Shown here: one piece after another, positions 1 through 64,000 of the stretch
Layout: each line of letters starts with the position of its first letter
How positions within the stretch are numbered: position 1 is the stretch's first letter
Assembly: GCA_965279355.1 (NCBI GenBank)
Contig: OZ257155.1
Span: 4,276,230 to 4,340,229 of the forward strand
DNA: 64,000 bases
Reading direction: 5' to 3'
DNA from: Alphaproteobacteria bacterium
GTDB lineage: Bacteria; Pseudomonadota; Alphaproteobacteria; CACIAM-22H2
Notes under the pieces: generated by a model
Databases searched by the model: none
Told to the model about the DNA's origin: nothing
What the model saw: only the letters and a program-made list of their open reading frames with translations
Translations under genes and position numbers: made by a program

Positions 1-364
1 CCAGCGGCGCATCACGCGCCACCACCGCCACATTGCCGTCGAGGGCGGCGGCACCGGCGCGCACCACTTCGCCGGTTGCTGCAATCTCGGTGAAGCCTCG
101 GCCGAGCCGGATCACCACGCCGCGCACGCCGCCATCGCGGACCAGCAGGTTGGACGCCACGCCGATCACCGTGACCGGGACATCGGCGGGCTTGGCGGCG
201 AGAAAGGTGGACAAGTCTTCGGCATCGACCGGGCGGAACATGACTTCGGCGGGACCGCCGACGCGGAACCACGTCACGCCGGCCAGCGGCGCATCAGCCG
301 TCAGACGACCGCGCACAGCCGGCAGCCGCTCGATGAGATGTGTCTGTTTGCGCGCCGTCATCAT
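1..364 (-). CDS. murB: UDP-N-acetylenolpyruvoylglucosamine reductase MurB, N-terminal part (gene runs off the left edge)
   Basis: Minus-strand translation of 1-364 gives M(M)[43 protein letters not shown]...[26 protein letters not shown], the conserved MurB N-terminus. The ATG at 362-364 overlaps the murC stop (361-363) as ATGA. It is not in the ORF track because it is partial. The track ORF 12..272(-) is a different, Arg-rich frame. Confidence 0.8.
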
Positions 365-1791
365 CGCGCCGCCCCGGCCTGAGACTTGCCGCTCAGCTTC
401 TCGATGTCCTGCGGCAGCGCGTTGGCCCAGTTGGTGATGGTGCCGGCGCCGAGGCAGACGACGAGATCGCCGGGCTTTGCCGTTTCCAGAACCACCGCGG
501 CCAGCGCGCCGGGATCGGACAGGGCAATGACATTGCGATGGCCGTGCGCGCGCAGTCCCGCGACCAGCGCGTCGCGGTCGGCGCCCTCGATCGGCGTTTC
601 GCCCGCGGAGTAGACATCGGCGACGATCACCGCATCGGCATCGTTGAAGCAGGTGCAGAAATCCTCGAAGAGGTTCTTCAGGCGCGAATAGCGGTGCGGC
701 TGCACGACGGCGACGACGCCGGCCTTCGTTGCGCTGCGCGCCGCTTTCAGAACAGCGGCGATTTCGACCGGATGGTGACCGTAATCGTCGATGACGGTGA
801 GACCCGCCGCTTCGCCGGTTTTGGTGAAACGGCGCTTCACGCCCTTGATGCCAGTCAGCGCCTTGCGGATGTCCGCTTCGCCGAGACCCATGCCATACGC
901 GACGGCAATCGCCGCCAGGGCGTTCTGGACGTTGTGCGCGCCGACCAGCGGCAGATGAAGCCCGGCAAAGGTTTGCGCCGTGCCGGCGCGCTCGGAGATC
1001 ACCGCATCGAAGCGGCCGCCATCGGCGGAGAGTTTCATGTTCACGGCGCGCACATCGGCCTGCGGGTTCATGCCGTAGGTGATGAGGCGGCGGTCGGAGA
1101 CCTGCGGGATCAGCGCCTGCACTTCAGGGTGATCGATGCAGAGCGCCGCGAAGCCGTAGAACGGAATGTTGGCGACGAAGTTGCGGAACCCCTGCCGCAA
1201 CGCATCGAACGTGCCCCAGTAATCGAGATGCTCGGGGTCGATGTTGGTGACGATGGCGATGGTGGACGGCAGCTTGTTGAACGTGCCGTCGCTTTCATCG
1301 GCTTCGGCCACCAGCCAGTCGCCCGCACCGAGGCGCGCATTGGTGCCGTAGGCGTTGATGATGCCGCCGTTGATCACGGTCGGATCGAGATTGGCGGCTT
1401 CCAGCATCGCCGCGACCATCGAGGTCGTCGTCGTCTTGCCATGCGTGCCGGCGACGGCGATGGACCATTTCAGGCGCATCAGCTCCGCCAGCATCTCGGC
1501 GCGACGGACCACGGGGACCAGGCGCTGACGCGCGGCCAGAACTTCCGGATTGTCCGCTTTCACCGCCGTCGACACGACGACAACGGCGGCATCGCCAAGC
1601 GTCTCGGCGGTGTGGCCGATGCCGACTTTGATTCCGAGCTCGCGCAGACGTTTGACGTTGGCGCTCTCGGCTTGGTCGGAGCCCTGCACCTTGTAGCCGA
1701 GGTTGTGCAGGATCTCGGCGATACCGGACATGCCGATGCCGCCGATGCCGACGAAGTGGATGATGCCGAGGTCGAGCGGGAGAGCTCTCAC
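361..1791 (-). CDS. murC: UDP-N-acetylmuramate--L-alanine ligase
   Basis: 476 aa with N-terminal [18 protein letters not shown] nucleotide-binding motif and Mur ligase central/C-terminal domains. It sits between murB and murG in the canonical dcw order. Confidence 0.95.
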
Positions 1792-2915
1792 GCAGCTTTC
1801 TCCGTCGTATGCGTGTTGCCGTTCGCCGGTGCGAAACGCGCGACGAGATCGGCGAGGCGTTCCGCTGCATCGGGACGTCCGAGCATCCAGGCGGCCGCCG
1901 CAGGCTTGCTCAGCGACATTGGATCGTTGAGGAAGCCCTGAAGTTTCTCGGTCAGCAGCGCCGGCGTGAAATCTCGGTCGTTGACCAGCCAGCCGGCACC
2001 GGCTTCGGCGATGGCATCGGCATTCGCGGTCTGGTGATCGTCCATGGCGTGCGGATAGGGCACAAGGATGGCGGGGCGGCCGATGACGGTGAGTTCGGCG
2101 ACCGTCGAGGCGCCGGACCGGCAGACGACGACCGAGGCGGCTGCGAGCCGCGCGGGCAGGTCGGCAAAGAACGTGTCGAGTTCGACCGTCACGCCGAGCG
2201 GGCGATAGGCGGCGCGGGCAGCTTCGATGTCTTCAGCGCGGCACTGCTGCACGATATCGATGCGGGCGCGCTGGTCGGCGCTCAGCGTGGCGATGGCGGC
2301 GGGCACCACGCGGCTGAAGATCGAGGCGCCCTGGCTGCCGCCGGTGACGAGCAGACGAATGCGGCCATCAAAGGCGGGAATCTCGTATGTCGTGTGCCGC
2401 AGCGACAGCGCGTTGGGACGCACCGGATTGCCGGTCAGGGTCACGCGCGCTGCGGATCCTTCGGGCAGGAAGGAAACGTCAGCGAACGATGTCGCGATGG
2501 CCGAGACGCGCTTGGCGATCAGCCGGTTGGCGCGGCCGAGCACGGCGTTCTGTTCATGGATGGCGGTGGGGATGCGAAGCTGGAGCGCCGCAAACATCGT
2601 CGGCAGCGACGGATAGCCGCCAAAGCCGATGACGGCGCCCGGCGACAGGCGCTTGAGCAGACGGCGCGCGCGCCACAGGCTGATCGCCATGTCGAAGCCG
2701 CCGCGCAGTTTCTGCGTGATCGAACCGGTGAGCGTCGAGACGGGAAGATGATGCGTTTCGATCTGCGCCAGCGCGCCGCGATAGTTTGTGCCGCGCGGAT
2801 CGGTGACCAGCGCCAGGCGATAGCCGCGCTCGATCAGGACGCGGGCAAGCGCTTCCGCTGGGAACACATGTCCGCCGGTGCCACCAGCGGCGAGAACGAT
2901 GAGCGTCGCGCTCAT
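1788..2915 (-). CDS. murG: UDP-GlcNAc:undecaprenyl-PP-MurNAc-pentapeptide GlcNAc transferase
   Basis: 375 aa with N-terminal [13 protein letters not shown] motif of the MurG glycosyltransferase family. The start overlaps the ftsW stop by 4 nt (ATGA) and the stop overlaps the murC start. Confidence 0.95.
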
Positions 2916-4033
2916 AGCTGCTCCCCCGGTCCGAAGCGGCGGCGTGTCAGCGCCAGCATGAACCCCATGCCGAGCGATAGTGCGAGCAACGACGAGCCGC
3001 CGTAGCTGATGAAGGGCAGGGTCATGCCCTTGGTCGGGATGAGGTTGAGCGTCGAGCCCATGTTGATCAGCGCCTGCAGGCCGAACTGCACCAGCAGGCC
3101 GGCGACGGCGAGCAGAACGAAGAGGTTTGAATCCTGCAGCGCGCGGGCGAAGCCGCGCAGCACGACAAAAGCGAACAGGCCGACGACCACCAGGCAGGCG
3201 ACGAGACCGAATTCTTCGCCCGCGACGGCAAAGACGAAGTCGCTATGCGCATCGGGCAGCACCGACTTCACGGTGCCTTCGCCGGGGCCGCGGCCGAGAA
3301 GGCCGCCGTTGAGGAACGCTTCGAGCGCGGTCGAGATCTGATACGTGTCGCCCGAGGCGGGATCGAGGAAGCGGTTGATGCGGCTGGCGACGTGCGGGAA
3401 CACGAAATAGGCGCCGACCAGGCTGGCGATACCGGAACCGCCCAGCAGGACGACCCAGTACATGCGCAGGCCCGCCAGGAAGAACTGGCTGAACCAGACG
3501 GAGGTCACGACAATAGCCATGCCGACATCGGGCTGCAGCAGTAGCATGCCCATGATGACGAGATAGAGGCCGATGGAGAGGAAATCGCCGGGGAAGCTTT
3601 CCTGCTTGCGCTGCATCGAGAACAGCCACGCGGCGACCACCGCGAAGGTCGGCTTCACGAATTCGGAGGGCTGCAGGGAGAAGCCCGGCAGATGGATCCA
3701 CCGGCGCGCGCCTTTGATCTCCATGCCGATCAGGAAGGTGAGGGACAGCAGCGCAACCGCGATGCCAAGGCCAACCAGCGCGGTGATGCGCACCTGACGC
3801 GGCGACATCATCGACACCGCGACCATCAGGGCGATTGCCGGAATCAGCAGGGCGATCTGCCGCCGCACGAAAAAGAAGGGATCGAGGCCGATACGCGTCG
3901 CGACCGCCGGCGTTGCCGCCATCGCCAGCACCGCGCCGAAGCCGATCAGGCAGCCAATGGCGGCCAGCGTCCAATGGTCGACGGTCCACCACCAGCGGCC
4001 CAGCAGCGACGTATCGGCGCGCGCGATATTCAT
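2912..4033 (-). CDS. ftsW: cell division protein FtsW (SEDS family peptidoglycan glycosyltransferase)
   Basis: 373 aa polytopic membrane protein with the SEDS/FtsW signature region. It lies between murD and murG. Confidence 0.9.
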   Translation of the reverse strand: MNIARADTSLLGRWWWTVDHWTLAAIGCLIGFGAVLAMAATPAVATRIGLDPFFFVRRQIALLIPAIALMVAVSMMSPRQVRITALVGLGIAVALLSLTFLIGMEIKGARRWIHLPGFSLQPSEFVKPTFAVVAAWLFSMQRKQESFPGDFLSIGLYLVIMGMLLLQPDVGMAIVVTSVWFSQFFLAGLRMYWVVLLGGSGIASLVGAYFVFPHVASRINRFLDPASGDTYQISTALEAFLNGGLLGRGPGEGTVKSVLPDAHSDFVFAVAGEEFGLVACLVVVGLFAFVVLRGFARALQDSNLFVLLAVAGLLVQFGLQALINMGSTLNLIPTKGMTLPFISYGGSSLLALSLGMGFMLALTRRRFGPGEQL

Positions 4034-5409
4034 GCGCGACCTCCGGCAAACGCGGAGACCAGCGTGCGGAACGCATCGCCGCGCGCCTCGAAGTTGGCGA
4101 ATTGGTCAAAAGAGGCGCAGGCCGGCGAGAGCAGCACCACGGCGCCTGAAATGCCGTCACGTACCGCGTCGCGACGGGCGGCAGTGATCGCCTGGTCCAG
4201 CGTGCCGACAATCGTGTGCGGCGCATCGCCCAGCGTCTGCGCGAATTCGTTTGCGGCCTGACCGATCAGATAGGAGTGACGCAGGCGCGGGAAGAAGTCC
4301 TTGAGGGACGCGATCCCGCCTTCCTTGGGGACGCCGCCGGCGATCCAATAGATCGCGTCGTAGCAGGCCAGCGCCTTTGACGTCGCGTCGGCATTCGTCG
4401 CCTTGCTGTCGTTGATGAAGCGCACGCCGTCGACCGTCGCCACAAGTTCCTGACGATGCGGCAGGCCGGGATACGATGCCATTGCGTCGGTGATGACGGC
4501 GCTGTCGATACCCATGGCGCGGCACGCGGCGTAGGCCGCGGCGGCGTTCTGCCAGTTGTGCTGGCCGGGCAGGGTCGGAATGGGACGGAGGTCGGCGACC
4601 TGCGCCGCGCTGTCCCTGATCGCGTCGTAGAGAATACCGTCGATCGCGAATACACCGCGATGGAGGCGGCGCGCGGCGGAAATCGGAATCACGATCTGAT
4701 CGCCGACGCTGGTGAGCTGGCGGTGTATTTCCTCGCTGCGCGCGTCATCGACACCGATGACGGCCGTGCGCGGGCTGGTCTGGCGATGGAAGATCGTCTT
4801 CTTTGCGGCGACGTAGCCATCCATGCCGCCATGCCGGTCGAGGTGGTCGGGGCTGATGTTGAGCATCACCGCGACATCGAAGGTGATCGAGACGGTCAGT
4901 TCGAGCTGGTAGGACGACATCTCCAGCACGTACGTGCCGTCCTTCACGGAATCGAGCGCCAGCACCGGCGTGCCGATATTGCCGCCGATCGCGGCGCGGC
5001 GACCGGCCTTCTTCAGGATGTGGCCGATGAGGGCCGTCGTCGTCGACTTGCCGTTGGTGCCGGTGACGCCGACATAGCTGGCGTGGCGTTCGGCGCGACC
5101 GAGCAGCTCGATATCGCCGATGATCTCGACCTTGTGCTTCTTCGCCAGCGTCGCGATAGGGTGCGGCTTGGGCCAGGTGTGCGGAATGCCGGGGCTCAGG
5201 ACGAGCGTGGTCAGCTCTTTCCAGTCGGCATTCGCTAGATCGACCGGCTTGAAGCCGCGCGCTTCTGCTTCCGCGCGCTTCTTCGGATCGTCGTCCCACG
5301 CCATCACCTCCGCTCCGCTTGCGCGCAGCGCCTCGGCCGTGACGAGCCCGGATTTACCGAGGCCCATCACTGCGACGGGGTAGGTGGCGAAGGGGAAGAC
5401 GTCGATCAC
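4030..5409 (-). CDS. murD: UDP-N-acetylmuramoylalanine--D-glutamate ligase
   Basis: 459 aa with N-terminal VMGLGKSGL Rossmann-like fold and GTNGKSTT P-loop typical of MurD. It lies between mraY and ftsW. Confidence 0.95.
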   Translation of the reverse strand: MIDVFPFATYPVAVMGLGKSGLVTAEALRASGAEVMAWDDDPKKRAEAEARGFKPVDLANADWKELTTLVLSPGIPHTWPKPHPIATLAKKHKVEIIGDIELLGRAERHASYVGVTGTNGKSTTTALIGHILKKAGRRAAIGGNIGTPVLALDSVKDGTYVLEMSSYQLELTVSITFDVAVMLNISPDHLDRHGGMDGYVAAKKTIFHRQTSPRTAVIGVDDARSEEIHRQLTSVGDQIVIPISAARRLHRGVFAIDGILYDAIRDSAAQVADLRPIPTLPGQHNWQNAAAAYAACRAMGIDSAVITDAMASYPGLPHRQELVATVDGVRFINDSKATNADATSKALACYDAIYWIAGGVPKEGGIASLKDFFPRLRHSYLIGQAANEFAQTLGDAPHTIVGTLDQAITAARRDAVRDGISGAVVLLSPACASFDQFANFEARGDAFRTLVSAFAGGRA

Positions 5410-5416
5410 AGTGCTC

Positions 5417-6505
5417 TCACCTCAGCTTCAAGGTTGAGAGGCCGACGAGGGCGAGGATCATCGCGATGATCCAGAAGCGGATGACGATGGTCGGTTCCTT
5501 CCAGCCCTTCTTCTCGAAGTGGTGGTGGAGCGGCGCCATCATGAACACGCGCTTGCCGGTCAGCTTGAACGATGCGACCTGGACGATCACCGAGACCGTC
5601 TCAAGCACGAAGAGGCCACCGACGATGGCGAGAACGATCTCGTGCTTGGTCACAACGCTGACGGCACCCAGTGCGCCGCCCATCGACAGCGAACCGGTAT
5701 CGCCCATGAACACGGAGGCCGGCGGTGCGTTGAACCACAGGAAGCCGAGGGCCGCGCCGACCAGCGCGCCGCAGACCACGGCGAGTTCGCCGGTGCCGGG
5801 GACGTGGTTGATCAGCAGGTAGTTCGCGAAGATCGCGTTGCCGACGAAATAGGAGAACACGGCGAAGCAGGCCGCCGCGATCATCACCGGCACGACGGCG
5901 AGGCCGTCGAGACCGTCCGTCAGGTTGACGGCGTTCGAGGAGCCGATCATCACGAAGATGGCGAAGGGGAAGAAACCCCAGCCTAGATCGATCAGGATCG
6001 ATTTGAAGAACGGCACCGCGAGCGAGGTCGAGAGCGGCTCGCGCATGAGGATGACGATCCACGCCGTGGCGGCGAGCGCGATCGCGGTCTGAAGGACGAG
6101 CTTGGTCTTGCCGGACAGGCCCTTGGAGTTGCGCTTGGTCACCTTCAGGAAGTCGTCGGCGAAGCCGACCATGCCGAAGCCCAGCGTCACCGCCAGCACC
6201 GACCAGACGTAGCCGTTGCGCAGGTCCGCCCACAGCAGGACCGAAATCGTCATCGAGAGAAGGATCATCACGCCGCCCATGGTGGGCGTGCCCTTCTTGG
6301 TCAGCAGGTGGCTTTCCGGCCCGTCTTCACGGATCGGTTGTCCCTCGCGCTGCATGCGGCGCAGCCATTCGATGATCGGCCGGCCGATCGCAAAGCAGAT
6401 GACGAGGGCCGTCAGCACACCGGCACCGGTGCGGAACGTCAGGTAGCGGAAGACGTTCAGCATCGCGAACTGCTCGGCGAATGGCGCGATGATGTTGAAG
6501 ATCAT
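5417..6505 (-). CDS. mraY: phospho-N-acetylmuramoyl-pentapeptide transferase
   Basis: The conserved MraY sequence begins [27 protein letters not shown] at ATG 6503-6505, giving 362 aa. The track ORF 5417..6796 is over-extended by 97 Arg/Cys-rich codons that overlap the murF 3' end. Confidence 0.92.
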
Positions 6506-6512
6506 GGTTCCC

Positions 6513-7967
6513 TCAGCCGTTCGCTGCGCGGCCGGTCGGCCGGTTGCCGTTGCCGTTCGCGCCCGCGAGCAACGCATCGACGATGCGGCCCATGCGCGAG
6601 CCATACGATCCCTTGACGAGCACGACATCGCCGGGGCGTAGCGCCGCGCGCACCAGCGGCAGCAGCGCTTCGGACGACGCGGCATGGCCGCCACGCTTGT
6701 CCGACGGCAGCGCGTCATGCAGTCCCAACATGTGCGGGCCGCAGGTGAAGACGAGATCGATCTTGTTGGCGACCAGCGGCTCGGCGAGACCGGCATGCAA
6801 TGCCGGCGCCTCGATGCCGAGTTCCAGCATGTCGCCGAGAACTGCGAGCCGTCGCCCGCCGGTACCCGGCCGCGCGTCGCGCAGCACGTCGAATCCGGCG
6901 CGCATGGAGGCGGGGCTGGCGTTGTAGCTGTCGTCGATCAGTTCCGCCGCGCCGTCGTGCAGATGAATGGTGTGGCGCTGTCCCCGGCCTTTGGGCGGCG
7001 TCAGCTTTTCAAAAGAGGCGGCAGCGGCCGATACGTTGACGCCGAAGATCGTGGTGGCGGCGAGGACGGCCAGCGTGTTGAGCGCCCAATGGCGGCCGGG
7101 CGCGGCGATGCGATAGGTCATCGTTTGGCCCTGGATCGATGCCGTGACCAGCGAGCCCTCGGCATCCGCCTGAAGCCCGTTCAGCCGATACTCTGCTTCC
7201 GCATGCGCGCCGAAGGAGATGACGCGATGCGCGCCGCGTGCCTTCGCCCGCCTGGAAAGCAGATCGAAGAAACGGTTATCGCGATTGAGGATGGCGACGC
7301 CGGCGCGCGAGCCTGGCTCGAAGCCGTTGAAAATCTCCGCCTTGGCTGCGGCGACGCCGTCGATGCCGTCAGGGAAGTTCTCGATGTGCACGGCTTCGAC
7401 CGTGGTGACGATGGTCACGTTTGGCCGCGCCATGCGGACCAGCGGCGTGATCTCGCCCATGTGGTTCATGCCGATCTCGATCACCGCGTAGTCGGCATCG
7501 GCCGGCAGGCGCGCGAGGGTCAGCGGCACGCCGATATGATTGTTGAAGCTGGCGGCGCTGGCGTGGGTCGGCTTGTGGGGCTTCCCGCCGATATCGAGCG
7601 CCAGCTTCAGCGCTTCCTTGGTGCTGGTCTTGCCGACGCTGCCGGTCACCGCGGCGACACGGGCGCGCGAGCGCATGCGGCCGGCATGGCCAAGAGCTTC
7701 AAGCGCGTTCTGCGTATCGCGCACGACCAGCAGCGGTCCCGTCGCGTTTGCAATCTCGCGGGACACCATCGCGGCGGCCGCACCGGCGGCGAACGCCTTC
7801 TCGACGTGATCGTGACCGTCGTGGTTGGGGCCCTTGAGGGCGACGAAGAGATCGCCCGGCTGCAGCGAGCGGGTATCGATCGAGACGCCTGTCGCGCCGA
7901 ACGGCGCGCTGGGCTTGCCGCCGGTCGCGGCAGCTGTCTCATGTGCCGTCCACAAGGGGCCGCTCAT
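6513..7967 (-). CDS. murF: UDP-N-acetylmuramoyl-tripeptide--D-alanyl-D-alanine ligase
   Basis: 484 aa with Mur ligase domains and a [11 protein letters not shown]-loop. It lies between murE and mraY. Confidence 0.93.
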
Positions 7968-9421
7968 GGCGACGCTCCATCGGCGGCGGCAACGGCCTCG
8001 CGCGCAACCGCGACATCGTCGAAGGGCAGCACGGTGCTGCCGACGATCTGGCCCTGCTCATGGCCTTTGCCGGCGACCACAAGTACGTCGCCTTCCTTGA
8101 GGTCCGCGACGGCGGCGAAGATCGCGGCGCGGCGGTCGCCGATCTCGGTCGCGCCGGTCGCGGCGGCCATGATCTGCTGGCGGATCATGGCCGCAACTTC
8201 GCTGCGCGGATTGTCGTCGGTGACGATGGCGCGATCGGCGAGCGTCACCGCGATGGCACCCATCTGCGGACGCTTGCCGGCATCGCGGTCGCCGCCGCAG
8301 CCGAACACGACAACGAGACTCTTGCTGGTGTGCGGGCGCAGCGCTTTGAGAATGGTTTCGAGCGCATCGGGTGTGTGCGCGTAATCGACATAGACGGCGG
8401 CACCGTTGCTACGGATGGCCGCGCGCTGCAGGCGGCCTGGCACGCCGTCGAGATGCGCCAGCGCGTTCACCGCCCTGTCGGTCTCGCTGCTCTGCGCCAG
8501 CACGAGGCCGAGTGCCGCCAGCGCATTCATCGCCTGGAATTCCGCGACCAGCGGCAGATCGATTTCGTAGCGGCGGCCGAGCACCGACAGCGTCAGATGC
8601 TGGCCATGCGGCTTGCGGACCAGCGCTTCAAGTTTCAGTTCGCTGCCGTTGCGGCCGTAGCGCAGCACGCGATGACCGGCGGCGCGGCTGAGAGCCACAA
8701 GCTCATCGACTTCCGGCGTATCGGCATTGATGACGGCAGTGCCGCCGGGCGCCATCACATCCGCGAACAGGCGCTTCTTGGCGGTGAAATACGCCGCCAT
8801 GGTCTTGTGATAGTCGAGATGGTCGCGGGTCAGGTTAGTGAACGCCGCGGCGCTGACGCGCACGCCGTCGAGGCGATGCTGCTCCAGCCCGTGACTGGAG
8901 GCTTCCATCGCAACGCAGTCGATGCCTTCGGCCGCCAGTTCCGCGAGATCCCGATGCAGGGTCACCGGATCGGACGTTGTGAGCGAGCCCGCGCGTTCGC
9001 GATGCGGTGTCGCCAGGCCCAAGGTGCCGAGGCTGGCCGCCTTCAGGCCGAGCTGCCCCCAGATCTGCCGGGCAAAGGTCGCGACCGAGGTCTTGCCGTT
9101 CGTCCCGGTGACGGCGGCAACAATGCGCGGCTGCGTGCCGTAGAAGCGCGCGGTGATGCGCGCGAAGTCGCGCCGGGGATTCAGGGTGGAGATAAATTCA
9201 ATGCCGGCCGGTACAGAGAGGCCCGGCGCGCCGAGCACGGCGACCGCGCCGCGCGCAACCGCATCGGCAATAAAGGTGCTGCCGTCGGCCTTGGTGCCGG
9301 GGAGGGCGGCGAACAGCCAGCCGGGCTTCACGGCGCGCGAGTCCGCGGCGATCCCGGCGATATCGGGATCGCGGGCTGAAACGACAGCCATGCCGTTCTC
9401 AACCAGCTGACTCAAGAGCAC
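7964..9421 (-). CDS. murE: UDP-N-acetylmuramoyl-L-alanyl-D-glutamate--2,6-diaminopimelate ligase
   Basis: 485 aa with a GTNGKTSV P-loop and Mur ligase family layout. It overlaps murF by 4 nt. Confidence 0.93.
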   Translation of the reverse strand: MLLSQLVENGMAVVSARDPDIAGIAADSRAVKPGWLFAALPGTKADGSTFIADAVARGAVAVLGAPGLSVPAGIEFISTLNPRRDFARITARFYGTQPRIVAAVTGTNGKTSVATFARQIWGQLGLKAASLGTLGLATPHRERAGSLTTSDPVTLHRDLAELAAEGIDCVAMEASSHGLEQHRLDGVRVSAAAFTNLTRDHLDYHKTMAAYFTAKKRLFADVMAPGGTAVINADTPEVDELVALSRAAGHRVLRYGRNGSELKLEALVRKPHGQHLTLSVLGRRYEIDLPLVAEFQAMNALAALGLVLAQSSETDRAVNALAHLDGVPGRLQRAAIRSNGAAVYVDYAHTPDALETILKALRPHTSKSLVVVFGCGGDRDAGKRPQMGAIAVTLADRAIVTDDNPRSEVAAMIRQQIMAAATGATEIGDRRAAIFAAVADLKEGDVLVVAGKGHEQGQIVGSTVLPFDDVAVAREAVAAADGASP

Positions 9422-9452
9422 GTCCTCAACTCACTCAATTCATTTGGTCCAG

Positions 9453-11156
9453 TCACCGCACCGCCACGTCCAGCGGCGCCATGTCGCGAAATACCAGTTG
9501 CTGCAGCTGCTGCGGATCCATCTGCGGCAGCCCGTAGAGCGCCGCGATCTGATTGACGAGCCGGCCGGCCGACGGCGCCGCGACCCAACCCGCGGTCGCG
9601 TAGTTGTGCGTGGCCTTGGTGCCCTTGGGCTCATCCAGCATGAAGTAAACGACGAAGCGCGGCGCATTGATGGGGAACGCGCCGACGAAGGAAGAAATCC
9701 GCTTATCGGGGTAGTAGCGGCCCTTGATGTTCTTTTCCGTGGTCCCCGTCTTGCCGCCGACGAAATAACCCGTGGCATCAGCGGATTTCGCGGTGCCCTT
9801 GTGAACGACCAGGCGCATCAGGCCGCGGAGCTGCTCGGAGGTGCGTTGCGAGATGATGCGCTCGCCGGCAGGCATGTCCGCAGCCGAGCGTTTCAACAGC
9901 GTTGCCGGCCGCATCACGCCGCCGTTCGCGAGCGCCGAGACGCCGACGGCGACCTGCAGCGGCGTTACGGCGATGCCGTGCCCGAACGCCACGGTCATCA
10001 CGTTGATGTCGCGCCATGGCGAGGGAATCTGCGGCGCGGCCATCTCGGGCAGCTCAAGCGTCGCGGCCTTCAGCATGCCGGCGCGGGCCAGGAAGTCGCG
10101 CTGACGGTCGCGGCCGAGGTCGATGGCCATGCGCGCCGAACCGATGTTCGACGAGTACATCATGATCTCGGGCACCGAGAGCCAGCGCTTCTGGCCCTTG
10201 TAGTCGGAAATCGAAAAGCGCGAGATCTGGATCGGCTTTGAGGCGTCATAGCCGTCGCGCATCGTCACGACATTGCCGTCGAGCGCCGCCGCGACATTGA
10301 AGAGCTTGAAGGTCGAGCCGGGCTCGTAGGTGCCGAGAGTCACTCGGTTGAAGCGGTTCTCCAGCGGCCCGGCACTGGGATTGTTCGGATCGAAGTCGGG
10401 CAGCGACACCATCGACAGAAGTTCGCTGGTCGATGCATCAAGCACGATGGCGGCGCCGCCGATCGCGCGGAACTCCTCGACCGCAGCCGCCAGCTCGGTG
10501 CGCACGACATGCTGGAGGCGGATGTCGATGGACAGCTGCAGCGGCTCGCCGCCATGCCGCAGGCGATCGTCGAAGGACTGCTCGATGCCGGCCAGGCCGC
10601 GATTGTCGACATCGGTGAAACCGACGATGTGCGACATCAGCGCGCCATGCGGATAGACGCGGCGCTCCTCGCGCTGGAAGAAGAGGCCGGGAATGCCAAG
10701 GCGGTTCACCGCGAATTGCTGGCGCGGCGTCAGGTTGCGGCGCAGCCACACGAAGCTGCGATCGGCACCGAGACGCTGTGCGAGATCCTTCTCGCTGAAG
10801 CCCGGTAGCGTGCGCGCGATCTTGGCGGCGGCGTCGGCCGGATCGATGACGAGACGCGGATTGGCGTAGAGCGAGGCGGTGGCGAGCGACGTCGCCAGCA
10901 ATTCGCCGTTGCGATCGACAATGTCGGAGCGTTCCTGCTCCAGCGAGGGCGAGCGCTGCGCGACGCGCGGCTCATGGCCTTCCTTCAGGACGGTGACATC
11001 GACAAGACGAAGACCGACCACCGTGAACGCGACGGCAAACAGCACGCCGCCGACAACGAGGCGGTGCCGCGCGGTCTCCATCGACTGCTTGGCCGTGCCG
11101 TCGAGGCGCAGCTTGAGCGGAAGCGCGCGGAGAACGTCCGAGAGGCGCGTGGCCAT
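9453..11156 (-). CDS. ftsI: peptidoglycan D,D-transpeptidase FtsI (PBP3)
   Basis: The real start is MATRLSDVLRALPLKLRL at ATG 11154-11156, which overlaps the ftsL stop as ATGA, giving 567 aa. The protein has a TM anchor, PBP dimerisation domain and transpeptidase motifs (STFK, SSN, KTGT region). The first 198 codons of the track ORF are Arg/Pro-rich read-through over ftsL. Confidence 0.9.
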   Translation of the reverse strand: MATRLSDVLRALPLKLRLDGTAKQSMETARHRLVVGGVLFAVAFTVVGLRLVDVTVLKEGHEPRVAQRSPSLEQERSDIVDRNGELLATSLATASLYANPRLVIDPADAAAKIARTLPGFSEKDLAQRLGADRSFVWLRRNLTPRQQFAVNRLGIPGLFFQREERRVYPHGALMSHIVGFTDVDNRGLAGIEQSFDDRLRHGGEPLQLSIDIRLQHVVRTELAAAVEEFRAIGGAAIVLDASTSELLSMVSLPDFDPNNPSAGPLENRFNRVTLGTYEPGSTFKLFNVAAALDGNVVTMRDGYDASKPIQISRFSISDYKGQKRWLSVPEIMMYSSNIGSARMAIDLGRDRQRDFLARAGMLKAATLELPEMAAPQIPSPWRDINVMTVAFGHGIAVTPLQVAVGVSALANGGVMRPATLLKRSAADMPAGERIISQRTSEQLRGLMRLVVHKGTAKSADATGYFVGGKTGTTEKNIKGRYYPDKRISSFVGAFPINAPRFVVYFMLDEPKGTKATHNYATAGWVAAPSAGRLVNQIAALYGLPQMDPQQLQQLVFRDMAPLDVAVR

Positions 11157-11590
11157 CAGCGTGCCTCCGGTCGCGGGACGGGACGATGCGCGGCCGGCTG
11201 GGCCGTGTTCTGGACCGGGCGTTGGGTTGCCGGATTGACCGGCACGACGGATGTCACCGTCACCTTCGGTGCGGGCGCCGGTATTTCGGCGACCATAGGT
11301 GCCGCCGGTGACGAGGGCAGCGGCGGCAAGGTTGCGAGCGTGCCGATCTGCGCCGGTTTGGTCGGCTGCAGATCGAGATGGCGCGCCGCCAGCGACTGCA
11401 GGCGGGACGGCTGGTTGATATAGCTCCACTCGGCGCGCAGGACGTGGATTGCCTCCTGCTCCGTGAGGATGTTGCGGTTGAGCCGGAACAGGTTGTCTTC
11501 GAGTGCCTGGACCTCCTGCTTGAGGTGATAGAGGCCGAACCCGATGGCGCCGGCGAGCGACACCCAGATGAGGGAGGTCACGCGGATCAT
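11156..11590 (-). CDS. ftsL: cell division protein FtsL (alphaproteobacterial type)
   Basis: 144 aa counted from MIRVTSLIWVSLAGAIGFGLY (ATG 11588-11590, overlapping the rsmH stop as ATGA). It is a single-TM bitopic protein with coiled-coil QEVQALEDNLFRLN, lying between rsmH and ftsI. A start 10 codons upstream (11620) is possible. Confidence 0.75.
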   Translation of the reverse strand: MIRVTSLIWVSLAGAIGFGLYHLKQEVQALEDNLFRLNRNILTEQEAIHVLRAEWSYINQPSRLQSLAARHLDLQPTKPAQIGTLATLPPLPSSPAAPMVAEIPAPAPKVTVTSVVPVNPATQRPVQNTAQPAAHRPVPRPEAR

Positions 11591-12582
11591 GCGTTGCCCC
11601 CCATAGTGTCGCTGGACCATGCGGGCGCATCGGTGCGCTGGGCGGCGCGCATTCGGGCGGAGCGGGCGCGCGGGTTGGCGGCGATCTCGGTATCGGTCGG
11701 CTTCTGCGGCTTACGCGACGCGAGCCTGAAGCTTGGTGCCGGCCGGACACCTGTCTCCGGTAGATGACGCGAGCCGCGCGCGGCGGTGTCGCTGCGGGTG
11801 CGGAGGAAATCCTTCACTTCGCGGTCTTCCAGCGAATGAAACGACACGACCGCGAGCCAGCCGCCAGGGGCGAGCAGCCGTTCGGCGGCAGCAAGACCGC
11901 GACGCAGCTCGCCGAGTTCGTCGTTCACTTCGATGCGCAGCGCCTGGAATGTGCGGGTCGCGGGATCGATGCCGTCGGGTGAACGGCGGACGGCGCTGCG
12001 CACCAGCGAGGCAAGTTCCAGCGTGCGCACGATCGGCGTGGTGGCGCGCGCGGCGACGATGGCGCGGGCGATGCGGCGTGAGTGACGTTCCTCGCCGTAG
12101 CGCCAGATGATGTCGGCGAGTTCTTCTTCTTCCAGGTGATTCACGAGATCGGCGGCGCTCTTGCCGTCCGCGCTCATGCGCATGTCGAGCGGACCGTCGA
12201 AGCGGAAAGAAAATCCGCGCGCAGCCTCGTCGATTTGGGGGGAGGAGAGGCCCAGGTCGAAGACGACGCCGTGTACCGTGGCAACGCCGCGCGCGGCGAG
12301 GAGCCGTTCCAGATCGCCGAAACAGCCCTCGAGAAGGTCCAGTTTTCCGGGATACTGCGCGGCCAGGGCGCGGCCGCGTTCGATCGCCGCGGGATCGCGG
12401 TCGACCGCGTAGACTTTGCAGTCGGCTGAAGACAGCAAAGCTTTGGTATAGCCGCCGGCGCCGAAGGTGCCGTCGACATAGAGCGCGCCGTCGCGGGGTG
12501 CGAGCGCATCCAGCACCTCGTTGAGCATGACGGGGACATGCAACGACGGTCCGGGGGTGGTGGGGGTGACCGCCGCCTGCAT
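11587..12582 (-). CDS. rsmH: 16S rRNA (cytosine1402-N4)-methyltransferase RsmH (MraW)
   Basis: 331 aa with HVPVMLNEVLDAL...YVDGTFGAGGY SAM-binding N-terminus characteristic of RsmH. It is the second gene of the dcw cluster. Confidence 0.93.
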   Translation of the reverse strand: MQAAVTPTTPGPSLHVPVMLNEVLDALAPRDGALYVDGTFGAGGYTKALLSSADCKVYAVDRDPAAIERGRALAAQYPGKLDLLEGCFGDLERLLAARGVATVHGVVFDLGLSSPQIDEAARGFSFRFDGPLDMRMSADGKSAADLVNHLEEEELADIIWRYGEERHSRRIARAIVAARATTPIVRTLELASLVRSAVRRSPDGIDPATRTFQALRIEVNDELGELRRGLAAAERLLAPGGWLAVVSFHSLEDREVKDFLRTRSDTAARGSRHLPETGVRPAPSFRLASRKPQKPTDTEIAANPRARSARMRAAQRTDAPAWSSDTMGGNA

Positions 12583-12587
12583 CGGCG

Positions 12588-13034
12588 TCAGCTCCCGGTC
12601 AGCGGCGAGCGGAGCGCTCGCCGCGCGGCCTGGTGGGTCTTGAAGGCAGTCGGATGCCAGATCTCGAAGAAATTGACCTGGCCGACAAAGGTCGCGCTGT
12701 CGGTGATGTTGGCGTGTTCGGCGAGATCGCGGGGCAGCACGATCCGGCCTTCGCCATCGATGGGCAATTGCAGCATGTCGGCGGCTGAGACCAACGCGCT
12801 GTCGACTGGGGTGTTCTCGAAAACCGCCGTGGGGCTGCGTTTGGCGGCGATTTCATCCATGAGCTCCACGCCGCAGGCGCGGATGGCGCGATATTCAAAC
12901 CACGGGAAAATGAGAATGGCTGGGGTTTCCGCGCCCATGGTCTGGGCCATGAGCAGGGCGCGATAGTCCGCAGGGACGGAAACCCGCCCCTTCTTGTCCA
13001 CCTTGAAGGTGAAACTGCCGGTGAACGCCTTCAT
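12588..13034 (-). CDS. mraZ: division/cell wall cluster transcriptional regulator MraZ
   Basis: The conserved MraZ sequence starts MKAFTGSFTFKVDKKGRVSVPADYR at ATG 13032-13034, giving 148 aa. The track ORF begins 12 codons earlier at 13070. It is the first gene of the cluster. Confidence 0.88.
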   Translation of the reverse strand: MKAFTGSFTFKVDKKGRVSVPADYRALLMAQTMGAETPAILIFPWFEYRAIRACGVELMDEIAAKRSPTAVFENTPVDSALVSAADMLQLPIDGEGRIVLPRDLAEHANITDSATFVGQVNFFEIWHPTAFKTHQAARRALRSPLTGS

Positions 13035-13084
13035 ATCCGCCCCGCAGTTGCGCTCCGTACTGGAGCGCAACCGTTTGAACTGCC

Positions 13085-13187
13085 TGGGAAATATTCATTT
13101 CCCAGCGTCCCCCAGACGTGCCCAGCCAGATGCCTCGTCTATGGGATGGTATGGGATATCATGGGAATTAATGGGCGTCAATGGATA
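13085..13187. promoter_or_regulatory. candidate MraZ operator / dcw promoter region: palindrome plus five 10-bp-phased ATGGGA direct repeats
   Basis: Seen directly in the sequence. CTGGGAAAT-attc-ATTTCCCAG is a perfect 9-bp inverted repeat at 13085-13106. It is followed by ATGGGA at 13142, 13152 and 13162, ATGGGC at 13172 and ATGGAT at 13182, with exactly 10-bp spacing. These lie 108-153 bp upstream of the mraZ ATG. MraZ proteins are known to bind short G-rich direct repeats with helical phasing. Confidence 0.5.
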
Positions 13188-13498
13188 AACCCGCCAAAAA
13201 CGCTGATGTTGCCGTGGATTAGCCGGTGTCTTTCGTTCGAGGTTCCTGCCGCCTTCCGCGATTTTTGGCGGGGGAAAATGGCATCGGTAGGTTCATTTTA
13301 TGTTCTCATTCAGGCTTGTGCTAATTATCCTATAATCGGGCTTTAAGCTACTGATTAGACAAAATTTTAATACTCTGAGAAGAAACGGGTCCACACGGCC
13401 TGACCCGGTTGCCGGTGCGTCACCCAAGAGGGGGAACCTTCAATCGGTAGCGAAGTTTTCCACGCTATTCATTTGTCTCACTTCAGGGTTTCACCCGA

Positions 13499-13753
13499 TT
13501 GCCGATGACCCAAAATCTTAATATGACACCACTCTCTTCTGTTCGGTTTCGGACAGAGGCCGGGAGCGAGTGGGTGCCAAGCAATCAACCGAAAGCCGAC
13601 TTCTACCATCAGGAGGCGCTCCGCCTCCTGACCATGGCCGATAGCGCAATCTTCGACGATGTGAAGGACGAGCTGACGCGCATGGCGCAGCAGTACCAGC
13701 GGTTGGCTGTCATCGCGAAGAAGCGCGACGACGATCATTTCGCCCCGAAATAG
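13499..13753 (+). CDS. hypothetical small protein (doubtful)
   Basis: 84-aa ORF with a TTG/ATG start in a locally low-GC spacer between the mraZ operator and rnpB. The composition is ordinary and the C-terminal half is GC3-rich, but the N-terminal third has poor GC3. There is no recognisable domain and no clear SD. Confidence 0.3.
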   Translation: MPMTQNLNMTPLSSVRFRTEAGSEWVPSNQPKADFYHQEALRLLTMADSAIFDDVKDELTRMAQQYQRLAVIAKKRDDDHFAPK

Positions 13754-13805
13754 CTGGCTTTTCGCGGCTTTCTGCCGGCTGAATTTTCGCCTTCGGATTA
13801 AAACG

Positions 13806-14206
<401 letters not shown>

Positions 14207-14224
14207 GCGCGCGCGACCGATCCG

Positions 14225-14956
14225 TCAATCGATGAGCGTCAGCAGGGCATCCAGCCAGGCGATGGTTTCGCCGTCGAGCCGCCCATCGAAGCAGCGCGGA
14301 CGAAAGTGGCGCTGGAACGCGATGACGGCGCGAACGGTGCGCTCGTCGAAATGGCCGTCGGTCGGCAGGTCATAGCCCCAGTGCGACAGCTTCTTCTGCA
14401 CCGTCGCGATTTCGTCCGACCGCTCGCCTGCTTCGAATTCAACCGTTAGGCGGCTTGCAGCGAACTCCGGCCAGCATCCAACGCCCGCCCGCGCGAGCCG
14501 CGGCCAGTCGAACAGCTCGCCTGGATCCTCCTTGCGCATCGGGGCGACGTCGGAATGACCGACGATGTTGCGGTTCGGAATCGCGTGCCGTCGCACGACA
14601 TCGCGGGCAATTTCTTCGAGACTGTGCATTTGCGCGTCGGGAAATGCGCGATAACCGTATTCATGGCCCGGATTGACCAGCTCGATGCCGATGGATCGCG
14701 CGTTGATGTCGAGGTTGCCGCGCCACGATGCAACGCCGGCATGCCAGGCGCGGCGGTCCTCCGTCACCAGTCGGAAAACGCGACCGTCTTCTTCTACGAC
14801 ATAGTGCGCGCTGACCTTTGCCGCGTCGTCGCAGAGGCGATCCAAAGCCGCATTGCCCGACGTCATGCCGGTGTAATGCAGCACCAGCATGTCGATTGGC
14901 GTGCCTACGGGACGGGCATCGTGGTTCGGCGAGGGGCGATTTTCGATATCGATCAT
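14225..14956 (-). CDS. N-acetylmuramoyl-L-alanine amidase (AmpD/amidase_2 family) with C-terminal peptidoglycan-binding domain
   Basis: 243 aa counted from MIDIENRPSPNHDARP (ATG 14954-14956). The protein has an amidase_2 core (VLHYTG...AHYVV...WHAG) and a C-terminal PG_binding_1-like repeat (ATVQKKLSHWGYDL). The track ORF is extended 31 codons upstream. Confidence 0.85.
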   Translation of the reverse strand: MIDIENRPSPNHDARPVGTPIDMLVLHYTGMTSGNAALDRLCDDAAKVSAHYVVEEDGRVFRLVTEDRRAWHAGVASWRGNLDINARSIGIELVNPGHEYGYRAFPDAQMHSLEEIARDVVRRHAIPNRNIVGHSDVAPMRKEDPGELFDWPRLARAGVGCWPEFAASRLTVEFEAGERSDEIATVQKKLSHWGYDLPTDGHFDERTVRAVIAFQRHFRPRCFDGRLDGETIAWLDALLTLID

Positions 14957-15145
14957 GACTCTGCCTGAAATCGGCGCAATACATCCTAGTCGTCGCGCTA
15001 GCGGTTCGCCAGATCGCCAGAATTCGTGCTTTGGGCCAGCAAAATCCATGTGTTAGGGTCGGCCCAGCTTAAATAGGGAGGAAGGCCGAACTCGGCAGGA
15101 TTCCGGTCAACCGGAGCCGTCGATCCTCGGCAGTCAAAATCACAC

Positions 15146-17209
<2,064 letters not shown>

Positions 17210-17232
17210 AAAACAGAAAAGGGAGAGACGCC

Positions 17233-18813
17233 GTGAAAACTTTAGCGATAGGGCTTGGATTTTTAGCCGCAGTCGCGTTTGGCGCGGGTACGGCCGAGGC
17301 GCAGACACCGAAGCGGGGCGGGGTTTTGAGCTTCGCCATCAATGCGGAGACACCGCATTACGACTGTCATGGCAGTGATACGTTCGCGACGCTGCATTTC
17401 GCGGCGCCGTTCTATTCCACGCTGTTGAAATTCAATCTCGACAAGTATCCCGACGTAATGGGCGACCTTGCCCAGTCATGGACCGTGGCGCCCGATCTGA
17501 AGAGCTATACGTTCAAGCTTCATCCCAACGTGAAGTTCAGCGACGGTTCAGCGCTGACCTCCGCCGACGTCAAGGCTACATACGAGCGTCTGCGCAATCC
17601 TCCGGCCGGCGTGGTATCGACCCGCAAGGCGACCTTCGCCGATATCGATACCATCGACACGCCGGATGCGACGACCGTCGTCTTCAAGATGAAGGACGTA
17701 AACGCGGCGATGCTGGAGCATTTCGCCAGCCCATGGAACTGCGTCTATTCGGCGAAGGTCCTGGCAGAAGATCCGAATGCACCCAAGACCAAGATCCTTG
17801 GTTCGGGCCCATTCACCTTCGCAGAGCACGTCAAGGGCAGCCATGTCGAGGGCAAGAAGAACCCGAACTATTTCCGACAGGGCCTTCCGTACATGGACGG
17901 CTTCAAGGGCGTGTTCATGCTGCAGGCCGCGGCGATGCTGAACGCGCTGCAGGGCGGGCAGGTCATGGGTGAGTTCCGTTCCGTCGCACCGGCCGAGCGT
18001 GACCGTCTGGCCCAGGCGATGGGCGACAAGGTGCGCTTCGAGGAAGCGAGTTGGACGCTCAATCTCCTTCTCGTCTTCAACACGGAGAAGAAGCCGTTTG
18101 ACGACGTTCGCGTGCGCCGCGCCCTCAGCATGGCGATCGATCGGCACGGCGGCAGCCAGGGCCTGTCGCGCACCTCGACACTGCGCGCAGTTGGCGGCGT
18201 GATCCGTCCTGGCTCGCCGTATGCGACACCGGATGCGGACCTGCAGAAGCTGCCTGGCTTCGGCAAGGACATCAACGCGGCGCGGGCAGAAGCAAAGCGG
18301 CTGCTCGCAGAAGCGGGGGTGCCAAACCTCAGCTTCACGCTGTTCAACCGCAATCTGGCACAACCGTATACGCCTGGGGGAATCTTCCTGGTCGACCAAT
18401 GGCGCCAGCTTGGCCTGAACGTCGAGCACAAGCAGTTCGAGACCTCGCCCTATCTGGCAGGCATGTCGAGCGGCAACTTCGATGTGGCGATCGACTTCTC
18501 CAACCTGTTCATGGACGAGCCGAGTCTTGGTCTTTCCAAGTTCGTATCGTTCGACAAGGCCCCGGAGAACCGCTCGCGCTCGATCGACCGCGAACTGGAC
18601 TCGCTCTATGAGCGCCAGGTCCGCGAACTCGACATGGGCAAGCGCAAGCTGCTCATCCAGGCGTTCGAGAAGCGCCTGTTCGAGCAGGCCTACCAGACGC
18701 CGATCCTGTGGTGGCACCGCATCGTCGCCACCAACAAGTCGCTGATGGGTTGGAAGATGTCCCCCAGTCACAATCTCGGCCAGGATCTGGCCGAGGTCTG
18801 GCTGAACCAGTAA
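17233..18813 (+). CDS. ABC transporter substrate-binding protein, family 5 (peptide/nickel/opine type)
   Basis: A GTG at 17233 is preceded by AAGGGAGAG. A signal peptide VKTLAIGLGFLAAVAFGAGTAEA precedes a family-5 SBP fold of about 500 aa. The track ORF start at 17194 would overlap the upstream ATPase gene. Confidence 0.9.
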   Translation: MKTLAIGLGFLAAVAFGAGTAEAQTPKRGGVLSFAINAETPHYDCHGSDTFATLHFAAPFYSTLLKFNLDKYPDVMGDLAQSWTVAPDLKSYTFKLHPNVKFSDGSALTSADVKATYERLRNPPAGVVSTRKATFADIDTIDTPDATTVVFKMKDVNAAMLEHFASPWNCVYSAKVLAEDPNAPKTKILGSGPFTFAEHVKGSHVEGKKNPNYFRQGLPYMDGFKGVFMLQAAAMLNALQGGQVMGEFRSVAPAERDRLAQAMGDKVRFEEASWTLNLLLVFNTEKKPFDDVRVRRALSMAIDRHGGSQGLSRTSTLRAVGGVIRPGSPYATPDADLQKLPGFGKDINAARAEAKRLLAEAGVPNLSFTLFNRNLAQPYTPGGIFLVDQWRQLGLNVEHKQFETSPYLAGMSSGNFDVAIDFSNLFMDEPSLGLSKFVSFDKAPENRSRSIDRELDSLYERQVRELDMGKRKLLIQAFEKRLFEQAYQTPILWWHRIVATNKSLMGWKMSPSHNLGQDLAEVWLNQ

Positions 18814-18824
18814 CCGAGAGGAAA

Positions 18825-18856
18825 GGCGGCCCGACCTCAACCGGGGCCGGGCCGCC
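18825..18856 (+). terminator. intercistronic GC hairpin between SBP and permease genes (partial terminator/attenuator)
   Basis: GGCGGCCCG-acctcaaccggggc-CGGGCCGCC is a perfect 9-bp stem, followed by GCTTTC. A stem-loop of this kind after the SBP gene is a common device for SBP over-expression. Confidence 0.3.
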
Positions 18857-18867
18857 GCTTTCAAATC

Positions 18868-19821
18868 ATGCTTCGCTACGCCGCCAACCGTATCCTGCTC
18901 ATGATCCCCACGCTGATCGGCGTGTCGATCCTTGTCTTCTTCATGCTGCGCGTCATTCCCGGCGACGTGGTGGAGGTGAAGCTGCGCGGCGACGGCGGCA
19001 ACGTGTCGCAGGAAACGATCGACATGGAGCGCAAGCGGCTCGGCCTTGACAAGCCGTTGTCCTCTCAGTTCGGCGACTGGATGGTCGGCCTTGCGACCTT
19101 CAATCTCGGCACCTCGATGTGGACCGACCGTCCCGTCGTGGAGGAGATCGCGATCCGCTTCGAGCTGTCGCTGCAGGTCGCGATCATGGCGACCGTCATC
19201 GGAGTCATCATAGCCGTGCCTCTAGGGACGCTCGCGGCCCTGCTGCGAGGAACCTGGGTCGACTACGCGGTCCGAATAGCCAGCATTGGCGGCCTTGCCG
19301 TCCCGTCCTTCTGGCTTGGCATGCTGATCATGCTGACCCTGCTGGCGCTGTTTAACTGGCTGCCGCCCATTACCTTCACGCCGCTCTCGGTCGATCCCTG
19401 GGCGAATCTGTCGCAGTTGATCTGGCCGGCGCTGGCCGTGGGCTATCGTTACTCGGCAGTGCTGGCGCGCATGGTGCGCTCGTCGCTGCTCGAGGTGCTG
19501 AACGAGGATTACATCCGGACCGCCCGGGCCAAGGGCGTTTACGAAAAGCTGGTCGTGTCCCGCCATGCGCTACGCAACGCGCTGCTGCCGGCGATCACGG
19601 TCATCGGCCTTGAATTCGCGTTCCTGATCGGTGGGCTGGTGGTGACGGAGCAGGTGTTCAACCTGAACGGCATTGGCAAGCTGCTGGTCCAGAGCGTATC
19701 CCGCAACGACTTCACCCTCATCCAGGGGATGGTGATGATCATTGCGTGCTTCTACATCGTCGCCAATCTGGTGGTCGACATGCTCTACGCCGTGTTCGAC
19801 CCCCGTATCCGTTACCGGTAA
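18868..19821 (+). CDS. ABC transporter permease (DppB/OppB-like)
   Basis: 317 aa with 6 TM helices and the EAA-like permease signature region of the BPD_transp_1 family. Confidence 0.9.
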   Translation: MLRYAANRILLMIPTLIGVSILVFFMLRVIPGDVVEVKLRGDGGNVSQETIDMERKRLGLDKPLSSQFGDWMVGLATFNLGTSMWTDRPVVEEIAIRFELSLQVAIMATVIGVIIAVPLGTLAALLRGTWVDYAVRIASIGGLAVPSFWLGMLIMLTLLALFNWLPPITFTPLSVDPWANLSQLIWPALAVGYRYSAVLARMVRSSLLEVLNEDYIRTARAKGVYEKLVVSRHALRNALLPAITVIGLEFAFLIGGLVVTEQVFNLNGIGKLLVQSVSRNDFTLIQGMVMIIACFYIVANLVVDMLYAVFDPRIRYR

Positions 19822-19826
19822 TCATC

Positions 19827-20726
19827 ATGGTCAGCGTTCCCGCCAATACCGTTCCGGTCGCCGGCGCACCGCGCAAGCGCAGTGCTGTTGTGGATTTCTG
19901 CCGCCAGCAGCCGCTGGGGGTGGTGAGTCTGTTCATCATCGTCATGATGATCTTCGCCGGTATCTTTTCGGCCAGCGTCGCTCCCTATAATCCCGTGGCC
20001 GTCGATTTCGGCGCCATGCTCTCTCCCCCGAGCTGGGAGCACTGGGCGGGGACCGATGCGTTCGGGCGCGATATTCTTTCCCGGCTGATCTATGGCGCCC
20101 GGACAGCGCTGATCATCGCCTTCACCGCGTCGTTCTTCGGATCGACGTTCGGCGCGTTGCTGGGCGCCACCTGCGCCTATTTCGGCGGTAAGTTCGATAC
20201 GATCGTGCAGCGTCTGCTGGAGATTCTGCAGGCTTTCCCGATCATCGTGCTGGCGCTGATTGTCGTGGCCGTGCTCGGCAAGCTGCCGGTGTTCGGCATC
20301 GACGTGAACCTGATCTGCGCCATCGCCATCCCGATCATCCCGAACGTGACCCGTATCGTGCGCGCGGCGGCGCTCTCGGTGCGCTCCATGCCCTACATCG
20401 ATGCGGCGCGCGCGGCGGGGTACTCGCACTTCCGGATCATCACCCGCCACATGGTTCCGAACCTCATGGCGCCGTACCTGATCATGCTGACCGCCTATAT
20501 GGCACAGGCGATCCTGCTGGAGGCCTCGCTGTCGTTTCTGGGGCTGGGCGTGACCGAGCCAACGCCGGCCTGGGGCCTCATGCTGTCGGGCAATGCCTCG
20601 GATTTCTTCCGCGAGGCGCCGTGGATGATCCTGTTCCCCGGCTTTGCCATCAGCCTTGCTGTGTTCTCGTTCAACCTGTTTGGCGATTCACTGCGCGATT
20701 GGCTTGATCCCAAGTTCAAGGTATGA
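19827..20726 (+). CDS. ABC transporter permease (DppC/OppC-like)
   Basis: 299 aa counted from MVSVPANTVPVAG (ATG 19827, 5 nt after the upstream stop). It has an N-terminal OppC-type extension and a BPD_transp_1 permease core. The track ORF starts 27 codons earlier inside the upstream gene. Confidence 0.88.
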   Translation: MVSVPANTVPVAGAPRKRSAVVDFCRQQPLGVVSLFIIVMMIFAGIFSASVAPYNPVAVDFGAMLSPPSWEHWAGTDAFGRDILSRLIYGARTALIIAFTASFFGSTFGALLGATCAYFGGKFDTIVQRLLEILQAFPIIVLALIVVAVLGKLPVFGIDVNLICAIAIPIIPNVTRIVRAAALSVRSMPYIDAARAAGYSHFRIITRHMVPNLMAPYLIMLTAYMAQAILLEASLSFLGLGVTEPTPAWGLMLSGNASDFFREAPWMILFPGFAISLAVFSFNLFGDSLRDWLDPKFKV

Positions 20727-20761
20727 CCGTCGCCTGACACGCGAACCAAACGGGGATTTCG

Positions 20762-21607
20762 ATGAAACTGGTACGTTACGGGGCGCCCGGCAAGGAACAG
20801 CCGGGCCTGATCGACGCCAATGGCAAGCTGCGCAGCCTCGCGCGCAAGATCAAGGACATCACGCCGGCGACGCTCGCCTCGTCCGAGCTGGCAAAGCTCA
20901 AGAAGATCAATCCGGAGAAGCTGCCGCTGGTTTCCGGGAAGCCCCGCATCGGCGTGCCGGTCAACGGCATCTCCAAGATTATCGCCGTCGGCCTGAACTA
21001 CAAGACGCATGCCGCCGAAGCCGGCATGGCGCTGCCGACCGAGCCGGTCCTGTTCATGAAGGCGATCACCAGTCTGTGCGGCCCCAACGACAAGGTGAAG
21101 GTCCCGCGCGGATCGAAGAAGACGGATTACGAGATCGAGCTCGGTGTCGTGATCGGCCGCAAGGCGCAGTACGTCAGCGAGGCCGACGCGATGAAGTATG
21201 TCGCCGGCTACACCCTGGTGAACGATGTGTCTGAGCGCGAATTCCAGCTCGAGCGCGGCCCGCAATGGATGAAGGGCAAGAGCGCGGACACGTTCTGCCC
21301 TACCGGCCCGTGGCTGGCGACGCCAGATGAGATCAAGGATCCGGGCAAGCTCGACCTGTGGCTCACCGTCAACGGCCAGACGCGCCAGAAGAGCAACACG
21401 TCGTACATGATCTTCAACGTGCGCACGTTGGTCAGCTATATCAGCCAGTTCCTGACCCTGATGCCGGGCGATCTGATCGCCACCGGCACGCCGGCCGGTG
21501 TCGCGCTTGGCATGAAGGACCCGGCCGCCTTCCTGAAGGCCGGCGATGTCGTGGAACTCGGCATGGATGGTCTCGGCACCCAGAAGCAGCTGATGATCCC
21601 GGCGTAG
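20762..21607 (+). CDS. fumarylacetoacetate hydrolase (FAH) family protein
   Basis: 281 aa. It has a FAH fold with metal-binding E..E..D region (YEIELGVVIG...VNDVSERE), as in 2-keto-4-pentenoate hydratase/HpaG-like enzymes. Confidence 0.9.
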   Translation: MKLVRYGAPGKEQPGLIDANGKLRSLARKIKDITPATLASSELAKLKKINPEKLPLVSGKPRIGVPVNGISKIIAVGLNYKTHAAEAGMALPTEPVLFMKAITSLCGPNDKVKVPRGSKKTDYEIELGVVIGRKAQYVSEADAMKYVAGYTLVNDVSEREFQLERGPQWMKGKSADTFCPTGPWLATPDEIKDPGKLDLWLTVNGQTRQKSNTSYMIFNVRTLVSYISQFLTLMPGDLIATGTPAGVALGMKDPAAFLKAGDVVELGMDGLGTQKQLMIPA

Positions 21608-21677
21608 TCGCCGCGGAGCCGGGAACCGTGGCGCGCCGCTCCCGTTTAGAGGGCGCGCCACTTTCCCGAGCCGGCCC

Positions 21678-22721
21678 GTGAAACTCTTCGAATGCCAGAA
21701 ATGCGGGCAGCCTCTCTATTTTGAGAACGTGTCCTGCATCAGATGCGGACTGCGGCTGGGCTATATCCCGGAATTGAGCCGGCTCACGGCGCTGGAGCCC
21801 GACGGAGACAACTGGCGGGCGCTGGCTGACGAGACGCCGCGCCGCTTCTGCGCCAATGCCGCGCACGATGCCTGCAACTGGCTGATCCCCGTCGACAGCA
21901 CGGCGACGCATTGCCTGGCCTGTCGTCATAACCGCACCATCCCCGATCTCTCGGATACCGAGAATGTCGCTCGCTGGCGCAAGCTGGAACGGGCGAAGCA
22001 TTTTCTGTTCTATTCGCTGGTGCGCTTCCGCCTGCCGCTGAACGATCGCAAGCAGGATCCCGAGCACGGCCTGACCTTCGACTTTCTGGCCGAGACGCCG
22101 GAGAGCGGGCCGGTGCTGACCGGCCATGCGGAGGGCGTCATCACCGTCAATATCCGCGAGGCGGACGATTCCGAGCGCGAGCGGGCGCGCGGCGCCATGC
22201 ATGAGACGTATCGCACCCTGCTCGGTCATTTCCGCCATGAGATCGGCCACTATTACTGGAACCGGCTGGTGCGCGACGCAGACCAGATCGAGCCGTTTCG
22301 GAAACTCTTCGGCGACGAAAGCCGCGACTATGCGGCGGCGCTGCAGGAACACTACGCCAACCCGCCGACCGATCCCTGGAACGACCGCTATGTCAGCAGC
22401 TACGCCGCGGCGCATCCGTGGGAGGATTTCGCCGAGACCTGGGCGCATTATTTCCACATCGCCGATACGCTGGAGACCGCACGCGCCTTCGGTCTCAAGA
22501 CGAAGCCGCGGGTGCGCCAGACGCCCAAGCTCGACACTGCCCTCGATTTCGATCCCTACAATGCCGGCAGCGCGGCTGACCTCGTTGAGTCGTGGCTGCC
22601 GATCGCCTTTGCCGTGAACTCGATGAACCGCAGCATGGGCCAGCCCGATCTCTATCCCTTCGTGCTGTCACCGACCGCGATCGCCAAGCTCGACTTCGTA
22701 CACGGCCTGATCCATCGCTGA
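21678..22721 (+). CDS. putative zinc-binding metallopeptidase with N-terminal zinc ribbon
   Basis: 347 aa. The N-terminal CQKCGQ...CIRCG forms a zinc ribbon. The central HEIGHYYW is an HExxH motif, with downstream E/H ligands (WEDFAETWAHYFH). It starts with GTG. Confidence 0.8.
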   Translation: MKLFECQKCGQPLYFENVSCIRCGLRLGYIPELSRLTALEPDGDNWRALADETPRRFCANAAHDACNWLIPVDSTATHCLACRHNRTIPDLSDTENVARWRKLERAKHFLFYSLVRFRLPLNDRKQDPEHGLTFDFLAETPESGPVLTGHAEGVITVNIREADDSERERARGAMHETYRTLLGHFRHEIGHYYWNRLVRDADQIEPFRKLFGDESRDYAAALQEHYANPPTDPWNDRYVSSYAAAHPWEDFAETWAHYFHIADTLETARAFGLKTKPRVRQTPKLDTALDFDPYNAGSAADLVESWLPIAFAVNSMNRSMGQPDLYPFVLSPTAIAKLDFVHGLIHR

Positions 22722-22727
22722 CGCCTG

Positions 22728-24191
22728 TCAGGGGCGGGCGCGCACCGGATAGGCCTGCGGGCTGCGCTCATCGATGGTCCGCCCGAGCGGGTCCCATCCG
22801 CCGACCGCCGCCCACTGGCTTTCGGCATCCTCTCGCGTCTTGAGCCGCAGATCGTCCATGTCGACGCCGAGGAGCCGGCGGTTTTCCACGCGAACGACGC
22901 CATCGACGATGACGGTTTCGACGTCGTCACCCATGCCGCATTCCACGACGGCCCGGATCGGATCGCGGATGGGACCGTAGCGCAGCGATGCGGCCTCCAA
23001 ATCGATGACGATGATATCGGCGGCGGCGTCGGGCTGGAGCCGGCCGAGGTCCTTGCGGCCGAGAAAATCCGCTGTGACGGTCGTCGCGGCGTCGTAGACC
23101 TCGTTGGCAGGGGCGGCGAACAGGTTCCGCGAAACGGCCTTTGCCATGTAGGAGGCGGTGCGCATCTGCATGATCATATCGCGCGGATAGGTGTCGGTGC
23201 CGAGCGCGATCGGGATTCCGAATTTCCGGTAGCGCGGCCATGTATCGAGGACGCGGCCACGGCGGACGAGGTTGATCGGACAGTGCGAGACGACGGCGCC
23301 GCTTCCGGCAAGAAGCTCAAGGTCGCGTCCGCCGGGATAGTGCATCGCGCCGTCCTGCGCCGGGAAATTGCAGTGGCCGATAAGCGTTCCGGGACGGAGC
23401 AGTCCGGTGCGGGCGAGCAGCTCGATCGGCGTGCAGCCATTGCGCGCCACGACCTCGTTGAACTCCCACGGGTTGTAGGCGGCGTGAATGGCGACGGCGA
23501 GGTTCTTTTCCGCGGCGATGGCGGCGGTCCGCTCCAGCAGATCGGGCGAGCAGGTATCGGTGTCGCGCGGCACCAGCAGGCCATGCACCAACCCTGACGG
23601 GTGCCGCTCAAGTCCGTCGATGAACGCCAGCGCCGCCGCGAGTTCCTCGATGCCGCGCTCTTCATGATCGATGCGATAGCGCCGCCCTGCGGCGTTGGCC
23701 GCCCAGCTGTAGCTTTCGTAGCCGATCCCGAGCCAGGTCCGGATGCCGAAGCGCTCGCTCTCCGCCGCCAGCGCCTTCTGCACCGTCGGATTGCTGCCGA
23801 ACTCGATGTAGCTGGTGATGCCGCTGCGCAGCAGCTCCGCCACGGTGAACCGCGCCTGCAGGGCGAGGTTGCCCAGGGCCGAGCGGCCGTCACCGGACGA
23901 ACCCGGCCGCCGCAGCGCGACTTCGTAGAACGGCTGGCCGAGATATTCGGGGCGCGCGGTGTCGCTCATCATGCGGTGCAGGGCGCGATGGCCCATGTGG
24001 ACATGGCTGTCGATGAAGCCGGGGCTGACCAGCTTGCCGCGCGCGTCGATCACCCGGTCGACGGGCTCCGGCCAGTCGTAACCGACATGGATGATCTTAC
24101 ACCCATCGATGACCACGACGCCGTCGGGCAGAAGCTCATGGCCGGCCGCACCATGCCCGATCACCCAGCCACCTTGAATCAACGTGCGCAT
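22728..24191 (-). CDS. amidohydrolase family protein (metal-dependent, chlorohydrolase/deaminase-like)
   Basis: 487 aa counted from [14 protein letters not shown] (ATG 24189-24191). It has the HVHMGH metal-binding motif and the amidohydrolase_1 TIM-barrel pattern. The track ORF adds 28 upstream codons. Confidence 0.85.
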
Positions 24192-24302
24192 GCCTTTTTG
24201 TCTCCGCTCGAGCCCGCTTGTCCGCACGAGGGAATTGCAATTACCGGGCCGGTGCCGCCGAATGCCTTGCACCACCGCCGGGGTTTGCCGATAACCTCCC
24301 GC

Positions 24303-27300
24303 ATGGAAGAATCGAAGAGCGGCGCCGGCTGGCAGTTCTGGATCGATCGGGGCGGGACGTTCACGGATATCGTGGGGCGGCGTCCCGACGGTTCGCTCAG
24401 TTCGCTCAAATTATTGTCCGCCAGCGAGCACTATCGCGACGCCGCATTGCAGGGCATCCGCGAGCTGCTCGACCTGGACAAAACGGATAGTCTGGCCGGG
24501 CGCGCCATCGACGCGGTGAAGATGGGGACCACTGTCGCGACCAACGCGCTGCTCGAGCGCAAGGGCGAGCGGGTGGCGCTGGCGATCACCAAAGGCTTCG
24601 CCGACCAGCTCCGCATTGCCTACCAGAACCGGCCCAAGCTGTTCACGCGGCGTATTGTTCTTCCCGATCTCCTTTACGAGCAGGTGCTGGAGATTGACGA
24701 GCGGATGAGCGCACAGGGGGAGGTGCTAACGCCGCTCGATGAGGATGCGGCGCGCGCCGGTCTGCAAAATCTCTTTGACGCCGGCTTCCGGGCGCTCGCC
24801 ATCGTGCTGATGCATGGCTATCGCTATCCCGACCACGAGCAGCGCCTCGGCGCGCTGGCCCGCGCCATCGGCTTCACGCAGATCTCCATTTCGCACGCGG
24901 TCAGCCCGCTGATGAAGATCGTCGGTCGCGGTGATACCACGGTGGTGGACGCCTATGTCTCACCGCTGCTGCGCCGTTATGTCGACCAGGTGGCGGCGGA
25001 ACTCGGCGATACCCGCCTGATGTTCATGCAGTCGAATGGCGGCCTCACCGATGCACGCGCCTTCCAGGGCAAGGATTCCATCCTGTCGGGTCCGGCGGGC
25101 GGCATCGTTGGAGCAGTGCGCACCGCGACGCAGGCCGGGTTCGAACGTCTGATCACCTTCGACATGGGCGGCACCTCCACCGATGTCGCGCTCTATAACG
25201 GCGAGTACGAGCGCGCCTTCGAGACGCTGGTCGCCGGTGTGCGGATGCGCGCGCCGATGATGAAGATCCACACTGTCGCGGCCGGCGGGGGCTCGATCCT
25301 CGGCTTCGACGGGGCGCGGTTCCGCGTCGGTCCCGAAAGTGCCGGCGCCGATCCCGGTCCCGCATGCTATCGCCGCGGCGGTCCGCTCTGCGTCACCGAT
25401 GCCAACGTGATGGTCGGCAAGATCCGCCCCGAATTTTTTCCGACGGTGTTCGGTCCCAATGGCGACCAGCCGCTCGACGCGCTGGTGGTCCGCCGCAAAT
25501 TCGCGGAACTCGCGGAGGCCGTGAACACGGTGACCGGCGAGACGCGCACGCCGGAAGAAATCGCCGACGGCTATCTCCGCATCGCCGTCGAGAATATGGC
25601 CAACGCCATCAAGCAGGTGTCGATCCAGCGCGGCTACGCGGTCGGCGGCTATACGCTGGTCTGTTTCGGCGGGGCCGGCGGCCAGCATGCCTGCCGCGTT
25701 GCCGACACGCTGGGTATGACGACGGTGTTCATTCATCCGCTGTCCGGCGTGCTGTCGGCCTACGGCATGGGTCTCGCCGACCTTCGAGTGCTGCGCGAGA
25801 AATCCGTCGAGGCACGGCTGGACGACATGCTGCTCCCCGATATCACGCAATCGCTCGATACGCTGGCCGTCGAGGCAACGGAGGAGATGCGCCGCCAGGG
25901 CATCGCTGATGTCGATATCGAGGTGCAGCGGAAGCTGCATCTGAAATACGAAGGCACGGACTCAACGCTGGTCATCGCCTTCGCCGATGCAGAAGCCGCG
26001 ACCGCCGCCTTCACGGCAGCGCATCGCCAGCGTTACGGCTTCATGATGCCGGACAAGACGGTGATCGTCGAAGCCGTCGCGGTCGAGGTGATCGGCCATA
26101 CCGAACGCATAGACACGCCGGTGGCTGATCCCGTCGACGTCGCGCCGCCAATGGCCGTGGCCAAGGTGGCGATGTTCGCCGAAGCTGCGTTTCACGAAAC
26201 GCCGGTGTTCACCCGCGAGACGTTGCGGCCGGGCATGAAAGTCACCGGCCCGGCGATGATCGCCGAGGCCAACGCCACGACCATCGTCGAGCCCGGCTGG
26301 ATGGCGGAGGTCACGGCCCGCGATCACCTGGTGCTGCGCCGCACCGTGGCGATCAAACGGCAGGCGGCGGCGGGCACGCAGGTCGATCCGGTGATGCTGG
26401 AGGTCTTCAACAACCTCTTCATGTCGATCGCGGAGCAGATGGGCGTCGCGCTGCAGAACACCGCCTATTCCGTGAACATCAAAGAACGGCTGGATTTCTC
26501 CTGCGCGCTGTTCGATCGCGAGGGCGCCCTGATCGCCAACGCGCCGCACATGCCGGTGCATCTGGGGTCGATGGGGGAGAGCGTGTCGGCAATCATGCGG
26601 GCGCGCGAAGGCACCATGAAACCCGGTGACGTGTTCGTGCTGAATGCGCCGTATAACGGCGGTACGCATCTGCCGGATGTGACGGTAGTGACGCCGGTCT
26701 TCGACGAGGCAAACGCCGAAATCCTCTTCTTCGTCGCTGCGCGCGGTCATCACGCCGATATCGGCGGGACCTCGCCGGGCTCGATGCCGCCCGACTCAAC
26801 GACGGTCGAGGAAGAGGGCGTCCTGATCGACAATGTGCAGCTCGTCGATCAGGGCCGGTTCCTCGAAGACGAGATGCGGGCACTCCTGTCTTCCGGCCGC
26901 TATCCCGTCCGCAATCCGGACCAAAACATCGCCGATCTCAAGGCGCAGATCGCGGCCTGCGAGAAAGGCGTGCAGGAGCTGCGGCGCATGGTCGCGGAGT
27001 ACGGTCTCGATGTCGTGCGCGCCTATATGCGGCATGTGCAGGACAATGCGGAGGAGCAGGTGCGCCGCGTGCTCGGCGTGCTGAAGGATGGGCGCTTCGA
27101 ATGCGCGATGGATGACGGCAGCGTGATCCGGGTGCAGGTGTCCATCGATCCCGTCGCGCGCACCGGCGTCATCGACTTCACCGGCACGTCGCCGCAGCGC
27201 CCGACCAATTTCAACGCGCCGTCTTCGGTGTGCAAGGCGGCGGTGCTCTATGTCTTTCGCACCCTGGTCGACGACGACATCCCGATGAATGCCGGCGTGC

Positions 27301-27914
27301 TCAAGCCGCTCAGGATCGTCATCCCCGAGGGTTCGATGCTGGCGCCGCGCTATCCCGCCGCCGTGGTAGCCGGCAATGTCGAGACCTCGCAATGCGTGAC
27401 CGATGCGCTGTACGGCGCGCTTGGCGTCATGGCGGCGGCGCAGGGCACCATGAACAACTTCACGTTCGGCAACGACCGCCACCAGTATTACGAAACCATC
27501 GCCGGCGGCTCCGGCGCCGGCCCGGATTTCGACGGCACCTCGGCGGTGCAGACGCACATGACCAACTCGCGCCTTACCGATCCGGAGGTGCTGGAGTGGC
27601 GCTATCCGGTGCTGGTGGACTCCTTCGAGATCCGACGCGGCAGCGGCGGCGCGGGCCGGCATTCCGGCGGCGACGGCGTGATCCGGCGCATCCGCTTCAG
27701 GGAGACGATGATCTGCGCGATCCTCGCCAACCGCCGCAAAGAGGTGCCGTTTGGACTTGAGGGCGGCGAGGCCGCGCAGGGCGGGCGCAACTGGGTGGAA
27801 CGCGCGGATGGCACGCGTGACGAGAAGGGCGCGACCGGGCGCTGGGACGTGCAGCCCGGGGACGTCTTCGCGATCGAGACGCCGGGCGGCGGTGGGTTTG
27901 GGAAGAAGAGTTAG
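24303..27914 (+). CDS. hydantoinase/oxoprolinase family protein, fused HyuA-HyuB (5-oxoprolinase-like, ATP-hydrolysing)
   Basis: The real start is [24 protein letters not shown] at ATG 24303, giving 1203 aa. It has an N-terminal hydantoinase_A region and a C-terminal hydantoinase_B region. The first 234 codons of the track ORF 23601..27914 are antisense read-through of the amidohydrolase gene. Confidence 0.9.
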
Positions 27915-27989
27915 GAAAGTTGGGCGCTGCGCGCGCTATCCGTCCTGCGCTGTCGCGCGTCCCCTGCAATCAACAGCTCAAAAATTATC

Positions 27990-28101
27990 TGTCACCCCAG
28001 CGAAAGCTGGGGCCCAGCCGTTGGGTGCTCACCCCGATCACGTTCCGTCGCGACTGCAGAACGACCGCGCCACCTGGGTCCCAGCTTTCGCTGGGGTGAC
28101 A
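27990..28101. repeat. MITE-like element with perfect 22-bp terminal inverted repeats
   Basis: TGTCACCCCAGCGAAAGCTGGG at 27990-28011 and its exact reverse complement at 28080-28101 are separated by 68 bp. The element has internal and flanking imperfect copies (GGTGCTCACCCC; TGACAATCAGGGG / TGACAATCGGGGG). It is intergenic between the oxoprolinase gene and a minus-strand terminator. Confidence 0.5.
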
Positions 28102-28130
28102 ATCAGGGGTAGATGACAATCGGGGGCGCC

Positions 28131-28167
28131 CAAAAACAAAAACGGCCGCGCATCGCACAGCCGTTTT
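28131..28167 (-). terminator. rho-independent terminator of the 28198..28497 gene
   Basis: On the minus strand: GUGAAAACGGC-ugugcgaugcgcg-GCCGUUUU, followed by UGUUUUUGG. The stem is 8-9 bp with a U tract. Confidence 0.6.
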
Positions 28168-28197
28168 CACAAAACCCTACCGAAGACGCTTAAGGCG

Positions 28198-28497
28198 TCA
28201 GCCCTTGCTCTTCGCCTCTTCGAACAGGCCGGCCAGCACCTGCGGGCGGTTGTTCACCACCGGCAGCTCCTGCGCGACCAGCAGGCCTTCGAGGCGCTTG
28301 GCGGTGTCGAGGGCGGCTTCCTTGCTGAGATTGGAATTCACCAGCGGACCCAGACTGCCGAACGACAGCGGCGCGCGCGTCTGGACGGAATCGTTGGGCA
28401 ATGTGAATTTTTCCGTCGGCGAAGCGGTCTTCGGCCGGTCGGCATTGGGTCGCGCGATGGGCGTGCCCTTGGTCGGGTCGATGGTCGACATGTCCAT
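28198..28497 (-). CDS. hypothetical protein
   Basis: 99 aa with ordinary composition and good GC3. It is followed by a clean terminator. There is no recognisable domain. It is divergent from the EamA transporter gene. Confidence 0.55.
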   Translation of the reverse strand: MDMSTIDPTKGTPIARPNADRPKTASPTEKFTLPNDSVQTRAPLSFGSLGPLVNSNLSKEAALDTAKRLEGLLVAQELPVVNNRPQVLAGLFEEAKSKG

Positions 28498-28605
28498 GGT
28501 CCTTCTTTAGCCGGCGCCCTTTTTGAGCGTCCTTTGAGCCAAGGTCCGTTCTGACCTTGTGCTAAACAGTCCGGAGAATAGAGCAAAACGGCCTCTGCTG
28601 CAAAT

Positions 28606-29523
28606 ATGTTACCCACCGGAACACCTCCGCCGGCCGACCGCCCCGGCCTCGGCATCACCTATATGTTGTTGGGAATGCTGTTCTTTTCGGCCATGGACGG
28701 GGTGGCCAAATGGATCGTCGTGGTCTTCCCCCTGATGCAGGTCCTGGCCCTGCGCAACGGCATGAATCTAGTGCTCATTTCACCCATTGTGTACCGGGCC
28801 GGCGGCTGGCGGAGTCTCCGGACCGGCCGCCCCTGGGCGCATGGAATGCGGGTCCTGCTCTCGCTGGGCGCCCTGACCTGCTATTTCGAGGCGCTGCGCC
28901 ACCTGCCGCTGGCGACCTGCGTGGCGCTCGCCTTCGCTTCGCCGCTCTTCATGACGCTGTTCTCCGTGGTCCTGCTGAAGGAGAAAGTCGGCTGGCATCG
29001 CTGGGGGGCGATCGCCGTCGGCTTCATCGGCGTGCTGGTGATCGTGCAGCCGGAAACCGACCAGCTCGCCACGCTCGCTGCCGGCCTTGCGATCCTCTCC
29101 AGCGTCTTCTTCGCGCTCAACATGACCACGGTGCGCTGGCTCGCCCGCCACGAAACCGAAGCCGCCATCCTCTTCCATCAGAATCTCGGGGTGGCGCTGA
29201 TCTGCGGGGCAGCGCTGCCCTTTGTGTGGGTGACGCCGACGCCGTTGGAATGGCTCGGCATCGCCGCGATGGCCGTGACGATGACCGGCGGCCAGATCCT
29301 GACCGTGAAGGCCTTCCGCATCGCCCCGGTCGGCGTGGTGGCGCCCTTCGAATACGTGGAACTGATCGGCGCCAGCCTGATTGGCTATCTGGTGTGGAAG
29401 GAAATCCCGGCCGACCACGTGTGGCTGGGGGCGGGGATCATCATTGCGAGCGGGCTGTATATGATCTGGCGGGAGACGGGGAAGAAAACGAATACGAATA
29501 CTGAAAAGGGAGTTATCACATGA
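28606..29523 (+). CDS. EamA/DMT family transporter
   Basis: 305 aa with 10 TM helices and two EamA repeats. Confidence 0.88.
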   Translation: MLPTGTPPPADRPGLGITYMLLGMLFFSAMDGVAKWIVVVFPLMQVLALRNGMNLVLISPIVYRAGGWRSLRTGRPWAHGMRVLLSLGALTCYFEALRHLPLATCVALAFASPLFMTLFSVVLLKEKVGWHRWGAIAVGFIGVLVIVQPETDQLATLAAGLAILSSVFFALNMTTVRWLARHETEAAILFHQNLGVALICGAALPFVWVTPTPLEWLGIAAMAVTMTGGQILTVKAFRIAPVGVVAPFEYVELIGASLIGYLVWKEIPADHVWLGAGIIIASGLYMIWRETGKKTNTNTEKGVIT

Positions 29524-29996
29524 AATCCGGCGTTCGCCGCATCGTCACCGGGCATGACAGCGCAGGCAAGGCCGTCATCCGCTTTGACGACACGATGGAG
29601 GCGAACGAGGATCGCGCCCCCGTCGCCAGGTTCTTCAAGCTGTGGACGACCAGCAGCAGCCCCGCCGACAACAACGACGAATACGACGGCAGCAACCGCG
29701 AGACGGGGCTGACCTCGCCGGGCGGCACGGTGCTGCGGATCGTCGATATCTATCCGGGCCAGCGCTCGCCCATGCACCGCACGCTGTCGCTGGATTACGG
29801 GATCGTGCTCGACGGCAAGGTGGACATGGAGCTGGATAGCGGCGAGGTCGCACACCTTCGGACCGGCGACGTGGTGGTTCAGCGCGGCACCATCCATGCC
29901 TGGGTCAACAACTACGAGGAGCCGGTGCGGATGGCCTTCGTGCTGATCGACGCGACCCCCGCGACGGTCGGCGGGAAGGCGCTGGGGCCGGTCTGA
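29520..29996 (+). CDS. cupin domain-containing protein
   Basis: 158 aa. Its start overlaps the upstream stop as ATGA. It has a cupin_2-like beta-barrel with HAWVNNYEEPVRMAF motif 2. Confidence 0.8.
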   Translation: MKSGVRRIVTGHDSAGKAVIRFDDTMEANEDRAPVARFFKLWTTSSSPADNNDEYDGSNRETGLTSPGGTVLRIVDIYPGQRSPMHRTLSLDYGIVLDGKVDMELDSGEVAHLRTGDVVVQRGTIHAWVNNYEEPVRMAFVLIDATPATVGGKALGPV

Positions 29997-30071
29997 CAGC
30001 CGCTACCTATTCTTTCACCAGCCCCGACAGTGGTGTGGGTGGTGAGATTTCGCACGGTGCCATTGCGATAT

Positions 30072-30698
30072 CTATCTTAGCCCGGCGCAGACAATCTCAA
30101 ACTGCTGCCGCAGTTTGCGCAGGCCGGACTTCACGTCGGGCTCGGCGGCGGCAAGGCAGAGCCGGATTTCCATTCGATAAAGGCTGAAAAAGATCCGGGC
30201 TGCGATTTCCGGCGGTGTCTTCTTGTTGATGAGGCCGCGCCGCTGCGCTTCGGCGACAATCTCGGTGACGCGCTGTTCGGTTTTCTGGACGCCGTTGCGG
30301 ATTCGGGTCGCGACCATCCCCTCGGAAAAGGTCATCTCCTTCATCATCTGGCGTGACAGGTCCGGCGTCTTGCAGAAGTAGCGATAGAATTCCCCGAAGA
30401 AACCGATGAGCTGGTCGGAGAGGGGGGCAGCCGGATCGACGTGTTCTGTCGCGCGCGCGATCAGCGGCTCGAATTCTTCATCGAAGATCAGTAGCAGCAA
30501 CTCGTGCTTGCCGTTGGCATAGAGAAACAGCGTTCCAAAGGCGACGCCGGCGCTGGCCGCGATATCCTTGGCTGTAGCGCGCTCGAATCCCTTCTTTGTG
30601 AAGACCGTGCGGGCCGCCTTGCGGATACGGGTCAGCTTGTCCCGCTTGTTTGACTCGCGGCGGCCGCCGGCGGCTTCGACGGCTGTTTCCATGGTCAT
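30072..30698 (-). CDS. TetR/AcrR family transcriptional regulator
   Basis: 208 aa. An N-terminal HTH (RIRKAARTVFTKKGFERATAKDIAASAGVAFGTLFLYANGK) is followed by a TetR_C ligand domain. It is divergent from the Rieske oxygenase gene. Confidence 0.9.
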   Translation of the reverse strand: MTMETAVEAAGGRRESNKRDKLTRIRKAARTVFTKKGFERATAKDIAASAGVAFGTLFLYANGKHELLLLIFDEEFEPLIARATEHVDPAAPLSDQLIGFFGEFYRYFCKTPDLSRQMMKEMTFSEGMVATRIRNGVQKTEQRVTEIVAEAQRRGLINKKTPPEIAARIFFSLYRMEIRLCLAAAEPDVKSGLRKLRQQFEIVCAGLR

Positions 30699-30762
30699 CG
30701 GATTGAAACCTCACGATGAATCGTCTGCATCAGTATCGCGTCGGAATGCTCTCGCCGGCAAG

Positions 30763-30830
30763 AAAAATGATTTCGATCATTTTTCATTTGACTGGCGGGC
30801 CTCTGCGGATCAAAAAATGATCATAATCAG
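30763..30830. promoter_or_regulatory. TetR-type operator palindromes in the divergent intergenic region
   Basis: AAAAATGAT-ttcg-ATCATTTTT is a perfect 9-bp inverted repeat at 30763-30784. A related half-palindrome AAAAAATGATCATAATC lies at 30813-30830. Both sit between the TetR gene and the Rieske oxygenase gene. Confidence 0.55.
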
Positions 30831-30851
30831 TTTTCTGCCGGGAGGACGCCA

Positions 30852-32051
30852 ATGAACCAGATGGCCGCCCGCCGTTCGCCCGATGGCAATGCCTATGGGC
30901 GCGGCCCGCAGCACCACGACGCGGAAATCACCGAGGTCGGACCGGGGACACCCTGCGGCGAGTTCATGCGCCGCTACTGGCATCCGGTCAGCCTGTCGGA
31001 GACGCTGACGGACATGCCTCAGGAGCTGCGTATCCTTGGCGAAGATCTGGTGATCTTCCGCGACAGGACCGGCCGGGTGGGTCTTCTGCATGCCCGCTGC
31101 GCGCATCGCGGGACGACCCTCTATTACGGCAAGGTTGAGGATCGCGGCATTCGCTGCTGCTACCACGGCTGGCTGTTCGACGTTGAAGGCAAGTGTCTGG
31201 AGCAGCCGTGCGAGCCAGATCTTGGCGCTGCGCATCGCGACAAGGTCCGGCAGCCCTGGTATCCGGTCGAGGAACGCTACGGCCTGGTCTGGGCGTATAT
31301 GGGCCCGCCGGAAAGGAAACCGGTGCTGACGCGCTGGGACGTGCTCGAAAATCTGGGGCCCGACGAAAAGTACGTAGTCGACGACGATGCAACCAGCGCC
31401 GGCGGCGATCACACGACGCAGATCGTGCCGACGAGCTGGCTGCACGACTGGGAAAACGTGATGGATCCGTTCCATGTGCCGATCCTGCACACGCGGTTCA
31501 GTGGCGTGCAGTTCATTCCCGAGGTTGGCGTAATGCCGGATGTGGAATGGGACCACGAGCTGCACGGACTGAAATACACCGCCTATCGCAAACTGGATGA
31601 CGGACGCGAAATGGACCGGGTGACTATCGCGCTTCTGCCCTATGCGCGCATCGTGCCGGATGCTGTCACCGGTCTGACACCCGGCCCGTCCAGGCGTATC
31701 GGCTGGGTCGTGCCGGTCGACGATACGCATCACCGCCTGTTCCATATCAGGCGCGCGCCGAAGGACTATGTGCGACCGCCCCTGCTGCCCTTCAACGGGC
31801 GCACGTGGTCGGAACTGACGGAAGAGGAACATCGCCAGACACCGGGTGATTGGGAAGCGCAGGTCGGGCAGGGACCGATCAGCCTGCACTCTGAAGAACA
31901 CCTGGCATCGAGCGACAAAGGCGTCGTCATGCTGCGTCGCATTCTGCGGCAGGAAATCCGCAAGGTCGCGGCGGGCCAAGATCCGATGGGTGTGTCCTTC
32001 GATCCTGACAAAGCCACGGTGACCGTCACCGCCGGCAACTATTTCAAATGA
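30852..32051 (+). CDS. Rieske [2Fe-2S] non-heme iron oxygenase, alpha subunit (alpha-only type)
   Basis: 399 aa. The Rieske motif is CAHRG...CCYHGW. The mononuclear-iron motif NVMDPFHVPILH is of D-x2-H-x4-H type. No beta subunit or reductase gene is adjacent. Confidence 0.9.
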   Translation: MNQMAARRSPDGNAYGRGPQHHDAEITEVGPGTPCGEFMRRYWHPVSLSETLTDMPQELRILGEDLVIFRDRTGRVGLLHARCAHRGTTLYYGKVEDRGIRCCYHGWLFDVEGKCLEQPCEPDLGAAHRDKVRQPWYPVEERYGLVWAYMGPPERKPVLTRWDVLENLGPDEKYVVDDDATSAGGDHTTQIVPTSWLHDWENVMDPFHVPILHTRFSGVQFIPEVGVMPDVEWDHELHGLKYTAYRKLDDGREMDRVTIALLPYARIVPDAVTGLTPGPSRRIGWVVPVDDTHHRLFHIRRAPKDYVRPPLLPFNGRTWSELTEEEHRQTPGDWEAQVGQGPISLHSEEHLASSDKGVVMLRRILRQEIRKVAAGQDPMGVSFDPDKATVTVTAGNYFK

Positions 32052-32080
32052 ACTGAGCGCAAGCTCCGGGAGAAACGCAG

Positions 32081-33043
32081 ATGTTCAAGAAAGCGCTTCT
32101 GATTCTTTTCGCGTCCATCGCTGCGTATCCTACGGCGGCACAGGAATTTCCCACGCGCACCGTCCGTATCGTGTCGTGGGCGGCGGGCACCTTTCCCGAC
32201 GTGGTGGCCCGACTGATGGCGGAGCACCTCAAAGAAAACTGGAAACAGCCGGTGATCGTCATCAACCGCGCCGGCGTTGGCGGCGTCGTCGCGGCGCAGG
32301 ATGCGGCGACCGCGCCCGCTGACGGCTACACGATCGTCTGGGGCGATCCGGTGGGCTGGCATCTCTTCAAGAAGTATCAGGTGCCCGCGAGCGAAGCGTT
32401 CGCCGGCGATTCGCTGGTCCCGCTGACGGGCGTCCTGGACGCGCCGTTGATGATGGCAATCGATGCCAGGCTGCCTGCGAAGACTCTGACCGAGTTCCTG
32501 GCCTATGCACGGGCACAGGCCGCGCTGGGCAAGACCGTCCCCTTCGGGGCCGGCGGCGTGCTCTCGGTTCATCACCTGTCGGCAGAGTTGCTGGCGCGTG
32601 AGACGAAAACGCCGCTGCAGTTCGTGGCCTACAAATCGCCTGCCGAGGTCATCCCGGCGGTGTCGGCGGGTGAACTGGCACTCGCCGTCTCCGGTCCCGC
32701 GGGGCTCGGCGAAGCCATCAGCGCGGGTCGCGTGCGGGCGATCGGCGTCACCAGCCGAAGCCGCCTGGAAACCCACCCGGACGTACCGGCCATCGCCGAG
32801 ACCGTGCCCAACTACGACATCACGGTGAAGGCAGGTTTTTACATTCACAAAGGCACATCGCCGGCGCTGATCGAGCGCATCAGTCGCGACGTTGCCACTG
32901 CCGTCCGCACAGCCGATGTAAGCGCCATGATCAAGCGATCAGGCGCGATTCCCACCGGGTCGTCCGCTGGCGAATTCCTGGCCGCAGCCACGAAGGATAT
33001 TGAAACGCTGTCGCCGGTGGCGGCGGCCGTCACCGGTAAATAG
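32081..33043 (+). CDS. tripartite tricarboxylate transporter substrate-binding protein (TctC/Bug family)
   Basis: 320 aa with a signal peptide (MFKKALLILFASIAAYPTAAQ) and a Bug-family fold. No tctA/tctB genes are adjacent. Confidence 0.9.
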   Translation: MFKKALLILFASIAAYPTAAQEFPTRTVRIVSWAAGTFPDVVARLMAEHLKENWKQPVIVINRAGVGGVVAAQDAATAPADGYTIVWGDPVGWHLFKKYQVPASEAFAGDSLVPLTGVLDAPLMMAIDARLPAKTLTEFLAYARAQAALGKTVPFGAGGVLSVHHLSAELLARETKTPLQFVAYKSPAEVIPAVSAGELALAVSGPAGLGEAISAGRVRAIGVTSRSRLETHPDVPAIAETVPNYDITVKAGFYIHKGTSPALIERISRDVATAVRTADVSAMIKRSGAIPTGSSAGEFLAAATKDIETLSPVAAAVTGK

Positions 33044-33203
33044 ACCTTCTGCTCTATGTTTCCGCCGTTCCGCGACAATCGTAAGGCGGATCAATTAGAT
33101 GAGTGCGGCCCTCAGGTATTGCTGTTTGACGCTTCTCTGACCTTGACGCTGCCCGCCGGTGCGGGCACGACTAGCGCCACTTCTTCAGGTCAGACGAGTT
33201 TCG

Positions 33204-35621
33204 ATGAGCACGCACACCAACGCCCATGCACGGGCCACCGGCACCGGGATCGGGCAGCCGGTCGTTCGCAAGGAAGACCAGCGCCTTCTCACCGGTCAGG
33301 GCCGCTATACCGACGATGTGAACCTGCCGGGGCAGGCCTATGCCGTCATGGTGCGCTCGCCGCACGCGCATGCGCGCATCGTGTCGATCGACACGGCGGC
33401 GGCGTTGGAAGTGCCGGGTGTGCTGCTGGTGCTGACCGGGGCCGATGCGGTGAAAGAAGGCATCGGGTCGATGTCGCATGGCGCCGATATCGTCGGCAAA
33501 ATGGACGTGCCGCTGGCCAACCGCGACGGCACGCCGCGCCGCACCACGCCGCATCTGCTGCTGCCGCCTGACAAGGCGCGCTATGTCGGTGTCGCGGTTG
33601 CGGCGGTAATCGCCGAAAGTGTGGGCGCCGCACAGGAAGCGGCCGATCTGCTGGAGATCGAGTACGAGCCGCTGGAAGCGGTGACGGTGACGGCGGCGGC
33701 GGTCTCCGACTCAGCGCCGCTGGTCTGGGAAGACCGCAATTCCAATCTCTGCGTCGACGGCGATTTCGGCGACAGAGCGGCGACGGACGCGGCGTTCAAG
33801 ACCGCCGCGCATGTTGCCAAAGCGACGATCTGGATCAACCGCGTCACCTCGGTGCCGATGGAGCCGCGCTCGGCCGTGTCGGACTACGACACGAAGACCG
33901 GAAAGCTCACCATGTATTGCGGCGCCGACGGCTCGGTGCGGCGCAAGCGCGAGTTCGCGCAGATCTTCGGCATGGAAGAACACAAGGTGCGGGTGATCGC
34001 CCGCGATGTCGGCGGCAATTTCGGCTCGCGCAACTGGAACTACGCGGAATACGGCATCACCGCCTGGGCGTCGCGCAAGCTCGGCCGTCCCGTGAAGTGG
34101 ACGGCGATGCGCAGCGAGGGTCTGATCTCCGACTATATGGGCCGCGATCTCTACGCTGAGGCCGAGCTGGCTCTGGACAAGGATGGAAAGTTCCTGGCGC
34201 TGCGCAGCGACCATGTCAGCAATATCGGCGGTTATGTCGTGAACTATACGCCGCTCAACAAGAGCTGCGAGCTGCTGTCCAGCGTCTATCACATCCCCGT
34301 CGGCTATGTGCGCGGGCGCGGCGTGCTGAGCAACACCTCGCCGACCGCACCCTATCGCAGCGCCGGCCGCCCCGAGGCCATGCTGATCATGGAGCGGCTG
34401 ATCGAAGTCGCGGCGCGCGAGTTCGGCTTCGACAAGGTCGAACTGCGCCGAAAGAATCTCATCCCTGAATCCGCGATGCCGTACAAAAACCCTCTGGGCC
34501 TCACCTACGACAGCGGTGACTACGAAGAGGCAATGGACCGCGTCCTGAAGATGTCGGATTGGGGCGGCTTTCCGGCGCGCAAGACGGAGGCGAAGGCGCG
34601 CGGCAAGCTGCGCGGCATTGGCCTCTCCAACTACATCGAGGTGACGACAGGCGCGCCGCGCGAGCGCACTGACATCACGGTGCTGCCGGAAGGGTCGGTC
34701 GAGGTCGTCATTGGCACGACGGCGGCCGGGCAGGGGCATGAGACGAGCTTCGCGCAGTGCATCGTCGATTTTCTTGGTGTGCCGTTCGAGAGCATCAAGC
34801 TGATTACCGGCGACACCGATATCGTCAAGGAAGGCGGCGGCTCGCATTCCGCGCGCTCCATGCGCATGGCCGGCATCGTCATGGGCCAGGCGAGCGACAT
34901 CATCATCGCCAAGGCGATCAAGATCGCAGCACACGTGTTCGAGGCGTCGGTCGAGGATGTCGAGTTCACCGGTGGCCGGTTCCGCGTGAAGGGCACCGAC
35001 AAGGCGATGCAGATCTTCGAGGTCGCAAAGGCGGCGCGGGACAACAAGACGCTGCCTGAGGACCTCAAGGGTCCGCTCGCGGGGACCAGCGACGACATGC
35101 TGCGCGTGCCGGGCTTCCCCTACGGGGCGCAGACCTGCGAGGTTGAGATCGATCCCGAGACCGGTATCCTCACGCTGATCAATATCGCGGCGGTCGACGA
35201 TGTCGGCACCGCGATCAATCCGCTGATCCTGCATGGCCAGACGCATGGCGGGATCGTGCAGGGTTTCGGCCAGGCGCTGATGGAGCAGTGCTATTACGAT
35301 CCCGAAAGCGGACAGATGCTGACGGGCTCGTTCATGGACTACGCCATGCCGCATGCCGACAGCTTTCCGTCCTTCAAGACCGACATCATGGAAGTACCCT
35401 CGCCGACCAACAAGCTGGGCGTGCGCGGCGGCGGCGAAGGTGGCACGACCCCGGCGCTGGCCGTCGTGGTCAACGCGATCGTCGACGCGCTGGCGGACTA
35501 CGGCGTCACCGATATCGAGATGCCGGCGACCCCGGAGCGCATCTGGCGCGCCATTCACGAGCGCGGCTACCGGCCGAGCCCGCTGTCGGGCATTAAAGGA
35601 GCTGGGATCAAATCCGCCTAG
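33204..35621 (+). CDS. xanthine dehydrogenase family molybdopterin-binding subunit (form-II CoxL-like large subunit)
   Basis: 805 aa counted from MSTHTNAHARATGTGIGQPV (ATG 33204). It has an a/b-hammerhead domain plus an MoCo-binding domain. The active-site loop PYRSAGR resembles the form-II CoxL AYRGAGR motif. No CoxS ([2Fe-2S]) or CoxM (FAD) subunit gene is in the window. Confidence 0.88.
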   Translation: MSTHTNAHARATGTGIGQPVVRKEDQRLLTGQGRYTDDVNLPGQAYAVMVRSPHAHARIVSIDTAAALEVPGVLLVLTGADAVKEGIGSMSHGADIVGKMDVPLANRDGTPRRTTPHLLLPPDKARYVGVAVAAVIAESVGAAQEAADLLEIEYEPLEAVTVTAAAVSDSAPLVWEDRNSNLCVDGDFGDRAATDAAFKTAAHVAKATIWINRVTSVPMEPRSAVSDYDTKTGKLTMYCGADGSVRRKREFAQIFGMEEHKVRVIARDVGGNFGSRNWNYAEYGITAWASRKLGRPVKWTAMRSEGLISDYMGRDLYAEAELALDKDGKFLALRSDHVSNIGGYVVNYTPLNKSCELLSSVYHIPVGYVRGRGVLSNTSPTAPYRSAGRPEAMLIMERLIEVAAREFGFDKVELRRKNLIPESAMPYKNPLGLTYDSGDYEEAMDRVLKMSDWGGFPARKTEAKARGKLRGIGLSNYIEVTTGAPRERTDITVLPEGSVEVVIGTTAAGQGHETSFAQCIVDFLGVPFESIKLITGDTDIVKEGGGSHSARSMRMAGIVMGQASDIIIAKAIKIAAHVFEASVEDVEFTGGRFRVKGTDKAMQIFEVAKAARDNKTLPEDLKGPLAGTSDDMLRVPGFPYGAQTCEVEIDPETGILTLINIAAVDDVGTAINPLILHGQTHGGIVQGFGQALMEQCYYDPESGQMLTGSFMDYAMPHADSFPSFKTDIMEVPSPTNKLGVRGGGEGGTTPALAVVVNAIVDALADYGVTDIEMPATPERIWRAIHERGYRPSPLSGIKGAGIKSA

Positions 35622-36559
35622 TTCGTCCGGAAATTCTCTCTCACCAGCAGCGGCCGGAAGCTGAACGGGCTTACCGGGTCGGCGGGATCGACGCCGACCG
35701 TGACGCCGTGGATGTCGAATTCACCATAGACTTCGAGGCGGAAGACAGTCTCGACCTTGCGCCGATTGGCGCCCGCACCTGAGACCAGTGGCTGGTCGAT
35801 GCGGAAGATGTGCGTGTCGCCGTGCACCAGAAGCACGGGCCGGCCGAACGCGATCGCTTCCTTTTCCAGCGCGGCGTTGAAATCGTTGAAGCCGGTGCGC
35901 TGGTCGGGATGGCGTTCGAAATAGGGATTGGCCTGAATGCCGAGTACCAGCGCCGCTCGGTTCTCGGCGCGCGCCGCGGCGAAGCTCTGGCTGAGCCAGG
36001 CGAGATTGGCTGCGTTGCGCGCCAGGTATTCGTCGAGGGTGGAGCGGTCGCGCTGCAGGTTGTTGTTGGAGCCGACGACATGCGCGGTCACAAAAGCGAC
36101 GTTGTTGTAGGTCCAGCGCGCATTCTCGACGAACGGCCTGTCTTGCTGGATGAGAGGTAGTGTCTTTTTGCCCCAGCTCCGATCCGTCGGATAGAACAGC
36201 GCCCGCAGCTTGGCCAGCCGTTCCAGGGGGTCGAACGATCCGTTATAGGCGCGGTGGCAGTCCGTCCATTCGTTGTCGCCCGGCGTGTAGATCAGCGGCT
36301 GTTCGAAGCTGCGGAAGTATTCGACATTCTTCTCGAAAATCTCGTCGGAGCAGATTGTTGCACCACCCTTGATGTCGCCGATATGCAGCGTGAACGCAGG
36401 GGCCCGGCGGTTGATCTCGCCGATCAGCCGCTCGAAGCGCGCGAAATCGCCGGGCAGGATGTAAGGCATGTCGCCGATGGCGACGAAGCTGAAGGGCTGG
36501 GCGGCGGCGGGCGCGGCGAGGAGCGCCAGGACGAGCGCGCAAGCGAATCTGTAAATCAT
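35618..36559 (-). CDS. metallophosphoesterase (calcineurin-like), secreted
   Basis: 313 aa. A signal peptide is followed by GDMPY...GDIKGG...GDNEW...HVV..GD.H phosphoesterase motifs. Confidence 0.85.
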   Translation of the reverse strand: MIYRFACALVLALLAAPAAAQPFSFVAIGDMPYILPGDFARFERLIGEINRRAPAFTLHIGDIKGGATICSDEIFEKNVEYFRSFEQPLIYTPGDNEWTDCHRAYNGSFDPLERLAKLRALFYPTDRSWGKKTLPLIQQDRPFVENARWTYNNVAFVTAHVVGSNNNLQRDRSTLDEYLARNAANLAWLSQSFAAARAENRAALVLGIQANPYFERHPDQRTGFNDFNAALEKEAIAFGRPVLLVHGDTHIFRIDQPLVSGAGANRRKVETVFRLEVYGEFDIHGVTVGVDPADPVSPFSFRPLLVRENFRTN

Positions 36560-36589
36560 GACCGGATTTGTATCCGGCGCCTGTGACAG

Positions 36590-38017
36590 TCAGGTGACAG
36601 CCGACCAGATCGACGCCGATTGCGCGAGGGCCATTGCGGCCTGTTCCAGCATGGCCGTGAGGTCGGCCTGATCGGCTGCGGCGCCCAGCGAGAGGCGCAC
36701 GGCGTTTGGTGCGGCGCCATCGACGCTGAAGGCGTGCCCCGGCACGGCGGCGAGACCGCGTGGCTGAAAATAACTCATGAACTCGACCACGCTCCAGCCG
36801 GAGGGCAAGGTCAGCCACAGATGCAGGCCGTCGGGATGGGCGGCCATCGTACTCGCGGAGAGCAGCTTGTGCGCGATCGCCTGCCGCGCGGTTGATTCCC
36901 GGCGGATCGCATCGAGGATTTTCTGCGCGATGCCGTCGCCGATCCACCGCGTGGCAAGGGCTGCGGAAAGCGGTGGCACCATCAGGGTGGTCGCGCGGAT
37001 GCCGGCCGCGAGCCGCGCCGCAATGCCTGTATTGGGGGCGACGAGATAGGCAATGCGAAGTCCCGGCATCAGGCACTTTGACAGGGTCGCGATGTGATAC
37101 GTGAGTTCCGGCGCCAGGCTTGCCAACGGTGGCGGCGCGAAGCTCGGGAGAGGGCCGTAGGCGTCGTCTTCGATGATCGGCATGTCGAAGCGGCGGGCGA
37201 TTGCCACGATCTGCCGCCGCCGGGTCAGCGACATCGTCGCCGTCGTCGGGTTCTGGATGGTCGGGATGCAATAGAGTGCTTTCGGCTTGTCGCGACGGCA
37301 GGCCTCTTCGAAGGCTGACGGCAGGATGCCTTCGCCATCCATTGCGAGGCCTTTGACTGTGACTCCAAGCTGCGCCGCGAGTGCGCGGAAGCCCGGATAG
37401 GTCAGCGCCTCGCTCACCACGACGTCCCCCGGTCTGGTGAGGGTGCTGAGCAGCACCGTCAGTGCGGCCTGCGCGCCGGCACACAGCAGCACACGATTGA
37501 TCGGCAGCGCGCCGAGGCGCGGCTTCAGCCACGCGGCCCCCGCGGAACGATCCGCCTCGCTGCTGGCGCTGTCGCGATAGGTGAGGAGCGCCAGCGCGTC
37601 CGGCTGACGCAATGCCGCGGCGATGCCCTCGGCGTAGCGTTCGACCAGCCGTGCATCGCGCGGCTGCGGCGGCAGGTTCATGGTCGTGTCGACCAGCGGG
37701 CGCGCGGCGCCCATCAGCGGCGCTTTCGCCGGCTGCACGGCGGCCGGCGCGCTGGCCCGCACAGTGGTGCCGCGCCCGACCGTCGCGTCAATCAGCCCGC
37801 GCCGCCGCGCCTCGCCGTAGGCACGGGTGATGGTGGTGAGATCGACGCCAAGCTGCTTCGCGAGGACGCGCTGCGTCGGCATTGCCTGGCCGGGACGGAG
37901 CCGGCCGGACGCAATATCTGCGGCGATGGCGTCGACTAGCGCCAGATAGATAGGGCCGCCGCCCCGGTCGATTGTAGGGGCCCAGCGCCCGGCTTTTTTC
38001 ACCGCAGCCTTATCCAT
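36590..38017 (-). CDS. MocR-type (GntR family) PLP-dependent transcriptional regulator
   Basis: 475 aa. An N-terminal winged-helix region (PTQRVLAKQLGVDLTTITRAYGEARRRGLI) is fused to an aminotransferase class I/II fold-type domain. Confidence 0.9.
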   Translation of the reverse strand: MDKAAVKKAGRWAPTIDRGGGPIYLALVDAIAADIASGRLRPGQAMPTQRVLAKQLGVDLTTITRAYGEARRRGLIDATVGRGTTVRASAPAAVQPAKAPLMGAARPLVDTTMNLPPQPRDARLVERYAEGIAAALRQPDALALLTYRDSASSEADRSAGAAWLKPRLGALPINRVLLCAGAQAALTVLLSTLTRPGDVVVSEALTYPGFRALAAQLGVTVKGLAMDGEGILPSAFEEACRRDKPKALYCIPTIQNPTTATMSLTRRRQIVAIARRFDMPIIEDDAYGPLPSFAPPPLASLAPELTYHIATLSKCLMPGLRIAYLVAPNTGIAARLAAGIRATTLMVPPLSAALATRWIGDGIAQKILDAIRRESTARQAIAHKLLSASTMAAHPDGLHLWLTLPSGWSVVEFMSYFQPRGLAAVPGHAFSVDGAAPNAVRLSLGAAADQADLTAMLEQAAMALAQSASIWSAVT

Positions 38018-38089
38018 ACATTATACATACAATAAGCATACATAGTGAAATCCGGTAAAGACAATCTATATTCCTTCCGTAGAGAAGGA
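38016..38089. promoter_or_regulatory. AT-rich divergent promoter region with ATACAT direct repeats and TCCTTC/GAAGGA inverted repeat (candidate MocR operator)
   Basis: ATACAT occurs at 38016, 38023 and 38038. TCCTTC-cgtag-GAAGGA lies at 38073-38089. The region is about 30% GC in a 65% GC genome and sits between the MocR gene and the DUF983 gene. Confidence 0.35.
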
Positions 38090-38097
38090 TTCTCGTC

Positions 38098-38481
38098 ATG
38101 ACTGTCCCAGCCGCCGCGATGACTGCTCCCGAACCCAATCCCGTCCGCCGGGGCCTGCTGCGCGGCCTGCTCATGCGGTGCCCCAACTGCGGCCATGGGT
38201 CGATCTTCCGCCGCTATCTCAAGGTGAAGGACATCTGCGGCCACTGCGGTCTCGCCTTGGGGGAGTTCCGCGCCGACGACGCGCCGCCATATTTCACCAT
38301 CATGATTGTCGGCCATATCATCGTGCCGGCGATGCTGCTGCTGGAGCAGACCCTGCACCCGGCCGCGTGGATCCATACCGCGCTGTGGGTGCCGCTGACC
38401 CTGGGGCTGAGCCTCGCGCTACTGCCGCGCATGAAGGGTGCCGTGATTGGCGTGCAGTGGGCGCTCAAGATCAAGGGTTGA
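38098..38481 (+). CDS. DUF983 domain-containing protein (zinc-ribbon membrane protein)
   Basis: 127 aa. CPNCGHG...CGHCG forms a zinc ribbon, followed by two TM helices. Confidence 0.8.
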   Translation: MTVPAAAMTAPEPNPVRRGLLRGLLMRCPNCGHGSIFRRYLKVKDICGHCGLALGEFRADDAPPYFTIMIVGHIIVPAMLLLEQTLHPAAWIHTALWVPLTLGLSLALLPRMKGAVIGVQWALKIKG

Positions 38482-38543
38482 GCCCTTTCATTGCGGCGGC
38501 TCGTCATCGCGACTAGTCTGGGGAAAATCCTCTCCAGGGTCAG

Positions 38544-39962
38544 GTGACGCCGATGAGTGCTCTTCCGCTGTCCAACGATCGCGTCGCGCCCGCCGCGCGG
38601 GACGCCGCCATCGCCGAGCTCAAGACGCTTCTGGGCGACCGGCTTTCGACCGCGACGGCGGTGCGCGAGCAGCATGGCAAGGACGAGTCCTATCACCCCT
38701 CGGTGCCGCCGGACGCGGTGGCCTTCGCGCGCTCGACCGACGAGGTCAGCGCCATCATGCGCATCTGCCACAAACATAAGGTGCCGATGATTCCCTATGC
38801 GGCCGGCACGTCGCTGGAGGGCCACGTAGCGGCGCTGCGCGGCGGCATCTGCGTCGACCTGATGCAGATGAACGCGGTGCTGCAGGTGAACGCAGACGAT
38901 CTCGACTGCCGGGTGCAGCCTGGCGTGACGCGCAAGCAGCTCAACGAGCACCTGCGCGACACGGGTCTGTTCTTCCCGATTGACCCTGGCGCGAATGCCT
39001 CCATCGGCGGCATGACCGCGACGCGCGCGTCGGGCACCAACGCCGTCCGCTACGGCACCATGCGCGAGAACGTGCTTGCTCTCGAAGTGGTGCTTGCGGA
39101 CGGTCGCATCATCCGGACCTCCAAGCGGGCCCGCAAATCCTCAGCCGGTTATGATCTCACAAGGCTGTTTATCGGCTCCGAAGGCACGCTCGGGATCATC
39201 ACCGAGATCACGGTGAAGCTCTACGGCATTCCGGCCGCGATTTCGGTCGGTATGTGCTCGTTCCCGACGGTGAAGGATGCCGTCGACACGGTGATCCAGA
39301 CCATCCAGTCGGGCATTCCCGTGGCGCGGATCGAACTCGCCGACGATGTGCAGATGGATGCGATCAGCAAGTTCTCGAAAATCAAGCTGCCGATCGCGCC
39401 GACGCTGTGGCTCGAATTCCACGGCACCGAGGCCAGCGTGCAGGAACAGGCGGAAATGGTGCAGGCGCTGGCCGGCGAACACGGCGGCACGGATTTCACC
39501 TGGACCACGCGTGAAGAGGATCGCAAGAAGCTGTGGCAGGCGCGGCACGACGCCGCCTATGCCAACAAGGCGCTGCGTGCCGGGGCCGGCGTCTGGGCAA
39601 CCGATGTCTGCGTGCCGATCTCGCGTCTGGCCGAATGCATCACCGAGACGCAGGCGGATATCGCCAGGTCGTTCATTCCGGCGCCGATCGTCGGCCATGT
39701 CGGCGACGGCAATTTCCACCTGACCTTGGTGCTGATGACCGACGATCCCAAGGAAGTCGCCGAGGCGCACCGGCTCAACGACAATCTGGTGGCGCGGGCG
39801 CTGGCGATGGATGGAACCTGCACCGGCGAACACGGCGTCGGTTACGGCAAGGTGGACTTCCTGATCGCCGAGCACGGCGAAGCGATCAGCGTCATGCGCT
39901 CGATCAAGCAGGCGCTCGATCCCGACAATATCTGCAATCCGGGGAAGATCGTCCGCGTCTAG
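38544..39962 (+). CDS. FAD-binding oxidoreductase (D-lactate/glycolate oxidase GlcD-like, FAD-linked oxidase family)
   Basis: 472 aa with an FAD_binding_4 N-terminal domain and an FAD-oxidase_C C-terminal domain. Confidence 0.9.
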   Translation: MTPMSALPLSNDRVAPAARDAAIAELKTLLGDRLSTATAVREQHGKDESYHPSVPPDAVAFARSTDEVSAIMRICHKHKVPMIPYAAGTSLEGHVAALRGGICVDLMQMNAVLQVNADDLDCRVQPGVTRKQLNEHLRDTGLFFPIDPGANASIGGMTATRASGTNAVRYGTMRENVLALEVVLADGRIIRTSKRARKSSAGYDLTRLFIGSEGTLGIITEITVKLYGIPAAISVGMCSFPTVKDAVDTVIQTIQSGIPVARIELADDVQMDAISKFSKIKLPIAPTLWLEFHGTEASVQEQAEMVQALAGEHGGTDFTWTTREEDRKKLWQARHDAAYANKALRAGAGVWATDVCVPISRLAECITETQADIARSFIPAPIVGHVGDGNFHLTLVLMTDDPKEVAEAHRLNDNLVARALAMDGTCTGEHGVGYGKVDFLIAEHGEAISVMRSIKQALDPDNICNPGKIVRV

Positions 39963-39974
39963 GCGGCGGACGGA

Positions 39975-40796
39975 TCAGCGCGAGGCGGTGACCGCCGGCG
40001 CTGCAACGGGGCGGCTGAGGTTGGCCAGGACCTCCGCAACCGCGTGGCCGAGGCATGCATAGCTGCGGTCGGTCAGATGAAGGCCATCGGCATCGATCAT
40101 CTCGTTCATCGCCATCTGCCCCGATGCCACCCAGTGGCGCATCACTTCGTAGCGGCGAATCACAGGCACGTTGCGCATCGCTGCGGCCGCTGCCATGTGT
40201 TCGACGTATTGAGCATGAGCCGGCGCCGCCTGGAAGCGGGGCGAGAACTGCGGCGACATCAGGATCACGTCGATGCCGGCAGTGTGAGCGGCGTCGATGC
40301 CGCTGAGAAGATTGCCGGTGTAGCTTTCGACATTGCCGTGGCCGACGAGCGCGCTGTTGGTGCCGCTCTGCCAGATCAGCAGGTCCGGCTTTTCGTCCAG
40401 CACGTCCTTCTTGAAGCGGGCCAGCATCAGCGTCGTCGTGTCGCCGCTGACGCCACGGTTGAGCACCGCGATCTCGGAGCGCGGGAACATCTGGCGCAGT
40501 TCGCCTTCGAGACGGCTGGGATAGGTGTGCTGGTCGGTTGATGCGCCAGCGCCGGAGGTCGACGACGAACCCAGCGCAACGATCTTCAGCGGTCCACCCT
40601 TGGAAACTTTCGTCGCGAAATGCGAAAGCTTGGCGTGGCTCGTGAGCAGCGCGCGCGGGACCGCGCAAACGTCGGGATGTTTGGTTTCTGCAAAGGAAGA
40701 CGTCGCAAGGCTGCCAAGCAGCACTACTGCGAGAGCGGATTTGAATACCAGCGAACGAACGCGGTGCGAGGAGTGAGGAGACTGCGACATACGCAA
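39975..40796 (-). CDS. SGNH/GDSL hydrolase family protein, secreted (paralog 1)
   Basis: 273 aa with a signal peptide, GDSL block LGSSSTSG and catalytic D..H near the C-terminus (DGLHLTD). It is about 40% identical to the gene at 40934..41761. Confidence 0.8.
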   Translation of the reverse strand: MRMSQSPHSSHRVRSLVFKSALAVVLLGSLATSSFAETKHPDVCAVPRALLTSHAKLSHFATKVSKGGPLKIVALGSSSTSGAGASTDQHTYPSRLEGELRQMFPRSEIAVLNRGVSGDTTTLMLARFKKDVLDEKPDLLIWQSGTNSALVGHGNVESYTGNLLSGIDAAHTAGIDVILMSPQFSPRFQAAPAHAQYVEHMAAAAAMRNVPVIRRYEVMRHWVASGQMAMNEMIDADGLHLTDRSYACLGHAVAEVLANLSRPVAAPAVTASR

Positions 40797-40933
40797 AAGC
40801 TAGCGACCGTTCCTTACTTATTCGTTAGTCACAAGCTTATAACAGGCGCGGTAGCGTCACAACGATTCAGTATTTCCACTTAGGGTTAATTTGTGCAGGT
40901 GCTCAGTCGAAAGTAGTGGTATTTCGCAACTGC

Positions 40934-41761
40934 TCACTTTGCCAGTTTGGTTGCCTGAACGATCTGCCGCGCAAGCAGCTGGCCGACACAATCGTAAATG
41001 ATATCAGCCACTTTACGGGCTGCGGCCGGCGAGCGTTCGGCGAAACTGAAGCGCTCCGCTTCTACCCAGTACCGCATCATCGAATAGCGGGGGAACAGCA
41101 CAAGGTCGCGCATTCCCGCCACGCGTTCAATCGTCGCAACGTAGGGATGAAAGTTAATCAGCTGCGCGGTGCTGCGCGAGTACTGGGTATCCATCAGCAC
41201 GACGTCGATTCCGTGCGAGGTCAGCTTGTCGATTCCGGCCAGCAGCACGTTGCTGTAAATGTCGATTTCGGCGTTGCGCACGGCTTCGGCGGTGCCGCTT
41301 TCCCAGATCACCAGCGCCGGCTGTTCGGGCAGAACATCGGTGTCGATGCGTTCTACCATGTCGTGCGCCGTCTGGCGGGAAATGCCTTTGTTCAGCACCT
41401 GGACCGAGACGTCCGGAAGCAAGCGGGCGAGCGCTGCTTCCAGTCGTGCCGGAAATGCCGAGGGCAGTCCCGTGGCGCCGACGCCAAGCGTGCTCGACGA
41501 CCCGAGGGCAATGATCTTAAGTCGGCGCTCGAGCTTTGCCTTTTTCGCAACATTGGGGAGCGGCGAACCGTCCGTCAGGAGATCGGGCGGTACCTCGCAG
41601 GAGGCCGGTAACGGTCCAACCACTTGCGCCGCCGCCGGCATGGCAATGCCAGCCCCCAGCAACAAAGCCATCAGAACGGCACGCCCCCATCCCGCGATGG
41701 TTGGTGGCTGGCCGGCGCCGGGCCGTTGTGGCCTAGCGCTGCGCTGTATCGGTGACGCCAT
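40934..41761 (-). CDS. SGNH/GDSL hydrolase family protein, secreted (paralog 2)
   Basis: 275 aa with a signal peptide and the LGSSSTLG block. Its start overlaps the opgC-like stop by 1 nt. Confidence 0.8.
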   Translation of the reverse strand: MASPIQRSARPQRPGAGQPPTIAGWGRAVLMALLLGAGIAMPAAAQVVGPLPASCEVPPDLLTDGSPLPNVAKKAKLERRLKIIALGSSSTLGVGATGLPSAFPARLEAALARLLPDVSVQVLNKGISRQTAHDMVERIDTDVLPEQPALVIWESGTAEAVRNAEIDIYSNVLLAGIDKLTSHGIDVVLMDTQYSRSTAQLINFHPYVATIERVAGMRDLVLFPRYSMMRYWVEAERFSFAERSPAAARKVADIIYDCVGQLLARQIVQATKLAK

Positions 41762-42942
41762 TATTCCCCCCCTTGCACCGCCGCTTCAGGCGGTCTCCCC
41801 GATCGCGGCAGACGCGTCTCCTCACCGGTTCCTGCCGGGCCGGGACGACGGCGCTGCCGAGACCATGCCAGAAAATAGGCCGTTACTACCATGATAAGAA
41901 TGCCGCCGGCCGAAACGGCGAATTGCATCGCGATCGATGAATGAATCTCGACCAGCATGAAATGGCCGATGAACGACAGGAAGATGCCGAGACAGAACAC
42001 GTTCAGGGAGAACTGTCCGCAGCGGACGATCGGCTGCGCGACGGTGGTCGCGAAGAAGGGATGGCCGCGTCGGAAAATGGCAACCGTGACATGCGCGATC
42101 GCCAGGAAGTTCAGCAGCCGTAGCGGTCCGAAATTCGTCTTGTCGGCAATAAGCCAGGTGATTTCCTCAATGGCGGCGGGGACCTCGTCGATCAGCGACA
42201 GGACCGTGGAGGTCGCGCGGACGACCGCGCAAAGAATGACGACCGAGGCGGAGATCCAGATCGTGATCCGGCGGTCGGTGACCTCGCGCAATTCCTTTGG
42301 CTTCATCGCAAAGACGGCACCCAGCAGAAACAGGATCTGCCAGGCGAACGGGTTGAAGTACCAGACGCCGCTCGGATAGGTGCCGATATTGAAGTGCAGA
42401 TAGGCGGCGGCGGCGTAAAGGATCCAGGCGACGCCCAGCACCTGTGCCGGCCAGCGGCGCAGCAGCGGCAGCAGGAACGCCAGCATCGACAGCAGCACGA
42501 TATAGAGCGGAAGGATGTCCAGGAACGGCGGCTGCAGTCTCAGCGCCAGGGCATGCAGCACCGCGATGTGCGGTTCCTGCAGAAAATCCGCCACCCGCAT
42601 TTCCTCGAGGAACATCGGATTGTCGAAGCGCTGCGCCGTATAGGAGACCTGCGCGATGAACACGACGAACAGGAAGATGTGCGCGATGTAGAGCGTCCAG
42701 CAGCGCTTCAGAACCTGCACCATCGCATAGGGCGTGCCCTGCTGATCGAGGATGCCCGCGAACACCAGGGCGGCCGAAAATCCGGATATGAAGACGAAGA
42801 TCTCGGTTGCGTCGCAGAATGCGAAATTGGCGAGGGTAAGATAAGAGAAGCTGTTCCCGGGGATATGGTCGAGAAAAATGAACAGCAGGCCGAGACCGCG
42901 GAAGAAATCGAGACGCAGGTCGCGGGTGGGCGCAACGGCCAT
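41761..42942 (-). CDS. OpgC/MdoC-family membrane acyltransferase (acyltransferase_3-like)
   Basis: 393 aa with an N-terminal RLDFFRGLGLLFIFLDHIP motif and about 10 TM helices, typical of OpgC (periplasmic-glucan succinyltransferase) homologs. Confidence 0.85.
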   Translation of the reverse strand: MAVAPTRDLRLDFFRGLGLLFIFLDHIPGNSFSYLTLANFAFCDATEIFVFISGFSAALVFAGILDQQGTPYAMVQVLKRCWTLYIAHIFLFVVFIAQVSYTAQRFDNPMFLEEMRVADFLQEPHIAVLHALALRLQPPFLDILPLYIVLLSMLAFLLPLLRRWPAQVLGVAWILYAAAAYLHFNIGTYPSGVWYFNPFAWQILFLLGAVFAMKPKELREVTDRRITIWISASVVILCAVVRATSTVLSLIDEVPAAIEEITWLIADKTNFGPLRLLNFLAIAHVTVAIFRRGHPFFATTVAQPIVRCGQFSLNVFCLGIFLSFIGHFMLVEIHSSIAMQFAVSAGGILIMVVTAYFLAWSRQRRRPGPAGTGEETRLPRSGRPPEAAVQGGE

Positions 42943-42952
42943 TCGGGCAGCC

Positions 42953-43843
42953 TTATTCCGCCGCCTCTTTGCGCGCCGAGGCGGCGAGCGTGGCGCAGAA
43001 TTCCTCGAAGCTGACCAGCGGGGACTCAGGTGTCAGTTCGCCCAGCGGTGAGTCGGCAATCTGGCGGAACGTATCGGCCGCACCCTGGAACAGGCGGGGC
43101 GACATCCCGGCATCCGCAAACGTCGCGGCGATTTCTTCCATCTCTGCGACCCAGCGATAGGCGCGGTAGGTGACCGTCGGGAGAACTTCCTGGGCTCTCT
43201 GCAATGTTCCCGGATTGCTGAGCCGCATCTCGGCTTTCAGCGCCTCCGCGACACCGAGCTTCCCGGCGGACACAAAGGCCTGCGCCATGATCGCCGACAG
43301 ACCCTTGGTCATCGACGCGTAACACATCTTGAGGGCGGAGGCGCCGCCGATGCCGCCCTCGATCACCCGGATATCCAGGCCGTTCTCGTTCAGCACCGCA
43401 AAGCGCGGCGCGGCCGATCCGGAGGCATAGAAGCGGGTCTTCTTTTCTCCCGGTTTGGGCGGCATGCCGATGATGCCGGCATCGACGACCGCAGCGCCCG
43501 TGGCGGTGATGATATCGCTGACGGCACGCACGGTGGGCGCCGACACGGCGTTGCAATCCACATAGAGCGGCTTGGCGCCGGTGGTCTTGATGGCCGCCGC
43601 CACGCGCTGCGCGATCGCGCGCACTTCGCTGGGCGGGCAGATCGACAGCACCATCTCTGCCTCGCGGACCAGCCGGGCGTCGTCGGCGACATCCTCGAAG
43701 CCGACCCGCCTGGCGCGGTCTGCCGTCAGTGAGCTGCGTCCCGTGAGGTTGGTGATGACGCGCGCGCCGCCCTTCACCAGGCACGCGCCGACCGCGTGTC
43801 CCATGTCGCCCGGTGCCAGGATTGCGATTGTCCGCACGGTCAT
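42953..43843 (-). CDS. NAD(P)-binding oxidoreductase (6-phosphogluconate-dehydrogenase-like N-terminal domain + DUF1932)
   Basis: 296 aa counted from MTVRTIAILAPGDMGHAVG (ATG 43841-43843). It has a Rossmann GxGxxG motif. The track ORF 42953..44533 adds 230 Ser/Arg-rich codons that are antisense read-through of the asmA gene. Confidence 0.75.
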   Translation of the reverse strand: MTVRTIAILAPGDMGHAVGACLVKGGARVITNLTGRSSLTADRARRVGFEDVADDARLVREAEMVLSICPPSEVRAIAQRVAAAIKTTGAKPLYVDCNAVSAPTVRAVSDIITATGAAVVDAGIIGMPPKPGEKKTRFYASGSAAPRFAVLNENGLDIRVIEGGIGGASALKMCYASMTKGLSAIMAQAFVSAGKLGVAEALKAEMRLSNPGTLQRAQEVLPTVTYRAYRWVAEMEEIAATFADAGMSPRLFQGAADTFRQIADSPLGELTPESPLVSFEEFCATLAASARKEAAE

Positions 43844-43946
43844 TGGAATCCCCGCCAAAATGATTGGTGATAGTGACAATTTTCCCGTGCTGCGTCCATG
43901 CCCTCCGCCACGCGACACCACTGTGTTTTGGCTATAACGTGCGCCG

Positions 43947-46115
43947 ATGCGACGACGGATTCTGATCGGCGGCGGGGCGGTCCTTGCAATGCTCGTGCTG
44001 GCGGCTCTGGCACTGCCTCCGCTTGCCACGCAATTGCTCATGAGTGCCGTGCACGCTCGTGCCGAGGCCGCTGGCGTGCGTGTGACCACCGACGAGCCGG
44101 TGGACATCACCTGGCTGCCGCGCCCGCTCCTGCGGGCCCAGGCGCTGAGCGTGGCCACTGGCACGAACCCGGCCGAGCCGGTGGTGCGGGCCACTTCGCT
44201 TGACGCGATGTTCAGCTGGGCCGGGCTGCTGCGCGGCCAGCCGGAAGTGACCCAGCTTCGTCTGCGCGGCGTGCAGGCTCTGGCGTTGCCGCCCGGCGAC
44301 GTCGACATTGCCTTCGAAGGCTTCGGCATGCAGGTCGCCGTAACGTCGACCGACCTCTCTGCGCGGCTGGCGATCCGCCGCGATCCCGGAACCTTGATTC
44401 TGGATACAATCGCGCTGGACCGCGGCCGGTATACGGCGACCGGCTCCGGCGGGCTGTCGTTCGAGGAGCCGACGCGGCTTGTCCTGCGCCTGGAGCGCGT
44501 GACGCGCGATGGTGCGCCTGTCGGCAGTTTCAATGTCGCGGCGTCCTATACACGCGATGGGGTGCTGATCGAGCGCGCCACGTTTCGGACGGTGGAGGGG
44601 GCCGAACTCTCGATGTTCGGTCACGGTTCGATCGCGGCGCCGTTTCGCTTCGAAGGCGGGGTCGAGGCGAGTTCCGGGCCCTTGGTGGAGGCATCGGCAC
44701 GCCTGTCGGCAACTGGAACCGCCGATGATTTCCAGGTTGAGCTGACCGAACTGGACGCGCGGATCGGTGAAGGCCGGCTTAGCGGCACCGTCCGGGGTGC
44801 GCTGGGTGCGAAAAGCCGCAGTGAGGCGGATCTGCGGATGGATCGCCTTGCCGTCGATGCATTGGCGGCCGTTCCGGTCGCCGCGCTGGCGCCATTGATC
44901 GCCGACGAAACGACAGTGCGGTTGCGGATCGGGCAGGTGGTTTGGGCGAAGACGGCAGCCGAGGGCGTCATTGTCGATCTTGCAGGTAGTGACGGAATTT
45001 TCGATCTGCGTGAGCTGGCGATCCGCAATCTTGGCGGTGCGCCCTTTATCGCCCGTGGACGCTTCGTGCCTGATGCGACTTCGGTGCGGGCTGAGATGCT
45101 GGCGCTTCGCTACGGCGCGCTGGAGGGAAGCGGTGTCGCGAGCGTCGACTGGTCGGCGGAACGTCCGTTGCTGCGCGCCGACCTGGCGCTTGGACCGGTG
45201 GTTCTCGAGCCCCTTCTGGGTGAGACGCGACCATTGCCGCCGGAACCGACGACCCGGCGCGCCGCGGCAGCGGCGGCACAGGCTGCACGCCAGCCGCCGC
45301 CCCCGGCGGCATGGTCGCGCGAACGGATCGCCTTTCCGGCGCTGCCGCCGTTCGATTTCGACGTGACCGCGACGTCACCGCTGGTGTCGTGGCATGGCAA
45401 GCGGCTGGAAACGGCGCGTCTGGTGACGCGCTGGGACGGCGACACCCTCAAACTCGAGGATCTGTCGGGAAAGATTTATGGCGGCCAGCTCGGCACGACG
45501 GGCCAGGCGACGTTTCAGGACGAACCGGCTTTCATCGGCAAAGGGCAACTCTCGGGCGGTGACCTGCGGCTTCTGCTGACCGACGTCGCCGGTGTCGATG
45601 CCATCAGCGGGCGCGGCGATATCGCGGCCGAGCTGACAACGTTTGGCGAGAACCCCGCGACCATGATCGGTGCATTGGCCGGGATAGTCCGGATCGCCGG
45701 CCGCGACGGTACGGTGACGGGCTTCGATCTTGCGGCGGCAAGCGAGCGTTTGCGCCGGATGAACCGGCCAACCGATCTGCTGGAACTGGCGCGCGCGGGA
45801 TCGGGTGGTCGCACGCCGTTCCAGACGCTTGATGGCGTCTTTCGAATCGAGCGCGGCGTCGCCACGACGGATGGGCTGCGTCTGGTCGCGCGTAGCGGCG
45901 AGGCGCGCATGACGGGCAGCATCAGCCTGCCGTCCTGGACACTCAACCTGGTGAATGAACTGAAGGTCGGCGACCCTGCCGGGCTGCCGCCTCTGGCGCT
46001 GAAGCTGAGCGGCTCGATTGCCGCGCCGCGTTCTGTTTTCGATATCGAACGGCTTCAGTCGGAGCTTCTGCGGCGGACCGGCCGGTCGAATTCCGGCGGT
46101 CCGCCGCAGCGCTAG
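43947..46115 (+). CDS. AsmA family protein
   Basis: 722 aa with an N-terminal signal-anchor and a long AsmA-like repetitive beta-rich region. Confidence 0.85.
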   Translation: MRRRILIGGGAVLAMLVLAALALPPLATQLLMSAVHARAEAAGVRVTTDEPVDITWLPRPLLRAQALSVATGTNPAEPVVRATSLDAMFSWAGLLRGQPEVTQLRLRGVQALALPPGDVDIAFEGFGMQVAVTSTDLSARLAIRRDPGTLILDTIALDRGRYTATGSGGLSFEEPTRLVLRLERVTRDGAPVGSFNVAASYTRDGVLIERATFRTVEGAELSMFGHGSIAAPFRFEGGVEASSGPLVEASARLSATGTADDFQVELTELDARIGEGRLSGTVRGALGAKSRSEADLRMDRLAVDALAAVPVAALAPLIADETTVRLRIGQVVWAKTAAEGVIVDLAGSDGIFDLRELAIRNLGGAPFIARGRFVPDATSVRAEMLALRYGALEGSGVASVDWSAERPLLRADLALGPVVLEPLLGETRPLPPEPTTRRAAAAAAQAARQPPPPAAWSRERIAFPALPPFDFDVTATSPLVSWHGKRLETARLVTRWDGDTLKLEDLSGKIYGGQLGTTGQATFQDEPAFIGKGQLSGGDLRLLLTDVAGVDAISGRGDIAAELTTFGENPATMIGALAGIVRIAGRDGTVTGFDLAAASERLRRMNRPTDLLELARAGSGGRTPFQTLDGVFRIERGVATTDGLRLVARSGEARMTGSISLPSWTLNLVNELKVGDPAGLPPLALKLSGSIAAPRSVFDIERLQSELLRRTGRSNSGGPPQR

Positions 46116-46142
46116 GATCCCTGAATTTTACTTTACTCGAAC

Positions 46143-46430
46143 TTATCCATTCGCTTCGCGCGGCATACCGGTTTGTATGCCCCCGCTGCCAGGCGCCGGG
46201 CCAAGGCGGCGTTCCAGTTCGGCCAGAACGAAAAGGCGCAGGCCGCTCGAGAGGTTGCCGGGACGGCCGCCGCCCGTCTCTGTTGCATCGATCTCGGTGA
46301 CAAGATCGTTGATGGACATGTTCCGCCCGCGGGCGATGTCCTTCAGCCTTTGCCAGAACGGTTCCTCGAGGGACACGCTGGTTCGGTGGCCGGCGACGAT
46401 CACTGAGCGTTTGGGGATTGCATCGGACAT
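46143..46430 (-). CDS. ribbon-helix-helix domain-containing protein
   Basis: 95 aa. It has an RHH fold motif (HRTSVSLEEPFWQRLKDIARGRNMSINDLVTEID) and a GGAGA SD. It lies immediately downstream of fumC, a common arrangement in Rhizobiales. Confidence 0.7.
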   Translation of the reverse strand: MSDAIPKRSVIVAGHRTSVSLEEPFWQRLKDIARGRNMSINDLVTEIDATETGGGRPGNLSSGLRLFVLAELERRLGPAPGSGGIQTGMPREANG

Positions 46431-46443
46431 AGTTTATCTCCCG

Positions 46444-47853
46444 TCAATCATCGCGGGGACCGAGCATTTCTTCGGGCCGTACCCAGCGATCGAAATCCGC
46501 CTCGGATACAAGGTGGAGATCGGCAGCTGCTTTTTTAAGCGTGAGGTCGTGGGCCAGAGCATGCTTCGCAATTTTCGCCGCGTTGTCATAACCAATGTGA
46601 GGATTCAAAGCCGTCACCAACATGAGAGAGCGTTCCACAAACCGTGATATGCGCTCCTCATCCGCTGTTATTCCGATGACACAAAACTCAGCAAAGCTCA
46701 TTGTGGCATCGCCCAACAGACGGACTGATTGGAGTACGTTGAAGATGATAACCGGCTTGTAGGCATTCAGTTCCAGATGTCCGGACGCCCCAGCTATAGA
46801 TATCGTCACGTGATTGCCCATGACTTGGGCACAAACCATTGTCAGGGCCTCCGCCTGGGTCGGATTTGCCTTGCCGGGCATGATTGAGGAACCCGGTTCG
46901 TTCTCCGGGATGCGAATTTCGCCAATTCCCGATCGCGGCCCCGAGGCGAGCAACCGTATGTCATTGGCAATCTTCATCAATGACACTGCAATGGTGTTCA
47001 GCGCGCCGGAGCATTCGACCATCGCATCGTGCGCGGCGATTGCCTCAAACTTGTCACTCGCGGGCATGAACGGATAACCGGTAATCCCGGCGAGTTCCTG
47101 CGCGAAGCGGGCCGCGAATCCCGTGTTCGCATTGAGACCGGTACCGACCGCCGTTCCTCCTTGCGCGACCGGATAAAGGCGCGGCAACGCAGCTTCAATG
47201 CGCGCGATGCCCAGCTCGACCTGTTTTGCATAAGCGCCGAATTCCTGGCCGAGTGTCAGCGGCACGGCATCCTGCAGGTGCGTGCGGCCGATCTTTACGA
47301 TCCGGGCGAAACTGTCGGCGCGTTCGCGCAGGGTGTCGTGCAGCTTTCGGAGGCCGGGAAGCAGGCGGTCGTGAATCTCCGCGACGGTGGCGATGTGCAT
47401 GGCCGTGGGGAAGCTGTCGTTCGACGACTGGCCGAGATTGACGTGATCGTTGGGATGTACGGGCGATCGCGCGCCGAGCGCGCCGCCCAGAATCTGGTTC
47501 GCGCGATTGGCGATCACTTCGTTGGCGTTCATGTTGGTCTGCGTGCCGGAACCGGTCTGCCAGACCCGCAGCGGGAAATGATCGGCGAGCGTGCCGTCGA
47601 TCACCTCGTCCGCGGCGCGCAGAATCGCGTCCGCGAGGTGTGCCTCAAGCAGACCAAGATTCTGGTTGGCCAGTGCCGCCGCCTTTTTCTGCAGGCCGAA
47701 GGCGCGGATCAGCGGCGCCGGCATGCGCTCCTCGCCGATGCGAAAGAGCTCCACGCTCCGCTGGGTTTGCGCACCCCAGTACCGGTCCGCCGGCACATCG
47801 ATGGGGCCGAAGGAATCTCGTTCTGTCCGTGTTGGTTTGCGATCATTGGGCAT
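46444..47853 (-). CDS. fumC: class II fumarate hydratase
   Basis: 469 aa with the GSSxMPxKxN signature ([11 protein letters not shown]) and the fumarate-lyase family fold. Confidence 0.95.
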
Positions 47854-47976
47854 GGGAAAGGTCTCGGCTGTATGTCGGGCCTGACTGTTAGCTTAGCCCC
47901 CCGTCGCGCCAGGCGCGACTCACGCCAACCGCCGAATACCGCAAATAAACGCCGGAGCGCTTAAACGGGTTCCGGT

Positions 47977-49365
47977 TTACTTGCGATCGCTCCCGGTCTG
48001 CGGCGTGAAGGAAAGTGTGACCCGCAGCCCCGGATGGTTGTCGTCAAGCGTGAGCGTGGCGTTGTGCAGTCCGGCAACGGCGGCGACGAGGCTGAGGCCA
48101 AGGCCGCTGCCCGGCGTTGAGCGGCTGTTATCGATGCGGAAGAACCGTTCCAGCACCTTGCCGCGCAACGCGGCGGGGATGCCGGGACCGCTATCGGCGA
48201 CGATGAGCACCGGGCCGGACGAGGGGATGGTCAGCTCCACCGTGATGTGTCCACCCGGTGGCGTATATTTGACCGCGTTGTCCAGCAGGTTGGTCAGGGC
48301 CTGCGCCAGCAGATGCCGGTCGCCGGGGATGGTCGCGCCGGCAGCGATGGACACGTCGAGTGTCTGGTGCCGTTCTGCGGCCACCGGCTCATAAAGTTCG
48401 ACCGCATCACGCACCACCGTTTCCAGATCGACATCCGTGAAGGCCGCGCTGGCGCGTCTGGATTCCGCTTCGGCAATCCGCAGCAGGGCATTGAAGGTGG
48501 CGAGCAGCGCATCGGCTTCCGTCGTCGCTTCCTCGATCAGACGGCGCTGCTCGTCATTGGCCGGCATCCGCATCTTCATGTTTTCGAGGCGGTGCCGCAG
48601 GCGGGTGAGAGGGCTGCGCAGATCGTGCGCGATCCCTTCCGACACATGCCGGATGCCCTCCATCAGCGTTTCGATGCGGTCCAGCATCGCGTTGAGGTTC
48701 TGGGCCAGATGATCGAAATCATCATCGGAGCCGCGCACGGGCACGCGCCGCGTGAGATCGCCCTCGCGCATGATCTCCCGGCTGGCCCGGTTGATCGTCT
48801 CCAGCCGTCGCAGCGAGGCGCGCGCCATCAGCAAACCGCCGGCAAGTCCCAGCGCCAGGGTGAAGGCCAGACCCCAGGCAAGGGAGCGCAGGATCAGCCG
48901 CTGCACCTCGTCGATATCGCGGGCATCGCGGCCGACCAGCAGGTGAAACCCGCCGGCGAGGATGAAATGCCGGGTGCGCGCCAGATAGACGCTGCCGCTG
49001 GCGGAGGTGCGGTCGTGAATATCGAACTGGATCCAGCCGTCGCTGCTTTCCGGTTCGGTCGGCCAGCGGTTGAGATTGCCGATGACCGGGCGGAAGCGCG
49101 GATCGGTCAGGAGATAGACCTCGCTGCCGCGGGGATCGCGGGCCATGCGCTGGCGAATCGCTTCGGCGAGGCCCTCGACGCCGCGCTGCCGGTACTGCTC
49201 GGCCAGCCCGACGATCTCCGTATCGATCGTCTCGTCGAGCTGGCGCAGCATCGAGCCGGCCGTCGCCCAGTAGATGAAGCCGAGAAGCAGAATGACGGAG
49301 CCGCTGAACAGCGCCAGATAGCCGAGCGCCAGGCGAAAGGCGGTTGTGCGGAGAAGACGGACGTT
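47977..49365 (-). CDS. two-component sensor histidine kinase (periplasmic sensing, HAMP, HisKA, HATPase_c)
   Basis: 462 aa counted from the GTG at 49363-49365, which overlaps the response-regulator stop as GTGA. It has two TM helices, a HAMP domain, an H-box (IAHDLRSPLT) and N/G1/G2 boxes. The track ORF 47977..50205 is over-extended through the regulator gene in another frame. Confidence 0.88.
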   Translation of the reverse strand, partial: NVRLLRTTAFRLALGYLALFSGSVILLLGFIYWATAGSMLRQLDETIDTEIVGLAEQYRQRGVEGLAEAIRQRMARDPRGSEVYLLTDPRFRPVIGNLNRWPTEPESSDGWIQFDIHDRTSASGSVYLARTRHFILAGGFHLLVGRDARDIDEVQRLILRSLAWGLAFTLALGLAGGLLMARASLRRLETINRASREIMREGDLTRRVPVRGSDDDFDHLAQNLNAMLDRIETLMEGIRHVSEGIAHDLRSPLTRLRHRLENMKMRMPANDEQRRLIEEATTEADALLATFNALLRIAEAESRRASAAFTDVDLETVVRDAVELYEPVAAERHQTLDVSIAAGATIPGDRHLLAQALTNLLDNAVKYTPPGGHITVELTIPSSGPVLIVADSGPGIPAALRGKVLERFFRIDNSRSTPGSGLGLSLVAAVAGLHNATLTLDDNHPGLRVTLSFTPQTGSDRK

Positions 49366-50051
49366 CACGCCGGCGCGCCCACCCTGAGGCTGTAGCCGGC
49401 GCCGCGGATCGTGTGAATAAGCGGTGCGTCGAAGCCCTTGTCGATCTTCTGGCGCAGGCGGCTGATATGCACGTCGATCACGTTGGTCTGCGGATCGAAG
49501 TGATAGTCCCAGACCCCTTCCAGCAGCATGGTGCGCGTCACCACCTGGCCCGCATGTCGCATCAGGAATTCCAGCAGGCGAAATTCGCGCTGCTGCAGAT
49601 CGACCGGTTTGCCGGCGCGTTTGACCGTGCGCGCCAGCAGGTCGAGTTCGAGATCGCCAACGCGCAGGACCGTCTCGCGTTCGGCGGGTGCGCCGCGGCG
49701 GCGCAGAATCGATTCGATCCGGGCGAGAAGCTCGGTGAAGGAAAACGGCTTGGCGAGATAGTCGTCGCCGCCGGCGCGCAGGCCGCGCACGCGCTGGTCG
49801 ACATCGCCCAAAGCGCTCAGAAAAAGCACCGGCGTCTGGTTGCCGGATTTGCGCAACGTCTCGACCAGCGTCAGCCCATCGACGCCGGGCAGCATGCGAT
49901 CGACGATCAGCACGTCGTATTTCTCGCCCATCGCCATGACCAGACCGTCGGTGCCGTTCGGGGCGCGGTCGGCAACAAATCCGGCCTCGCCCAGACCCTT
50001 GGTCAGGTAGCGCGCGACTTCGGAATCGTCCTCGATAACCAGAACCCGCAT
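49365..50051 (-). CDS. OmpR-family response regulator
   Basis: 228 aa counted from MRVLVIEDDSEVARYL (ATG 50049-50051). It has a receiver domain with conserved D, and a winged-helix trans_reg_C domain. Confidence 0.9.
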   Translation of the reverse strand: MRVLVIEDDSEVARYLTKGLGEAGFVADRAPNGTDGLVMAMGEKYDVLIVDRMLPGVDGLTLVETLRKSGNQTPVLFLSALGDVDQRVRGLRAGGDDYLAKPFSFTELLARIESILRRRGAPAERETVLRVGDLELDLLARTVKRAGKPVDLQQREFRLLEFLMRHAGQVVTRTMLLEGVWDYHFDPQTNVIDVHISRLRQKIDKGFDAPLIHTIRGAGYSLRVGAPA

Positions 50052-50102
50052 GGAGGTTGTTTTGCCGGCAGGGGAGAGAAGTGTCAGGTCCATGATGCCA
50101 TA

Positions 50103-50152
50103 CCTGAGAAAAGAAAACGCCGGCGGCTTCGTTTTTGCGAAACCGCCGGCGC
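50103..50152 (-). terminator. rho-independent terminator after degP
   Basis: A perfect 9-bp GC stem CGCCGGCGG/CCGCCGGCG (50118-50126 / 50143-50151) is flanked by A/T runs. On the minus strand it is followed by UUUUCUUUUCUCAGG. Confidence 0.5.
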
Positions 50153-50167
50153 CGTTTTATCGGGAGC

Positions 50168-51691
50168 TTAGACGACGGGCACGGCGACAAAACGCTCGCC
50201 CACACCCTTGCGGTTGATCAGTAGCAGCACAGCCTTGCGCTCGGCCTTCTCGGCGGCCTTGACGCTATTCACCACATCGCTAGGCGAAGTCACGTCCTTA
50301 TCGCCGACCCGCACGATCACATCACCGGCGGTGAGGCCGGCCTCGGCGGCCTTGCTGCCGCGCTCGACATTGCGGATGACGGCACCCTTGACGTCGCCCT
50401 CAAGGCCGAGCTGTTCCTTCGCCTGCCGGGTCAGCGGCGCCAGGGTTGCACCCAGCACGCTGGAGGTCGGCTGACGGGCGTTGCCCGGCGCCGGCGCGTC
50501 GCGGTCGGCAGATGCAAGCTGGTCGTTGGGCATCTGACCGAGACGGACATCGAGCGTCGTGTCCTTGCCGTCCCGCCACACGCCAAGCTTCGCCGTCTTA
50601 TTAGGGCCAGCCGAGGCGACCAGGCGCGGCACGTCGCGGAACTGATCGACCGTCTTGCCGTCGATGGAGCGGATGACATCGCCCTGCCGGACGCCGGCCT
50701 TGGCAGCCGGGCTATCGGGCTGAACCGTTGAGACGAGGGCGCCCTTTTCCTCCTTGAGGCCAAGGCTTTCCGCGATCTCCTTGCTCACCGGCTGGATGCT
50801 GACGCCGAGCCAGCCGCGATCGACACGACCATTCGTCCGGAGTTCATCGATAATCGGCTTGGCCAGCGAGGCCGGGATCGCAAAGCCGATGCCGATGCTG
50901 CCGCCGTTGGGCGAGTAGATCGCCGTGTTGACGCCGATCACCCCGCCGTTGCGGTCGAACAGCGGTCCACCGGAGTTGCCGCGATTGATCGGGGCGTCGA
51001 CCTGAAGGAAGTCGTCGAATGGGCCGGCCTGGATGTCACGGCCACGCGCCGAGACGATGCCGGCCGTAACCGAGCCGCCGAGGCCGAACGGATTGCCGAC
51101 CGCCAGCACCCAGTCGCCGACGCGCGCCTTGTCCGAGTTACCCCACTCGACGAACGGCAACGCTTCGCGCGTTTCCACCTTGAGCAGGGCAAGATCGGTC
51201 TTGTCGTCGCGGCCGATCACGGTACCGTCGAACTTGCGGCCGTCGGCCAGCGTGACCTGGATCTTGCTGGCGTTCTGCACCACGTGATTGTTGGTCACCA
51301 CATAGCCGGTCGGATCGATCAGGAAGCCGGAGCCGAGCGCGGATGCGGTGCCGGGTCCGGACTCCGGACCGTTGCCCCCGCGCCGCTCGCCCTGCGGCGG
51401 CTCCATGAAGCGGCGGAAGAAATCTTCGAACGGCGAGCCGCGCAGTTCCGGCGGCATCTGGAATTGCGATTCATCGCTGTCGCTGCGGCGCGCGGCGGCC
51501 TGCTGCTGTGTCGCGATGTTGACGACGGCGGGCTTCACCTTGTCAACGAGATCGGCAAAGCCTTCCTGCGGAACGGCCTGCGCCATCGATGTGGTGAAAA
51601 TCAGGGCCGCGCCGGCGACCGCGGCAAGAACGGGTCCGCGCCGGCGGCGGCGCGGCACGGGCGTTTGAACGGGAACGGATGTTGCGAGCAT
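50168..51691 (-). CDS. degP: periplasmic serine endoprotease DegP/HtrA (Do family, two PDZ domains)
   Basis: 507 aa with a signal peptide, the trypsin-like catalytic triad region (GNSGGPL) and two PDZ domains. Confidence 0.92.
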   Translation of the reverse strand: MLATSVPVQTPVPRRRRRGPVLAAVAGAALIFTTSMAQAVPQEGFADLVDKVKPAVVNIATQQQAAARRSDSDESQFQMPPELRGSPFEDFFRRFMEPPQGERRGGNGPESGPGTASALGSGFLIDPTGYVVTNNHVVQNASKIQVTLADGRKFDGTVIGRDDKTDLALLKVETREALPFVEWGNSDKARVGDWVLAVGNPFGLGGSVTAGIVSARGRDIQAGPFDDFLQVDAPINRGNSGGPLFDRNGGVIGVNTAIYSPNGGSIGIGFAIPASLAKPIIDELRTNGRVDRGWLGVSIQPVSKEIAESLGLKEEKGALVSTVQPDSPAAKAGVRQGDVIRSIDGKTVDQFRDVPRLVASAGPNKTAKLGVWRDGKDTTLDVRLGQMPNDQLASADRDAPAPGNARQPTSSVLGATLAPLTRQAKEQLGLEGDVKGAVIRNVERGSKAAEAGLTAGDVIVRVGDKDVTSPSDVVNSVKAAEKAERKAVLLLINRKGVGERFVAVPVV

Positions 51692-51784
51692 GGACGAGAG
51701 CTCCTCATGAATTGCGCGCGGACAGGTGTCCGCCGACGCTCCCTGAGATAAGCCTGTTTGGCTCTCGCGGTACTTTCCGGGGGA

Positions 51785-52201
51785 TTAAATCTTCGTAATG
51801 TTGGCGGGCTTCCGCTTCTTGCCAGCCGCCGGTTTCTTGCCAGCTACCGGTTTGCGCTTGGGCGCTTTCGCTTGCTGGGCGCGGAGTGCCACGCCAAGCG
51901 CATCAGCAGCCCAGCGGCACATGTCCTCCGGTTCATCGAACAGTTCCGGTGGCGCCTCCAGATAGGAAGTCTCGATCAGCTTGCCGCCTTTCTTGAACGA
52001 GAAGGGCGCGCTTCCCGCCTCGACGTATCCGGCGCGATTGCGGTCGTCCGTCTTGAAGTAAAGCGTGTCGCGGATGATCAGCCCGAACATCACGCCCTGT
52101 TTATGAAGGCCGTGTCCGCTGAACATGCGACGCGCCGACACCCCGCCCCAGTCGGAGAGGAGATCGAGGATATGCGCGATGGTGGCATCACTGTTCGCCA
52201 T
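51785..52201 (-). CDS. TfoX/Sxy N-terminal domain-containing protein
   Basis: 138 aa. It has a TfoX_N-like core (RRMFSGHGLHKQGVMFGLIIRDTLYFK) and a Lys/Pro/Ala-rich basic tail. Confidence 0.8.
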   Translation of the reverse strand: MANSDATIAHILDLLSDWGGVSARRMFSGHGLHKQGVMFGLIIRDTLYFKTDDRNRAGYVEAGSAPFSFKKGGKLIETSYLEAPPELFDEPEDMCRWAADALGVALRAQQAKAPKRKPVAGKKPAAGKKRKPANITKI

Positions 52202-52329
52202 GGGATTCCGATTCTAGATACTTTCCCGCCAGAACATCAGGGTTTTGCCCCAGAGGCACCGGTACTGGAGGCTGTTAGGGTCCGGTATCGAACGCAGAAT
52301 CACGCCGACTTCAGTGCCGAAACGAGATC

Positions 52330-52662
52330 ATGCCAATTTTGACGATGCGGGGGCCGTTCCGGCTCGCTCCGGATATTCTTGATAAGTCGGTGCCGCGCAG
52401 TAGTGGTGTCTTTGCCCTCGGCGCGCTCAATCACAAAGGCTCGATCGTGGTTTCCGAGATCGGACGCTCGGATGGCGATGTGTTGTCTGCGCTGAAAGAG
52501 CTCGTTGGCCGTTACGAGGCCTTTGTCTATGAAGAGGCATCCTCGCCCAAGGAAGCCTTTGAGATGGAATGCGAGCTGTATCATCAGTTCCGGCCGACCT
52601 CGAAACATCCGACACCTGACGACGATACCTGGGCTTGCCCGGTGTGCTCGCGCCAGAGCTAG
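52330..52662 (+). CDS. hypothetical protein, possible GIY-YIG-like fold
   Basis: 110 aa. GVFALG...IVVSEIGRS...ECELYH loosely matches GIY-YIG blocks, and the C-terminal CPVC may form half a zinc site. The assignment is weak. Confidence 0.5.
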   Translation: MPILTMRGPFRLAPDILDKSVPRSSGVFALGALNHKGSIVVSEIGRSDGDVLSALKELVGRYEAFVYEEASSPKEAFEMECELYHQFRPTSKHPTPDDDTWACPVCSRQS

Positions 52663-53678
52663 GCGTCCGGTCGGATCCGGACGATCTGCCGCCCGAGATT
52701 GGCGCCGCTCAGCACGCGCAGCAGTGCCGCCGGAGCATTCTCCAGCCCGTCCATGATGTCCTCGCGGTCGCGCAGCTTTCCCTCACGTCGCCATGCGAGC
52801 AGGTCCGCGACCGCCGTCTCGAACAGATCGAAATGGTCGAGGATGATGAAGCCCTGCACCCGGGCGCGCGCGACAAGGACCGACCGCTCGACACGCGGCC
52901 CGGTCGGCGCGGTTCCTGTCGGCATGCTGATGGTGCCGCAGATCGCCACACGACCATGCGTGTTGAGCTGCGGCAGCACGGCGTCGAGCGTGGCGCCGCC
53001 GACATTGTCGAAATAGACATCGATCCCGTTGGGGCAGGCCGCTTTTAAAGCCGCGGCGATATCGCCGCATGTCTTGTAGTTGATGACGGTGTCATAGCCG
53101 AACACTTCGCGGCAGAGCTGCGCCTTCTCGTCGCTGCCGGTGAGGCCGACGGTGCGGCAGCCCTTCAGCTTGGCGATCTGGCCGGCGGCGCTGCCGACTG
53201 AGCCTGCGGCAGTGGAAACGACCACCGTCTCGCCGGGTTTCGGCTCGCCGATCTTCAGCATGCCGTACCAGGCGGTGAAGCCGGTCATTCCGAGTACGCC
53301 GAGATAGGCGGAGAGCGGCGCGGCTTCAGGGTCGACGCGGCGCCAGACATTGCTGCCGTCGGAGACCGCCCATTCCTGCCAGCCGAACAGGCCGTAGAGA
53401 TGATCGCCGGGTTTGTAGTCGGGATGGTTGGATTGCGTGACCCGCGAGATGGCGCGGCTGCGCATCACGCTGCCGACCTTCACCGGCTCTGCGTAGTTGC
53501 GCGCGGCATTGATCCAGCCGCGCATGGCCGGATCGATGCCAAGAAACAGATTCTGCGACAGGAACTGCCCGGGGCCGGGGACCGGTATGGGCGCGCTGCA
53601 CAGCTCGAAATTGTCGAGCGTCGGCAGCGTCGCGGGATTTGATTTAAGGAGGACCTGCCGGTTGAGCGCCTCGGCCAT
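52659..53678 (-). CDS. NADP-dependent oxidoreductase, MDR family (alkenal/one reductase-like)
   Basis: 339 aa with the GAAGSVGSAAGQIAK cofactor-binding motif. The ADH_N_2/ADH_zinc_N arrangement lacks zinc ligands. Confidence 0.88.
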   Translation of the reverse strand: MAEALNRQVLLKSNPATLPTLDNFELCSAPIPVPGPGQFLSQNLFLGIDPAMRGWINAARNYAEPVKVGSVMRSRAISRVTQSNHPDYKPGDHLYGLFGWQEWAVSDGSNVWRRVDPEAAPLSAYLGVLGMTGFTAWYGMLKIGEPKPGETVVVSTAAGSVGSAAGQIAKLKGCRTVGLTGSDEKAQLCREVFGYDTVINYKTCGDIAAALKAACPNGIDVYFDNVGGATLDAVLPQLNTHGRVAICGTISMPTGTAPTGPRVERSVLVARARVQGFIILDHFDLFETAVADLLAWRREGKLRDREDIMDGLENAPAALLRVLSGANLGRQIVRIRPDA

Positions 53679-53699
53679 CGCTTGGGTCGCTCGGTTCGC

Positions 53700-55319
<1,620 letters not shown>

Positions 55320-55355
55320 CTTAGTCCTCTCGAACGGAAGGCTTGGGAAGCGCGC

Positions 55356-55889
55356 TTATTTCTTGCGCGCGTCGGATTTGCGAAACGCATCGAGCGCCAC
55401 CACGCGGCTGCCGTCATCGGGTGACGGCGGTGCGGCGGGCGCAGTCTCAGGTTCGGATGCCGCGGGGCTTGCCGGCGCGAGAGCGTTGCTTTTGAGCGGC
55501 GTCAGCGCGGTGACCGGCGCATTCGCCGGCGGCGTGACCGAGAACTGCAGGCCGAACTGGACCGACGGGTCGACGAATGCGCTGACCGCCGCGAACGGAA
55601 CAACAAGCCGCTCCTGCTGGCCGTTGAAGCTCAGCGAAACCTTGAAACCCGTATCGCTGGCTTCCAGGCCCCAATACTGGTGCTGGATGACGATGGTCAT
55701 CTCTTCGGGATGACGCTCACGCAGATGATCGGGGATATCCACGCCGGGATAGGTAGTGCGGAACGTCAGATAGAAATGATGCTGGCCCATCAGGCCGCGT
55801 TCGGCGACGACGGCGAGCGCTCGGCGCATGACGCCGCGCAGCGCTTCTTCGGTCATCGCTTGATAATTCAATGGATCGTCCGCCACCAA
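55356..55889 (-). CDS. sspB: ClpXP adaptor SspB (alphaproteobacterial type)
   Basis: 177 aa. An SspB fold region (ALRGVMRRALAVVAERGLMGQHHFYLTFRT) is followed by a Pro/Ala-rich linker and a basic C-terminal ClpX-binding tail (LDAFRKSDARKK). TTG start with a GGAG SD. Confidence 0.85.
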   Translation of the reverse strand: MVADDPLNYQAMTEEALRGVMRRALAVVAERGLMGQHHFYLTFRTTYPGVDIPDHLRERHPEEMTIVIQHQYWGLEASDTGFKVSLSFNGQQERLVVPFAAVSAFVDPSVQFGLQFSVTPPANAPVTALTPLKSNALAPASPAASEPETAPAAPPSPDDGSRVVALDAFRKSDARKK

Positions 55890-55932
55890 CCCGCTCCGTC
55901 GCTGGTCCCCGAGAGGGGCACTATAGCCGTTT

Positions 55933-56263
55933 CAAAGAAATCAGTGGGGGGCTTCTGTTGCCCGGTGCCCCCCGAACCGCGCTACTTAGTCTGCTTTAAA
56001 TCCCGTTAGGGATTATCAAGCTGCCTTAGCAGCGAGAGCAACGTTATCGTTGGCATCTCTAGTTTGACCCGATAACGGCGGTATCATGCCGGGCGAACTT
56101 CGTACCTTTCCCCGCACGTCGATCCTGATTCGCCCCCGTAAGGCCACCGCGCTGCCTTGAAGGGCGATCGCGTGGTGGCAAATGGTGGAGGCGCCGGGCT
56201 CTGCCCCCGGGTCCGTGGCGGCTATTACGCACGCCCTTTATCGCCATAGTCGGTTTCCCGACC
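55933..56263 (-). ncRNA. ssrA: transfer-messenger RNA, circularly permuted two-piece form (acceptor piece then coding piece)
   Basis: The minus strand carries an acceptor piece ending GGACCCGGGGGCAGAGCCCGGCGCCUCCACCA (3' end at 56183). A 45-nt spacer follows. The coding piece then starts GGGGGCGAAUCAGGAUCGACGUGCGGG (from 56137). The tag ORF is GCC AAC GAU AAC GUU GCU CUC GCU GCU AAG GCA GCU UGA UAA, giving ANDNVALAAKAA** (56064-56023). A terminator hairpin lies at 55946-55973. GGGGGCG/CGCCUCC pairing gives G3:U70. Confidence 0.8.
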
Positions 56264-56268
56264 CGCAA

Positions 56269-56297
56269 AATATAGGGATTTCAGAGGGCAGTTGGAA
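56269..56297 (-). promoter_or_regulatory. sigma70-like promoter of ssrA
   Basis: On the minus strand: -35 TTCCAA (56297-56292), a 17-nt spacer, then -10 TATATT (56274-56269). The predicted transcript start is about 56263. Confidence 0.45.
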
Positions 56298-56322
56298 GGG
56301 GCGCGGCTCAAATGCCGGGCGC

Positions 56323-56352
56323 GCAAAAGAAAAAGGGCCGCATAAGCGGCCC
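56323..56352 (-). terminator. rho-independent terminator just upstream of the ssrA promoter (insulator against read-through)
   Basis: On the minus strand: stem GGGCCGC-uuau-GCGGCCC (56335-56352), followed by UUUUUCUUUUG (56334-56324). Confidence 0.4.
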
Positions 56353-56515
56353 AGAGGTTCCAACAGGGAGGCGTCAAACCGGGTCGGAGGACCCGGGGAC
56401 CGCCGGCCGAGGGAGGATGGCCGCGATCAAGTGGCAGAATACTGGACTGCCCTTAAAACATGCTTAACGGCAAAAAGGCCTGTACCGGCTGGCGGCCCCC
56501 GCTCAGAATGCGGCC

Positions 56516-56743
56516 ATGGACGCGACGACCGCATGGCTGGTGCTGGGAATCTTCTATTTCGCGCCGCTTCTGCACGTCCTGCTGTCGCCGTCGGCCGGCA
56601 GCTTCCGCGCCGCCCCGGAGAGCGGGTGCCCGATGGGGCCCAAGCTCGGCTGGCTGGTGATGGTCCTGCTGCTAGGACCGATCGGCTGGCTGATGTTCAT
56701 GACGCGCAAGACGCGTCGGCGCCAGCCCGACACTATTTCCTGA
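56516..56743 (+). CDS. small membrane protein, PLDc_N-like (cardiolipin synthase N-terminal domain family)
   Basis: 75 aa with two TM helices, the LGWLVMVLLLGPIGWLMFM motif, a basic tail and strong GC3 codon bias. There is no obvious SD. It is convergent with the DUF1192 gene. Confidence 0.5.
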   Translation: MDATTAWLVLGIFYFAPLLHVLLSPSAGSFRAAPESGCPMGPKLGWLVMVLLLGPIGWLMFMTRKTRRRQPDTIS

Positions 56744-56749
56744 AGCCAG

Positions 56750-56932
56750 CTATTTCTTGAAAAACGCCGCCGCCGCGGCGCGGTGATCCTGCTTGCCGGC
56801 GATCGTCTTTTTCGCGCGGGCGATTTCCGCTTCCAGATTGCCGATGTAGTCGTTCAGCTCGTTCACCGACCACGATGAGAGGTCGCGGGGCTTGGTCATC
56901 TGCTTGCGCGGTTCCAAGTCTTCGAAATCCAT
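56750..56932 (-). CDS. DUF1192 domain-containing protein
   Basis: 60 aa. MDFEDLEPRK...DLSSWSVNELNDYIGNLEAEIARAKKTIAGKQDHRAAAAAFFKK matches the conserved alphaproteobacterial DUF1192 pattern. Confidence 0.8.
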   Translation of the reverse strand: MDFEDLEPRKQMTKPRDLSSWSVNELNDYIGNLEAEIARAKKTIAGKQDHRAAAAAFFKK

Positions 56933-57026
56933 GGCTTGCCTCCGGATGAGGGATACTTGTCAGTTTCCGCCGGGACGTTTAGACCTGCAACCCTCTTGAC
57001 CATAAAAACCGGATGGGGCGCGCCCA

Positions 57027-58019
57027 ATGTCTGTTCCCGCGACGATGAAGTTTGTCGACATCACCACGCCCGGTGGCCTGGAGGTCCTGAAAATCAATGA
57101 GCGGCCGACGCCCAAGCCCGGCGCCAATGAAGTCCTGGTCAAGGCTGCCGCCGCGGGCCTCAATCGCGCCGATCTGATCCAGCGCCAGGGCAAGTATCCG
57201 CCGCCCCCGGGCGCCTCCGACATCATGGGGCTTGAGATTTCGGGCACGATCGCGGCGCTGGGTGACGGTGTGACTGGCTGGAATGTCGGCGATCAGACCT
57301 GCGCGCTGCTCGCGGGCGGCGGTTATGCCGAGTATTGCGTGGTGCCGGCGCCGCAATTGATGCCGATCCCCAAGGGCCTGACGCTGATCGATGCCGCCGC
57401 CGTACCCGAAGCGGTGATGACGGTGTGGACCAACGTCTTCGATCGCGGCCGGCTGAAATCAGGCGAAGTGTTCTTCGTGCATGGCGGCTCCAGCGGCATC
57501 GGCACCTGGGCGATCCAGATGGCCCGCGAGTTCGGCGCGCGCGTGTTCACTACGGCCGGCACCCCAGAGAAATGTGCCTTCTGCGTCACGCTCGGGGCCG
57601 AGCGGGCGATCAACTACAAGATCGAAGATTTCGAAGAGGTGATGAAGGCGGAGACCAAGGGCGTCGACGTGACGCTCGACATGGTCGCCGCCGACTACAT
57701 CGGCAAGGATCTCGCCATGGCCAAGCCGGACGGCCGGGTCGTCTGCATTGCCGTGCAGAAGGGCGTGAAGTCCGAGATCAACATGGCGACGCTCATGCGC
57801 AACCGCCTGACCCTGACCGGCTCGACCCTGCGCCCCCGCCCGGTGGCGGAGAAGGGGCAGATCGCCGAGGCGGTCCGGAAAAACGTGTGGCCGCTGATCG
57901 AGGCGGGCAAGGTCAAGCCCATCATCCACGCCAAATATCCCATGGCCCAGGTGGCGGAGGCCCAGAAGGTGATGGAGGCCAGCACCCATATCGGGAAAAT
58001 CCTGCTCACCATGGGGTGA
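57027..58019 (+). CDS. NAD(P)H:quinone oxidoreductase (Qor/zeta-crystallin-like MDR)
   Basis: 330 aa. A GroES-like N domain is followed by GGSSGIGTWAIQMAR Rossmann motif. The start may be 6 codons later (MKFVDIT). Confidence 0.88.
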   Translation: MSVPATMKFVDITTPGGLEVLKINERPTPKPGANEVLVKAAAAGLNRADLIQRQGKYPPPPGASDIMGLEISGTIAALGDGVTGWNVGDQTCALLAGGGYAEYCVVPAPQLMPIPKGLTLIDAAAVPEAVMTVWTNVFDRGRLKSGEVFFVHGGSSGIGTWAIQMAREFGARVFTTAGTPEKCAFCVTLGAERAINYKIEDFEEVMKAETKGVDVTLDMVAADYIGKDLAMAKPDGRVVCIAVQKGVKSEINMATLMRNRLTLTGSTLRPRPVAEKGQIAEAVRKNVWPLIEAGKVKPIIHAKYPMAQVAEAQKVMEASTHIGKILLTMG

Positions 58020-58129
58020 AAGTCCTTTGACCGGGGCAGGGTCCGCCTATATATAAAGCCATCCCGAAATTCCCGGTGTGGTTCGAGTTTCCCTTAAAGG
58101 AAACGATACCCGCGCCATTTGCGGAGGCT

Positions 58130-58837
58130 CCCATGACACTCCCGCTCATGCCCAAAGCAACAGCGGTCTGGCTGGTCGAGAACACGGCGCTCACCTTTGA
58201 GCAGATTGCCGAGTTCTGCGGCATGCACGCTCTCGAAGTCCAGGGCATCGCCGACGGCGAAGTCGCCATCGGCATTGTCGGACTCGATCCGGTTGTCAGC
58301 GGCCAGCTCACCCGCGAAGAGATCGTTCGCTGCGAGGCTGATCGCAATGCTCGGCTGCAGCTTGCCAAGTCCGACCTGCCGGAAGTGACCGGTCGCGGCA
58401 AGGCGGCGAACTACACCCCGGTGTCCAAGCGCCAGGAACGGCCGCACGCCATTGCGTGGCTGCTGCGCCATCACCCGGAACTGACCGACGCGCAGATCCG
58501 TCATATGGTCGGAACGACCAATACGACGATCCAGAAGATCCGCGACCGCTCACACCCGGAAACGCCGAACCTCAAGCCGCGCGATCCGGTGGCGCTCGGT
58601 CTCTGTACCCAGGCACAGCTCGACGAGGCGCTCGACAAGTCGCATCGCTCGGCGCTGCGCGCCAAGCGCGAGGCGGACCGTCAGGCCCGCCGCGCCGCCA
58701 AGGCGCTGGAAGACGCGGAAGCGGCGAAGGAAGCCGATGCTGCTCGCGAAGCCGCTGCCCAGCTCGATGCCGCGACGACCGAAGTCGAGGAATCGACCCC
58801 GGCCGAGAGCTCGGAGAGCGAGACTCCGCGCAGCTGA
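58130..58837 (+). CDS. DUF1013 domain-containing protein (TrcR-like cell-cycle regulator family)
   Basis: 236 aa counted from MTLPLMPKATAVWLVENTALTFEQIAEFCGMH (ATG 58130, GGAGG SD). It has a conserved DUF1013 N-terminal domain and an Ala/Glu-rich charged tail. The track ORF starts 18 codons earlier. Confidence 0.8.
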   Translation, partial: PMTLPLMPKATAVWLVENTALTFEQIAEFCGMHALEVQGIADGEVAIGIVGLDPVVSGQLTREEIVRCEADRNARLQLAKSDLPEVTGRGKAANYTPVSKRQERPHAIAWLLRHHPELTDAQIRHMVGTTNTTIQKIRDRSHPETPNLKPRDPVALGLCTQAQLDEALDKSHRSALRAKREADRQARRAAKALEDAEAAKEADAAREAAAQLDAATTEVEESTPAESSESETPRS

Positions 58838-58847
58838 GTGATGCGGC

Positions 58848-60629
58848 TTACGCCGCGCTGACTTCCGGCCTTTTCAGACGCACGACATTAAAGACCTTCA
58901 CGGGCCGACGGATGCCTTTGAGGGTGAGGTCCTGCGCCTCTTCGCAATCCACGAGATGCGCGACCTCGGCGTGGACGGCGCTGTCAACCAGGATTTGGCC
59001 GTCCCGCGCTTCGCCGCACAGGCGCGCCGATAGATTCACCACAGAGCCGATGGCCGAGTAGTCGAAGCGGCCTTCGAAGCCGATGCGGCCCAATGTGGCG
59101 AAGCCATGGGTGATGCCGACGCCGAAGCCAAGTTGGTGGCCGGCGGCACGCCATTTGGCACTCAGCACTGCCATCGATGTCTGCATCTCTACCGCCATGC
59201 GCACGGCGCGTACTGAAGGGTCGGGGCAGGGGATCGGATCGTTGAAGAGAACCAGCACGCCGTCGCCGACAAAGCGCTCCAGCGTTCCCTCGAATTTGTG
59301 GATCAGCTCACCAAGCGCCGCGTGATACTCGTGCAGCACGGTCATGACTTCTTCCGGCTCCGCTGCTTCAGCGAAGGCCGTGAAGCCGCGCATGTCGCAG
59401 AACACGACCGAGACTTCGCGGCGATGGCTTTCGAGCATCTTGTCGCTGCCGGTTGATTCAATGACCTCGGCAAGCTGCGGCGACAGGAATCGCCGCAGGC
59501 GTCCGACCCGTTCCTCGCGTTCCTTGGAATCGCGTAGCTCCGTCGACATGGTGTTGAACTGATCGGCCAGCGCCTCGATCTCGTCGCCGGTCTTCACCTC
59601 GACACGGGCACCAAGATCGCCGCTGCCGATGCGGGCGGCACCGGCCTGTAAGGCGCGGATCGGCACGACCATGCGCCGTGCCAGAAACAACGCCGCGAGG
59701 ATTGCGCCGAGCAGACCGAGCAGCAGCACGAAGCCGCTGCGCTGGATCGATGCGACGAGTGGCGCGTAGGCTTCATCGAGCGGCAGTTCGGCGAACACCC
59801 ACCAGCCGAGCGGCGCGATGGGCGCATAGGCGGCCAGTACGCGCTTGCCCTGGAAATCCTCGGTGGAAAGCGCCCGTTCGGGTGACGTCCCGCCATTTCG
59901 TGCTGCCGCAACCTGCCGCAAGCCGGAGAAATCGGTGTTGCGCAGAACTAGGCTGATATCGGGGTGCGCGATCAGCCTCCCTCGCGCATCCACGACATAG
60001 GCGCGGCCGCCATTGCCGACCCTGATCTGCGACACGACGTCCCAGATGAATTTGAGATTGACCTCGGCCGCGCTGATACCGGCGTCGCGCCGAGCCCCGG
60101 CGACGGCCAGCGTCATGTACGGCTCGGACTCACGGCGAAAATAGACCGGACCGTTATAGGTTTTCTGCGCCACCGCTTCTTTGAATCGGGGCTCTTGAGA
60201 AAGATCCTGCTGGCTGTCGATCACATCCATGGCGAGCCGCGAGACGCGCAGGCGCTCGCGTCCGGCGGAGTCGATCTGGGTAAGTTCCGTTACCGCGGGC
60301 ACCTGACGCAAAAGGCGCAACGCATCGAAACGGCGCTGATCGAGGACGCCGGCCGACCATGGCAATTGTGTCGTCCAGCCGAGTTGTCCTTCGATTTCCT
60401 TGACGAACTGGCCGATCTTGGTCGCCGCGGCCTCGGCCTGCTCCCGTTGCAGGCGAAACAGGAGTTCGGTCTGGTCGCGGTAGAGAAACCACACTTCGAC
60501 CGCGCCGTTGGCCAGCAGCGCGGCACCGACGACCGACGAGAACAGCAGTACGTATTTGCGAAAAAGGCGGCCGCGTGTTTTGGGCAGCGGCGACACTCCC
60601 GCTTTGAGCACAGCGCCGCCGTCGTTCAC
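58848..60629 (-). CDS. membrane adenylate/guanylate cyclase with periplasmic sensor domain and HAMP domain
   Basis: About 593 aa from the GTG at 60627-60629, which overlaps the upstream SBP stop as GTGA. TM1 is followed by a periplasmic domain of about 270 aa, TM2, a HAMP domain (PIRALQAGAARIGSGDLGARVEV) and a class III cyclase domain (VSVVFCDMRGFTAFAE...ERFVGDGVLVLFN). The track ORF 58848..60866 adds out-of-frame read-through. Confidence 0.85.
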   Translation of the reverse strand: MNDGGAVLKAGVSPLPKTRGRLFRKYVLLFSSVVGAALLANGAVEVWFLYRDQTELLFRLQREQAEAAATKIGQFVKEIEGQLGWTTQLPWSAGVLDQRRFDALRLLRQVPAVTELTQIDSAGRERLRVSRLAMDVIDSQQDLSQEPRFKEAVAQKTYNGPVYFRRESEPYMTLAVAGARRDAGISAAEVNLKFIWDVVSQIRVGNGGRAYVVDARGRLIAHPDISLVLRNTDFSGLRQVAAARNGGTSPERALSTEDFQGKRVLAAYAPIAPLGWWVFAELPLDEAYAPLVASIQRSGFVLLLGLLGAILAALFLARRMVVPIRALQAGAARIGSGDLGARVEVKTGDEIEALADQFNTMSTELRDSKEREERVGRLRRFLSPQLAEVIESTGSDKMLESHRREVSVVFCDMRGFTAFAEAAEPEEVMTVLHEYHAALGELIHKFEGTLERFVGDGVLVLFNDPIPCPDPSVRAVRMAVEMQTSMAVLSAKWRAAGHQLGFGVGITHGFATLGRIGFEGRFDYSAIGSVVNLSARLCGEARDGQILVDSAVHAEVAHLVDCEEAQDLTLKGIRRPVKVFNVVRLKRPEVSAA

Positions 60630-61606
60630 TCGATCACCTCGTCGGCGCGGAAGAGCACGGACTGCGGAATGGTGATCCCGAGCGCCCGCGCGGTCTTGAG
60701 GTTCACCACCAGCTCGAACTTGATCGGGTTCTGAACCGGAATCTCCCCGGGGCTCGCGCCCCGCAAGATACGGTCGACCACATCCGCGCCGCGGCGGAAC
60801 GAGTCTGTGATGTCGGGGCCGTAGGAAATCAGGCCGCCGGCCCGCGCGAACGCACCGTTGCTCCATATTGCCGGCAGCCGCGCGGCAGCGAGCACGGCGA
60901 TGATGGCATCGCGGCGCCCTGCGACGAACGAGGAGGATGCGAGCACGACGCTACCCGGCCCACCCCTCGCGAAGGCGGAGACAGCGGTCTGCAGATCCGC
61001 CATGTCGCGGGTCGAGATGATCGACAGATCGAGAGACAAGCTGCGCGCCGCCGCCTTGACCGCCTCCTGCCAATGCGAGACCTCCGGATTGTCGACGAAC
61101 AGGATGCGCCCCATGCCGGGCGTGATCTCCTTAAGCGTTTCCAGCCACTTGCCGCCCATCGCGATGTCGACGTAATTGGTGAGGCCGGTCATGTTGCCAC
61201 CGGGAAGGGCGAGGCTCTGGACGAAGCCTTGCGCTACCGGTTCTTGAATCATTTGAAAGATAATCGGGGTGGTCGACGTCCGCTCGCGGAGCGCACTCAC
61301 GCCGACATTTCCCATGACCATGATGGCGTCCGGCGCTGTCGCGACGAGCTCAGCAGCGTGAGTCTGGATTCGCGCGTTATCGCCACTGCCCCAGCGGACA
61401 TCGACATTCAGATTGCGTCCCGCCGCCCAGCCGAGCGCCTGCAGCCGTTCAAAGAACGCGGCGTTGTTCGCCAGTTGCGCCGGGTCGTTCTCGGCGGTGA
61501 CCAGCAGCATGCCGATGCGCCGCACGCGTTCGGTTTGCGCGCGCGCAAATTGCGGTCCCGCCAAGAAAGCGCTGGCAGCCAGCGCAATGACGTCGCGCCG
61601 CCTCAC
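60626..61606 (-). CDS. orphan ABC-type periplasmic substrate-binding protein (PF04392 ABC_sub_bind family), copy A
   Basis: 326 aa from a GTG start that overlaps the upstream stop (GTGA). It has a signal peptide [24 protein letters not shown] and a PF04392-type fold. It is about 85% identical to copy C and about 45% identical to copy B. Confidence 0.85.
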   Translation of the reverse strand: MRRRDVIALAASAFLAGPQFARAQTERVRRIGMLLVTAENDPAQLANNAAFFERLQALGWAAGRNLNVDVRWGSGDNARIQTHAAELVATAPDAIMVMGNVGVSALRERTSTTPIIFQMIQEPVAQGFVQSLALPGGNMTGLTNYVDIAMGGKWLETLKEITPGMGRILFVDNPEVSHWQEAVKAAARSLSLDLSIISTRDMADLQTAVSAFARGGPGSVVLASSSFVAGRRDAIIAVLAAARLPAIWSNGAFARAGGLISYGPDITDSFRRGADVVDRILRGASPGEIPVQNPIKFELVVNLKTARALGITIPQSVLFRADEVIE

Positions 61607-62577
61607 TCGATCACCTCGTCGGCGCGGGCGAGTAGCGCCGCCGGCACCGTCAGGCCGAGCGCTCGCGCGGTCTTGAGGTTAATCACGAATTCGAACCGGG
61701 TCGGATTTTGGACGGGCAGGTCGGCGGGATTCGCGCCCTTCAATATCCGATCGACATAATCGGCGGCGCGGCGAAACAAATCTACGGTATCAGCCCCGTA
61801 GACCATCAAGCCCCCGTCACGGTCGGCTACCGCCCGAACCGCGTAGATCACGGGCAGCCGCTGCTCGATGGCAAGCCGTGTCAATCGTGTGCTGTGCGTC
61901 GACAGGAATGGATCGGGCGGGACGATCAGGGCGGAGTGTCGCTCATTCGCGAGTGCCCGGATGGCATTCGTAAGGTCGGCTTCGGTGCGGACATCCGATA
62001 CCTGCATCGTCAGCCTGAGCGACGAGGCGGCAGTTTCGATTGCTTGAAGATACCCGCCGGCAGAAGACGCCGTTGAGTTGAAGACGAATCCGACGCGTCT
62101 GAGATCCGGAGCAATCTCGCGCAGCAGTTCCAACCATTTCTCCCCGAGCGTGGGCTCGAACAGTGTAAAGCCGGTGATGTTGCCGCCAGGCCGGGCAAGA
62201 CTCGCCACCAGCCCGGCGCGGACGGGATCGTTGAGCGTCGGACAAACAATGGGAATCGTGCCCGTCTCGCGTTGGACCGCAGCCGTGACGGGATTGGTGT
62301 GGGCAAGCATGACCTCAGGCCGAAGCGCAACGAGTTCTCGCGCCAGCGGTACGATACGCTCGCTGATGCCGCTAGTAGAGCGGATATCGAGATGAAGACT
62401 CTCATCTTCACGCCAGCCGCGCTCGTGCAGGCGCAGGCGGAAGGCGTCGAGATTGGGTGTCGCATCTATCGCCATCAACACGCCGACGCGTCGCAGGCGG
62501 TCGGATTGCGCGCGCGCAAACTGCGGTCCCGCCATGGAAGCGCCGGCGGTTAGCGCAATAAAGTCGCGCCGCTTCAC
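61603..62577 (-). CDS. orphan ABC-type periplasmic substrate-binding protein (PF04392 family), copy B
   Basis: 324 aa from the GTG at 62575-62577 ([24 protein letters not shown]). It overlaps the copy C stop as GTGA. The track ORF 61603..63021 is over-extended by 148 codons. Confidence 0.85.
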   Translation of the reverse strand: MKRRDFIALTAGASMAGPQFARAQSDRLRRVGVLMAIDATPNLDAFRLRLHERGWREDESLHLDIRSTSGISERIVPLARELVALRPEVMLAHTNPVTAAVQRETGTIPIVCPTLNDPVRAGLVASLARPGGNITGFTLFEPTLGEKWLELLREIAPDLRRVGFVFNSTASSAGGYLQAIETAASSLRLTMQVSDVRTEADLTNAIRALANERHSALIVPPDPFLSTHSTRLTRLAIEQRLPVIYAVRAVADRDGGLMVYGADTVDLFRRAADYVDRILKGANPADLPVQNPTRFEFVINLKTARALGLTVPAALLARADEVIE

Positions 62578-63554
62578 TCGATCACCTCGTCGGCGCGGAA
62601 GAGCACCGACTGCGGAATGGCGATCCCGAGCGCCCGCGCGGTCTTGAGGTTCACGATCAGCTCGAACTTGATCGGGTTCTGAACCGGAATCTCCCCGGGG
62701 TTCGCGCCGCGCAAGATACGGTCGACCACATCCGCGCCGCGGCGGAACGAGTCTACGACGTCGGGGCCGTAGGAGACCAAACCGCCGGCCTGTGCGAACG
62801 CACCCTGGCTCCACATTGCTGGCAGCCGGGTGGCGGCGAGCACGGCGATAATGGCGTCGCGGTGTCCGGCGGAAAACGAGGAGGATGCAATCACGACGCC
62901 ACCCGGCTCGCCCCGCGCGAAGGCGGAGACGGCGGTCTCCAGATTCACCATGTCGCGGGTCGACACAATCGACAGATCGAGAGACAAGGTGCGCGCCGCC
63001 GCCGTGACCGCCTCCTGCCAATACGAGATCTCGGGATTATCGACGAACAGGATGCGTCCGATGCCGGGCGTGATCTCCTTAAGCGTTTCCAGCCACTTTC
63101 CGCTGATCGCGAAGTCGACGTAATTGGTGAGGCCGGTAATGTTGCCACCGGGAAGGGCGAGGCTTTGCACGAAGCCTTGCGCGACCGGTTCTTGAATCAT
63201 TTGAAAGACGATCGGGATGGTCGACGTCCGCTCGCGGAGCGCACTCACCCCGACATTTCCCATAGCCACGATGGCATCCGGCGAGTTCGCGACGATCTCA
63301 GCAGCGTAAGTCCGCATTCGCGCATTGTCGCCACTACCCCAGCGGGTAACGATATTCAGATTGCGTCCCGCCGCCCAGCCCAGCGCCTCCAGCCGTTCGA
63401 AGAACGCGGCGTTGCGAGCCTGTTGCGCCGGGTCGTTTTCGGCCGAGGTCAGCAGCATGCCGATGCGGCGTACGCGCTCGCTTTGCGCGCGCGCAAACTG
63501 CGTTCCCGCCACGAAAACGCCGGCAGCCAGCGCAATGACGTCGCGCCGCTTCAC
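62574..63554 (-). CDS. orphan ABC-type periplasmic substrate-binding protein (PF04392 family), copy C
   Basis: 326 aa ([24 protein letters not shown]...) from a GTG start overlapping the stop of the truncated fourth copy. It is about 90% identical in nucleotides to copy A over its whole length. Confidence 0.85.
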
Positions 63555-63822
63555 TCGATCACCTCATCGGTGCGAATCAGCAGCGCTGGCGAGGCGGTGA
63601 TGCCGAGCGCCTTTGCGGTCTTGAGGTTGATGACCAGCTCGAATTTCATCGGCTGATATAACCGTGGTCGCACAAGCCTTCGCGAAACAGGGTCAGGAAC
63701 GGTTTATGGCTGCCGATCAGCAGGATGGCGATATTGGGAATGGGGGGCGGTTGCTGGGCTCTGGCCAGCAGAGGCCACGCAGTTACGCTTCCGGCGAGTG
63801 TTAAGAACAGACGTCGTTTCAC
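63551..63822 (-). pseudogene. deletion-scarred fourth copy of the PF04392 binding-protein gene
   Basis: A GTG at 63822 (SD GGGGGA) opens [58 protein letters not shown], the N-terminal 58 aa of a paralog. This runs straight into ATGAAATTCGAG, which encodes the last 33 aa ([32 protein letters not shown]) in another frame. About 235 internal codons are missing. Confidence 0.55.
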
Positions 63823-64000
63823 GTTTCCCCCGCACTGCCATGCCGGGGAAGCTTAGACACTTTTAGTCTACGGAGCCAGCTGCCGCGATTTTCAGTCCTT
63901 CTTTTGCACAACCCGCCGGTCGCAGCACGTCGGCGATTTCATCCAGGATCGCCGGGTCTTGAGATCGCACCGGGACAGGTTTAGGAGGGGGTCAGCTCGG

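Follow-up and report, generated by a model that had tools for sequence, protein, structure and literature searches.

The minus strand of the 64-kb stretch of DNA analysed here (the window) very probably carries, at 55933..56297, a functional ssrA gene, circularly permuted as in other Alphaproteobacteria, with sspB as the next gene on the same strand. Within the alphaproteobacterial two-piece tmRNA family the window ssrA is typical: the full-length model match, the permuted order, the tRNA-like domain and the tag template are all present in its sequence. Its pairing with sspB is near-universal in the class and already known, and is no peculiarity of the window genome.

Identification of the permuted tmRNA gene

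Across the whole window, ARAGORN calls a single permuted tmRNA, located at 55925..56275 on the minus strand; its tag is ANDNVALAAKAA, closed by two stops. The Rfam alpha_tmRNA model (RF01849) matches 55943..56301 on the same strand over the full model (positions 1-355) with 247.2 bits and an E-value of 1.3e-70, far above its gathering score of 50, and the tmRNA_permuted model (RF04321; gathering score 47) gives 145.2 bits over model positions 1-213. Both ARAGORN and reading of the sequence give the permuted order, in which the acceptor (3') piece comes first and is followed by a spacer and the coding (5') piece. A sequence-only reading of this DNA had proposed a permuted two-piece tmRNA on the minus strand; ARAGORN and the two Rfam models confirm that proposal.

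Standard RNA-gene finders pick up the window ssrA immediately. The same reading had dismissed the Arg/Gly-rich open reading frames over the RNA gene as spurious. Both are present, one at 56059..56268 on the minus strand and the other at 56182..56760 on the plus strand, and they are mechanical artefacts of GC-rich RNA-coding sequence. The appropriate annotation is ssrA (two-piece tmRNA), with both overlying frames removed.

A degenerate or fortuitous tmRNA-like sequence without function is a vanishingly improbable explanation: we found no point in its favour, and against it stand the full-length Rfam match (247 bits, E 1.3e-70), an unbroken tag frame with the ANDN start and AA end common to its relatives, the intact acceptor stem, G3:U70 pair and CCA, and a conserved promoter.

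The RNA pieces, the acceptor stem and the tag

The acceptor piece (56183..56262, minus strand; approximately 80 nt), as delimited by the Rfam alignment and by folding, comprises a 5' hairpin, GUCGGGAAACCGAC, the 3' strand of helix 2, the T-arm, the 3' strand of the acceptor stem (CGCCUCC) and an encoded ACCA. In both the alignment and the fold the T-arm reads CCGGG/CCCGG. On reading of the sequence, CGCCUCC runs directly into ACCA, the last A of which is position 56183, so that the encoded CCA ends at the very nucleotide previously given as the 3' end of the acceptor piece. Its 5' end is predicted from Caulobacter, in which the start lies 7 nt past the -10 hexamer; transferring this geometry to the window promoter would put the start at G56262 and make the acceptor piece 80 nt long.

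The two pieces are separated by an intervening spacer of exactly 45 nt, the length originally claimed (56138..56182, minus strand), which in a free-energy fold forms a GCCACC...GGUGGC hairpin. Among related genes the spacers between the pieces range from 10 to 50 nt (n = 46, from a strict acceptor-stem search).

RF01849 and RF04321 place the coding piece at 55943..56137 on the minus strand, with a length of approximately 195-205 nt; its 3' end is undefined by sequence and could reach approximately 55934. It consists of the acceptor 5' strand GGGGGCG, the 5' strand of helix 2, the tag template and a predicted 3' pseudoknot. Starting at 56137, GGGGGCG pairs with CGCCUCC in a 7-bp stem that contains the G3:U70 pair. 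This pairing had been read from the sequence, and it is borne out by the Rfam alignment and by an unconstrained free-energy fold. In 46 related genes the acceptor stem is kept together with G3:U70, with compensatory changes at other pairs.

The tag reading frame occupies 56013..56054 on the minus strand (the coding part, 222-263 of the gene, in the ARAGORN output). It runs from the GCC resume codon at 56054 to GCU at 56019, encodes ANDNVALAAKAA, and is closed by the tandem stops UGA (56018-56016) and UAA (56015-56013); ARAGORN and reading of the sequence agree on the placement of the frame and its stops, as had been claimed. The tags of relatives start with ANDN and end in AA. The ending KAA is common to the window and four related loci (L001, L002, L014 and L015), and one further locus, L034, ends in KAAA; the usual endings are LAA and VAA. 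ClpX recognition of the E. coli tag depends in part on the residue at -3 and, by analogy, the lineage with KAA tags may therefore rely more heavily on SspB or on another protease.

Two departures from the usual tag were seen among the related loci. In a group of AT-rich alphaproteobacterial MAGs (L009, L012, L014-L017, L021-L024, L028, L033 and L042) the tags are 16-33 residues long, for example AKNMNAFGRMPANLNASNITGIKVANAA. The tag of the tmRNA at 799..1390 of L070 appears internally duplicated (ANDNVALVA-ANDNSVVAARLAA), and the 229-nt spacer ahead of sspB at that locus contains another copy of the GGCAACAGAA hairpin motif.

The ssrA promoter and proposed maturation

Upstream of the acceptor piece, sequence and conservation identify a -35-like hexamer, TTCCAA (56292..56297, minus strand), and a -10 hexamer, TATATT (56269..56274, minus strand), spaced 17 nt apart. 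TATATT is found exactly, and with constant spacing to the acceptor piece, in 43 of 63 related loci, and TT is present at -23/-22 from the -10 hexamer in 59 of the 63. The same hexamer forms columns 28-33 of the RF01849 consensus, which itself includes the promoter boxes. The mapped tmRNA promoter of Caulobacter has TTCCAT at -35, where the window has TTCCAA, and CCCTA running into the -10 hexamer; in both, the spacing is 17 nt and is followed by TA. The TTCCAA-17-TATATT promoter that had been proposed is thus backed both by its conservation across 63 loci and by the start mapped for the Caulobacter tmRNA. A scan with the E. coli promoter consensus left it unflagged because its -35 hexamer matches at just three of six positions. 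We do not count this miss against the promoter, given the support from conservation and from the Caulobacter start site.

Applying established knowledge of tmRNA to the window sequence suggests the following maturation and action. RNA polymerase would start near G56262; RNase P would cut 5' of G56137, and 3' trimming would expose the CCA at 56183, the 45-nt spacer hairpin being discarded in the course of maturation. The resulting pieces, of approximately 80 and 200 nt, would remain base-paired to each other in the acceptor stem and helix 2. Once charged by alanyl-tRNA synthetase, the tmRNA would enter stalled ribosomes with SmpB and add (A)ANDNVALAAKAA to the stalled protein, and SspB would then bind the N-terminal part of the tag and pass the protein to ClpXP. 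The window also encodes a full-length class A RNase P RNA (RF00010, 315.3 bits) at 13802..14192 on the minus strand; its enzyme is the one expected to cut the precursor at G56137.

The sspB gene

The mechanically called open reading frame downstream of ssrA starts at a TTG codon (55889..55356, minus strand). The start of sspB is most likely the GTG at 55886, giving a protein of 176 aa (55356..55886, minus strand), because a Shine-Dalgarno GGAG (55894..55897, minus strand) lies 7 nt before it, because the closest related locus shares the opening GTG-xxx-GAC-GAU, and because the conserved N-terminus begins at residue 4. This codon is 59 nt past the last tmRNA stem, 56 nt past the end of the Rfam match and 47 nt past the U tract, close to the distance of about 45 nt from the end of ssrA that had been stated.

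The identity of the product as SspB, also part of the sequence-only reading, is confirmed by profile and structure matches. Pfam PF04386 (SspB) scores 154.6 bits against a threshold of 27, aligning residues 12-164 with profile positions 2-155 of 156. The best match among solved structures is A. tumefaciens AGR_C_3712p (PDB 2NYS; E 6.4e-38), with an alignment that extends to residue 173 and includes VVALDAFRK against VVSLDAFRK; Caulobacter SspB (PDB 2QAZ/2QAS) matches over residues 4-118 with an E-value of 2e-34. The C-terminal tail of SspB binds ClpX, and in the window protein the flexible linker and the tail resemble those of its relatives.

Conservation of the ssrA-sspB pair in the Alphaproteobacteria

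With the window SspB as query and one genome taken per species, we collected 80 alphaproteobacterial sspB loci and scored an upstream tmRNA in each by ARAGORN, by Rfam and by a search for the conserved 3' motif. In 67 of the 80, a permuted ssrA immediately precedes sspB and has the same orientation. At one further locus the tmRNA is 2.5 kb upstream of sspB, and another is cut by the end of its contig; in the remaining 11, several of them from Hyphomonas, no tmRNA was found in the available upstream sequence, which spans 3 kb at ten loci and 864 nt at L073. The claim that ssrA and sspB form one compact unit is thus supported as far as adjacency is concerned. The closest locus, L001, belongs to an uncultured alphaproteobacterial MAG, and its SspB and fumarase are 62% and 85% identical to those of the window.

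For distances between the two genes we took the last conserved tmRNA stem as the 3' boundary of ssrA. The 3' ends given by ARAGORN always lie 91 nt past the first stop codon and were dropped as gene boundaries. Measured in this way, sspB starts between 23 and 378 nt past the last stem (median 72.5 nt), the window value being 59 nt. In the group of AT-rich MAGs with long tags the distance is 23-36 nt, a spacer that fits a U run and a ribosome-binding site and leaves no room for a promoter. For comparison with the Rhizobiales tmRNA loci, the spacers in the related loci sampled are mostly 56-175 nt.

The arrangement can be traced in earlier data. In Caulobacter datasets the tmRNA gene CCNA_R0049 (start 2338502, plus strand) immediately precedes sspB, CCNA_02187 (2339090-2339578, plus strand). 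In three Rhizobiales, the tmRNA is flanked by conserved gene pairs (SMc01449/SMc01450, AGR_C_3711/AGR_C_3712 and mll1468/mll1469), the right-hand neighbours being SMc01450, AGR_C_3712 and mll1469; this conserved flank was recorded without being connected to tag recognition (Ulve et al. 2007, PMC2245857). One of these neighbours, AGR_C_3712p, is the SspB homologue of PDB 2NYS that is matched by the window protein. We take CC2102 to be the older Caulobacter locus name of SspB. CC2102 was named as a signature protein of the Alphaproteobacteria in lists of 2005 and 2007. A full-text literature search for the position of ssrA relative to sspB in the Alphaproteobacteria found no statement of it, and the adjacency is documented here from supplementary tables. 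The adjacency is said to be mentioned by Lessner et al. 2007 (J Bacteriol).

Comparison with known tmRNA systems

The known system most like the window is that of Caulobacter crescentus, in which an acceptor-first permuted ssrA is likewise followed by sspB as the next gene on the same strand. Its tag is reportedly of the ANDN type, as in the window, although it ends in VAA where the window tag ends in KAA. The spacer between ssrA and sspB is approximately 200 nt in Caulobacter, as estimated from start-site coordinates and a precursor of approximately 330-370 nt, against 56-59 nt in the window. Caulobacter sspB has its own mapped 5' end (see below). The genes past sspB also differ, being a thioesterase and a peptidase in Caulobacter and a class I fumarase in the window.

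In E. coli the function is the same: tmRNA tags proteins, and SspB delivers the tagged proteins to ClpXP. Shared features include the G3:U70 alanine identity pair and tags that start with AAND and end in AA. The E. coli tmRNA, however, is a single piece, its gene adjoins smpB, and sspB lies elsewhere, in the sspA-sspB operon. In S. meliloti, smpB is unlinked to the tmRNA gene (Ulve et al. 2007, PMC2245857). The tmRNAs of S. meliloti, A. tumefaciens and M. loti consist of two pieces, as in the window; those of S. meliloti are 82 nt (acceptor) and 204 nt (coding) on Northern blots (PMC2245857). The Rhizobiales tags read ANDNYAEARLAA, unlike the window tag ANDNVALAAKAA.

The 3' end of ssrA

The gene ends with the last tmRNA stem and a U tract (55934..55973, minus strand), which together form a weak terminator-like end recognised from sequence and conservation. 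The strands GGGGGGC (55973-55967) and GCCCCCC (55952-55946) enclose a 14-nt loop, ACCGGGCAACAGAA, and are followed by ACUGA and then by UUUCUUU (55940-55934). Among 68 sequences the stem is kept through compensatory changes (for example GGAGGC/GCCUCC, GAGGGGC/GCCCCUC and GCCGGC/GCCGGC), and the loop GGYAACAGAA is near-invariant. On reading of the sequence, a CGGU upstream is able to pair with ACCG in this loop; Rfam models no pseudoknots, and such pairing can, if it forms, make the last stem a pseudoknot.

A terminator scan flagged nothing at the 3' end of ssrA, because the loop is longer than 8 nt and the U run comes 5 nt past the stem. The z-score for folding of the 121-nt 3' region was not significant (0.59); free energy alone is therefore uninformative about a terminator at this site. 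At least five U in the eight nucleotides past the last stem are present in 34 of 68 relatives, and the window has six. We conclude that the hairpin and U tract are the last stem of the tmRNA and at best a weak terminator. The sequence-only reading, in which a GC hairpin and U tract (55973-55933) end ssrA, is thus correct as to the sequence, while the terminator role it implied is weak.

Transcription of sspB

The sequence-only reading had suggested that sspB expression probably depends on read-through of the ssrA terminator or on a promoter inside ssrA. We lean slightly towards a route in which most of the sspB mRNA here is made by polymerases that initiate at the strong ssrA promoter and transcribe through the weak hairpin and U tract at the end of ssrA. 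Under read-through, the 3' end of the tmRNA would arise by partial termination or by processing, and a weak promoter straddling the 3' end of ssrA may add to the sspB mRNA. Read-through is favoured because the closest clade (L001, L002, L034 and L003-L007) has no evident stop or restart site between ssrA and sspB: the gap is 24-52 nt, one to three U are found in the eight nucleotides past the stem, and no -10-like box was found upstream of sspB in any of these loci. In the window, too, just 59 nt lie between the last stem and the sspB start, and the distant U run and 14-nt loop fail a standard terminator scan. Against read-through, the window is the sole member of its closest clade with a U run of six in eight, with which efficient termination could occur. 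In Caulobacter the coverage of the tmRNA is approximately 380 times that of sspB, and so even 1% read-through would matter.

Alternatively, ssrA and sspB could be mere neighbours, with ssrA ending at the hairpin and U tract and sspB transcribed from a weak promoter of its own that starts near 55913, a possibility to which we give somewhat less than an even chance. A scan with the alphaproteobacterial sigma-70 consensus finds a possible weak -10 box, CTATAG(T), at 55921..55926 on the minus strand (8 of 12 matches), and initiation from CTATAGT (55926-55920) would yield a 27-nt leader. The matching -35 element, CCCCAC (55949-55944, minus strand), lies inside the last tmRNA stem and is poor, and promoter matches of this 8/12 quality occur by chance 2.6 times per kb per strand. 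The six U in eight soon after the stem of the window would suit an independent sspB, but the closest relatives have neither a -10 box nor a U run. The one experimental precedent that we found, in Caulobacter, shows a separate 5' end for sspB, 26 nt ahead of the ATG. RNA-seq coverage there rises 14-fold, from 27 before to 384 after, and read-through is therefore minor in that species. Even so, this 5' end may itself be partly a processing site, because it retains a sizeable signal without TAP treatment (-TAP 166 vs 413) and has a poor promoter-motif score (p 0.084).

A further version of the read-through route, which we regard as rather unlikely, is that in Alphaproteobacteria with short spacers, the window included, sspB is promoterless and its mRNA is the read-through tail of the tmRNA precursor, freed by 3'-end cleavage. 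If so, the supply of the tag adaptor would be tied to the synthesis of the tmRNA, and leaky termination or breakdown of the tail would keep the adaptor at a far lower level. There is a parallel in the E. coli tRNA-tufB operon, where a strong stable-RNA promoter drives a protein gene and the mRNA is released by RNA processing; co-transcription has been shown for tufB, whereas for ssrA-sspB in the window it is what we infer. With spacers down to 23-36 nt, the transcription of sspB should be easily testable in cultured members, and the outcome would sharpen the picture of an established system without uncovering a new one.

Genomic neighbourhood

Directly after sspB, the window encodes a class I fumarate hydratase (53700..55319, minus strand). 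A fumarase is found in the same position in 12 related loci (L001-L008, L034, L041, L052 and L079), so that the conserved block in this clade is ssrA-sspB-fumA. On the other side of ssrA, the block comprising TrcR, a zinc-type dehydrogenase, DUF1192, a 75-aa ORF and ssrA is fully common only to the window and L001. The 75-aa ORF (56516..56743, plus strand) encodes a hydrophobic protein without a Pfam or NCBIfam match; L001 has a counterpart, 70% identical, at the corresponding position. This ORF and the DUF1192 gene (56932..56750, minus strand) converge, their stop codons being separated by 6 nt.

Just upstream of the ssrA promoter, and on the same strand, is a candidate small RNA (56328..56464, minus strand), with a corresponding site at 2392..2548 in L001. 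Both sites match the BjrC1505 model (RF02356) over its full length, scoring 36.3 bits (window) and 47.2 bits (L001), below the gathering score of 50; a scan of 20 tmRNA-linked loci, among them L001, gave no gathering-level Rfam match at this site. The candidate contains two CCUCCC motifs and ends in a clean intrinsic terminator (56352..56335), and its fold beats all 200 shuffles (z -4.19). Its core is conserved with L001, and the terminator stem differs in sequence.

Follow-up and report, generated by a model that had tools for sequence, protein, structure and literature searches.

A tandem array of PF04392 binding-protein genes beside a dCache-HAMP-class III cyclase gene: a candidate binding-protein-dependent cyclic-nucleotide sensor

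The gene cluster at the end of the window, the 64-kb stretch of alphaproteobacterial DNA analysed here, on balance reads as a binding-protein-dependent cyclic-nucleotide sensor, in which substrate-binding proteins (SBPs) of the PF04392 family would serve as interchangeable ligand antennas. Because the pairing of SBP and receptor genes recurs in dozens of genomes, the SBPs are probably signalling antennas and not transporter parts. Three intact SBP genes lie on the minus strand, SBP1 (62574-63554, 326 aa), SBP2 (61603-62577, 324 aa, a diverged paralogue) and the receptor-adjacent SBP3 (60626-61606, 326 aa), and are followed on the same strand by the gene for a 593-aa transmembrane protein with a GTG start and the Pfam domain order dCache_1-HAMP-class III nucleotide cyclase (58848-60629). 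The sequence-only reading that preceded this analysis had placed four minus-strand genes between 63554 and 58848, and the open reading frame (ORF) list and the sequence give the same genes; public gene calls agree on the starts, contain the exact sequence of SBP3 and include a protein, P0001, identical to the 593-aa cyclase. An ORF search for Walker A and LSGGQ motifs in the 64-kb window, which ends on the upstream side of the cluster at position 64000, found no ABC ATPase near the cluster, as had been claimed; the sole such ORF, 42 kb distant at 15077-17206, encodes a double ATPase of the Opp/Dpp type.

The assignment of the three upstream genes to PF04392, proposed at the outset, stands. SBP1, SBP2 and SBP3 score 124.8, 143.9 and 131.6 bits, respectively, against a Pfam cut-off of 25.9, and cover positions 11-293, 24-293 and 10-293 of the 293-position profile. 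SBP1 and SBP3 share 84% identity; with SBP2, each of them shares 43-44%. By inspection, the N-termini (MKRRD[VF]IAL...ARAQ) consist of an RR n-region, a hydrophobic core and an AxA site and look like twin-arginine (Tat) signal peptides; an RR pair falls within the first 12 aligned residues in 117 of 181 related SBPs. PF04392 relatives in the PDB are 3LKV, 3LFT and 6HNI, of which 3LKV and 3LFT are the nearest solved structures to SBP2, and the ligands in the solved structures are aromatic amino acids only. The window SBPs share the Pfam family, the fold and the C-terminal strand-helix with the TrpX-type importers (for example Streptococcus TrpXYZ; 3LFT, 3LKV, 6HNI), but differ from them in having no ATPase neighbour, in their RR signal peptides and DEVIE ends, and in scoring 92-134 bits where the TrpX equivalog cut-off is 390; as TrpX equivalogs they were rejected on this score. 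We found no report in the literature of PF04392 as a signalling SBP family.

A fourth SBP gene, absent from the earlier gene set, is present in decayed form at 63551-63822 on the minus strand, as ORFs and tblastn indicate. An internal deletion and a frameshift separate a 58-aa N-terminal ORF (63646-63822, from a GTG at 63822) from a 32-aa C-terminal ORF (63551-63649). The former translates as VKRRLFLTLAGSVTAWPLLARAQQPPPIPNIAILLIG...GYISR* and resembles the SBP N-termini, comprising a signal-peptide-like start followed by the initial strand and helix of the SBP fold, and the latter is matched by tblastn at 63661-63554 with 58-64% identity to SBP residues 291-326. The ATG of the C-terminal fragment overlaps the stop codon of the N-terminal fragment (ATGA, 63649-63646), and its own stop codon overlaps the GTG of SBP1.

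All four junctions of the cluster read GAGGTGATCGAGTGA, directly visible in the sequence at 60626-60640 between SBP3 and the cyclase gene, and again at 61603-61617, 62574-62588 and 63551-63565. The codons of this cassette are E-V-I-E-stop and include a 9-nt stretch complementary to the 3' end of 16S rRNA, after which GTG overlaps TGA. The GTGA reported for every junction is indeed seen at 63554-63551, 62577-62574, 61606-61603 and 60629-60626; the overlap, given as 1 nt, is in fact 4 nt. The identical junctions are the product of a duplicated conserved gene end, and chance was rejected as their origin because a junction repeat family, D1, was found. Since GAGGTGATCGAGTGA supplies both a ribosome-binding site and a restart codon, we propose that the amounts of SBPs and receptor are linked. 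The sequence-only reading had described the arrangement as enforced by translational coupling; in relatives the 4-nt overlap is frequent at SBP-SBP junctions (48/84) but not universal, being found at 13/50 SBP-receptor junctions.

The periplasmic part of the receptor, which had been left for classification by profile, is assigned by Pfam to dCache_1 (66.6 bits, cut-off 45; residues 60-279, 59793-60452, minus strand) and is flanked by TM1 (residues about 25-47) and TM2 (about 289-313). A periplasmic domain had been anticipated at about 270 aa; it is there, with a size of about 245 aa. The AF2 model of the sensor (pLDDT 81) shows two beta-sheet modules together with a long helix at the N-terminus, Foldseek matches it to solved dCache domains at E about 1e-11 with a target-normalised TM-score (TMt) of 0.6-0.75, and the domain is a complete dCache_1 fold. 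Its closest structural neighbours by Foldseek, PacA, PctA-C and Tlp3, are all direct binders of small ligands, so the window receptor, too, may sense a ligand directly. The amino-acid-sensing dCache_1AA domains are defined by an AA_motif, YxxxxRxWY ... Y ... D, in the distal module (PMC8915833). The expression Y....R.W[YF] matches 0/81 receptors and 0/120 cyclase homologues, and the window sensor has QDLSQEPRF at the corresponding stretch of a by-eye alignment; dCache_1AA membership was rejected because the AA_motif is missing. Conservation within the sensor is highest in the membrane-distal module, with a pairwise column identity of 0.85 and 67 of its 105 columns at least 95% conserved, figures that are biased upward because the 80 genome loci compared were those that matched the sensor alignment best.

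The SBP-cyclase synteny that the sequence-only reading proposed to look for in relatives recurs. At least one adjacent PF04392 gene is found at each of the 12 distinct dCache-HAMP-cyclase loci whose flanks can be read (the window, L081, L008, L070, L082, L085, L159, L165, L166, L167, L168 and L170), which are drawn from Alpha- and Gammaproteobacteria, including an Arenicellales MAG, and from a Gemmatimonadetes MAG. The SBP gene lies upstream, downstream or flanking on the opposite strand, and in distant phyla the adjacency is kept by single SBPs in otherwise unrelated neighbourhoods. Two outcomes had been named beforehand as telling against a partnership, a periplasmic domain that never co-occurs with PF04392 genes and a permease or ATPase gene just beyond the window edge; the dCache domain and PF04392 genes are found together at all 12 cyclase loci, and the 10 kb upstream at the orthologous locus L081 contain further SBP genes only. 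The same Walker A/LSGGQ search detected no ABC ATPase beside more than 50 arrays of related loci, the Pfam-annotated gene tables of eight relatives hold no permease or ATPase genes, and the window array is not an ABC importer operon of the TrpXYZ type. At the level of genes, it has the SBP-receptor adjacency of the binding-protein-dependent receptors of the LuxPQ, HptAS and NspS-MbaA type.

A sensor module 60-89% identical to that of the window is encoded at 76 genome loci picked from the best sensor matches. An SBP gene lies upstream on the same strand at 45/76 and adjacent in any orientation at 54/76, and the arrays before sensor-kinase genes comprise 1-10 tandem PF04392 genes. According to a motif screen most of the other sensor loci encode histidine kinases, and a Pfam scan of ten relatives places a GAF domain after the sensor in all ten, with HisKA and HATPase_c also present in eight. 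The window protein was itself rejected as a histidine kinase, as its HAMP domain leads straight into the cyclase domain and HisKA and HATPase_c are absent. Among 73 histidine-kinase loci with enough flank, a cyclase-domain gene adjoins the kinase gene in 46, nearly always downstream; the translated kinase-linked cyclases have a receiver-like N-terminus (9/9), REC plus Guanylate_cyc is Pfam-confirmed in 3/3 scanned, and in one subclass of these REC-cyclases the cyclase domain is 52-65% identical to that of the window. As the sensor module, at 60-70% identity, is usually found on GAF-histidine kinases accompanied by SBPs and mostly by a REC-cyclase, the comparison of loci makes the window gene a fused shortcut, the one-protein form of a much commoner SBP/sensor-kinase/response-regulator-cyclase pathway. 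The suggestion that the SBPs partner the cyclase is thus upheld by synteny but needs a different object: adjacency tracks the sensor across two outputs, and the SBP partner would therefore be the dCache-HAMP module, which is also carried by GAF-kinases, and not the cyclase as such.

The 22/76 sensor loci without an adjacent SBP belong mainly to one Bradyrhizobium clade, and L169, encoding a dCache-HAMP-GAF-cyclase, likewise has none; in both cases the sensor is equally conserved. These loci, together with the complete dCache fold and its direct-binder neighbours the overlap at no more than 13/50 SBP-receptor junctions, and the lack of reports of PF04392 in signalling, are among the points that weigh against SBPs as antennas. 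The complete dCache domain and the SBP-free loci fit a different, and in our view unlikely, arrangement, in which the SBPs are uptake components sharing a distant ABC translocator, the dCache domain senses directly and the genes are neighbours through co-regulation, for example by cNMP control over the expression of scavenging functions. PF04392 proteins of known function are SBPs of ABC importers for aromatic amino acids, and for the TTT family it has been proposed that orphan SBPs use a translocator in common (PMC5994714). However, the more than 50 arrays have no ABC ATPase beside them, the adjacency persists despite changed gene order and orientation, spans phyla and follows the sensor module over two different outputs, and the TrpX scores of the window SBPs (92-134 bits) are far from the cut-off of 390. 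Moreover, a distal module that binds its ligand directly would be expected to vary, and it is instead the most conserved part of the sensor.

The median SBP-SBP identity within an array is 40%. Between the window and the orthologous locus L001, the cyclases are 87% identical and the flanking genes are the same, whereas no SBP pair exceeds 44% identity. Judged by these identities, the SBPs have been wholly replaced between orthologous loci while the sensor has stayed constant, and the SBP genes appear to behave as exchangeable cassettes. Such fast array turnover, the junction repeats and deletion remnant, which speak of active recombination, and the density of PF04392 genes at these loci, at a distance from the receptor as well, could all be had without any function, if an expanding tandem family simply landed beside the receptor by recombination through its conserved ends. 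We consider this highly improbable, as same-strand SBP coding sequence takes up 46.6% of the first kilobase upstream of the receptor, as opposed to 0-7% of downstream windows, and the adjacency at 12/12 cyclase loci extends to distant phyla with single SBPs. The SBPs might also be partners of the sensor without being carriers, acting as inhibitors or scaffolds independently of any ligand, or as buffers that compete for the solute of the dCache domain and thereby adjust its sensitivity. The synteny evidence is the same for this version, a single universal ligand might bind to the conserved distal module, and apo-SBP is already receptor-bound in LuxPQ and HptAS (PMC8050422). Nevertheless, up to 10 paralogues with about 40% identity and full turnover are better explained by diversification of specificity, and all three intact copies match PF04392 over its full length, so that we rate a non-carrier role as quite unlikely.

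Several characterized systems resemble the proposed antenna arrangement. dCache-like domains are documented docking sites of SBPs (PMC8050422). In the NspS-MbaA and ScrB-ScrC systems of Vibrio, a transporter-less SBP gene is likewise found beside the gene of a dCache-like membrane receptor, and the output is a nucleotide second messenger, made or degraded through a transmembrane GGDEF/EAL enzyme (PMC8050422). These systems, however, use one SBP (PF13416 or PF00497) and c-di-GMP, whereas the loci described here have 1-10 PF04392 proteins, and their output enzyme is a class III cyclase that forms one protein with the sensor or else lies behind a histidine kinase as a REC-cyclase. LuxP-LuxQ and HptA-HptS also pair a dedicated signalling SBP with a neighbouring receptor through dCache-type docking, with HptA touching both dCache modules (PMC8050422), and are sensor kinases, as are most relatives of the window sensor. 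They differ in employing a single SBP of another family (PF13407 in LuxP) and no cyclase; the periplasmic domain of LuxQ has its own Pfam family, whereas that of the window is a canonical dCache_1, and binding has been solved structurally for these two systems while the window system is known from its genes. The orphan TctC/Bug proteins (PF03401) have expanded in Rhodoplanes, Bordetella and Bradyrhizobium. Soil alphaproteobacteria have large families of such transporter-less SBPs, encoded in tandem arrays that reach nine genes, with identities below 50% within an array (PMC5994714), compared with a median of about 40% here. A sensory role has been proposed for these orphans because histidine kinase genes lie nearby (PMC5994714), and BctC-BctE signalling is a related case. 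TctC/Bug proteins have another SBP fold, and no particular receptor was identified as their partner. The PF04392 arrays, by contrast, have one defined, recurrent sensor neighbour and a pathway that ends in a cyclase.

Hence, we hypothesize that the three PF04392 SBPs, exported by the Tat pathway, and the receptor are produced from one mRNA in linked amounts, each gene end GAGGTGATCGAGTGA serving as ribosome-binding site and restart codon for the next gene. Each SBP would capture its own solute in the periplasm, and the loaded SBP would subsequently dock on the dCache domain; we infer this signalling route from synteny and by analogy with LuxP-LuxQ, HptA-HptS and NspS-MbaA. The signal would then pass via TM2 and the HAMP domain (residues 315-367, 59529-59687, minus strand; Pfam 59.3 bits) to a class III cyclase dimer and change the synthesis of cAMP (or cGMP).

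The catalytic domain (Guanylate_cyc, PF00211; residues 404-580, 58890-59420, minus strand) scores 61.1 bits, and its closest solved structure is Pseudomonas aeruginosa CyaB (3R5G, E 1.4e-49). The Asp of FCD, the Asp of GDG and the Asn and Arg of NLxxRL are invariant in the family alignment and all align to CyaB 3R5G. With this profile match, the metal-binding Asp pair and the transition-state Asn and Arg, the window protein qualifies as a class III nucleotidyl cyclase. CyaB has a MASE2 membrane anchor and is not known as a dCache-HAMP protein, unlike the window cyclase. The canonical purine-specifying residues of class III adenylate cyclases are Lys and Asp/Thr; at these positions, Lys (DKFVGD) and Thr (DYT) of CyaB are replaced by Arg (ERFVGDG) and Ser (DYS) in the window protein, whose predicted product may be cAMP or cGMP.

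The PF04392 genes and the cyclase gene of the window are all confined to one cluster of five elements on the minus strand (63822-58848), which comprises a decayed PF04392 gene (63551-63822), three intact genes for PF04392-type binding proteins (SBPs), namely SBP1 (62574-63554), SBP2 (61603-62577) and SBP3 (60626-61606), and a gene for a 593-aa membrane cyclase (58848-60629). The three SBPs score 125-144 bits against Pfam PF04392 (cut-off 25.9); SBP1 and SBP3 share 84% identity, with SBP2 43-44% identical to either. In the cyclase, Pfam places a dCache_1 domain at residues 60-279 (66.6 bits, cut-off 45), HAMP at 315-367 and a class III cyclase domain at 404-580. The SBP-SBP-SBP-cyclase row described in the sequence-only reading was confirmed by ORF and Pfam analysis with minor corrections, and the start codons agree with public gene calls. 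In the decayed gene, an internal deletion and a frameshift separate a 58-aa N-terminal ORF from a 32-aa C-terminal ORF. The absence of an ABC ATPase gene nearby, also stated in that reading, holds within the 64-kb window, whose sole ABC ATPase signature lies 42 kb from the cluster in a plus-strand gene for a 710-aa Opp/Dpp-type fused double ATPase (15077-17206; two ABC_tran domains and oligo_HPY), which was judged to be unrelated. The convergent TrcR gene (58076-58837, PF06242) ends 10 nt from the cyclase stop at 58848; no terminator-like hairpin was found, and a promoter/terminator scan of 58600-64000 gave no signal exceeding shuffled expectation. The window stops at 64000, and the region further upstream is represented by the orthologous locus L081.

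Two longer minus-strand ORFs were rejected as gene forms. A 672-aa ORF (58848-60866) ending in the cyclase and a 472-aa ORF (61603-63021) owe their extra length to 5' extensions that read the upstream SBP gene out of frame, and both extensions are Arg/Pro-rich (...RRRGDRV). The public gene call P0161 repeats such an out-of-frame over-extension, and calls of this kind can mimic an N-terminal extension or fusion. Two apparent SBP-sensor fusions with ~275 residues before the sensor were likewise discarded, P0161 being over-extended through the upstream SBP gene and P0170 being a decayed SBP read into the sensor.

The same sequence, GAGGTGATCGAGTGA, is found at all four junctions of the window (60626-60640, 61603-61617, 62574-62588 and 63551-63565, minus strand), where it encodes a conserved C-terminal DEVIE-stop. 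The final codons, E-V-I-E-stop, include GAGGTGATC, which we take to be complementary over 9 nt to the conserved 16S rRNA 3' terminus (the window has no rRNA gene), and the GTG of the next gene overlaps the TGA, so that adjacent genes overlap by 4 nt. The GTGA start/stop overlaps noted previously are thus real, and their length is 4 nt rather than the 1 nt proposed. With GAGGTGATCGAGTGA encoding DEVIE-stop, this coding stretch would double as a near-perfect Shine-Dalgarno site and restart codon. The first fragment of the decayed gene shares an ATGA overlap (63649-63646) with the second, which in turn shares a GTGA overlap with SBP1; hence, an unbroken chain of start/stop overlaps leads into the array. 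Among 181 complete SBPs pooled over all loci, ATGA or GTGA occurs at the stop in 123 and GAGGTGAT is present in 94. The predicted coupling appears common and not obligatory, as 4-nt overlaps occur at 48 of 84 junctions between SBP genes and at 13 of 50 between an SBP gene and the receptor gene. The DEVIE peptide itself seems to be under selection too, judging from the 121 of the 181 proteins that end in it, even with a TAA or TAG stop.

The association between SBP genes and the receptor extends well beyond the window. A search of one genome per GTDB species, with the aligned N-terminal sensor region (TM-dCache-TM-HAMP) as query, recovered 80 loci whose sensor modules share 60-89% identity with that of the window, 76 of which had enough flank for SBP adjacency to be scored by tblastn with the window's SBPs. 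Same-strand PF04392 genes lie immediately upstream of the receptor at 45 of these 76 loci, and an adjacent SBP in any orientation is present at 54, with arrays of 1 to 10 genes. In the positional profile, same-strand SBP coding sequence occupies 46.6% of bases in the 1 kb upstream of the receptor versus 0-7% in downstream windows. The synteny sought in relatives is found at every distinct dCache-HAMP-cyclase locus with readable flanks, all 12 having adjacent PF04392 genes (the window, L081, L008, L070, L082, L085, L159, L165, L166, L167, L168 and L170). These include L167 from an Arenicellales (gammaproteobacterial) MAG and L168 from a Gemmatimonadetes MAG; at L165 one SBP gene lies on either side of the cyclase, both on the opposite strand, and at L166 two lie downstream of it. 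At L168, a 134-aa ORF with no Pfam match (1307-1711) sits between the SBP and cyclase genes. No ABC ATPase beside the SBP arrays was found in the gene tables or motif scans of the loci. At L169, which encodes the one dCache-HAMP-GAF-cyclase examined (8001-10400), 67% identical to the window cyclase across the aligned 59% of the query, no PF04392 gene was found within 8 kb, and a Bradyrhizobium clade of sensor kinases is also without adjacent SBPs. A metagenome scan with a catalytic-domain alignment returned mostly short contigs, with most matches confined to the cyclase domain; only a few contigs were fit for synteny analysis, and the scan also led to the response-regulator-cyclase pattern described below.

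The 80 related proteins are mostly 780-1200 aa in length. In all ten representatives scanned with Pfam the sensor is followed by GAF, eight have HisKA and HATPase_c as well, and two of these eight additionally contain a receiver domain. Profile searching across 1.84 billion representative proteins yielded 2,861 sensor clusters (50% identity) at E <= 1e-30, and 50 sampled top matches contained HisKA (28), GAF (31), REC (8), a cyclase domain (3) or SpoIIE (1). The unit of adjacency is therefore the sensor and not the cyclase, independent of the output domain. Of 73 histidine-kinase loci with sufficient flank, 46 have a cyclase-domain gene adjoining the kinase gene, nearly always downstream; all nine kinase-adjacent cyclases translated have a receiver-like N-terminus, and REC plus Guanylate_cyc was confirmed by Pfam in the three scanned. 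These REC-cyclases fall into one subclass of about 370 aa, with 52-65% identity to the catalytic domain of the window cyclase, and another of about 415 aa with 28-34% identity. For instance, locus L034 (3379-7861) encodes a sensor histidine kinase, then a single-domain response regulator, then a REC-class III cyclase with a cyclase domain 64% identical to the window's. As the sensor is found mostly on GAF-histidine kinases with neighbouring REC-cyclases, the window gene is best interpreted as a fusion of domains that shortcuts a pathway leading from SBPs through a sensor kinase to a REC-cyclase. The kinase loci thereby provide a separate line of evidence for the pairing of the sensor module with cyclic-nucleotide output. 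The scope is wider than that of the module first proposed: it takes in a large family of sensors, the pathways of which end in the synthesis of cyclic nucleotides.

The sensor is nearly constant and the binding proteins are variable. Among 81 receptors, whose loci were picked for similarity of the sensor, conservation peaks in the membrane-distal dCache module, with a mean pairwise column identity of 0.85 and 67 of 105 columns at least 95% conserved; the corresponding identities are 0.80 for HAMP and 0.61-0.72 for the TM helices. The invariant surface of the distal module lies around W85, Q98-R108, S168-Y171 and E189-K193, within a periplasmic domain spanning residues ~48-288 of the window cyclase. 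Within one array, the median SBP identity is 40%, with 4 of 310 pairs above 70%. The window and the orthologous locus L001/L081 (1-10004) share TrcR, ADH, SspB and fumarase flanks and cyclases that are 87% identical, yet no pair formed between the three SBPs of the window and the nine tandem SBPs of L001/L081 is above 44% identity, reflecting either complete array turnover or the loss of different genes in each lineage. The arrays undergo active recombination, as seen from gene ends conserved on both the 5' and the 3' side, from repeats of 300 nt at the junctions and from the deletion remnant at 63822-63551.

The proposal that the binding proteins feed the cyclase has been upheld in part: comparative genomics speaks strongly for a functional link, and for the physical mechanism we infer from analogy how it may work. 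The SBPs, which by inspection carry RR-type signal peptides, would be exported to the periplasm, where each would capture a solute and dock on the dCache domain, modulating the cyclase through HAMP. The analogy is with LuxP-LuxQ, HptA-HptS, NspS-MbaA and ScrB-ScrC, in which dCache-like domains are likewise paired with an SBP gene adjoining the receptor gene (PMC8050422). The main rival explanation has the SBPs working for a shared transporter encoded far away and the dCache domain sensing a ligand directly, and it is kept alive by the about 29% of sensor loci that have no adjacent SBP and by the complete dCache fold. An AF2 model of residues 1-378 of the window cyclase (pLDDT 81) shows a canonical dCache, with PacA, PscC, PctA/B/C, Tlp3 and mmHK1S as Foldseek neighbours (target-normalised TM-scores 0.6-0.75). 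Amino acid-binding dCache domains are marked by the AA_motif YxxxxRxWY...Y...D (PMC8915833). This motif was found in none of the 81 receptors and none of 120 cyclase homologues, and on this ground a reading of the dCache domain as an amino-acid sensor was rejected. Returning to docking, we suggest tentatively, and consider somewhat improbable in its entirety, that the dCache domain is a universal docking port that binds no solute itself and for which up to ten Tat-exported, rapidly exchanged PF04392 SBPs compete, such that one cyclic-nucleotide output, made directly or via a histidine kinase and REC-cyclase, would integrate many environmental solutes. If true, a docking port would explain the many transporter-less PF04392 genes of soil alphaproteobacteria and would make this the first adenylate cyclase to depend on binding proteins.

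That binding proteins act with dCache receptors is already an established principle; new here are the family of SBP involved, the class of output and the array of several cassettes. A review of SBP signalling covering thirteen SBP families lists chemoreceptors, (sensor) kinases, GGDEF/EAL c-di-GMP enzymes and one Ser/Thr kinase as SBP-stimulated receptors (PMC8050422); no adenylate or guanylate cyclase is among them, and the family name ABC_sub_bind (PF04392) is absent from its text. PF04392 proteins in solved structures have only Trp, Tyr and Phe as ligands (PMC10443332). The nearest evolutionary parallel is the expansion of orphan TctC-family SBPs in Rhodoplanes, where arrays reach nine genes, identity stays at <50% and a role in sensing has been speculated on (PMC5994714), although it involves another SBP family and its partner is undefined there. 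Full-text searches of open-access papers turned up no account of PF04392 arrays with receptors or of an SBP-dependent adenylate cyclase, which is not proof of newness. If the docking mechanism holds, cyclic-nucleotide synthesis would join the outputs controlled by binding proteins, PF04392 would gain a signalling role and a large class of orphan SBP genes in Bradyrhizobium-like soil bacteria would acquire a concrete, testable function. A constant sensor re-targeted by swapping small SBP cassettes would also be attractive for biosensors, and with 2,861 clusters in the sensor family the result would apply widely.

As for the output itself, the nearest solved catalytic domain is that of Pseudomonas aeruginosa CyaB (3R5G, E 1.4e-49), and the metal-binding and transition-state residues are invariant. 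At the positions of the purine-specifying Lys and Thr of CyaB, the CyaB alignment gives Arg and Ser in the subfamily of the window cyclase (ERF ~494-496, nt ~59142-59150; DYS ~566-568, nt ~58926-58934; minus strand). The product is likely cAMP, with cGMP or another compound as a less likely alternative. More distant members of the subfamily have His or Ser at the Lys-equivalent position.
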